A DNA stretch of 64,000 bases from Octopus vulgaris (Eukaryota), in NCBI GenBank assembly GCA_951406725.2, contig OX597825.1, positions 14,446,001 through 14,510,000 on the forward strand, read 5' to 3'. Positions 1 through 64,000 of the stretch are shown in pieces. The notes below the pieces were generated by a model. It saw only the letters and a program-made list of their open reading frames with translations, was not told the origin of the DNA and did no database searches. Every line of letters starts with the position of its first letter. Positions within the stretch are counted from its first letter, which is position 1. The translations under genes and the position numbers were made by a program.

Positions 1-27246: not shown

Positions 27247-27445
27247 ATCCAAACAAGAAAGCACAAAAAAACATAACAACGCGAGGACGTGGAACAAGTA
27301 TAGTATTATTGGACGCTCAGGAAAGAAGGAAAGGAGGAGGGTTTAATGTTTCGAGCGGAGCTCTTCGTCGGAAACATAGGAGAAGGAAAGATCCAGAGAA
27401 GGGAAGACAGAGGAAAAACATCGCCAACGGTACACACGCGGTCAC
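27243..27445 (-). mobile_element. Penelope-like pLTR fragment with degenerate minimal hammerhead, abutting (TA)n
   Basis: Minus 27375-27341: GTTT-CCGACGA-A-GAGC.TCC.GCTC-GAAAC-ATT-AAAC. Confidence 0.7.
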
Positions 27446-27627
27446 ATATATACATGTGAAAAGTTAGCTGAGTTAAAGGTTAAAAAAACCGTCTAAAGGA
27501 TAGAAGTATCCATTAAGCTACCGGTATATTACGTATGTTTAACCATGAAAACACATATGCAACCATATTATGCTCATAAATTATAGGTAAAGCCAAGGAT
27601 TAACATGATTTTATCAAGAATCAAAAT

Positions 27628-27898
<271 letters not shown>

Positions 27899-28094
27899 CT
27901 ATATATAATATATATATATATATATATGTATGTATATATGTATAGTAGAATGACAAAATGACAAAAATGTTCTTGGTACTATATATTATATTTGAAAAAA
28001 TGAGTAGAGATGATGGCTTTTGGGTGGGACAATTCTTATTTTAATGATAATGTTTACAGTTGCTGTAATGAGTTTCGAGCTACATCAGGTGAGG

Positions 28095-28600
28095 GGCTAT
28101 GGACAGTTATCTCGAGAACCAAATGGACAGTCGGATCCTGAGGGAACCGAATTGTATTGACAGCCCAGAGTGGCCTTCGCACGTGGCTGCTCTGGTGCTG
28201 GAAAGAAGACATTGCAATATGATAATTGACTCGTGTAAAAACGAGAATTTCAGAATTCTACATTGGAGTCCCAGAATTCGGTTGCAGTAATGCTTGAAAG
28301 TTGCACGTGATTTGCTGGGGGAAAGAATTGTAGAGTTTTATTGCCTCTTATTTCTGAATAAACTAATTTTGGTTGTATGGACATTTTAGTCCAAAGAAAT
28401 TGTATTTTTGAATAGTAAGAGGGTCATTACCTCGGTGTATGTATTTTTAATAATGTTTTAGAGAAGCAGAGGATTGGCGGGCGCCTTCTGCGTTCTCCCA
28501 TCTTTATCATTTTTCATCATAATCATCCGTCTCATTAATGTTTATGTCCAGCCTGCAAGCTACTCTTTGTAATGTCTTTATGGCAAATCTTTATGAAGTA
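28095..28600 (+). mobile_element. 5'-truncated SINE-A-targeting retroelement, copy 1
   Basis: ORF 28099-28290 (..CIDSPEWPSHVAALV..SCKNENFRIL); 3' end GTCCAGCCTGCAAGCTAC..TTTATGGCAAA..TGAAGTA joined to AAGTAGCTTGCTTACC. Confidence 0.75.
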
Positions 28601-28616
28601 AAGTAGCTTGCTTACC

Positions 28617-30228
28617 TTACTCGACAGAAGAGTTCGCATTTGCATGCTACTTGGATATCACGTCTTTCAACGTGCAATATTGAACGTTTAAAGCTCGACT
28701 ACAGGTAGGCGTTTGTTTTATTTTTGGGGGCCCTAGTGGAATTTTTGTTGTTCTGTTATTAATAATTTTTGTTGAGCAACAGTATCCAATCTGCTCCAGA
28801 CATTTCCCTGCCTGTGGTCGTGCGAAAAATCTCACTTTGCACTGAGAATTGTGTTTTTGAGGAGGCGTATCCCCTCCGTGAAAAATTGCTGGCTGTGAAA
28901 ATTGCCTTTACCATTTGAGGATTTCCAGTTTGGAACTAGTTTGGATTAAGAAAAAACTTCGGCGTCAAGGTAAGTGGGTTTTTTGCTGCTGAGCTGGGTA
29001 GAATTCTTGTGTGTTTTATTTTTATTACAGTATATTCTGTCAAACTCTGGGGCAATTTCACTTATCCTTGGCGATGTTGTGATTGTGCTTTTTAACAAGG
29101 AGGTGAAGAACTTCAATGTGAATATTTTCACTACAGTTATTTAGAAAAAAAAAAATTGGTGCTTGCAAACTGTGCGTGGTCTTGAACCTGGAAACGTTGG
29201 AAGTACATTACCAGAAGGATTATTAAGAGATTTGAAGGCTGTAAGTGTGCTGGGAGTACCGTGTAGCTCGAAAATTTTATTTTCTGCCGTGGAGAATTGT
29301 ACAAATTTATTTATTTTTCTGAACAATTTTAGTTGGAATAGAATTTTTTTTTCTGAACAATTTTAGTTGAACTTTTTATTTTTTGTGTGTTCAAAGACTT
29401 TTTGTTGTTTTTTGTTGAGTGACTTTTTTCCTTGTTTGAACTGTGTTTTATCGACATGGCAGATAAAATGATAAAAAATAAGACCACTGCTTTGGAGTGG
29501 GAGATTGTCCCACCCAAGCAGTGGTTAAAAGATATGGAGGAGAGGACGGTGATGGTTAGAAGAAAAAAGAGGAAGAAGAAAAACGGGAGACGGTCAGTAG
29601 ATGTCGCTGTGCCGCCGGCCGAAACCGATGTTTCTCCGGCTGGAAGTGTGCCACCGGAGCAAGAAGCTCTGTCAGTGGGAATTGTGCCACTGACGGAGCA
29701 GGATGTGACCTCTCTCTGTGAGGAACGTTGTCATTATTTATCTCAAAGGAGGGCCTGTGGAGTTATACTTGGACAGTCTACTAAACCGAAACGATATAAC
29801 TCGACCTGTATAGACTGTCCAAGTTGGCCTCCGCAGGTGGTTGCGGAAGTCATAAATCAGAAAGTACTAATTGAGGTCAGGAAGACCTGTAACAAAGAAG
29901 ATTTTGTTTCCCTCTGTCCGGGCCTGCCGATGCATCTTCCCTGCTGGCGGCAGAAAACTTCCTTGGGGGCCCCGATGAGGAAGACGAAGAATAATGAAAA
30001 AAATATTTTTGTATTTTGTAATTTTAATTTTTGAATGTTTTGTGATTATAATTTCGATTTATATTGATTTAAATTGAACAGTGATTTCGAGGGGTTATCG
30101 GACGGCGGGCGCCGGTGCCCCTCCCATTTTTTTTTTCCATCTTTATCGTTCTCATACACATTGATGTCTCGTCCAACCCGCAGCTACCTTTATCTGTGTG
30201 CGACCTTCATGGTCAATTCGATGAAATA
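28617..30228 (+). mobile_element. 1.6-kb SINE-A-targeting RT-less retroelement, copy 2, with 16-bp TSD
   Basis: Flanked by AAGTAGCTTGCTTACC (28601-28616) and AAGTACCTTCCTTACC (30229-30244); long 5' UTR, one ORF, T-rich 3' UTR ending TGAAATA. Confidence 0.85.
29456..30034 (+). CDS. 192-aa ORF of the element (ORF1/HAL1-like, function unknown)
   Basis: ATG at 29456; basic cluster RRKKRKKK, P/E-rich linker, C-terminal CIDCPSWPPQVVAEV..TCNKEDFVSL homologous to the 28099 ORF; no RT or EN motifs. Confidence 0.6.
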   Translation: MADKMIKNKTTALEWEIVPPKQWLKDMEERTVMVRRKKRKKKNGRRSVDVAVPPAETDVSPAGSVPPEQEALSVGIVPLTEQDVTSLCEERCHYLSQRRACGVILGQSTKPKRYNSTCIDCPSWPPQVVAEVINQKVLIEVRKTCNKEDFVSLCPGLPMHLPCWRQKTSLGAPMRKTKNNEKNIFVFCNFNF

Positions 30229-30607
30229 AAGTACCTTCCTTACCAACCACATAGTTCCGGGTCGAGTCCCATTGCGTGGCACCTTGGGCAAGTGTCTTCT
30301 ACTATGGCCTCCTCATGCCGACCAAAGCCCTGTGAGTGGATTTGGTAGACGGAAACTGAAAGAAGCCCGTCGTATATATATGTATAAGTGTATATATGTG
30401 TGTGTTTGTATTTGTCCTCCCAACATCGCTTGACAACCGATGCTGGTGTGTTTACGTCCACATAACTTAGCGGTTCGGCAAAATATACCGATAGAATAAG
30501 TACTAGGCATCTAAAGATTAAGTCCTGGGGTCGATTTGCTCCACTAAAGGCGGTGCTCCAGCATGGCCGCAGCCAAATGACTGTAACAGGTAAAAGAGTA
30601 AAAGAGT
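30229..30607 (+). mobile_element. SINE-A lacking its A box (target of the upstream insertions)
   Basis: Starts at AAGTACCTTCCTTACCAACCAC; full body and GTAAAAGAG tail. Confidence 0.9.
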
Positions 30608-31743
30608 ATACGTACATAAGATAGTACAAAAAAAGGGTGCATACTCATATCATGTGAATGTAAGTGCCATCACCAAAAAAGGATTAGAACTGAACCTTTG
30701 ACTGGAGCTGAACCACGTGATTGCAAATCTAGCTTCCTAACGACGCATGAGAAAAAGCCTTTGCCTGGCAAATACACAGGAATCCGAAAACTTTGGTCAC
30801 GAATGTTAATAGATTAATATGAATCTGATGCCGATGTCCAGATCTGGATTGACTTCGGAAATCCTTGGTAAAAATTTCACCTATGTAGATTATTTTTATT
30901 GGAATTTCGGTGTAGAAGTCCTATGCCTGGAAACCATTTCCCTTGAGCTTATAAACACTAAACTGCTTTAAATATAACGGTGAATTCTCGTACATGGAAG
31001 TTGGTTTAGCCTTGAAAACCCTAAAATACAGCTTGTATGTTGCCTACGAATGTCTGAAACAGAATTTATGCTTGTATTCGGTGTCTTCTTGAAGAGTAGT
31101 ATGTGTAATATTATCGCATTTGGTAATACTCATTTTTGACAGGCATATAAAATGTAAGGATAGGTTGCAGGAAACGCGTTTCGTGATTATAATGCCAATA
31201 ATCATGGCACGAAGTAGAGATTAGTATTAATATATGATGATCCAAAGAGAAGGGGAACATGATAGTTGTAATTTACTTGATAATTAATATAATATTTCAT
31301 TAAGGTAATTAAACAGAGATTCCAGTAATAGATCCGATAATGTCGAAACTAATTTGCTTTCATACACAAACACAAACACCATCTCACAGATTCACTCACG
31401 TGCTACACACACACATATAAAATGTGTATGCATAGAAATGTATGTATGTATGTACACCAAATCCAACGTTTACCACCTATGTATGTTATGTGGTATGTAT
31501 ATCAACTAAGGTATGCACCAGAAATTAAAGCCAAAAGTAAGCTTAGCTTCATGCAAGAATATTACTAAATCATTTTCAGGGCTGTAATATATATATGTAT
31601 GCATGAATGGATGGATGTGTGTATGTTCTTGCGTGTGCTTACACATAAGCAGACACACACTCATATGCATATATAAGTAAGCGCATAACTGCAAAACAAG
31701 CTAGAAAAAAATTGCCCTTGAGATGAGGTATAGTAGAATGCGA

Positions 31744-31891
31744 TTTATCAAAAGCGAATACTTCTTCACAAACTGTGTCTCACAGTTTAACGTTACAGTT
31801 AGCTGACAACTTCGATCATATAGTCCGATTAACGATTATTAACTCAATCACTGAGTAACAGTTTGTGAAGATGTTTCTCGCCTTTAATAAA
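31744..31891. repeat. Inverted repeat, ~40-bp arms
   Basis: TTTATCAAAAGCGAATACTTCTTCACAAACTGT versus ACAGTTTGTGAAGATGTTTCTCGCCTTTAATAAA. Confidence 0.7.
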
Positions 31892-31929
31892 CAGTGTATA
31901 TAAATACATTTAAATATATACATATATAT

Positions 31930-32560
31930 CTTATTGGTTTTTTTTTTCAATTTTCAGCTCAGAGCTATAGTGATGCTGGGGCACAACCGTTTTGCTATAC
32001 TGTTATGATTGGGAACCTCCTCTCATATGAGGCATTTGGTAAATAAGGGAGTTTGATGTCGTTGAACTCATTTGCGACTCCTGCCACAAGGTAGGTTCAT
32101 AACGGACTCTCGACAGGTAGAGATCCAAGTTGGATTTGAAAATATCTACATCTACTTCATGTGGGTCCCTCAGGCTCTTTGGGAGAATATTAAACATCTG
32201 TGGGCCCCCGAAATCCAGGCTGTTGTAGCAACTGTTCCTGAAGTGGGATGGCATTGCTGGGATCTTTGGTTCTATGCAGTGGTGACACGTTCTGGCATTT
32301 GTATAGCTTTCAATGACAAAATTTGGCACAATCACTTCCAGGATCTTCCAGATGTATATTACTGCATATCTTTCCCGCCTTCGGTCCACGGAACAGAGTC
32401 TTAGCTGCTTTAGCATTTCCCAGTAGATGAGCCGTTGCAATGAGACGGGCTTTTTTGTGAGGCTTCACTGAATTGCTTCCAGGTCCGCTGTTAATTTTTT
32501 CACTGTGAGGAAACCATAGCTAGGAGCAGTACAGCTGGTGGCTGAGGAGGAATGACCGGT
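31930..32560 (-). mobile_element. CR1-clade LINE 3' fragment (ORF2 C-terminus and 3' UTR)
   Basis: YCS*LWFP..DLEAIQ..YWEMLKQLRLCSVDRRRERYAVIYIWKILE..GPQMFNILPKSLR..FKSNLDLYL. Confidence 0.9.
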
Positions 32561-32564
32561 GGCC

Positions 32565-32603
<39 letters not shown>

Positions 32604-32640
32604 TCACACACAAAGATACACACGCATACACACGCATATT

Positions 32641-33011
32641 TCTCTATATATAAACGGCAGTTTGTCTGTGCGTGTTTCTGTGTGTCTGTTTTCTCGTACC
32701 CTCACCCTGACCATGGCTTTCAACCGATTCTGATGAAACTTGACACACACATAGCCCAATGTCATAATTCAAAACTAACGCAGCGAAAATTTTGAAAAGT
32801 TAACCCCAGTTCTGAAAAAAATCGATAAATTCGACATGGGGTCGAGAATAAAAAAACAAACCACAGACTGTCTAGGGGACGCAACTCAACCTTTTTTACT
32901 CTCAAAAAATTTACCATAATTTTTTTCCATTTTTTTGCTATTTTTTGGCTATAACTCTCTAAAAATGCTTTATAGTTATACAAACCTGAGCAACGCCGGG
33001 CGATACTGTAG
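32641..33011 (+). mobile_element. Non-autonomous Helitron
   Basis: 5' TCTCTATATATAAA, CTGT-rich tract, AACCGATTCTGATGAAACTT, 3' hairpin CCTGAGCAACGCCGGG then ..CTGTAG|T. Confidence 0.8.
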
Positions 33012-33114
33012 TATTAAATATATATGTACGCATATGCATATATATGTGTGTGTGTGTGTGTGGATGTATATTTATAAACGCACGAGTGTTTACAGAGGTA
33101 TGTTTATATCGCCA

Positions 33115-33161
<47 letters not shown>

Positions 33162-34044
33162 TATATATATATATACACACACCCATTTGGATATGTAATT
33201 ATATACAGGTATGTGTGCGTTTATGTGTGTCCGATGTGTGTGTGCATGTGTCCGTATGTGTGTGCATGTATCCGTGCGTGTGTGCGTGACTAGCATGTAC
33301 GTATATACACCCACCAAAATAGATGATCATACTATTGTCATACGATTAGATGAGGATGATCACGACAATGATGACGATGATGACGACTCTGATGATGATG
33401 GGCATCGTCAGTGACATTTGCCACGCCATGCTCATCCAGGATGGTAAATATGAAGAACACTTCGATTAGTGTAAAGAAACCAAACATAAAATATTAACAA
33501 AAGCCTAATGCCGAAAAAAATACAAACAAACACGATACTTGTTGTTGTTATAATATGTTTGGTGTTAGTCGTAGACACTAGTGTTGATGGCCTGAGAGAA
33601 ATACAGTGCTGTAACCAAACAGAGGTCTCCTTCATTGCACAGTATCATCACGGTCGTTTCGCCTCAAGTGATTCCTGTTTATGATTATAAGAATAAGACC
33701 AAACTGTATAGAAAAACATTCACCAATATTTCACAGCAATCACATCTAAAAAAAAGGTTGTTACAAAACAACGCAGATATGTACACACACACACACACAC
33801 ACACATGCACACGCACATACAAACACACACACAACACACACATACACACACATGCACACGCACTCACAAACACACACATGCACACACACATTCCTCCTTA
33901 CAAACTTTCACACATTTTTTTATACATGCATTTACAGATACATTTCACTTTGTGTAACATATATATATATATGTGTGTGTGTGTCTGTGTATGTATGAAT
34001 CCATGTTATTCATATGTATATCTACATAAATATTCACTGACATA

Positions 34045-34923
<879 letters not shown>

Positions 34924-35299
34924 CTATTTTTATGCCTCCTTCTTTCAAGAAGATCTTGATATATTGTTGAATACTCAACGGTGATGAAGAGGCAAAAAAT
35001 TAAATTTGTAGCCGAGAAAAATTTTTCTTGTGTGGAGGAGTGGAAGGCATCTAAATATTGGAAAACATTTATCTCTATCATAATGTTAAGCCGACATTAT
35101 AGCTGTTGAGTAATGGTCTGTAAACATTTTAAAAACTGGAAGAAGGGACAATGGTCAGCAGGAATCACCGCATTCCCACTGCATCCATGCACCGGCATTC
35201 ATCTTATAATTACAGGAAAAAGTGATGAAAAATTGAACCGAGGCATTGCAGGCTCAGCGCATGTTTGCGTTTCAGAGACTACGACATGTCCAACCCGTC

Positions 35300-35780
35300 A
35301 ATTAGCGGATGGTGACGAGAAATAGAGCACCCGATCAGTGGAACGCTTCGCTTTCACAGATTGAGGAAAAAGTATTCGCTCCAGTTTCGTTAGACGTGAA
35401 TTGGAGCAAGGCACAGCGGTCAGATGGTAATATAAATATGGGGACGATATAAGCATTCATCATCTCTACCCGACCTTTCAAAGATAGGTTTCTCTCATCC
35501 CATTTCTGGGGGAGATTGGCTAACCTCGCCAATTAGTCCTCGAAGACATGCGCCATCTTTTTTACTCAGACCTTGGCCAAAATTTTGAAATTTATCCGCC
35601 TGAAACTTTTGACTGGGTCCCCCTTGTTCGCGTCCTTTCTTACCAGAGCCACTGAAATGTGAATTCTCCCGTTCTGCTGCCAGTGGCGATGAATATCTCC
35701 AAACAAGTCAGGTATATGAAAGTACAGTTTATAGGAGATACGATCCAAATCAGGACATTTGCACTCCTCATAGTTCAGCC
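35300..35780 (-). mobile_element. L1/Tx1-clade RT remnant, internally deleted
   Basis: KCPDLDRISYKLY (cf. KSPGLDGLPYEFY)..KDANKGDPVKSFR..FKILAKV; QKWDERNLSLKGRVEMMNAYIVP. Confidence 0.85.
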
Positions 35781-35959
35781 ATATTAAAATTTTTTAATAT
35801 TTTGAAAAAATGTTTTCTATTCAAAATTTCACCCCTTAGGATAGATAGCAATAATTTTTGCTCATTTTGACTTATAACAGTGAAAATAAGTCACTTGTAC
35901 CCAGAGCGTTCGGGACACGTCTAGTTTCAGCGACAACAACAACAGCAATAATAATGGTA

Positions 35960-36312
35960 GTGCTTTCTACTAAAACCACAAGGCCTGAAATTTTGCACGA
36001 GTGGACTGGTCGGTTACAGCAACCCAAGCAAATATATCGACCCCGAAAAGATGAAAGGCAAAGTCGACCTCGTTAAATCTTGAACTCAGAACGTAGCGAG
36101 CGACGAAGTTCCGCTAAGCATTTTGCCCGGTAGTCTAATGATACTGTCAGCTAGCCGCCTTGATAGTAATTATTTCTACTAAAGAGACAAGGCCTGATAT
36201 TTGTATGGAGGGGAACTTTATCGAATATATCGACTCCAGCGTTTCACTTGTACTTAAATCATCAACCACAAAAGGATGAAAAACAACGACGTCCTCGATG
36301 GAATTTGAACTT
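35960..36312 (-). mobile_element. Two degenerate SINE-B copies in tandem
   Basis: TCGACCCCGAAAAGATGAAAGGCAAAGTCGACCTCG..GAACTCAGAACG; second copy AAAGGATGAAA..GGAATTTGAAC. Confidence 0.7.
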
Positions 36313-36319
36313 AAGAAGA

Positions 36320-38460
36320 AGAGGAAGAAACATTTTACTTAGGGCATTTAGAAGAAGAGCTCACTTAAAAACAAGATAGCAATAACATTGCAATTAAGTA
36401 TTCCTACGACATGATATCAATAAAGCATATTGGACCAAACCAAAGAGACTCTGTATACATATCTTGAGCCCCATCAAGGTAATAATATTAACACAAGGCA
36501 ACGCGAAAGATAACAAGTGCAGGTAGTTATACACCCAGCAACGAGAGATATCTTAGAAGAATCAGAGGAATACATAAAAAACAGAGAATAAAGGAGTGGG
36601 GTTTATATGGAACTAGAGTTGAATGTTTATATAAAAGATGACATTCAAGAAAGCTTAGGAAAATGAAGAAATATAAATCCTTGGAAGAAACAGATGCCAT
36701 CTATGTAAATTTGATATATTTTGTAAGAAAAAGAATAAAGTGTAAAGTTTCAGGATAATGTAAAATTACAGATAATATGTACTGCTGTGGAATGAAAATC
36801 AAAATTCTACAGGTAATGTAGCAAAAAAATATTTATTCAAAATGGAGAAGAATTCTCAATACAATATCGTGATAGCAAAATGTGAATGTATTACAAAAGT
36901 ATGTATACGAAAATAACAAACAAATTTCACCAAACTTTCCAGCACACAAATAACCCATAATTGCAATTTTTATTAGCATTACCAATGATATCGCATCACT
37001 AATATATATCTAAAGTGACTTTAAATTGTACTCCTTCCTTTCAGGACATGAAATTAATACAGCCCTGAACGGATGAAGATCTGTTACACGGTAACTTTTT
37101 CTAAGGAACGAGAGGCAGCTTTGCACACAAAGCTTATGGTGTGGATACTAAAGAAAAAGAAAAATAATACATATTTGGTCTGTGGTATACCACTATACAC
37201 TGACATACTTAAGCTTCCAGTGGTCAAAATCATGGATTCGTGTGTCACGTTTGGGAACAGGGTATGCTCACTATTATTCGAGCCTGCAATAAACTGTAAA
37301 GAAAACAAACGGAGAGAAACCATCTGTGGTTTATAAATGCACAAATATTTCAAGTTTGCAAGAGTAATAAGACCAGCAAAACGAAGCAAAGATGCACATA
37401 ACAGAGTATAACCAAGAATAGACAAAAACAAATGGAAATATAACCAGTGATATTAAGGAGGTTTGATAAATTCTAAAATCTAAATGGTAAGCGCGGCGTT
37501 AAAATGCTTAATCTAACGAAACAAGAAAATTTTGTTAAACAAAAGAGAAGAGAAATAATCATGAGACTAATTACATCAGTGCTAATCAACAAATGCAAAG
37601 TATGCGACCCAGAAATATTTGTAATAATCACTAATTGATAAGAAACGTAAATGCATAAACAGAATCGATAGTGATTTTTAAGGCAATGCATTATAAGAAA
37701 ACGTATTGAAGAAGACGTGTAAACAATAGTTGACTCATATATGAAGCGAACGCCTCTCATAAAGAAAGGAGACATTAGAAATTTGGTCTGGCATACACCT
37801 AAAGGAATTGATTTGTCACGACAGAAATATGTTTGATAATCAATGGTAATCTTACTATTCATTGAAAATAATAGCAACGGCGTCTTTAAATATATGGGTA
37901 GTACATGACGAATATGTGATGATGTTGCAATTTTTCCACACTGGTTAATTAATTGCAATAACGCAATTTGAATTTCGGAGCCATTATAGAATCTAAAAAT
38001 AAATCTTATCTAACATTGTAATTGGTAGAATCTGAGATATATAGTATCGCAACTGAAAATATTGGGAAAACATCTATAAGAGTATTCATAGCTCCATCTC
38101 AATGGAAAATGGAGGCTGTATGAAACTAGGATGTGACATAATCCTGTGGAAGTTACAGGGGAAAGTTAAAATATTAATAACGTAAAACACAGCTGAGGAG
38201 TCCGACAGCTGTAGTAATAAAAGAATAATAAAAACCGAGTATGAAATTTGATTGATACTGAATGTCTTGAAAGCAGATGCTTATCATTTAAATTACAAAC
38301 ACTACAAAACAGAAGTGGCAAAAATGAGAAGAAAAAATTCAAGAGCGTTATGTATTTTAACAGGCGCTCTGCAACGGATAAATATAGAAATGAGATACAG
38401 AATATTTGCTATGCTTTTGCACGCCACAAAGGCTAGCGAAATGGAGTTCTTAATAATATA
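36320..38460 (+). mobile_element. Highly decayed Dong/R4-type LINE (RT to RLE)
   Basis: LRKMKKYKS; FKYMG; PTAVVIKE..LIDTEC..YKHYKTEVAKMRRKNSRALCILTGAL (cf. KYxxLxxExxxMW..IVIGALG). Confidence 0.6.
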
Positions 38461-39214
38461 GGAACATTCCATATCAAAAGTTCTGTCAATATGGAAAAAA
38501 ATATGACGAGAGATATTCACAAATTAGCATCTCTCTGCTTTCTTAAGTCCACATTGACAGATATTTAACTCTACAACGCCTTGTGTTAATAATTCTTGAC
38601 GCTTCCATTACGACATTATTATAGAGAGAAAACGACAAAATTGAAAGCTTGGATGAGCACTAAGGATATTTTACGTTTGAACAATAATATTGCAGGGAAG
38701 CAATTATAATATCTGGCAGTTGCTGAAACTTTTTCAGTCGTGCTTTGAGAATTGCCAATATATATATTTTTTTCCGTTTATTGCATAGTGATAATTGAGC
38801 TGTAATAGAGGCAAACACATTCTTATTGGCAAAGAACGCAACGTGCAAATAACTCCGCATACGTAAAATAAGAAAAACACGTTGAATAATTCCTTGAAAT
38901 TTACACTCTGCACGCAATCATGGAAATCATTACGAAGAATTTCAGCTGACTCAAAAGTATGTGCCATAAATATTAACCTAAACCAAAACAGCAGAATATC
39001 ACGAATATTTTCACGGTCAAATTAGGATCGATAGCTATAAGATACTAGTGAAAACAGAAATACATATTTAGGCTCTGCTTTCATGTAGAATTGGTTTTGG
39101 ATTATTATGGTTTGTTGGCATGTTTAGTGAAAGCATAATCTGACATGGATTTGAATTTTGAGTAAAGGAGGAAGTAAGGTCAGGTTTTAGTTTCATATTC
39201 ATACATTTCTCTAA

Positions 39215-39770
39215 GGCGGTAAGCTGGCAGAAACGTAAGCACGCCGGGCGAAATGCGTTGCCGTATTTCGTCTGCCGTTACGATCTGAGTTCAAACTCCG
39301 CTGAGGTCGCCTTTGTCTGTCATCCTTTCGGGGTCGATAAATTAAGTACCAGTTACGCACTGGGGTCGATATAATCGACTTAATCCGTTTGTCTGTCCTT
39401 GTTTGTCCCTTCTATGTTTAGCCCCCTGTGTATAGTAAAGAAATAGGTATTTCGTCAGCCGTTACGATCTGAGTTCAAACTCCGCTGAGGTCGCCTTTGT
39501 CTGTCATCCTTTCGGGGTCGATAAATTAAGTACCAGTTACGCACTGGGGTCGATATAATCGACTTAATCCATTTGTCTGTCCGTGTTTGTCTTCTCTGTG
39601 TTTAGCACTTTGTGGGCAGTAAAGAAATGGGCAAGATGGCAGTCGTTAACACGCCGGGTGAAATGCGTAACGGCATCTCTTCTGTTTGTATATCCTGAGT
39701 TCAAATTCTACCTAGGTCGACTTTGCCTTTCATCCACTCGAAGTCGATAAAATCAGTACCACTTGAACAC
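39215..39770 (+). mobile_element. SINE-B tandem dimer plus a third partial unit
   Basis: Units joined at GAAATAG|GTATTTCGTC (39446/39447); both units share private variants. Confidence 0.9.
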
Positions 39771-39774
39771 TTGA

Positions 39775-40095
39775 GATCCCCTACGGTCATGACTGACAGT
39801 GGGATTGCATCTAGAAAGTTACCCTCCCAGGCACAAGTCCGGGCAAGGTTGTTTATGGAAGACCAGCAGTTGCTCATGCACACCAGCCTCCCCACTTCAC
39901 ACCACCAATGTTATCTAAGGGAAAGGCAAAGGGGCCGATACAGCTTGGCACCTGTGACGTTGCAACTCATTTCTACAGCTGAGTGAACTGGAACAACGTG
40001 AAATAAAGTGTCTTGCTCAAGAACATAACATGCAGCCCGGTCCAGGATTCGAACTCACAACCTGACGATCTAACCACTAAGCAATGCGCCTTCAC
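39775..40095 (-). mobile_element. SINE family D
   Basis: GTGAAGGCGCATTGCTTAGTGGTTAG head, GTTCCAGTTCACTCAGCTGTAGAAATGAGTTGC core, tail as in the 2333 copy. Confidence 0.85.
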
Positions 40096-41001
40096 TAGTG
40101 TCGTAGTAATTCACTTAACATGCAAACCGAAATTATTGGCCTTGTGCTAAAAATTTCAAACCGATACTCATAAAGATTTGAAAATTACTTGTATACTAAG
40201 GAAAACTATTTGTTATCTAAGGCCATTTGAATGTTGTTTGACCATGGTTGGTAATCAAGTTACTTTCCACACAGCCACTCCTGCGTTGTTCACAAATAAT
40301 AATTTCTGAAATAAGATTTAATCACTGACTGTTTTTTTTTACTTATTGCGGGACTCCGTTTCTCGGTGAGCATTTTGAACTCAGAACTCTAGTAATCCAA
40401 AACAAAGAAACGAAGCTAGACAGAGCTCTTCGTTTATGAAGAGTTTCCATTATTGCTACAAGTAATAACGATTATCAAATATGAAACATTCGTAGTAGGC
40501 AAGTAAAACTTCTTTCTTATGACATGAGAAATTTTCAAAGTGAAGCTGACAAATAGAATAGATTAATTAGACGAGCGAAAGTGCTGGAATTTATTCCCCG
40601 AAGCCAAGAAGTAAATTTAATGAATTATAATTCCATATGTATTCAGAAAATATTCTATGAGAGTGAAAAGTGCGAAATTCTGAGATTTGCGTTCCATGAA
40701 ATGCCATGAGGGTTGAAGAAGAATTTAGTATATGACGTATATCGCCTGGAAGTAAGAAGCGCTCTGTTACAGTAAGTTAAACGAAGAATTTTGTACTTTT
40801 GATTTTGAAATTGTAAGCGTTCTCATTGAATATAATGAGATGGGGGTCAGTTCAACTACTAATTTCGTTTCTGATTTTCTCAGAGACAATGTGCGTTAAT
40901 ATAAGTTAAAATGTTCCTCATACAGAAACTCTTATATGCCTATACCTGTTTGTTAGAGTGTCTATGTGGATTATACCTGTAAATTTAATACACACACACA
41001 T

Positions 41002-41035
<34 letters not shown>

Positions 41036-41040
41036 TGTAA

Positions 41041-41140
41041 GCGTAGGAGTGGGCGTGTGGTAAGTAGCTTGCTTACGAACGGCATGGTTCCGGGTTCAGT
41101 CCCACTGAGTGGAACCTTGGGCAAGTGTCTTCTACTATAG
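41041..41140 (+). mobile_element. SINE-A 5' fragment with intact target site
   Basis: AGGAGTGGGCGTGTGGTAAGTAGCTTGCTTACG..CCTTGGGCAAGTGTCTTCTACTATAG. Confidence 0.85.
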
Positions 41141-41564
41141 AGGGAAACTATGATATATATTTTTGGGTACTTATAGTTGAATTGACGACCTTAGCGAAGC
41201 AATTCCAAGTGAATTCTGAAGAAAAATGAAATGTTAAAGAAATGACGAACAAAAATGGATTTACACTTGGCATTTGCAGACTGAATGCAAATTAAAACAC
41301 AAAGAAGACAGAATAATAATTGGAAATTTTTCATCATTCAAATTATTTCGAAAATTAATAATTAGTAATTGTTCATTATTTTCAAATTGGAAATTCATTG
41401 CTCTTCATGATTTCAGGAATCAAAGTGAGAATCATATTAAGATCCTAAATTCCCAAGTGTAAAATTGAATCTTCTGCTTCGTCGTTTCTGCATCACATTT
41501 TTAATAATTAGAAACATCATCAAGAAGTTGCATCTTATTTCTATTAATTAAAGTATCAACCGAG

Positions 41565-42005
41565 TGGTTGTAGGTAAAATCATTAGAGTATGAACGAAAG
41601 TGCTTTCTGATATTTCTTTCGGCTCTTTACATATTCAGTTCAAATCTCAGTGAGATCACTTTGCATTTCATTCTTTCAGGGTCGATAAGCTAGAGTATCA
41701 ATCACGTACAGGTGTCGATATCGAACCTGACTAACCCATTTCCTCCTTAAAATTAATGGTCTTGTCTCGAAATTTGAAAGCAGCAGTTGATTAACTGGCA
41801 GAATTGTTATTGCGCCGGGCAAAATGCTTATTAGTGCTTCTTCCGTCTTTTTCCGTTCTGAGTTCAAATGCCACCGAGGTTGACTATCTTATTCATCCTT
41901 GAGGGTTCAGTAAGATGAGTACCAGACAAGCACTGGGGTGAGTCGAAACGCTTAACACTTTCCCCATAATTTCAGGATGTATGTGAATAGTAGAAAGAAT
42001 TACGA
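41565..42005 (+). mobile_element. Two degenerate SINE-B copies
   Basis: CTGGCAGAATTGTTA..GCCGGGCAAAATGCTTA..TTCTGAGTTCAAAT. Confidence 0.65.
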
Positions 42006-44139
42006 TTAATATCAATGTAAATTGGTAGCAAGCATATAAACGCCTTACAGTTTCGGGAAAATCGCTTGCAGGAGTTCTGGATCTTTGTTATGCGTTTAAA
42101 TCTAGTCTAGTAAAAGTTGTCATTTATCTGTTTACATCGAAAAAATATGGTACCAGTAATGTACTAGAGTTGTTTGTATCGACAAACTTCTCACATCAAA
42201 ACTGCAGGCCTTGGGGCTGAATTAGTAACCGTTATATTCAATAAGCAATATATTATGTAACACCGGGAAACAGGATTTTAATATGTAGACAATGATGTGC
42301 TTATAAAGAGGATTTGGGAAATATAAGCAAATTCTAAATGGGAACATGCTTAAAGAGAAATAGATAGGCAATTTCATAACACTTTATTTTTAAATGATTA
42401 AAGGGGATAAATTTCATCAACATCTGTTTTTAAAATTCTTCCTATTCACACTTGTACTTTTGGAAAATTGTGTTATAATCTCTGTGGCCTTACATGATAA
42501 TTTCGTTGTTCGGGTCGCTGTTTATTATAATTTCGTTTAATGTATTACATTTCTAAATAGATTTTTTCCTATTTCAGAACAGAGAATGCCTTTATCTGAT
42601 TATTTTCATTGTTTTCGAATCTATTTTTATAAATCAGATAATTCTTCCAAATAAAACAGAGGTGATTCATGAACATGCTATCAAAATATATTATAGCTTC
42701 CACAACCGTGTACCAAATTTATTGGAATTCTTCGAACATTGTGCCTTCAAAAATTTAGAGGCCGCTTTCATTTTGCTTAAACTTACATCATTGTCAGTAT
42801 GACAGTTGGTTTAGTACAAAACCAGCAATATTGAGGGGAGAACTCGGGTTGATGGACCCCAGTAGTCAACTGGTACTTAGTCTCTTAACCTAAAACGGAT
42901 GAAAGGTAAAACATTTGTTGTAGGCGTTTAAATGCACAATATAAAATGTCGAAAAAGAAATGAAGCTGCTAAACAATTTTCCCAATGTGCTGACGGTTCT
43001 GTTATCTCGTTACCTTCATAGTGAATGAAGCTAGTGGTGGTTTTGAAACTATAGTCAACATATCACATTATCTCCGGATGTTTGGGTAATTATTTTCGCT
43101 GGAAGTAAAACTTCTATGCCGTTACTTTAACTTGGGGCCTTTGTTGGTTTAGTGATATAATTCAAGGGCAAAAAATAATTAGTATATTTTCACACGAATG
43201 GTGATGTATAAATGCGCCAGGGGCAATCGTTTTCTAAAATTCTCGAAGATTATGACGTAGTATTGCTCTATTTGGAATACATTTAAACGGATGGCCAAAA
43301 GTTTTCAGAAAACCATTCTTCATAAATCGTTTGCGCCATCTTCTGTTCACTTAATGATGTGAAAAAATAATGGAAATGATCGATAGTCGAATCCTTTTCA
43401 GGAATATTGATGGGCATCGATTTGGTAAATGTCTCATAACAATTGGGCTTTACATGAAATTTCCATCTGTGATTCTTTCAAAGAAAAGAGTCAAACAATC
43501 CTTAAATGTTAAATCTTGGGTGGGATTTTTCGTTTTTACAACATAATCCAATTGTTTCAGTTACTTTCGCCATTTTGTTTTGGTGCATTTACATAATGAA
43601 TACTTGTAACTCTTCTAAGAGCAGAGTGGTGTTTACTATTTAGAAATTACCGATGCAGCAAAAAAACTAGTGTATGTACACATGCACTCATTTATATTCC
43701 GTTACCTTTACACACAGACACATACACACTCACAAACACACAGGTACACGTTCACACAGGCACTTACAAAATATACATGGAAAGCAATTCAGCATTTTGC
43801 AGTAGAACAATGTGCTTTTCACCCTTTAAATAAAACCTGCATGGCAAACATTCGTATTGCTTTTATAGTTAGCATGTTTTTCACCATCGAGTTAATTGCT
43901 TATCTGGGGGCAACAGACATTTCATCCACATCTGTTTGTATTGAATTGATTTTCAAATCTATTCATTTACTTAAGGTTTTGTTTTTCAATTCCGTTTCGT
44001 TGAGGAAAAATGTTTTCCGTGTTGACCATAATATGTCAAATCTTTTTCCATATGTTTTCAAATTTTAACATTCCCTATATTGATGCCAATATATTTTGTT
44101 TCCACATTCTTTTATTCTTTAACTTGTTTCAGACATTTG

Positions 44140-44426
44140 CCAAATCGACTCTGGATTTATTCTATCGGTATGTTACTTATTCTATCGGTCTGTTACTTAT
44201 TCTATCGGTCTGTTTTGCCAAACCTCTAAATTACAGGGACGAAAACATACCAACACAGACACACAAACACACATATATGTAAATACGACGGGATTCTTTC
44301 GGTTTCCATCAACCAAATCCACTCACAAGGTTTTGGTCAGATCGAGGCTGTAGTAGAAGACACTTGCCCAAGGTGCCACGCAGTGGAACTGAACCCGCAA
44401 CCATGTGGTTAAGAAGCAAGCTACTT
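44140..44426 (-). mobile_element. SINE-A lacking its A box (second targeted locus)
   Basis: Minus starts AAGTAGCTTGCTTCTTAACCACATGG; internal ~20-bp unit TACTTATTCTATCGGTCTGT triplicated. Confidence 0.88.
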
Positions 44427-44620
44427 TATTTCAAAATTTTGCCATAAAGGCATGGCACAGAATAGCTTGCAGGCTGGACAAAAACATTGAAGAGATGAAT
44501 GACGAAAAGGATGATAATGATGGGAGAAGACAAAAAACGCCGACTTTTTTGCTTCTCTAAAACATAATTTTTTTTTACATAATAAAAACAATACATAATA
44601 AAATACATAATAAAAACAAT
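44427..44620 (-). mobile_element. 3' fragment of the SINE-A-targeting retroelement, copy 3
   Basis: TTCTCCCATCATTATCATCC..GTCCAGCCTGCAAGCTATTC..TTTATGGCAAAATTTTGAAATA joined to AAGTAGCTTGC; matches 28490-28600. Confidence 0.85.
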
Positions 44621-44792
44621 AGGCGCAGGAGTGGCTGTGTGGTAAGTAATTTGCTTACAAACCACATGGTTCCGGGTTCAGTCCCACTGCGTTGCACCTT
44701 GGGCAGGTGTCTTCTACTATAGCCTTGGGCCAACCAAACCCTTTTGAATGGATTTGGTAGACGGAAACTGAAAGAAGCCCGTCGTATATATG

Positions 44793-44823
<31 letters not shown>

Positions 44824-45043
44824 ATATGTTTGTGTGTCTGCGTTTGTCCCCCCCCCCAAATCGCTTGACAAACGATGCTTGTGTGTTTGCGTCCCCGTCA
44901 CATAGCGGTTCGGCAAAAGAGACCGATAGAATATGTACTGGGCTTACAAAGAATAAGTCCCGGGGTCGAGTTGCTCGACTAAAGGCGGTGCTCCAGCATG
45001 GCCGAAGTTAAATGACTGAAACAAGTAAAAGAGTAAAAGAGTA
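44621..45043 (+). mobile_element. SINE-A full length
   Basis: AGGCGCAGGAGTGGCTGTGTGG to (GTAAAAGA)n. Confidence 0.92.
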
Positions 45044-45989
45044 ATACGATGTATTAAACCTCTTAATTAGTTCCGTTGTTCATTCTCAGTTGAGGCTCTG
45101 AGCCTCTTACAAACAATAAACACAAAACAACAAAAGAGACTGAGGCATTAAACCTCTTACTTTAATGTGATATACAATACGAAGCACTAAGCCACTTAAT
45201 TTTTCCGCCCCGCCGTCACCCGACCAGGCTGAATGGCACAGTCAAGTACCTCGATTGTGCTAGGTCGGGACCTTTCGGCAAAAAGCGAAATGTGTCCTCA
45301 GGGAAGAACTTTATTACCTCAAACTTTTTTTCCCTACATGACCTCTACACCTACCTGCGGAGGCCAATCAGGGTTCTTGATACAGGTACTTATTCCTTCC
45401 TTTTTTATTAAACTTTATAATCATTTTTTAGATTTCCCTTCCCCTGTGGCACAGGACTACAAATTCCTCCTCCACATAGGAAGAGTCCTCAAAACCCCAC
45501 ACCGGTGGCACAATCCCCACTTACCATACAAACACTCCTGTGCCTATATATATACCGCATTATTTTATTCAAGTATTCTACCGTTGGATGCTGACTTTGG
45601 CTCAGTCTATCGCCATCTCTCTCTTCTTCTAAATGCTAATGCATCCATTAGTGTTATAAAACTTATAATGGTTACAACGACTGATATTCATGGTGATGGA
45701 TATCAAGATCTAAAGTCACAGCGGCGTACAGTATCCTGATATAATTTTCTCTGATACAATACTGATATGCCGCGTACGTTATCGGTCTAATATCACATTA
45801 GTTCATTATAATCGCTTCTTGTATCACCTACGCCAAGTATTTTAGTTCGCTGAATCACTGTCAACATTTATTTTGTAAAAGTTTAATAGACAAACATTCG
45901 AATAACGGAATTGAGTGATCCTTCAGTTCAATATTAAATGCCTTTTATGTATTAGTTAACATCAAAACAAGCATTACTACACACACACT

Positions 45990-46374
45990 GTGGAGGCACA
46001 ATGGCCCAGTGGTTAGGGCAGCGGACTCGCGGTCGTAGGATCGCAGTTTCGATTCCCAGACCGGGCGTTGTGAGTGTTTATTGAGCGAAAACACTTAAAA
46101 GCTCCATGAGGCTCCGGCAGGGGATGGTGGTGATCCCTGCTGTACTCTTTCACCACAACATTCTCTCATTCTTACTTCCTGTTTCTGTTGTACCTGTATT
46201 TCAAAGGGCCGGCCTTGTCACTCTCTGTGTCACGCTGAATATCCCCGAGAACTACGTTAAGGGTACACGTGTCTGTGGAGTGCTCAGCCACTTACACGTT
46301 AATTTCACGAGCAGGCTGTTCCGTTGATCGGATCAACTGGAACTCTCATCGTCGTAACCGACGGAGTGCTTCCA
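45990..46374 (+). mobile_element. SINE family C (tRNA head), young copy
   Basis: TGGCCCAGTGG A box, TTTCGATTCC B box; flanked by ACTACACACACAC repeats. Confidence 0.92.
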
Positions 46375-46458
46375 CCACTACACACACACACACACACACA
46401 CACACAAATATATATGCACACACATATTTACACACACACACAGTCACACACATACATA

Positions 46459-47200
46459 TACGGTTATCACTCGCCATATCGCGATTCACCTATCGCGCCG
46501 CCCTAAGTACATCGCAGATATTTTCTGGCTAATATAAATTTATATCGCGGATACCTCAGCATAACACGGGTTTCTGCGGCCGATAGATATTTATATTTCT
46601 TTAGATTTTAATTATTTCTGTGGTAAAATAAGCATTTTCAAGCCTAAAAATTAATAAATTAATAAATAGAAATGCAGTGCAGTATTGCATCGTATAATAT
46701 ATTAATTAAAATATAGGCGCAGGAGTGGCTGTGTGGTAAGTAGCTTGTTTACAAACCACATGGTTCCGGGTTCAGTCCCACTGCGTGGCACCTTGGGCAA
46801 GTGGCTTCTACTATAGTCTCGGGCCGACCAAAGCCTTGTGAATGGATTTGGTAGACGGAAACTGAAAGAAGCCCGTCGTATATATGTATATATATATATG
46901 CGTGTGTGTGTTTGTGCGTCTGTGTTTGACAACCGATGCTGGTGTGTTTATGTCCCCGTTACTTAGCGGTTCGGCAAAAGAGACCGATAGAATAAGTACT
47001 GGGCTTACAAAAGAATAAGTCCCTGGTCAAGTTGCTCGATTAAAGGCGGTGCTCCAGCATGGCCGCAGTCAAATGACTGAAACAAATAAAAGAGTAAAAG
47101 AGTATATTAAAGGCAAATACGTAGTGTACCGGGAGTTATAAATGCAGAACACCACACAGTGGTGTTCTGTATTTATAATAAATGAACATTACTCGCTCCG
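46459..47200. mobile_element. Tigger/pogo-like DNA transposon remnant, interrupted by SINE-A
   Basis: TA-CGGTTATCACTCGCCATATCGCGATTCACCTATCGCG terminus; hairpin TTATAAATGCAGAACACCAC-ACA-GTGGTGTTCTGTATTTATAA near 47136-47178. Confidence 0.5.
46716..47103 (+). mobile_element. SINE-A full length
   Basis: As the 44621 copy. Confidence 0.92.
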
Positions 47201-47297
47201 TTTCTAGCAGTTTCTAACAGGGTATTATTCTATGTAAATATCTTTGGTAATCTTAATAGCTAAAATGAGTTCTTGTTTGCTCTTTTGTCTACAACTT

Positions 47298-47682
47298 TGG
47301 AAGCACTCCGTCGGTTACGACGACGAGGGTTCCGGCTGATCCCATCAACGGAACAGCCTGCTCGTGAAATTTTACGTGTAAGTGGCTGAGCACTCCACAG
47401 ACACGTGTACCCTTAACGTAGTTCTCGGGGATATTCAGCGTGACACAGAGAGTGACATGGTCGGCCCTTTGAAATACAGGTACGACAGAAACAGGAAGTA
47501 AGAGTGAGAGAAAGTTGTGGTGAAAGAGTACAGCAGGGATCACCACCATCCCTGCCGGAGCCTCGTGGAGCTTTTAGGTGTTTTCGCTCAATAAACACTC
47601 ACAACGCCCGGTCTGGGATTCGAAACCGCGATCCTACGACCGCGAGTCCGCTGCCCTAACCACTGGGCCATTGTGCCTCCAC
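47298..47682 (-). mobile_element. SINE-C with 13-bp TSD
   Basis: TSD TTTGTCTACAACT at 47284 and 47683. Confidence 0.93.
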
Positions 47683-48034
47683 TTTGTCTACAACTACTGA
47701 CCGCTTCGCTCAACAACATAATTTCTTTTAATGAGGATAGAGATTATTGTGAAATTAAAAGTGTAGAAGGTTTAAACGTCTCCTTGGAAGACTCTTCATC
47801 TGATATAGGAGAATTTTCTTTAATTATCTCCTCTTCTATGGTTTTGAATGCATTTACCTGTTTCCGATGTTGCCATGGCAGAGCTGATAGCTATTTTTAG
47901 TGAGTGTGTTATACGATTCATGTGGAGTGTCTCCAAAATCTAATAGCCTAGGAAAAACTGTCAACATCCATTTTGTCGATACATCTCATGCTGCTGTTTG
48001 CTGTCTCCTTTTCGCTATAAATTATATCTGATCA

Positions 48035-48404
48035 GTGGAGGCGCAATGGCCCAGTGGTTAGGGCAGCGGACTCGCGGTTTCCATTCCCAGACCGGGCGTT
48101 GTGAGTGTTTATTGAGCGAAAACACCTAAAGCTCCACGAGGCTCCGGTAGGGGATGGTGGTGATCCCTGCTGTACTATTTCACCACAACTTTCTCTCACT
48201 CTTACTTCCTGTTTCTGTTGTACCTGTATTTCAAAGGGCCGGCCTTGTCACTCTCTGTGTCACGCTGAATATCCCCGACAACTACGTTAAGGGTACACGT
48301 GTCTGTGGAGTGCTCAGCCACTTACACGTTAATTTCACGAGCAGGCTGTTCCGTTGATTCGGATCAACCGGAACCCTCATCGTCGTAACCGACGGAGTAC
48401 CTCC
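48035..48404 (+). mobile_element. SINE-C with 11-bp TSD
   Basis: TSD ATATCTGATCA at 48024 and 48405; small deletion in the head. Confidence 0.93.
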
Positions 48405-49039
48405 ATATCTGATCATTTTACCAGCAACAGTACGTTCCTTTCATACATTCATTTGCAGAACAGGTACTCTTCAGATAATATGCTATTACTCCCCAAGTGT
48501 GAGTCGTGAAAATTGTAAGGCATGGATATAAGGCGTCTGGTAGGTTATTTACTTGCAAATTACATGACTACAACTCTGAACAGGTTTTGTAATTTGGGAA
48601 CTTAATGATATTTCTTTTCAGTTACAGTGAAGCAGCATTGATTCTAATTTACTTAATAGTTCATTAGATATTACTCCTCTATACAGCAATTTATCGGTCA
48701 GACTCTCCGACCAGATGTTGGGAAACTTCTCAGTCCCGTTTGCTAGCAATTCCTTATCTGTGTATGTGATCTCAGACGGTTAATATGGACTCTATGGAGC
48801 TACTTATATGTTTTTTCTCTTCCTTTCTGATCCAAGTCCCTTTTTTTAATAATACTGAAGGATATTCCCTCATATATTCCCCCACATTACCTCTAATGTT
48901 TCTATTCATGGTGTGCGTACTTCAGTGTCATGCATTTGTAACTTATTCTGTTACGAACACGGCTGTTTTTAAACATGATTTCACGTTTTACAAAGTCAAT
49001 ATTTTTTTCCTTTTTGGTTTTGATTTCACAGTGAACGTA

Positions 49040-50005
49040 CCGGCCGCCTCGGACACTCGGGATTTCGTCTGCCGTTACGTTCTGAGTTCAAATTCCTCCG
49101 AGGTTGACTTTGCCTTTCATCTTTTCTAGGTCCATTAAATAAGTACCAGTTACGCACTGGGGAAGATGTAATCGACTTCATCCCTTTGTCTGTCTTTATT
49201 TGTCCCCTCTATGTTTATCCCCCCCTCCCTGTGGACAATAAAGAAATATAAAATCTTCTACTCTGCTGATTTGCCATCATATTATCCCATCCTTCCAGTT
49301 TGTCGATTTCTCGTTATCATTTTGTTCAAGTGGTTCCAATACGTCCTCCAATAATTCGATCTTCTCACTTCGACCATCATTCCACGTCTTCAATTTAATT
49401 TTCTCTCAAACCATCACTTCACCTTTTACTGTCATATCTTAACACTGTCTCTGTTTCCCTATTTTCCTGCACTTGAATTAACATGAGCTTCAACGTGGTC
49501 TCTACTAGACTTTCTATTTCCTGTGTAATTTCTTCTAATTCTAACTTCCATGGTTAACCGTCTTGATATACAGAATGTGTCTGGCCAGGAAGTATACGTT
49601 GTGTTATTGGAAATGTGTCTATCACTTTCTAAATTGCGAAGATTCTTCGCCAGTTCATTCTTTTAATTGGTTAACTCCTAAAGAAGAACCTCATAAATAG
49701 ATTCTTTGGTTACTTTGTTCCTGGTAGTTTTAACTCGTTTCTCTTATCTTTCTACTTCAATTCAATTCGGTGAGCTGGCAGAATCGTTATCACGCCGGGC
49801 GACATGCTTAGCGGCATCGCGTCTGCCGTTACGTTCTGAGTTCAAATTCCCCCGAGGTCGACATTGCCTTTCATCTTTTTTGCTCATTTTTGCTAGCTGA
49901 GTGGACTGGAGCAACGTAAAAATGAAGTGTTTTGCTCAGGAATCGAAACCGCAACCTTACGATTATGAGTTCAACGCCCTAATCCCTAAGCCACTTGCCT
50001 CCACG
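49040..50005. mobile_element. SINE-B copies (49040-49250 and 49768-49880, plus) and a SINE-D fragment (49880-50005, minus)
   Basis: Family-diagnostic motifs. Confidence 0.75.
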
Positions 50006-50129
50006 GTACATTATCTATAGTTATAAGACAACAATAGACATGCAGCTATCCCTTCAATACATATCTGCAGCACTCGGCCGCTTTAGCTCCCCAACTATTT
50101 CCAGTTGCAGTAGGTAATGTAATCATACT

Positions 50130-50788
50130 TGCTGTTTCTCACCCTGAGGAGACAGTGTATTGAGGTAAAAACATCACTGAGCATTTTTGACCTGACACCA
50201 TCTCTATAGGAATACTCAACCACCATAAAGTGACAGACGTCTGGGCAAGCAAGGCAATTTTCCTTTGCCCGGTGGCTGTGACGAAAGAGGTTGTTTGGTG
50301 GACAAGGCTGAAAGGTATAAATGCAGATACATTCCTCTTTGGTAGAGCTCTCATTGATTCTTCAAGTTTCCCTTGAAAAGGAAATTGAGAGTGGAGAGTG
50401 AAGTGCTGTCCTTGAGCGACCTTATTGAAAGGTGGGTGAAAGTTGTGAAAATTGCAAGAATTGATGGTACCTCTCTAAGTGTAGACCTGTGAATCGAAGA
50501 GGGCACTTGCTCCTAGGGTTTCAGGAAAATCTCGGAGAGTGGGATTCCTCGATTATCCCTAGAGGCGTTCCTGTATCAGGAGGCCACCCATTTCTATCAT
50601 CCTCGCTCTCCCCTTTTTATATTTTTGCATGTTATGCATATGTCCAACCTTTTCCAGTGTATACCGTATATGCTTTATTTGTTTTATTTTTATGTTTTTA
50701 TTATTTTATCATTTCATTATTACACTTCATGTCTGTCCCTGTAATGTCCCCTTCATCTTTTGCTCTTGTGGCAAATAAATGAAATCAC
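50130..50788 (+). mobile_element. L1/Tx1-clade ORF2 C-terminus and 3' UTR
   Basis: AIFLCPVAVTKEVVWWTRLKG..FKFPLKRKLRVE..IERWVKV..*; 3' end CCCTGTAA..CTTGTGGCAAATAAATGAAATC followed by microsatellite. Confidence 0.7.
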
Positions 50789-51082
50789 TATTCTTCTTCT
50801 TTTTCTTTTTCTTCTTCTTCTCCTTCTTCTTCTTCTTCTTATTATTATTATTGTTTTTGCTATTATTATTGTTATTATTGTTATTATTGTTATTGTTATT
50901 ATTACTACTACTACTAGTAGTAGTAGTAGTCGTAGTAGTAGTAGTAGTTTTGTTGTAGGTGAGAAGGGGCAATATACTTGTTATTATCATTATCAGTCAT
51001 CATTATCATCATCAAGATTTTATGGTAATAATAATAATAACAACAATAATACTAATTATAATTATTATCATTATTATAGTTA

Positions 51083-51120
<38 letters not shown>

Positions 51121-51150
51121 ATTATTGTTGTTGTTGTTGTTGTCATTGAT
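50789..51150. repeat. Compound trinucleotide microsatellite (TTC/TTA/TTG/GTA)
   Basis: Direct reading. Confidence 0.95.
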
Positions 51151-52186
51151 GTTATTGCTTTTCATATTCCTTGCATTGACAACTTGTGTTTTCCGAAGCT
51201 ACAATATTTTGGGTGTTATTACATTTTTGATAAATGGAAATTGTTTAATTTTCGAATTGTTTAACAAGGAAGCCCTAATTCCCCGTACCGGGGGAAAGTT
51301 TTAGGTTCTATTTTCTCGAGATGTGCAATATAGTTTGATGCAGCCAAGTACGTGCCAAAATGGCGTCTACAAATACAATAACACACGACCAGAAAATCGA
51401 GCGGAAGTTGCCCAAAGTAATAATGAACAGCCTGCGTTTTACAAAGAGAAAAAATAAACAAAATGGATTCTATTAAATGCAGAAACTTGTACGGCATAAC
51501 ATATAAAAACAAACGATAATTTTTGAAAAATAAAATCAATATTCCCTTGAACATTTTTAACTTCAAAACAAAATATCTTAGCTGTAAACACAACAACAGC
51601 AACAAAAAAAAAAACACTCGCAAACACAAACAAAAATAGCAACAACATCATTCACACAAAAATGTGTTTTAACGTTGCTGACGTCACTGAAGATGATTGA
51701 TGTTTTTCTATCATTTTCCATCTTTTTCAGCATATTTGTCATCTATCTTATTTGGTTAAGTTATGAGATTCCTTTACAAATATATCTGAAGGTGTGCTCC
51801 TTTCCTGTAACTATTGCAGACACTGCATATATTTATTTCCTTCAGTCCGTTGTGTTGTTGAAAGTAAGTCTGTGATGGAGAAGTGAGGCGTCGTAATCGT
51901 TTCGAGTTTATAGTCGTGTTCTATCCTTAGTAGTCTCTTTGCTTGATCCAGATGAAGATTTTATAGTCTGTATTTTCCCTTGTAACTTAGCGGAATTGAC
52001 ACATTCTTCTCTACGCTTATATCATTTGAGTTGTGTTGGAGAAGCTTGAAAAGTAGCTTGAAAAGTAATGTCCGACACTTTATTTCCGGACATATCAATT
52101 ACGTCTGGAAATAAGAACTGCTATTTTGTTGTTGATGTTGTTGTTGCTGTTGTTGTTGCCAATTTGTTGTGCTTGTTATCTTTATC

Positions 52187-53091
52187 GAGTAAAAGAGCAG
52201 CTCAAGCCATCAAATTGACACTGGGGTTCAAATATATGAAGCCCAACATACCCACCATTACTACCAGTCTGAGAAGGGTACACCAGGCTAATGCATCTCT
52301 AACATATATGCGCAACATGGCGATGTTATATCAAGATAAACAGCATGTGACCTTGCAGTAGGGACCCAGCTAAAAATGTTATCAGGTCAAAATGTCTCTG
52401 AATGCGGATTGATGAAGAATATTGAATGAAACACCCATGCTTCGAGAGGAGAATTATCAAACACCCCAAAATTCCTCTCAATACATGGCTATGATGCTCC
52501 CCACTACTGCTCGTGATGAGACATGCACATATTGTCAGCTACCAAGGGACATGCTCGACTGGTTAACGTCAATGTTCTTATTATTATTGAGTGATAGAGC
52601 AGCACACGCCATCAAAGTGACACTGGGGTAAAATATATGAAGCCTGATATACCCATCATGACTACTAGTGCGCGACATGTTATCTCATATCAATATAAAC
52701 AATGCATAACATTGCAGGTTGGGCCCAGTTAAAAATTTTATCAGGTCAAAATGTCTCTGAATGCGGATTGATGAATAATGTTGAATGAAACACCCATGCT
52801 TCGAGAGGAGAATTATCAAACACCCCAAAGAATTCCTCTCAACACATGGCTATGATGCTCCCCCACTACCTACTTCTGCTCGTGATCAGAGATGCACATA
52901 TCGTCAGCCACTAATGGATATGCTCAAATGGTTACGGTCAAACAACTGACAAGCAAATCTGTGGTATTGAGCAGAATATTTGCTGTAGCCCATCTTTTAT
53001 ACCAAGACAAACCAATGTACATGATAACACTTCCAATCAGTTAAGATCAGAAACCACGAGAGCCACTGCCTGGTACTGCATCAGGGCATTT
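52187..53091 (-). mobile_element. Two tandem copies of the (TAA)n-associated 560-bp element
   Basis: 52187-52572 truncated, 52589-53091 near full length; followed by (ATT)n to 53293. Confidence 0.85.
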
Positions 53092-53114
53092 ATTATTATT
53101 AGTAGTAGTATTAC

Positions 53115-53204
<90 letters not shown>

Positions 53205-53251
53205 GATTATTATTATTATTATTATTATCATTATTATTATTATTATTATTA

Positions 53252-53293
<42 letters not shown>

Positions 53294-55442
53294 GATATTG
53301 AGTTCGAAACAAATTCCATAAATGAATGTTTATTATTTAAAGAAAACGCATTTCTATTTCATAGAACTTCTCTACAACAGTTATTAATTATAAACTCTTT
53401 GAAGAGACACCAGAGCATCACTCATTTCGTAGACGTGGTGAATTGTTACTCCGGCTATTGCTCCCGTGGTTTTAGAAGTAAAAACATTGACTTGCATTTA
53501 GTATTGTTTTTGTTATTGTTGTACGAGTATATACTTACTGTTTCGCTTATCAGTTTTGTTCTTCATACTTTTCCAAGTCTTATATATTATTCCATCCTTT
53601 GATTTATGAATATTTTCGTGTAAACGTTACTAATTTCTATGTGTAATATTGTTTTAAATATGTCACGTAACCTTGTGGCTACGCTTCACTGGTTTTCCTT
53701 ATAATACGGAAAGCTGCTGAATTCTATATTAAGCTGTCTTCAGTCTCATTTAGCCGTATGACGCCATCATATTATGCAAATTTATGTATTAACAGATTCG
53801 ATCTTCAATCAACCATTTACTTTTACCATATCTCACATGTATTCTGAATGGGATAGAATAAAAATATGAAAATCCATCTTAACGATTTTCTTTCAAAAGA
53901 AAATGAATGTTTCATTTAATATAAAATTGAAGTATCGACCGTCGAATTTAAGATAAATAACTCGGACTTATTTATGTTTCCAGTCGAAACGCTGGACGAA
54001 ATATTTCCGCAGAGATGAGCAATCTGTGTCTACTGAATTTGCTGAAGTAAAAATTCAAAGAAATTATGGACCTCACATAAATATATTCAACGTTGATATT
54101 CTTAAAATTAATCTGTTAATCTGGTTTTAGCTTTTCCTGCCACTTGCTGACACAACGGCTTTACGGTGTGAGCGAACAATATGATTTTAAATACACACTC
54201 TAGGTTTGTCCTTACAATTGTAAATATGTACCACTTGGCACGCCGTAGCTTTCCTTTACACTCTACGACTGATGGGTCATTTTAGTTCATAGATTATTTG
54301 AATTGAAATAATTGAATGATCGCAATGCATATTTCAGTGAAAGCTGGTTGTTTTCGCTCTGGCATTATTGTAGATAACAATTCTATTACGTGAAAACCTG
54401 AACGTTTTCTTCGGCCCTATTAAACCCAGCAGGTAGACCTACCTAGAATTGCAAAGTGCCCTGTTAAAATAGAACAAATTGGACAATGACCATCTACATA
54501 CATGAAAAAGACCGTATATTTACAGCTATCATACATTTTATCATGCATACACACAAACATGTGCACTAACAAACAAAGACACACATCCAGAAAGACACAT
54601 ACACGCACATACGTTGTGTATAATAATTCCATTTTATATATTGTAAAAAAAAACTACAGTAATTTACTCAAGGTGTTATGACCAAGTGCATTCCTCGGAC
54701 GGGACTTACTATTAGAGAAAAACATCGGCTCAGTCGAATAACAGAACGCAAATAGTATGCATTTTAACGGGTTTCGGATTGGTTATATCCGTCATGGCTT
54801 TCAGCAATTTTCTTGAGGTAAATAATTAATATCGACAAAATGAATCGTTCCCAGTTGTTCTATTTCTTATCTTAAAGTAAATGTTATTTCTGTAATGCCA
54901 CTTGCTAATTAAATCTATATCCTGTTGGAACACTGCTTTTTGAAAAGCCTGCAACAAATCTTGTCACGGTTTTCAAAGGCGTTTCTGCTAATGTATTCGT
55001 ATCTCCTACATCCTAAAATCGAACTCGATATGATAAAATTGGCATCTTTCTCCTCTAATTGTCAAACATAGCCAGGCAAATCTTTGGCGTTCTTCTTCTT
55101 TCTATACACGAAGTTGATTTATGGCATAATAATTCTTCAATATTGTTCATAAATGCCAACGTAAGATTTACTATATGGTAGATCCTGAAGAGGAGAGTAG
55201 ATGAGTAATATTACTTTTGTGTATTTGTTTTCAGTTTTTGTTACGTTCAATATTCCAATGGATGTTTACATGAGTGTGCCAAAATATAGCGGACGAAAAT
55301 ATATTTATTCTTTCCGGATATCAGAACTTATTTCTTATATTATGCGTATATTATAGAGCGATGTATTATTTGATGTATCCCTAATACTCGACCGTACACA
55401 AACATTACTACAAAATGATTTTGCAGCAAGAGGTATTTGAAA

Positions 55443-55847
55443 GACGGCGAGCTGGCAGAATCGTTAGCAAAATGCTTAGCGGTATTTCGTCTGCCGCTAC
55501 GTTCTGGGTTCAAATTCCGCCGAGGTCGACTTTGCATTTCATCCCTTCGGGGTCGATTAAATAAGTAGCAGTTACGCACTGGGGTCGATATAATCGACTT
55601 AATCCGTCTGTTTGTCCTTGTTTGTCTTCTCTATGTTTAGCCCCTTGTGGGTAGTAAAGAGATAGGTATTTCGTCTATCTTTACGTTGTGAGTTCAAATT
55701 CTGCCGAGGTCGACTTTGCCTTTCATCCTTTCGGGGTCGATTAAATAAGTACCAGTTACGCACTGGGGACGATATAATCGACTTAATCCGTTTGTTTGTT
55801 CTTGTTTGTCCTCTCTATGTTTAGCCCCTTGTGGGTAGTAAAGAAAT
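55443..55847 (+). mobile_element. SINE-B dimer with 12-bp TSD
   Basis: Junction GAGATAG|GTATTTCGTC at 55665; TSD AG(G/T)TATTTGAAA at 55431 and 55848. Confidence 0.9.
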
Positions 55848-56556
55848 AGTTATTTGAAATGATTGGATGGTCATACGAGAATGGATTCGATAGTAAGTGA
55901 CCTCCATCACAAACGACCATGGGCTAAACAAAAAGAATGATTTTAGCAGCTGCTGTAGTATTCTCTAAAGTAGCCATCTTTATAGATGTCTGGAAGATTA
56001 TTAGCATTTACTTCAGCAGCCTTGATATAATACAAATGTATCGTTAAAATACATAATACCCATAGACAAAACGGAGAAAGAGTCAAGAAAATTATATCGA
56101 ACTTCTGATATGGAAATAAATCTCTGATTCCTCCGTGGAAAGTATATCTGAGGAATTAGAAATAAATACCAATTTTATTTTCAATTCCTTCCAATTAGTT
56201 ATTAATCCACGCATCATTGCTCTATTAGTAGAACGAACTGGAATCATCTCGTGTTACACTCCCGGAATAATAGGTTTCTGAATGCATGATATTCATTTAT
56301 TCATTAGAAGATGAAAGAAAAGATTAGAACGTACCTAATGTGAATTGGATGGGTGTTAAAAAAGTTCTGCATTATCTTCTTCATTGCTTTCGTTAATACT
56401 TAGTCTTGGGAGGCACAGTTCTGCGAGACACACAGAAAAGAATACTATGCTTTAGACTAATTTAAGAGAGCTGCTCGGAGACTTACATTGTTTTCCGATA
56501 TGTCCATCATCAATTAATGTTCTTGATCCGAGTGGCGAATTAGGGCCTGACATCTA

Positions 56557-56942
56557 CTGGGGGATTCAAAAGTCTCCATACATAGGAAATATTTATTTTT
56601 TATTAAAAAAAAGTTTATAACATCTCGCAGATCCCCTGATCCCCTGATCTGACCCGTCTTGATTTCTATCTTTGGTGGGGGCATTTGAAAGGCATGATGT
56701 ATCAAAGAAAGATAAAAGACATTAAACATTTGTAGGAACGCATCACAAACTCATTTGCACACGTATCACCAGATATGCTATTACGAGTTCACAATGAATG
56801 GAGTTAACGTATTGCAATGCGTATTCAAAACAATGGTAACCATATACAGCTTGTTAAATAATAATAAAAAAACTGTTCATATAAACTGTTTCTTATGAAA
56901 AGATAAATTGGTCCTATGCATGGCGACTTTTGAATCACACAG
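56557..56942 (+). mobile_element. Internally deleted Tc1/mariner-superfamily element with TIRs and TA TSD
   Basis: TIRs CTGKGKGATTCAAAAGTCKCCATRCATAGGA at both ends flanked by TA; retains SPDLTRLDFYL..WGHLKGMMY (WPPRSPDLTPLDFFLWG-type, DD37D-like). Confidence 0.9.
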
Positions 56943-57239
56943 TATAACAGGTCTGCTGACTACATCTCAGTAATTTCATTTAAAATGGTGTGGTAGATGG
57001 CAGACAATAACACAATTTTTCCGGCTGGCGTCTAGTTGAAACGAGGAAAAAACTACAAGTGTTTGTCTGTGTGTGTGTGTGTGTCTGTGAGTGTGCGCGC
57101 GCCTATGTGTGTGTGCGTGTGTTCATGCGCTCTCATGATTGTTTGTGTGATTGTGTCATTTTACGTTGGTACATAAGCGACACAAGAAAATAAGGTTTCT
57201 AACATACGTCATTACCGCTCTCATTCTCTCACTATATAA

Positions 57240-57910
<671 letters not shown>

Positions 57911-58299
57911 AGTCAGAATATGTTATATAGAGATATCTATTCGTATAAAATGAATACATAAAAAGATAATGAAATCTCTCTCTCAGAGATTCTCTCCCCT
58001 TGAGGGATGTTTTTTCCCCACTTCAATTTCTTACCAAACCCTATTTCTCCCTACCTCTTAAGCTGAAAACAGCGACATATAGCGCCAACAGCAACGGCAG
58101 TTACCAGTCCAACTTCACACCTGAATGTATATATATATATATATATGAGTAGTTGAATGAATTATCTTATTAAGGATAATTCGAAAGATAACCGATACCT
58201 GGGTAGCAATTTCACATCAGAAAGAACACGGTTGAAGCTACGTCTCTAGGGCATAGACTACGTGTCTTCGTGCGGAAATTTGTATGTTTATTTTAAAAT

Positions 58300-58712
58300 T
58301 ATAAGTATATGAAAGAATGGAGTTGAACGACTAGTTAACAAATATCCTTTATTCTCGACATATGTTTCGAAGGGTGCATATTCCTAATTCCGAAGGAATA
58401 AGGAGTACATTATGCAAATTTCTCATCAGGAAGATCAAGGAACTTATGTCGACATCAAAATGCACAAAAAACGTTTAGCTGACGTCACTCCTTATAAAGA
58501 GACACTCATTATCGCCATGGGCTCCTTGTGAGCGGTCAGCTAAAAGCTTTTTGTGCATTTTGATGTCGACATAAGTTCCTTGATTTTCCCGATGAGAAAT
58601 CTGCATAATGTACTCCTTATTCCTTCGGAATTAGGAATATGCAGCCTTCGAAACATATGTCGAGAATAAAGGATATTTGTTAACTAGTCGTTCAACTCCA
58701 TTCTTTCATATA

Positions 58713-58718
<6 letters not shown>
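58300..58718. mobile_element. Inverted Penelope-like pLTR pair (palindrome; ~184-bp arms, ~51-bp spacer)
   Basis: 58300-58483 is the reverse complement of 58535-58718 with few mismatches; each arm has a hammerhead, AATAAA, and ends in TA-rich sequence. Confidence 0.9.
58345..58441 (-). ncRNA. Type I hammerhead ribozyme with intact core
   Basis: TCCTTGATCTTC-CTGATGA-GAA..TGCATA...TATGCA..TTC-GAAAC-ATAT-GTC-GAGAATAAAGGA; stem I 10/12 pairs; palindromic stem III ACATATGT; GUC triplet. Confidence 0.85.
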
Positions 58719-58782
<64 letters not shown>

Positions 58783-58785
58783 TAT

Positions 58786-58860
<75 letters not shown>

Positions 58861-58929
58861 CAGAAATAGTGAGATAGATAGATAGATAGAGAGACAGAGA
58901 CATTATTATATATTTATATTTATATATAC

Positions 58930-58982
<53 letters not shown>

Positions 58983-60519
58983 CATATACAAACATACGTA
59001 TGTATATATAATTACGTATATATGTATATAAATAAATAAATATATATATGTATGCACGTATTCATATGTGTATGAATATATATATATAATGTATTTACAA
59101 TAGATATATGTCTGTGTGTTTGTACTTGTGTTTGTGTGTGTATTTGTATAGACATTTATATCTATGTACAAATATGTACATTTGTGTATGCATGTGTGTG
59201 CGTGTGTGTGTATGTGTGGTGGAAGTTCTCATAGAAAAGAAATACATCGATCTAAATTGAGGTAATGAAACTGCAAATAGTGAATTCATTAGACATATTT
59301 ATATTTCAGGTAAAACTTCCCAAAATGCATCTCAGTTTGTTTACGTTGTAAGGATTCCCAAACAGCCATTAACTTTTGAATATACAACAGGAAACATTTT
59401 GATGTAGGTAAAGTGCCTGATATATTATACAATATCGCCCATTTTTGATCGGCTGGTTATTCAAAACTGTTTTAATTACAAATTTATAAATATGAAGATA
59501 AAATCGTTGAATGCGATATTCGTGTTAATACAGCAAATGGTTGATATGTTTGGAACCTGTATCAGTATTATATTAGACTTACTGTCGTTCAAAATGTTCG
59601 GATTTTATAATATTTCACAAAGTATTTCGATTAGCTATGAATAAATTATTTTGATAGAAATCCTATGAAATAATATATGTTCTCTAATCAGTAAAATTGA
59701 CAGCCGGCGTTAATCTGATTATAAGGTTTATAAATATTACTGACAAGTGTTAATACCTTTCAAATTATGCTATGACCATGAATATGTCCCAAATAATTTC
59801 AATTCCAAACGTAATTTTCTTCGGCTCCAATAATATTGCTCTGTACTCGTTGTCAGAGCAGTAGCACATTTCCAGTCAAAACTTATATGCATGTATATAT
59901 ATATATATATATATCTGTTCTTTCTTTCTTGGTCTGCCGTTGTCCGTGCAACATCGATATTCCTCCCTGTGTTCGCGGAACTTTGTATCACTGTCGTAAG
60001 GCTTCATTTCCACCCACCCCAGTTTAATTTAATTCGTCCTTTGTCGAAAGACACCTGATGTTATGTCTTGTTATTATTTTTATTGTATTTCTGTAACATT
60101 ACCTGTTTTTTGCACCCTTGTTTTTGTATACATTCGCTGCTTTCTTCCAAGGAATCTAATCCTCTTAGCTTACTTTTCCCTCGAGGCTGGCGAGATTGGA
60201 GCAATCTCAAGTATAATCAGCCGAATTTGCGAAGATAATCTGGTACTTGACTGAGGAAAGAAAACTTTGTATCGTCTATCTGGATGTTTTGTTGTCCCTT
60301 TTTTTATATCAACTAACTGTCTGGATGTTTTGCTTTTTTGTCCCATTTTGTATTTTATATATATATATATATATATGTGTATGTGTGTGTGGACAGTTTG
60401 ATTCATTTACGTTGCCGTTCATAATTTCAATTTGAGCCATTGTGAATATGAAATACATTCAAACATATACATATTACTGAATTGCAATACGCAATACACT
60501 GAGAAACTAGGGACATACA

Positions 60520-60862
60520 CTTTTACTTGTTTCAGCAAATCGACCCCGGAACTTATTCTTTGTAAGCCCAGTACTTACTCTATCGGTCGGTTTTGCCGAA
60601 CCGCTAAGTTACGGAGACCTAAACACACATGCATCGGTTGTCAAGCGATTTTGGGGTGACAAACACAGACACAAAACACACACACACACACATATATACG
60701 ACGGGCTTCTTTTAGTTTCCGTGTATCAAATCCACCCACAAGGCGTTGGTCGGTCTGAGGCTGTAGTAGAAGACACATGCCCAAGGTGCCACGCAGTGGG
60801 ACTGAAACCAGAACCATGTGGTTGGTACGCAAGCTACTTACCACACAGCCAATCCTACGCCT
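60520..60862 (-). mobile_element. SINE-A
   Basis: Family motifs on the minus strand; internal deletion in the tail. Confidence 0.88.
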
Positions 60863-61679
60863 ATACTGAAATAATTTAGAAGGTTGTATAAACAGCAATG
60901 AAACGTTAGGTAAATATTGTGAGATAATGTGATATGGTAAATTCTACCATTGCAAAATAACGTTATGCCATGTACTAATTGGGTATTCGATATAATTATA
61001 ATTAATCGTCTCCCTAATTTCTCTACCAAAAGTTGGCATTAAATTTTGATACGAGGGCAGCAATTAAGAGGAGAGTGCGTATCCATTACATACACACCTG
61101 TGCTCAACTGGTACTTATTCTAATCATCCTCGGAATGGATACTAGCGGAAATATTTACCCGCATCCAATATTTGCTTATTCGCTTCCAAACAAACCTTTT
61201 TATAGAATATATTAAATAAAATATCTTAATCATCTGACTGTTATTGAGGGAAGTTGCGTGCAGCTACCTAATCGGGTGCAACGGGTTTTATTGGATTCTC
61301 AGAAAATTCCTTTTAAGGTAAAATATGATTTACTGTTCGCGTTTATGAAATAGATTCTACCAGGTAAATTCAACATTTAATATCTTACGCGTTCGAAATA
61401 ACTGTTCGACCATAAGGAAAATAAATTACGAAATTTGTGCCACAGAAAAAATAAAATATGATACATACGATAATTAAAACACTACATTTAATATATGCGA
61501 GTTGGCTGAAAATACCTTCAAAGACCGATTTAGCCGACATCGACATACTTTTAGAAAGTTAATTCCTATCCTGTTTGTCGAACGGTTTTAACAAATGACA
61601 GTTTTAGAATATACATTCTTATCGAGGAGACAGAACATTCTAAATCATAAATATATATATATATATGGTGTATCATGAA

Positions 61680-62575
61680 GTACTGTTTCGTCGAAACGAA
61701 CTCCGGGAGAAAACAACAACTTTCAGATAGGGACCATCGGACTCTTACGCGAATTGTTAGAAAGGATCACAAAAGTACAGCTCCTAAAATTACTGCAGAG
61801 CTTAATGACCACCTCGGGAACCACGTTTCCACAAAAATTGTTCACCGGGAGCTGTACAAAGCCGGATTTCACGGGAGAGATGCAATAAGAAGATCACTAC
61901 TTTCAAAATAAACTTTGCAAAGCCTTGACCGTGGAGTAAAAAACCTAGAGAATTGGTCCCTAGAGCAGTGGGATAATGTTACTTTCTCAGACGATCCTTT
62001 ACGTTATTTCTGACTACCGGCCGAATATGCGTGTGGACACAGGCAAAATAAGCATTTAACCCAGACTGCCTTCTTCCAACTGTTAAACATGGTGGAGGAT
62101 CTGTGATGATCTTGGAAATCCGCCGGCCCAATGGTTTCCCTTAGTGGTAGAATTAATAGTCAAGGGTATTTAAGCATTTTATCTGATCAAATTCATTCTA
62201 TAGTTGCGGAGCTGTTTCTGGAGGGAAATGCAATCTTTCAGGATGATAATGCACCAATTCACACAGCTAAATTTGTTATTGAATAGCACGAGGAACATTT
62301 CAGTGAAGTTGAACATCTTGTCTGGCCACCACAGTCCCCAGATCTCAATATTTTCGAAGCATTTAAGGAGTAGATATCCTCCATCATCACTACAAGAACT
62401 AAAGGCTGTTGTACCTGAAGAATGAGCAAAACCACCTTAGGAAACAATTCAAAATTTGTATGTGTCCATGCCTCGTAGAACTGAAGGTGTGATCATTGCC
62501 AATGGTGGTCCTACCCCATATTAAAATAAATTTGCTTGAAATTTTAATTGTGTTTTCATTATTTTGCTGGCTGTA
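61680..62575 (+). pseudogene. Tc1-family (DD34E) transposase remnant
   Basis: NSGRKQQLSDRDHRTLTRIVRK..W..VTFSD..PTVKHGGGSVMI..FQDDNAPIHTA..WPPQSPDLN..SMPRR..NGGPTPY*, with stops and frameshifts. Confidence 0.93.
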
Positions 62576-64000
62576 GCGTATGATTGAACCATGAATAATA
62601 TAATATATATAGCTCAAACATTCCTTATACTTATAGGAAATTGAATCACTCACTCTTTTTCAGGACTTTATTATTTCCAACACTCAACGGAAAAAGTATT
62701 TTAGACACGTTGTAAACAAACTCTCAGAAGAAGAATTTGAGACAAGCTATATCATTCAATGACATCTCCTTCATAAACAATCGATACTTAATTAGTGGCC
62801 ACTGGAGCATCTTAAAATGTGCTCTATCGTCTGCCACTGCAGTGGCTATAAACCCTGTAAAATAGATCGTATCATATCAAGTAATTAACAGCTAATTAAC
62901 AATCCCGCCAACAATCCTACATGAGAGGTATCTTTTTTCACCAAGTCATTAGTCACTGTCGTAACGCACACACTCACATATACACTCACATATGCTCGTA
63001 AGCACACAAACACAAATACGCATACACACACATACACATACATACATAAACACACATTCAAACTAATGTACACATATACTCACATCTTGAATTAGACAGA
63101 TCTAGTAACAGATCTGCTCTGAGTACGTCTCTGTGAAATGTAATATAGTTGTATGCTGTGAGACCAACTGTAGATTATAAATGTGCAGAAGAATATTCCA
63201 TTCCTTGTTTACTTAATTAAAAATTTATCAAAATAATACGTAAAACGTAGTATGACACATTTTTAGCATATATTTCCATTATATATTCATATTTACAAAA
63301 TTAGAGAAAGAAAAATCTAACATAACAGACGACATGTGTTTTAAAAGCTGTAGCGACGTTTTCACAAACTAATTGCTTTAGATATCATAGTACAATAGCC
63401 TTAATTATTAAAACACGACAGAAAAACACAATTAGCTTTGTGTTAAGATATTTTGTTCATAGAATAGTTAAACTTTAAATCGGAATGGTTACTCGGCAAG
63501 ACAAAAAGCAATATTAGTCAATAAATGTTATTTTTCCTTTTTTTTTGTTTGGTTAGTGCACGGGGGAATACTCCGTACAACATTTCAAATTATTACTTAC
63601 GGTCCTACTGTCACGAATATTTATTTTCTATAATCCTTGAAGGATTGAAAAGTATTATTTCTACTCGTACAGTGTCTATTGTTTTAACTGTTCTCTGAAA
63701 ATGTCTTTATTTCCACGTAAATTAACATAAATTATCATAAAGTATCATAAATTGGTCATTTCTTCAGAGAATACGTCTACCTTGTTTTGTCTTGTTCGGA
63801 GGTATTATAATTAAGTTAAAAAGCTAGAATTATAACGGAATATTCTGACTTGTCCTAACTCAGCCTCTAAACATATCCCACACTCTTCACGTGGAAAAGT
63901 CACATTATATTTTAGAACCTGATGCACCTCTTAAGTAACAGGATGGTCACCTGTAGAGTGTCTTTAATCATAGGCCTGTTCCCTTCGAATGATCTGGAGC

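Follow-up and report, generated by a model that had tools for sequence, protein, structure and literature searches.

Decayed non-LTR retrotransposons that encode ORF1 and no ORF2 occupy one recurrent position in the head of a SINE, GGT|AAGT (the bar marks the join), in the window, that is, the 64,000-nucleotide stretch of Octopus vulgaris DNA analysed here. The probable account of these copies, set out as a five-step model, is that an autonomous LINE of 5.44 kb copied them into this site in trans. An RNA polymerase II transcript would start ~9-10 bases into the duplicated target and pass through the poly(A)-less tail into the downstream target, and ORF1p would package its own RNA in cis. The ORF2p would then nick RY|AAG, and the read-through bases would pair with the nicked strand, priming reverse transcription. 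An internal antisense motif in the tail would form a stem with the read-through sequence and would hence have to track the target. Finally, the cDNA end would anneal to the 15-nt overhang via the target-like 5' end of the element, which would regenerate the site on the head side and let stacks grow head-ward.

Window copies and the SINE target

Three element 3' ends lie in the window, at 28600 (+), 30228 (+) and 44427 (-), and are mutually homologous over ~150 bp. After each of them comes the SINE sequence that is normally next to GTGTGGT. The initial annotation had reported these three ends, at two loci, as joined to a single SINE position, and a search of the 2.8-Gb genome bears this out with 700 exact 23-nt tail-target junctions (control, 0). 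The first end belongs to a 5'-truncated copy of ORF1-only family A (28079..28600, +), which comprises the end of ORF1 and the 3' UTR, is 79-86% identical to family A loci over 522 bp and contains an ORF1 remnant detected by tblastn at 28162-28314. A SINE head was looked for upstream of this copy and is absent. Its tail holds a 10-nt antisense copy of the target (28555..28564, +; 0/2000 shuffles reach 10 nt), which pairs with the read-through target in a fold (z -3.85).

The second copy belongs to family B (28617..30228, +), spans 1,612 bp with both termini present and carries a private internal deletion of ~740 bp. It is bracketed by the regenerated target that forms its 5' duplication (28601..28616, +; the same junction occurs in relatives) and by the 3' target copy (30229..30244, +), and the 14/16 agreement described for this 16-bp duplication was confirmed. 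The duplication is probably part target and part element, with the distal part of 28601..28616 templated by the element, because 5' joins follow the element distally in young families. The 192-aa ORF noted in this copy is present (29456..30034, +) and lacks RT and endonuclease, with no Pfam match above cut-off. It is an in-frame fusion of the first ~35 ORF1 codons with a C-terminal part, from which the RNA-binding region and the zinc knuckle have been lost. The deletion junction is AGAA (29558..29561, +), a microhomology read from relatives L033 and L034. All ten of the 15 tested relatives that align on both sides of it have 498-744 extra bases there, and no fetched locus besides the window's own place contains it. 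Because the deletion is private to the window copy, and in frame, the 192-aa ORF is ruled out as the protein of the family, whose ORF is about 420 aa long. The family B tail has a weaker antisense-to-target motif (30180..30189, +), with a longest exact run of 6 nt that 68/2000 shuffles reach. The host SINE body that follows (30229..30607, +) is 81-84% identical to intact window SINE copies, is missing the head with its A-box-like motif, and contains near 30259-30269 what we take to be a B-box-like motif.

At the second locus, on the minus strand, a SINE head ending at the insertion site is kept (45547-45523; feature 45523..45547, -). It is joined through AAGT only, a duplication of just 4 nt, to the third element (44427..45518, -), which is 5'-truncated to an ORF1 C-terminal remnant and the tail and is interrupted by another SINE (about 44620-45043, +). 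The host SINE body begins at the target (44236..44426, -). Other features of the window were recorded in passing. At 28967-29031 (+), a pyrimidine tract and an acceptor-like TTACAG come after a splice-donor-like GGTAAG, yet genomic copies retain the stretch; GGTAAG occurs in four of four unrelated 5' UTRs (window copy, L114, L184 and L203). A 153-aa frame at 32003-32464 (-) resembles the C terminus of a different LINE's ORF2, presumably of CR1/L2 type. A further interspersed repeat family lies at 18862-18967, 20286-20362, 39370-39627, 49169-49246 and 55589-55855, with 82-91% identity to the L069 flank.

Genome-wide, the same base is used repeatedly, and the strength of the preference differs among families. 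For family A, 26 of 30 loci fetched from 40 matches are on target. The family B 3' end gave 40 matches, of which 17, as scored by script, have the SINE attached at that same base; among the other 23, three represent one segmental duplication and one lies at a second AAGT in the SINE. When all 25 exact terminus copies of family B were sampled regardless of flank, 10/25 were on target and 15/25 off. The claim of site specificity thus stands for the position used, but only in part for the window's own family B. A degenerate tail pattern returned 1,255 matches (control, 13), and 61 of 70 loci fetched from the first 71 listed were on target by strict match. The remaining nine comprise four degenerate or shifted main sites, one mirror site, one second SINE AAGT, two non-SINE sites and one chance match. 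Measured against the threshold for target preference in PMC4494074 (over 20% of flanks within a single repeat), the 5.44-kb LINE (29/29), family A (26/30) and family B (10/25) all prefer this site.

Exact 33-nt empty sites number 27,671 and 26,278 for two SINE variants (53,949 in all). Set against the 700 junctions, and with pattern lengths that differ (23 and 33 nt), roughly one or two sites per hundred are occupied, so the SINE population as a whole is probably little affected. Just before the join in GGT|AAGT, the SINE head has what we take to be an A-box-like motif, seen by eye. A SINE split at this point may lose Pol III function and, as the initial annotation proposed, the SINE might act as a safe haven. 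The window SINE copy has no Rfam tRNA match and no match to 30 tRNAs examined (isotypes incomplete), and the site is present in 0/30 real tRNA genes examined, which cover few isotypes; the suggested check on tRNA genes as targets was therefore negative within that sample. SINEs do not nest in themselves at this site: 0/198 SINE 3' ends run into duplicated target, the one match being a tandem head, and 1/87 heads without a following body has a second head next. Homology between the SINE tail and LINE tails was rejected as not significant, with 84-237/500 shuffles scoring equally across the five tails compared. The target is nearly palindromic (e.g. window 46736-46754), and insertion occasionally takes place at its mirror image on the opposite strand (L350). 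Inverted head or tail pieces occur at some junctions (L256, L258, L282/L367), as twin priming would give.

The probable LINE partner and its ORF1-only passengers

A full-length APE-RT element with the same tail and flank, which the initial annotation had proposed to look for, exists. The starting query came from L034, where a family B element is preceded by the end of a LINE ORF2 that shares the terminus and the target. Among 30 loci retrieved, 29 have the tail joined to the target and the 30th lacks the tail, placing 29/29 tails on target. Nineteen of 20 fully fetched copies span from the SINE head to the SINE body or a further element and are mostly 5.44 kb long. ORF2 has 1133 aa with Pfam matches to Exo_endo_phos (8.7e-12), RVT_1 (1e-27) and zf-RVT (1.6e-9), and ORF1 has a zf-CCHC domain. 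ORF2 is nearer to L1 (L1 ORF2p, E 5.5e-67 over residues 6-870) than to R2 (E about 1e-19). The closest named relative of the RT region is from Argonauta hians (64%), and no named Tx1 protein is among the 120 listed relatives. By its sequence the 5.44-kb element is a young APE-type LINE of the L1 group, and its probable placement in the Tx1 clade rests on structure and behaviour. The nearest RT relatives without cephalopod names (P0003-P0084) are about 45-53% identical, and some of their clusters have hundreds of members.

The LINE insertions are independent, because the copies are 99% alike whereas their host SINEs are 90-96% alike. Among 18 copies, the elements agree at 99.4% and the host SINE bodies at 89.8%. 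Ten LINE-occupied SINEs of one subfamily are 96.4% alike, compared with 96.3% for 25 intact members and 99.2% for the LINE elements within them. Reading frames are open in 6/20 copies for ORF2, 2/20 for ORF1 and 0/20 for both. This lack of a copy with both frames open, together with the off-target majority of family B, counts against the proposed model.

A search with the N-terminal part of passenger ORF1 scored 150 of 10,167 candidates, and 30 loci were examined. A sense ORF2 within the 1.5-kb flanks is absent in 30/30. The tail-target junction lies 1.2-1.5 kb beyond the ORF1 start in 22/30, and a SINE head precedes ORF1 in 23/30. From head to tail these ORF1-only elements measure 2.0-2.25 kb without ORF2, and young copies of 2.23-2.25 kb have open frames of 414-426 aa. 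The full passenger ORF1 has a CCHC knuckle with a Pfam score below cut-off, and its ESM Atlas neighbours are CCHC/RNA-binding proteins. The proposal of a HAL1-like, ORF1-only family is accordingly upheld: ORF1p alone lies between intact termini and is homologous to a LINE ORF1. Codon substitutions establish purifying selection on it, with between-family N-terminal dN/dS of 0.06-0.26 (dS mostly saturated); dN/dS is higher in the C-terminal part, where the alignment is partly spoiled by frameshifts. Such long-term selection on ORF1 in elements lacking ORF2 supports a cis requirement for ORF1p. Passenger ORF1 is just 30% identical to that of the LINE (E 3e-20), which speaks against the mechanism as drawn to the extent that some families may have a partner other than the young LINE sampled here.

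Several unrelated 5' UTRs occur among the passengers. A rebuilt Pol III promoter in them was considered and ruled out, since four 5' UTRs have no B-box-like motif within their initial 200 nt, and T4 runs occur early in them. No listed data set that contains these sequences is identified as RNA. A 2,083-nt contig from a run presumed to be RNA spans the greater part of a young passenger, with ends and read-through that are not readable from the contig. Runs labelled as three other organisms contain the passenger family, and no listed contig bridges the tail-target junction by 31 letters on each side. On the minus strand of L048, a LINE ORF2 breaks off inside the RT and continues, with nothing in between, into an ORF1-only element's 5' UTR. 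A 1.5-kb element at L194 (minus strand, 292-1813) and L268 has a LINE-type ORF1 (39%) and another tail without the motif, which suggests that ORF1-only passengers probably arose a second time, independently.

Duplications, stacks and the tail motif

Where insertions fall outside the main site, the geometry of the cut can be read directly. At 15 of 27 such loci the 5' break shows a 13-17-bp TSD that begins at AAG or close to it; the base before it is a pyrimidine in 15/15, and position -2 is a purine in 13/15. These TSD lengths and flanking bases place the cut at RY|AAG and the duplication at the junction, rather than outside the SINE as the initial annotation's alternative would have had it. 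In SINEs, the head stands directly upstream of truncated copies at many truncation points (L016, L032, L043, L044, L046 and L055), and the third window copy is likewise truncated with the head directly upstream. Wherever the distal half of the 5' duplication distinguishes target from element, the element's version is found at the junction in 4/4 cases of one passenger subfamily. In a second subfamily, the 5' junction carries a family-specific one-base deletion and 4/4 follow the element, as do 5/5 LINE 5' joins, one of these partly. A locus-specific base in the proximal half of the duplication is present on both sides at L188. These joins fit an RNA that starts inside the duplication and a cDNA that anneals to the overhang, much as proposed for R2 in the accessible text of PMC6895275.

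On contig C10 (G000:C10:101.17-101.19 Mb), one SINE holds nine elements across about 17 kb, and on contig C1 (G000:C1:223.69-223.71 Mb) seven tails, likewise within a single SINE, are spaced 2 kb apart. The 3' junction of an element presents A at -1, a base seen there in 0/15 off-target sites, while the head side retains GT|AAG. In the C10 stack, a one-base duplication variant marks six consecutive head-side junctions and 0/3 body-side ones, and in L123 and L197 the body-side element is the more decayed. Stacks therefore likely grow head-ward, and unequal crossing-over may add to the arrays. The 1.6-kb window copy had been described as stacked behind an older copy; this order is probably reversed, with the upstream copy as the later arrival. 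Having lost its head, the locus itself cannot decide, and the stacked copies, about 90% and 92% identical to their nearest relatives, give no age order by divergence.

The tails carry sequence antisense to the target. The exact run is 10 nt in family A and 9 nt in the LINE (0/2000 shuffles each), and 6-7 nt in three other tails, where 68-240/2000 shuffles (3-12%) reach that length. Folds of tail plus target are significant in 2/5 cases, no better than shuffles in 2/5 and marginal in one (13/200). One motif base covaries with target position +4: with A or T in the motif, +4 is T or A at 106:3 versus 2:11, a table of 122 related rows among 165 junctions, 43 having been left out because the base was missing, truncated, or G/C. 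The pattern holds by lineage, with 31:0 versus 0:3 for the LINE and 75:3 versus 2:8 for passengers. The passenger tail tree needs 6 changes, of which strong branches force 2. In a prospective test, T-motif tails were sought without flanks; 50 of 169 matches were examined, of which 41 were new. Among the new tails, 31/41 lie at the SINE site, with +4 being A in 27, T in 2, G in 1 and C in 1, and 6/10 at non-SINE sites have A at +4. Intact SINE heads have T 68, A 33, G 8 and C 1 at +4 (n=110); since off-target sites follow the motif too, SINE availability alone is insufficient to explain the covariation.

The tail motif likely helps to aim or prime the element at its landing site. A stem with read-through RNA, pairing between motif and target DNA, and linked inheritance with different endonucleases would each produce this covariation, and the sequences cannot separate the three. 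The elements can do without the motif: the covarying base is missing from ten copies of one family that are nevertheless on target, a further tail type that is also on target has no motif, and 3-12% of shuffles match the exact run in three of the five tails. In a few cases, the end point of a very short insert or of an internal deletion coincides with the border of the antisense motif (L378, L352, L269/L341 and L166), as if reverse transcription stalled or switched there.

It is doubtful, on this evidence, that LINE and passengers choose their site partly by pairing of a 3'-UTR motif with DNA, re-aimed by single compensatory changes as SINE subfamilies shifted. The related proposal that the motif is a guide, pairing with the displaced top strand of the target and helping to choose the site or set the second nick, we judge unlikely. 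It would accommodate the tracking of +4 in both LINE and passengers (31:0 versus 0:3 and 75:3 versus 2:8), yet the same covariation is predicted by read-through priming or by a different partner endonuclease. Off-target T-motif sites have A at +4 in 6/10 cases and family B off-target sites mostly start with AAGT, but in one T-motif family, three off-target insertions begin at AAGT or AAAGT. The longest matches (9-10 nt) belong to families on target in 29/29 and 26/30 cases and the weak-match family B to 10/25; against this, young families with short exact matches are on target in all sampled copies, and families without the base or the motif are on target as well. A guide would also agree with the different motif positions in LINE and passenger tails and with breaks at the motif in 3/4 of the shortest head-to-tail inserts.

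Specificity encoded purely in protein, with AAGT- or AAGA-preferring endonucleases and the motif as a functionless hitch-hiker from fold-back or template switching in founders, is improbable. Inverted target pieces at junctions (L256, L258 and L282) and the near-palindromic target with its occasionally used mirror site (L350) would suit such an origin of the motif, and the accessible text of PMC4494074 ascribes target choice in the Tx1 clade mainly to the endonuclease. However, the motif keeps a fixed place across families with saturated synonymous sites, its matching state is found in both the LINE and the passenger lineages, and single copies at mismatched targets do not update it (L039, L241, L348, L064 and L145). 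A single element-SINE chimera copied as a unit is the least credible explanation and is refuted by host-SINE divergence and junction TSDs: although 10/18 young LINE copies lie in SINEs with shared subfamily-diagnostic bases, that subfamily has 27,671 exact empty sites and its occupied members are as diverged as its empty ones, truncated copies of many lengths adjoin the head, and non-SINE sites have TSDs of their own. Mobilisation in trans with read-through priming remains the preferred reading.

Relation to known site-specific elements

Tx1 families in DNA transposons, LTR elements and small-RNA genes, as well as ORF1-only HAL1 elements, are already known, and the comparisons below draw on the accessible portions of the cited papers. 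The open literature, as distinct from subscription journals, Repbase, Dfam and supplements, yielded no account of a Tx1-type LINE aimed at a SINE head, of its ORF1-only passengers or of an antisense-to-target tail motif in the portions consulted, which also included PMC3747384, PMC4824008 and PMC8967140. Thirteen recently active L1-Tx1 families have been counted in O. vulgaris, in a paper whose accessible part does not contain the word "target" (PMC13282606). With the present elements, a SINE head joins the sequences known to be targeted by site-specific LINEs, and a three-tier parasitism emerges, made up of a SINE, a LINE aimed at the SINE, and several protein-coding passengers of the LINE. 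One-base covariation between tail and target, in combination with young, near-intact copies, makes the respective shares of RNA-DNA pairing and endonuclease in site choice testable, and the share of pairing bears on the use of site-specific LINEs as gene-insertion tools. If true, the guide proposal would describe an RNA-assisted, retargetable LINE following a moving SINE target.

The closest parallels are Tx1L, which sits in Tx1D in Xenopus, and the crocodilian families Tx1-Mar in Mariner-N4_AMi, Tx1-8_Crp and Tx1-4_AMi in LTR elements, and Tx1-9_AMi in Harbinger (PMC4494074). Like the octopus LINE, these are APE-RT elements that prefer one position inside another transposable element, with target-sharing non-autonomous passengers (SINEU there) and tandem stacking. 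In contrast, their targets are DNA transposons or LTR elements rather than a SINE head, the octopus passengers encode ORF1p, and the octopus tails have an antisense-to-target motif, none having been seen in the accessible text of PMC4494074. Insertion in or beside multicopy small-RNA-type sequences is shared with Keno in U2 snRNA, Mutsu in 5S rRNA, Dewa in the tRNA-Leu spacer, and the Dada DNA transposons at the tRNA A box, which use part of the Pol III A box (PMC3706591, PMC8869645). Unlike these, the octopus elements insert into a repeat that is itself mobile, that offers tens of thousands of exact sites and whose subfamilies shift.

The mammalian HAL1 (half-L1) elements are non-autonomous, encode ORF1p only, have both UTRs and multiple origins, and exchange 5' UTRs in an L1-like manner (PMC5753468). 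The octopus passengers have the same properties, including 5' UTR exchange and, probably, more than one origin. They differ in deriving from a site-specific L1/Tx1-type LINE, in lacking a poly(A) tail, in the CCHC knuckle of their ORF1 and in their fixed target. The closest named protein to passenger ORF1 is from Octopus sinensis (64%), and the nearest relatives of both passenger ORF1 and partner ORF2 are cephalopod proteins, as opposed to the mammalian L1 from which HAL1 stems. The octopus passengers work like HAL1 and are not members of it. In the rDNA elements R2 and R1, target sequence at the RNA 5' end lets the cDNA anneal upstream for full-length insertion, and target sequence carried by the RNA is important for making the first strand in R1Bm and other elements (PMC6895275). 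The octopus elements would likewise have target sequence at the RNA 5' end for upstream cDNA annealing. By comparison, R2 has a different endonuclease class and both R2 and R1 use rDNA, whereas in the octopus the 5' homology lies within the duplication and is accompanied by an antisense motif in the tail.

What the first reader, a model, noticed from the sequence alone, without database searches (positions are those of the whole stretch)
28099..29950. Conserved unknown CIDxPxWPxxVxAxV domain at the ORF C-terminus of two diverged element copies
Seen: PNCIDSPEWPSHVAALVLERRHCNMIIDSCKNENFRIL (28099 ORF) aligns without gaps to STCIDCPSWPPQVVAEVINQKVLIEVRKTCNKEDFVSL (29456 ORF), keeping CID, P, WP, V, A, V, C, E, F and L although the DNA is strongly diverged. 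Both lie just upstream of the 3' UTR. Inference: purifying selection acted on this protein, and the ORF2-less layout is old and stable rather than a one-off deletion.
Basis: partly seen in the sequence, partly recalled or inferred. Interest (0 to 1): 0.72.

Follow-up and report, generated by a model that had tools for sequence, protein, structure and literature searches.

The report
Protein-coding retroelement that targets a SINE
A 1.6-kb jumping element with one small gene of unknown kind and no reverse transcriptase inserts at one exact base inside a very common short repeat of this animal genome, which points to an undescribed parasite-of-a-parasite with a conserved orphan protein.

Summary
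The peptide match is real: 13 of 38 residues, ungapped, 60 of 114 bases. A third diverged copy lies at 45518-44426 (minus). The 28099 'ORF' is only an internal Met of a 5'-truncated, broken copy, and the 29456 ORF probably carries frameshifts, so the conserved domain is longer than reported. Third codon positions diverge most and dN/dS is about 0.3-0.45, so purifying selection is supported. Copy B (28617-30229) lies between 15-bp target duplications, A is stacked in tandem before it, and C splits one SINE in two. The three tails share two hairpins with compensatory changes. Contigs from 4 of 4 runs (four organism labels) cover the element as a multicopy family with the same short ORF-to-tail spacing; no ORF2 was seen. 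No homologue or confident fold was found for the protein. Best reading: a non-autonomous, protein-coding, target-specific non-LTR retroelement moved by an unidentified partner LINE, probably Tx1-like. The partner and the protein's job are inferred, not shown.

The parts
28082..28601 (+). Copy A: 5'-truncated element (C-terminal coding part and 3' tail), in tandem before copy B
   Evidence: Upstream of 28082 another repeat continues with different letters in runs X1 and X8 (loose end behind 28081); 3' end joins the target 15-mer
28081..28326 (+).
   Evidence: the part around the first stop aligns with B's shifted frame (7 of 2000 shuffles as good)
28153..28185 (+). Core motif in A (CIDSPEWPSHV; most relatives have Q for H)
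28461..28585 (+). 3'-tail structure of A: long hairpin 28461-28497 and terminal 4-bp hairpin 28573-28585
28602..28616 (+). 15-bp target sequence from the SINE head, sandwiched between A and B; 5' target-site duplication of B
   Evidence: Matches the empty SINE heads; 13 of 15 identical to 30230-30244
28617..30229 (+). Copy B: longest copy seen, 1613 bp, probably full length
   Evidence: Flanked by the duplication; a diverged contig in X8 (record 24) spans the same target/5' junction, 28601-28858
28617..29455 (+). 839-nt T-rich 5' leader with a block shared by many relatives at about 28760-28878; only three tiny uORFs
   Evidence: Depth bins and loose ends at 28878; composition and uORFs
29456..30034 (+). 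Single ORF of B (192 aa as written): conserved N-terminal block (LEWEIVPPKQW...ERTV), basic run, low-complexity linker, C-terminal domain; probable frameshifts near 29726, 29791 and 29935, so the family stop is probably 29992-29994 (about 180 aa, acidic end)
29807..29839 (+). Core motif in B (CIDCPSWPPQV), residues 118-128
30089..30214 (+). 3'-tail structure of B: long hairpin 30089-30123 and terminal hairpin 30202-30214, followed by an A-rich end at 30229
30230..30612 (+). Host SINE from the insertion point onward (first 15 bp are the 3' duplication)
   Evidence: 326 of 365 identical to an empty copy from its position 31 on
44426..45518 (-). Copy C: diverged, 5'-truncated, decayed copy (motif at 45384-45352), itself interrupted by a later SINE at 44599-45043
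45519..45549 (-). 5' half of the SINE head split by copy C (3 bases shared with the element start)
   Evidence: 27 of 31 identical to positions 3-33 of an empty SINE
44175..44425 (-). 3' part of the SINE split by copy C
   Evidence: 203 of 232 identical to an empty copy from position 31 on

Best explanation
A family of non-autonomous, protein-coding non-LTR retroelements of about 1.6 kb: leader, one ORF of about 180 codons, structured 3' tail, no reverse transcriptase or endonuclease. Shown: the anatomy, the multicopy family, selection on the protein, paired tail hairpins, one fixed 3' junction inside a SINE head, a 15-bp duplication, variable 5' ends and tandem stacking. Inferred: the RNA is recognised through its tail by the RT/endonuclease of an autonomous, sequence-specific partner LINE (most likely Tx1 clade; Dong/R4 second). 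The partner nicks the SINE head at the 3' edge of its A-box-like motif and copies the RNA in by target-primed reverse transcription. The duplication recreates the target, so later copies stack. The abundant SINE is a safe harbour, and insertion separates its A-box-like and B-box-like motifs, probably silencing that SINE copy. The protein most likely works in cis as an RNA-binding/RNP-packaging factor, the job ORF1p does (my odds about 45%). A targeting adaptor (about 12%) or an anti-silencing factor (about 10%) are next; no homologue or fold supports any of these.
For: 3 of 3 copies join the SINE head at the same base; 2 of 7 SINE heads in the window are occupied; a random end would hit such a base with chance about 5e-5. 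Duplication 13 of 15. C lies between two halves of one SINE. Other 5' ends next to the target appear in contigs (joints 30246->29014 and 28615->28808, one contig per run). Tail: 9 of 19 pairs change on both sides, 96% of cells pair, 0 of 500 shuffles as high, slid controls 45-57%. Family: 29-30 of 30 bins covered in 4 of 4 runs; X13 records 18 and 19 bridge motif to tail with unchanged spacing (115 vs 117 and 82 vs 83 letters); a joint links B's N-terminal coding part to an A-type tail in X1 and X8. Selection. No RT motif in six frames of the window. Precedent for a 16-bp duplication, tandem stacking and Tx1 mobilisation into another transposon: SINEU-3 (PMC4494074, passages). O. vulgaris has 13 recently active L1-Tx1 and 5 Dong-R4 families (PMC13282606).
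Against: The partner was not found; no tail-sharing autonomous element is in the window. Only three copies were read directly, and contigs are short, from different loci, and only the best rows are shown; 29374-29557 is not bridged in the listed records. A's 5' flank is another repeat, not the SINE head. C has only a 3-bp overlap instead of a 15-bp duplication. The hairpin model was derived from the same three sequences it was counted on, and no single tail folds better than its shuffles (z 0.29, -0.79, -1.62). The frameshift calls rest on few contigs (1 of 4, 2 of 4 and 3 of 4 runs), and the downstream extension of the A-B alignment is not significant by shuffling (p=0.36). The A-type tail is about 5 times deeper than the A-type motif, which could mean the tail is shared with another element.
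Confidence: 0.65

Rival explanations
1. The copies are truncated or deleted pieces of a longer autonomous, SINE-targeting LINE, in which this ORF is ORF1 (with ORF2 after it in intact copies) or a small last ORF behind the RT. The 1.6-kb form would then be debris or a strict half-LINE.
For: 5' truncation is common here (A, C, joints). The first 40 nt of B are thinly covered (depth 137 at 28656 against about 9000-13000 at 28784-28789). Target specificity needs an endonuclease that must be encoded somewhere. Half-L1 elements arose repeatedly by deletion (PMC5753468, passage).
Against: Three strongly diverged copies and bridging contigs all have only 420-515 nt from motif to 3' end. A second diverged record shares B's 5' junction. 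The leader is 839 nt, T-rich and non-coding. The protein has no similarity to any ORF1p family in Pfam and no CCHC knuckle.
Confidence: 0.2
2. The conserved block is kept for RNA or DNA structure, not protein; the element is a long non-coding retroposon and the ORF is incidental.
For: B has a strong hairpin over the motif (z=-4.6) and A a different one (z=-2.3). All three copies are broken in the coding region, and no protein homologue exists in the collections searched.
Against: The hairpins of A and B pair different bases. Third positions diverge most in all three pairs. Diverged relatives keep frame and conservative residues at the N-terminus. Two majority variants are silent in the shifted frames and not in B's written frame.
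Confidence: 0.07
3. Retrocopies of a fast-evolving host gene (with spliced leader) that a site-specific LINE mobilised repeatedly.
For: Orphan ORF with a long leader holding splice-like motifs (28706, 28783, 28970, 29031; read by eye).
Against: The supposed introns are still present in DNA copies and no listed joint removes them (7 joints not shown). The tails are structured and conserved like stringent LINE tails, and there are many diverged subfamilies.
Confidence: 0.05
4. A non-autonomous Dada-like DNA transposon, since Dada targets the A box of tRNA genes.
For: Target lies at an A-box-like motif; Dada targets cluster at the A box (PMC8869645, passages). B's ends match weakly as an inverted repeat (10 of 20).
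Against: Dada makes 6-7 bp duplications and encodes a DDE transposase (PMC3706591). Here the duplication is 15 bp, 5' ends vary while the 3' end is fixed and A-rich, and the tail is paired as single-stranded RNA.
Confidence: 0.03

Closest known systems
HAL1 (half-L1) non-autonomous elements (PMC5753468, passage seen)
   Same: Non-autonomous retroelement family with one retained ORF and no ORF2
   Different: HAL1 encodes a recognisable L1 ORF1p; this protein is about 180 aa with no detected homologue. Target specificity for a SINE is not mentioned for HAL1 in the passage seen.
SINEU-3 / Tx1-Mar of crocodilians, and Tx1L of Xenopus (PMC4494074, passages seen)
   Same: Non-autonomous retroposon placed in another transposon by a target-specific Tx1 partner; 16-bp expected duplication; tandem copies sandwiching one duplication
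   Different: SINEU-3 has an snRNA-derived head and no ORF is reported in the passages seen; its target is a Mariner DNA transposon. Here the element codes for a protein and the target is a tRNA-like SINE head. The partner here is not identified.
Dada DNA transposons (PMC3706591 part 1 of 4; PMC8869645 passages)
   Same: Insertion at or near the A box of a tRNA-type sequence
   Different: DDE transposase, 6-7 bp duplications, 4.7-11 kb; no 5' truncation described in what I read
Drosophila HeT-A and Dictyostelium TRE5-A (recalled, from no call)
   Same: HeT-A is an RT-less, protein-coding, target-restricted retroelement; TRE5-A ORF1p is recalled to bind the Pol III factor TFIIIB to target tRNA genes
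   Different: HeT-A Gag has zinc knuckles and targets chromosome ends; TRE5-A is autonomous and inserts upstream of, not inside, its target. No sequence similarity was shown.

Membership tests
Non-LTR retroposon (TPRT product) | Fixed A-rich 3' end, variable 5' ends | tested here: met
   3 of 3 copies share the 3' end; 5' ends at 28617, about 28082 and 45518, plus contig joints
Non-LTR retroposon (TPRT product) | Target-site duplication | tested here: met
   B 13 of 15; C only 3 bp; A's 5' side is missing
Non-LTR retroposon (stringent type) | Conserved 3' stem-loop with compensatory changes (PMC3747384, passage) | tested here: met
   9 of 19 pairs, three sequences only, model derived from them
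Autonomous LINE | RT and endonuclease ORF | tested here: not met
   No ORF other than the 192-aa one fits in 28617-30229; no [YF][AMV]DD motif in the window; Pfam blank
HAL1-type half-LINE | Single ORF, no ORF2, amplified as such | tested here: met
   Three copies and bridging contigs; not genome-wide
HAL1-type half-LINE | ORF homologous to the partner LINE's ORF1p | tested here: inconclusive
   No hits in Pfam, PDB or the protein collections; low-confidence models; partner unknown
Tx1 clade dependence | Tail shared with a Tx1 element that has the same target | not testable with these tools
   No host genome held; no repeat library available
Tx1 clade dependence | Sequence-specific insertion into a repeat, about 15-bp duplication, tandem copies | tested here: met
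   compared with SINEU-3. Not unique to Tx1.
LINE ORF1p with RRM / CCHC knuckle | CCHC zinc knuckle | tested here: not met
   Pattern absent in 6 of 6 forward frames of A and B
LINE ORF1p with RRM / CCHC knuckle | RRM fold | tested here: inconclusive
   Model of A's domain is helical but pLDDT 52.7 from a 4-row alignment; best Z 4.6, none at 5 or more of 48161 chains
SINE | Small-RNA-derived Pol III head, no ORF | tested here: not met
   B has an ORF under selection; no Rfam match of note (1 row, E=0.45, outside the element), ARAGORN 0
Dada DNA transposon | 6-7 bp duplication and DDE transposase | tested here: not met
   15-bp duplication, no transposase
Penelope-like element | GIY-YIG domain, hammerhead-bearing pLTR | tested here: inconclusive
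   No Pfam GIY-YIG or Rfam hammerhead match; divergent hammerheads can be missed

The most novel reading that the evidence does not exclude
The orphan protein is itself the targeting or licensing factor: an RT-less helper element, HeT-A-like in logic, whose product binds the SINE head, its RNA or the Pol III factors on it and steers a borrowed RT to the A-box edge. The family would then be an old hyperparasite that splits SINE promoters, possibly restraining the SINE expansion, with a new protein fold.
Probability: 0.12. Interest if true: 0.85.

Novelty: new variant of a known kind. Interest (0 to 1): 0.58.

Why it matters
Target-specific non-LTR elements are known for rRNA, snRNA, microsatellites and DNA transposons. 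A protein-coding, RT-less family aimed at one base in a SINE head did not turn up in ten literature searches. It may still sit unnamed in Repbase, Dfam or the Zenodo library of PMC13282606, which I could not see. If true it gives a defined target, a defined tail and an orphan conserved protein for testing what a non-autonomous element gains by keeping a gene. It also predicts an undescribed site-specific endonuclease in the partner, and bears on how SINE-rich cephalopod genomes (host identity inferred) are shaped by elements that parasitise each other.

Tried and rejected
Protein homologues: none. Pfam gave 1 row at E=0.088 for B and 1 at E=0.2 for A, both below cut-off. 0 of 119, 0 of 108 and 0 of 269 candidates in the 5.8-billion set. 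0 at E<=0.001 among 1.84 billion representatives. No usable Atlas hit. PDB profile best E=0.5. These collections may hold few unannotated eukaryotic repeat proteins, so the blanks do not prove novelty. My own idea of an RRM fold was not borne out: both models are low confidence (pLDDT 52.7 and 38.7) and the fold search was flat. Extra loci: 0 in metagenomes by DNA and 0 in viral contigs. L001 (1 of 245 candidates) is an off-frame chance match inside a bacterial glycosyltransferase-like gene. L002 and L003 are bacterial chance pattern matches. Ribozymes: no Rfam match in the element. No RNA holder was listed among sequencing runs, which says nothing on expression. Laid depths are sums over contigs and were not used as copy numbers. 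Earlier findings: three look-ups returned nothing. The HAL1 paper was not held; PMC4678618 was irrelevant; PMC9115989 and PMC8967140 passages do not describe this element.

Full report
Setting. The window is microsatellite-rich, low-GC animal DNA crowded with SINE-like repeats. That it is an octopus is recalled from the look of these repeats and was not tested; no genome is held.

The observation. The two peptides are there and match as described: 13 of 38 residues, no gaps, 60 of 114 bases; 0 of 2000 shuffles reach the score. tblastn also found a third copy, C, on the minus strand with STCIKNPDWPPQVGVEV at 45390-45340. A tail pattern built from the copies matches exactly three places in the window, with none in 100 shuffles.

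All 3 of 3 copies end in an A-rich terminus followed by the same 15-mer, which belongs to the head of an abundant SINE. The window has 7 such heads: 5 empty, 2 occupied at the same base; a random end would land there with chance about 5e-5. B is bounded by this 15-mer on both sides (28602-28616 and 30230-30244, 13 of 15 identical), so B is 28617-30229. A ends at 28601, stacked before B with one duplication between them. C starts directly after the SINE's first 30 or so bases (27 of 31 identical) and ends directly before the rest (203 of 232), with 3 shared bases. The SINE head has A-box-like and B-box-like motifs by recalled consensus (ARAGORN calls no tRNA), and the cut lies just 3' of the A-box-like motif. 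Against neatness: A's 5' neighbour is another repeat, not the SINE head.

A family, not a one-off. Of 24 runs listed, 13 hold part of the stretch. I laid 4 of them, one per organism label. Each covers 29-30 of 30 bins, and most laid pieces are under 95% identical, so many diverged copies exist. Two X13 records bridge the A motif to the tail with the window's spacing, and overlapping records tile 29558-30243 and 28601-29373; 29374-29557 is not bridged in the 32 pieces shown (5874 not shown). One X8 record spans the target and B's first 240 bases with 26 differences and continues into other DNA, so B's 5' end recurs at another locus. Joints from the target to 28808 and to 29014 show shorter 5' ends and another tandem. 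The motif lies 449, 423 and 514 nt from the 3' end in A, B and C, although the tails are only 56-72% alike. No ORF2 fits, and the window has no RT motif.

The protein. A's ATG at 28099 is internal: its frame continues upstream through a TGA and aligns with a shifted frame of B (7 of 2000 shuffles as good). Contigs carry insertions relative to B near 29726 (1 of 4 runs), 29791 (2 of 4) and 29935 (3 of 4). Majority variants at 29747 and 29973 are silent in the shifted frames but not in B's written frame, and 29738 is silent in both. So the family protein is probably about 180 aa with an acidic end, and the conserved domain spans roughly its last 85-90 residues; the downstream extension is not significant by alignment alone (p=0.36). 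Selection: codon-position identity 20/23/13 of 36 (p=0.017), pooled with two hand-picked flanks 34/40/23 of 61 (p=0.003); dN/dS 0.36, 0.45, 0.29; neutral simulation 2.8%, or 0.8% without stops. Five loose-end rows from diverged relatives near the start stay in frame, for example MATKE before T10 and IENLERRTVV for LKDMEERTVM (by eye; frames), revealing a second conserved block at the N-terminus and no longer N-terminus where a start is visible. No homologue, knuckle or confident fold was found.

The tail. The three tails share a long hairpin and a 4-bp terminal hairpin. 9 of 19 pairs change on both sides, 0 of 500 shuffles match this, and slid controls pair 45-57% against 96%. The model came from these three sequences, and single tails do not fold better than shuffles. 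Such stem-loops mark LINEs and SINEs whose RT recognises the tail (PMC3747384, passage).

Mechanism. Shown: fixed 3' junction, duplication, ragged 5' ends, tandem stacking, paired tail, selected ORF, no RT. Inferred: a partner LINE binds the tail, nicks the SINE head and copies the RNA in; the duplication renews the target. Tx1 is the likeliest partner, because Tx1 families target other transposons and SINEU-3 shows a 16-bp duplication with tandem copies (PMC4494074, passages), and O. vulgaris has 13 recently active L1-Tx1 families (PMC13282606, parts 1-2 of 3 and supplement search). The basic run and cis selection fit an RNA-packaging role for the protein; targeting or anti-silencing roles remain open.

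Comparison and verdict. It works like HAL1 (one ORF, no ORF2; PMC5753468, passage) with the targeting of SINEU-3/Tx1-Mar, but membership in either is not established, and Dada is excluded by duplication length and lack of transposase. Ten searches found no description of it; repeat libraries and subscription papers could not be checked. Verdict: real, a new variant of non-autonomous target-specific retroposon with an orphan protein; interest 0.58.

Noticed in passing
window 29752-29837 (+): Strong inverted repeat inside B's ORF, with a perfect 13-bp core (z=-4.6); A folds a different hairpin over the motif (z=-2.3). Not conserved in register.
   Followed up: partly
window 28700-29035 (+): Splice-like donor and acceptor motifs in B's leader (about 28706/28783 and 28970/29031); no listed DNA joint removes them.
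   Followed up: partly
window 27990-28081: End of a different multicopy repeat that continues with other letters in runs X1 and X8; copy A abuts it.
   Followed up: no
window 44599-45043: A later copy of the same SINE inserted into copy C's 3' region, so the SINE stayed active after C inserted (365 of 391 identical to an empty copy).
   Followed up: partly
window 45990-46374, 47298-47683, 48034-48405, 4771-4951: A second SINE-like family of about 385 bp, 91-96% identical; the copies at 47298-47683 and 48034-48405 face each other as an inverted pair.
   Followed up: no
window 39263-39628 and 55481-55855: 184-bp unit in two tandem copies at two loci, related to dispersed repeats at 18810-19134, 20286-20523 and 49059-49248.
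   Followed up: no
window 32003-32464 (-): 153-aa open frame (SLQRLIYWEMLKQLRLCSVDRRRERY...) that resembles, from recall, the C-terminal end of a CR1/L2-type LINE ORF2.
   Followed up: no
window 14548-15193 and 52173-53166: About 650-bp repeat, 81% identical, partly duplicated in tandem at the second locus.
   Followed up: no
window 29305-29428: Short tandem duplications (34 and 25 bp periods) in the T-rich end of B's leader.
   Followed up: no
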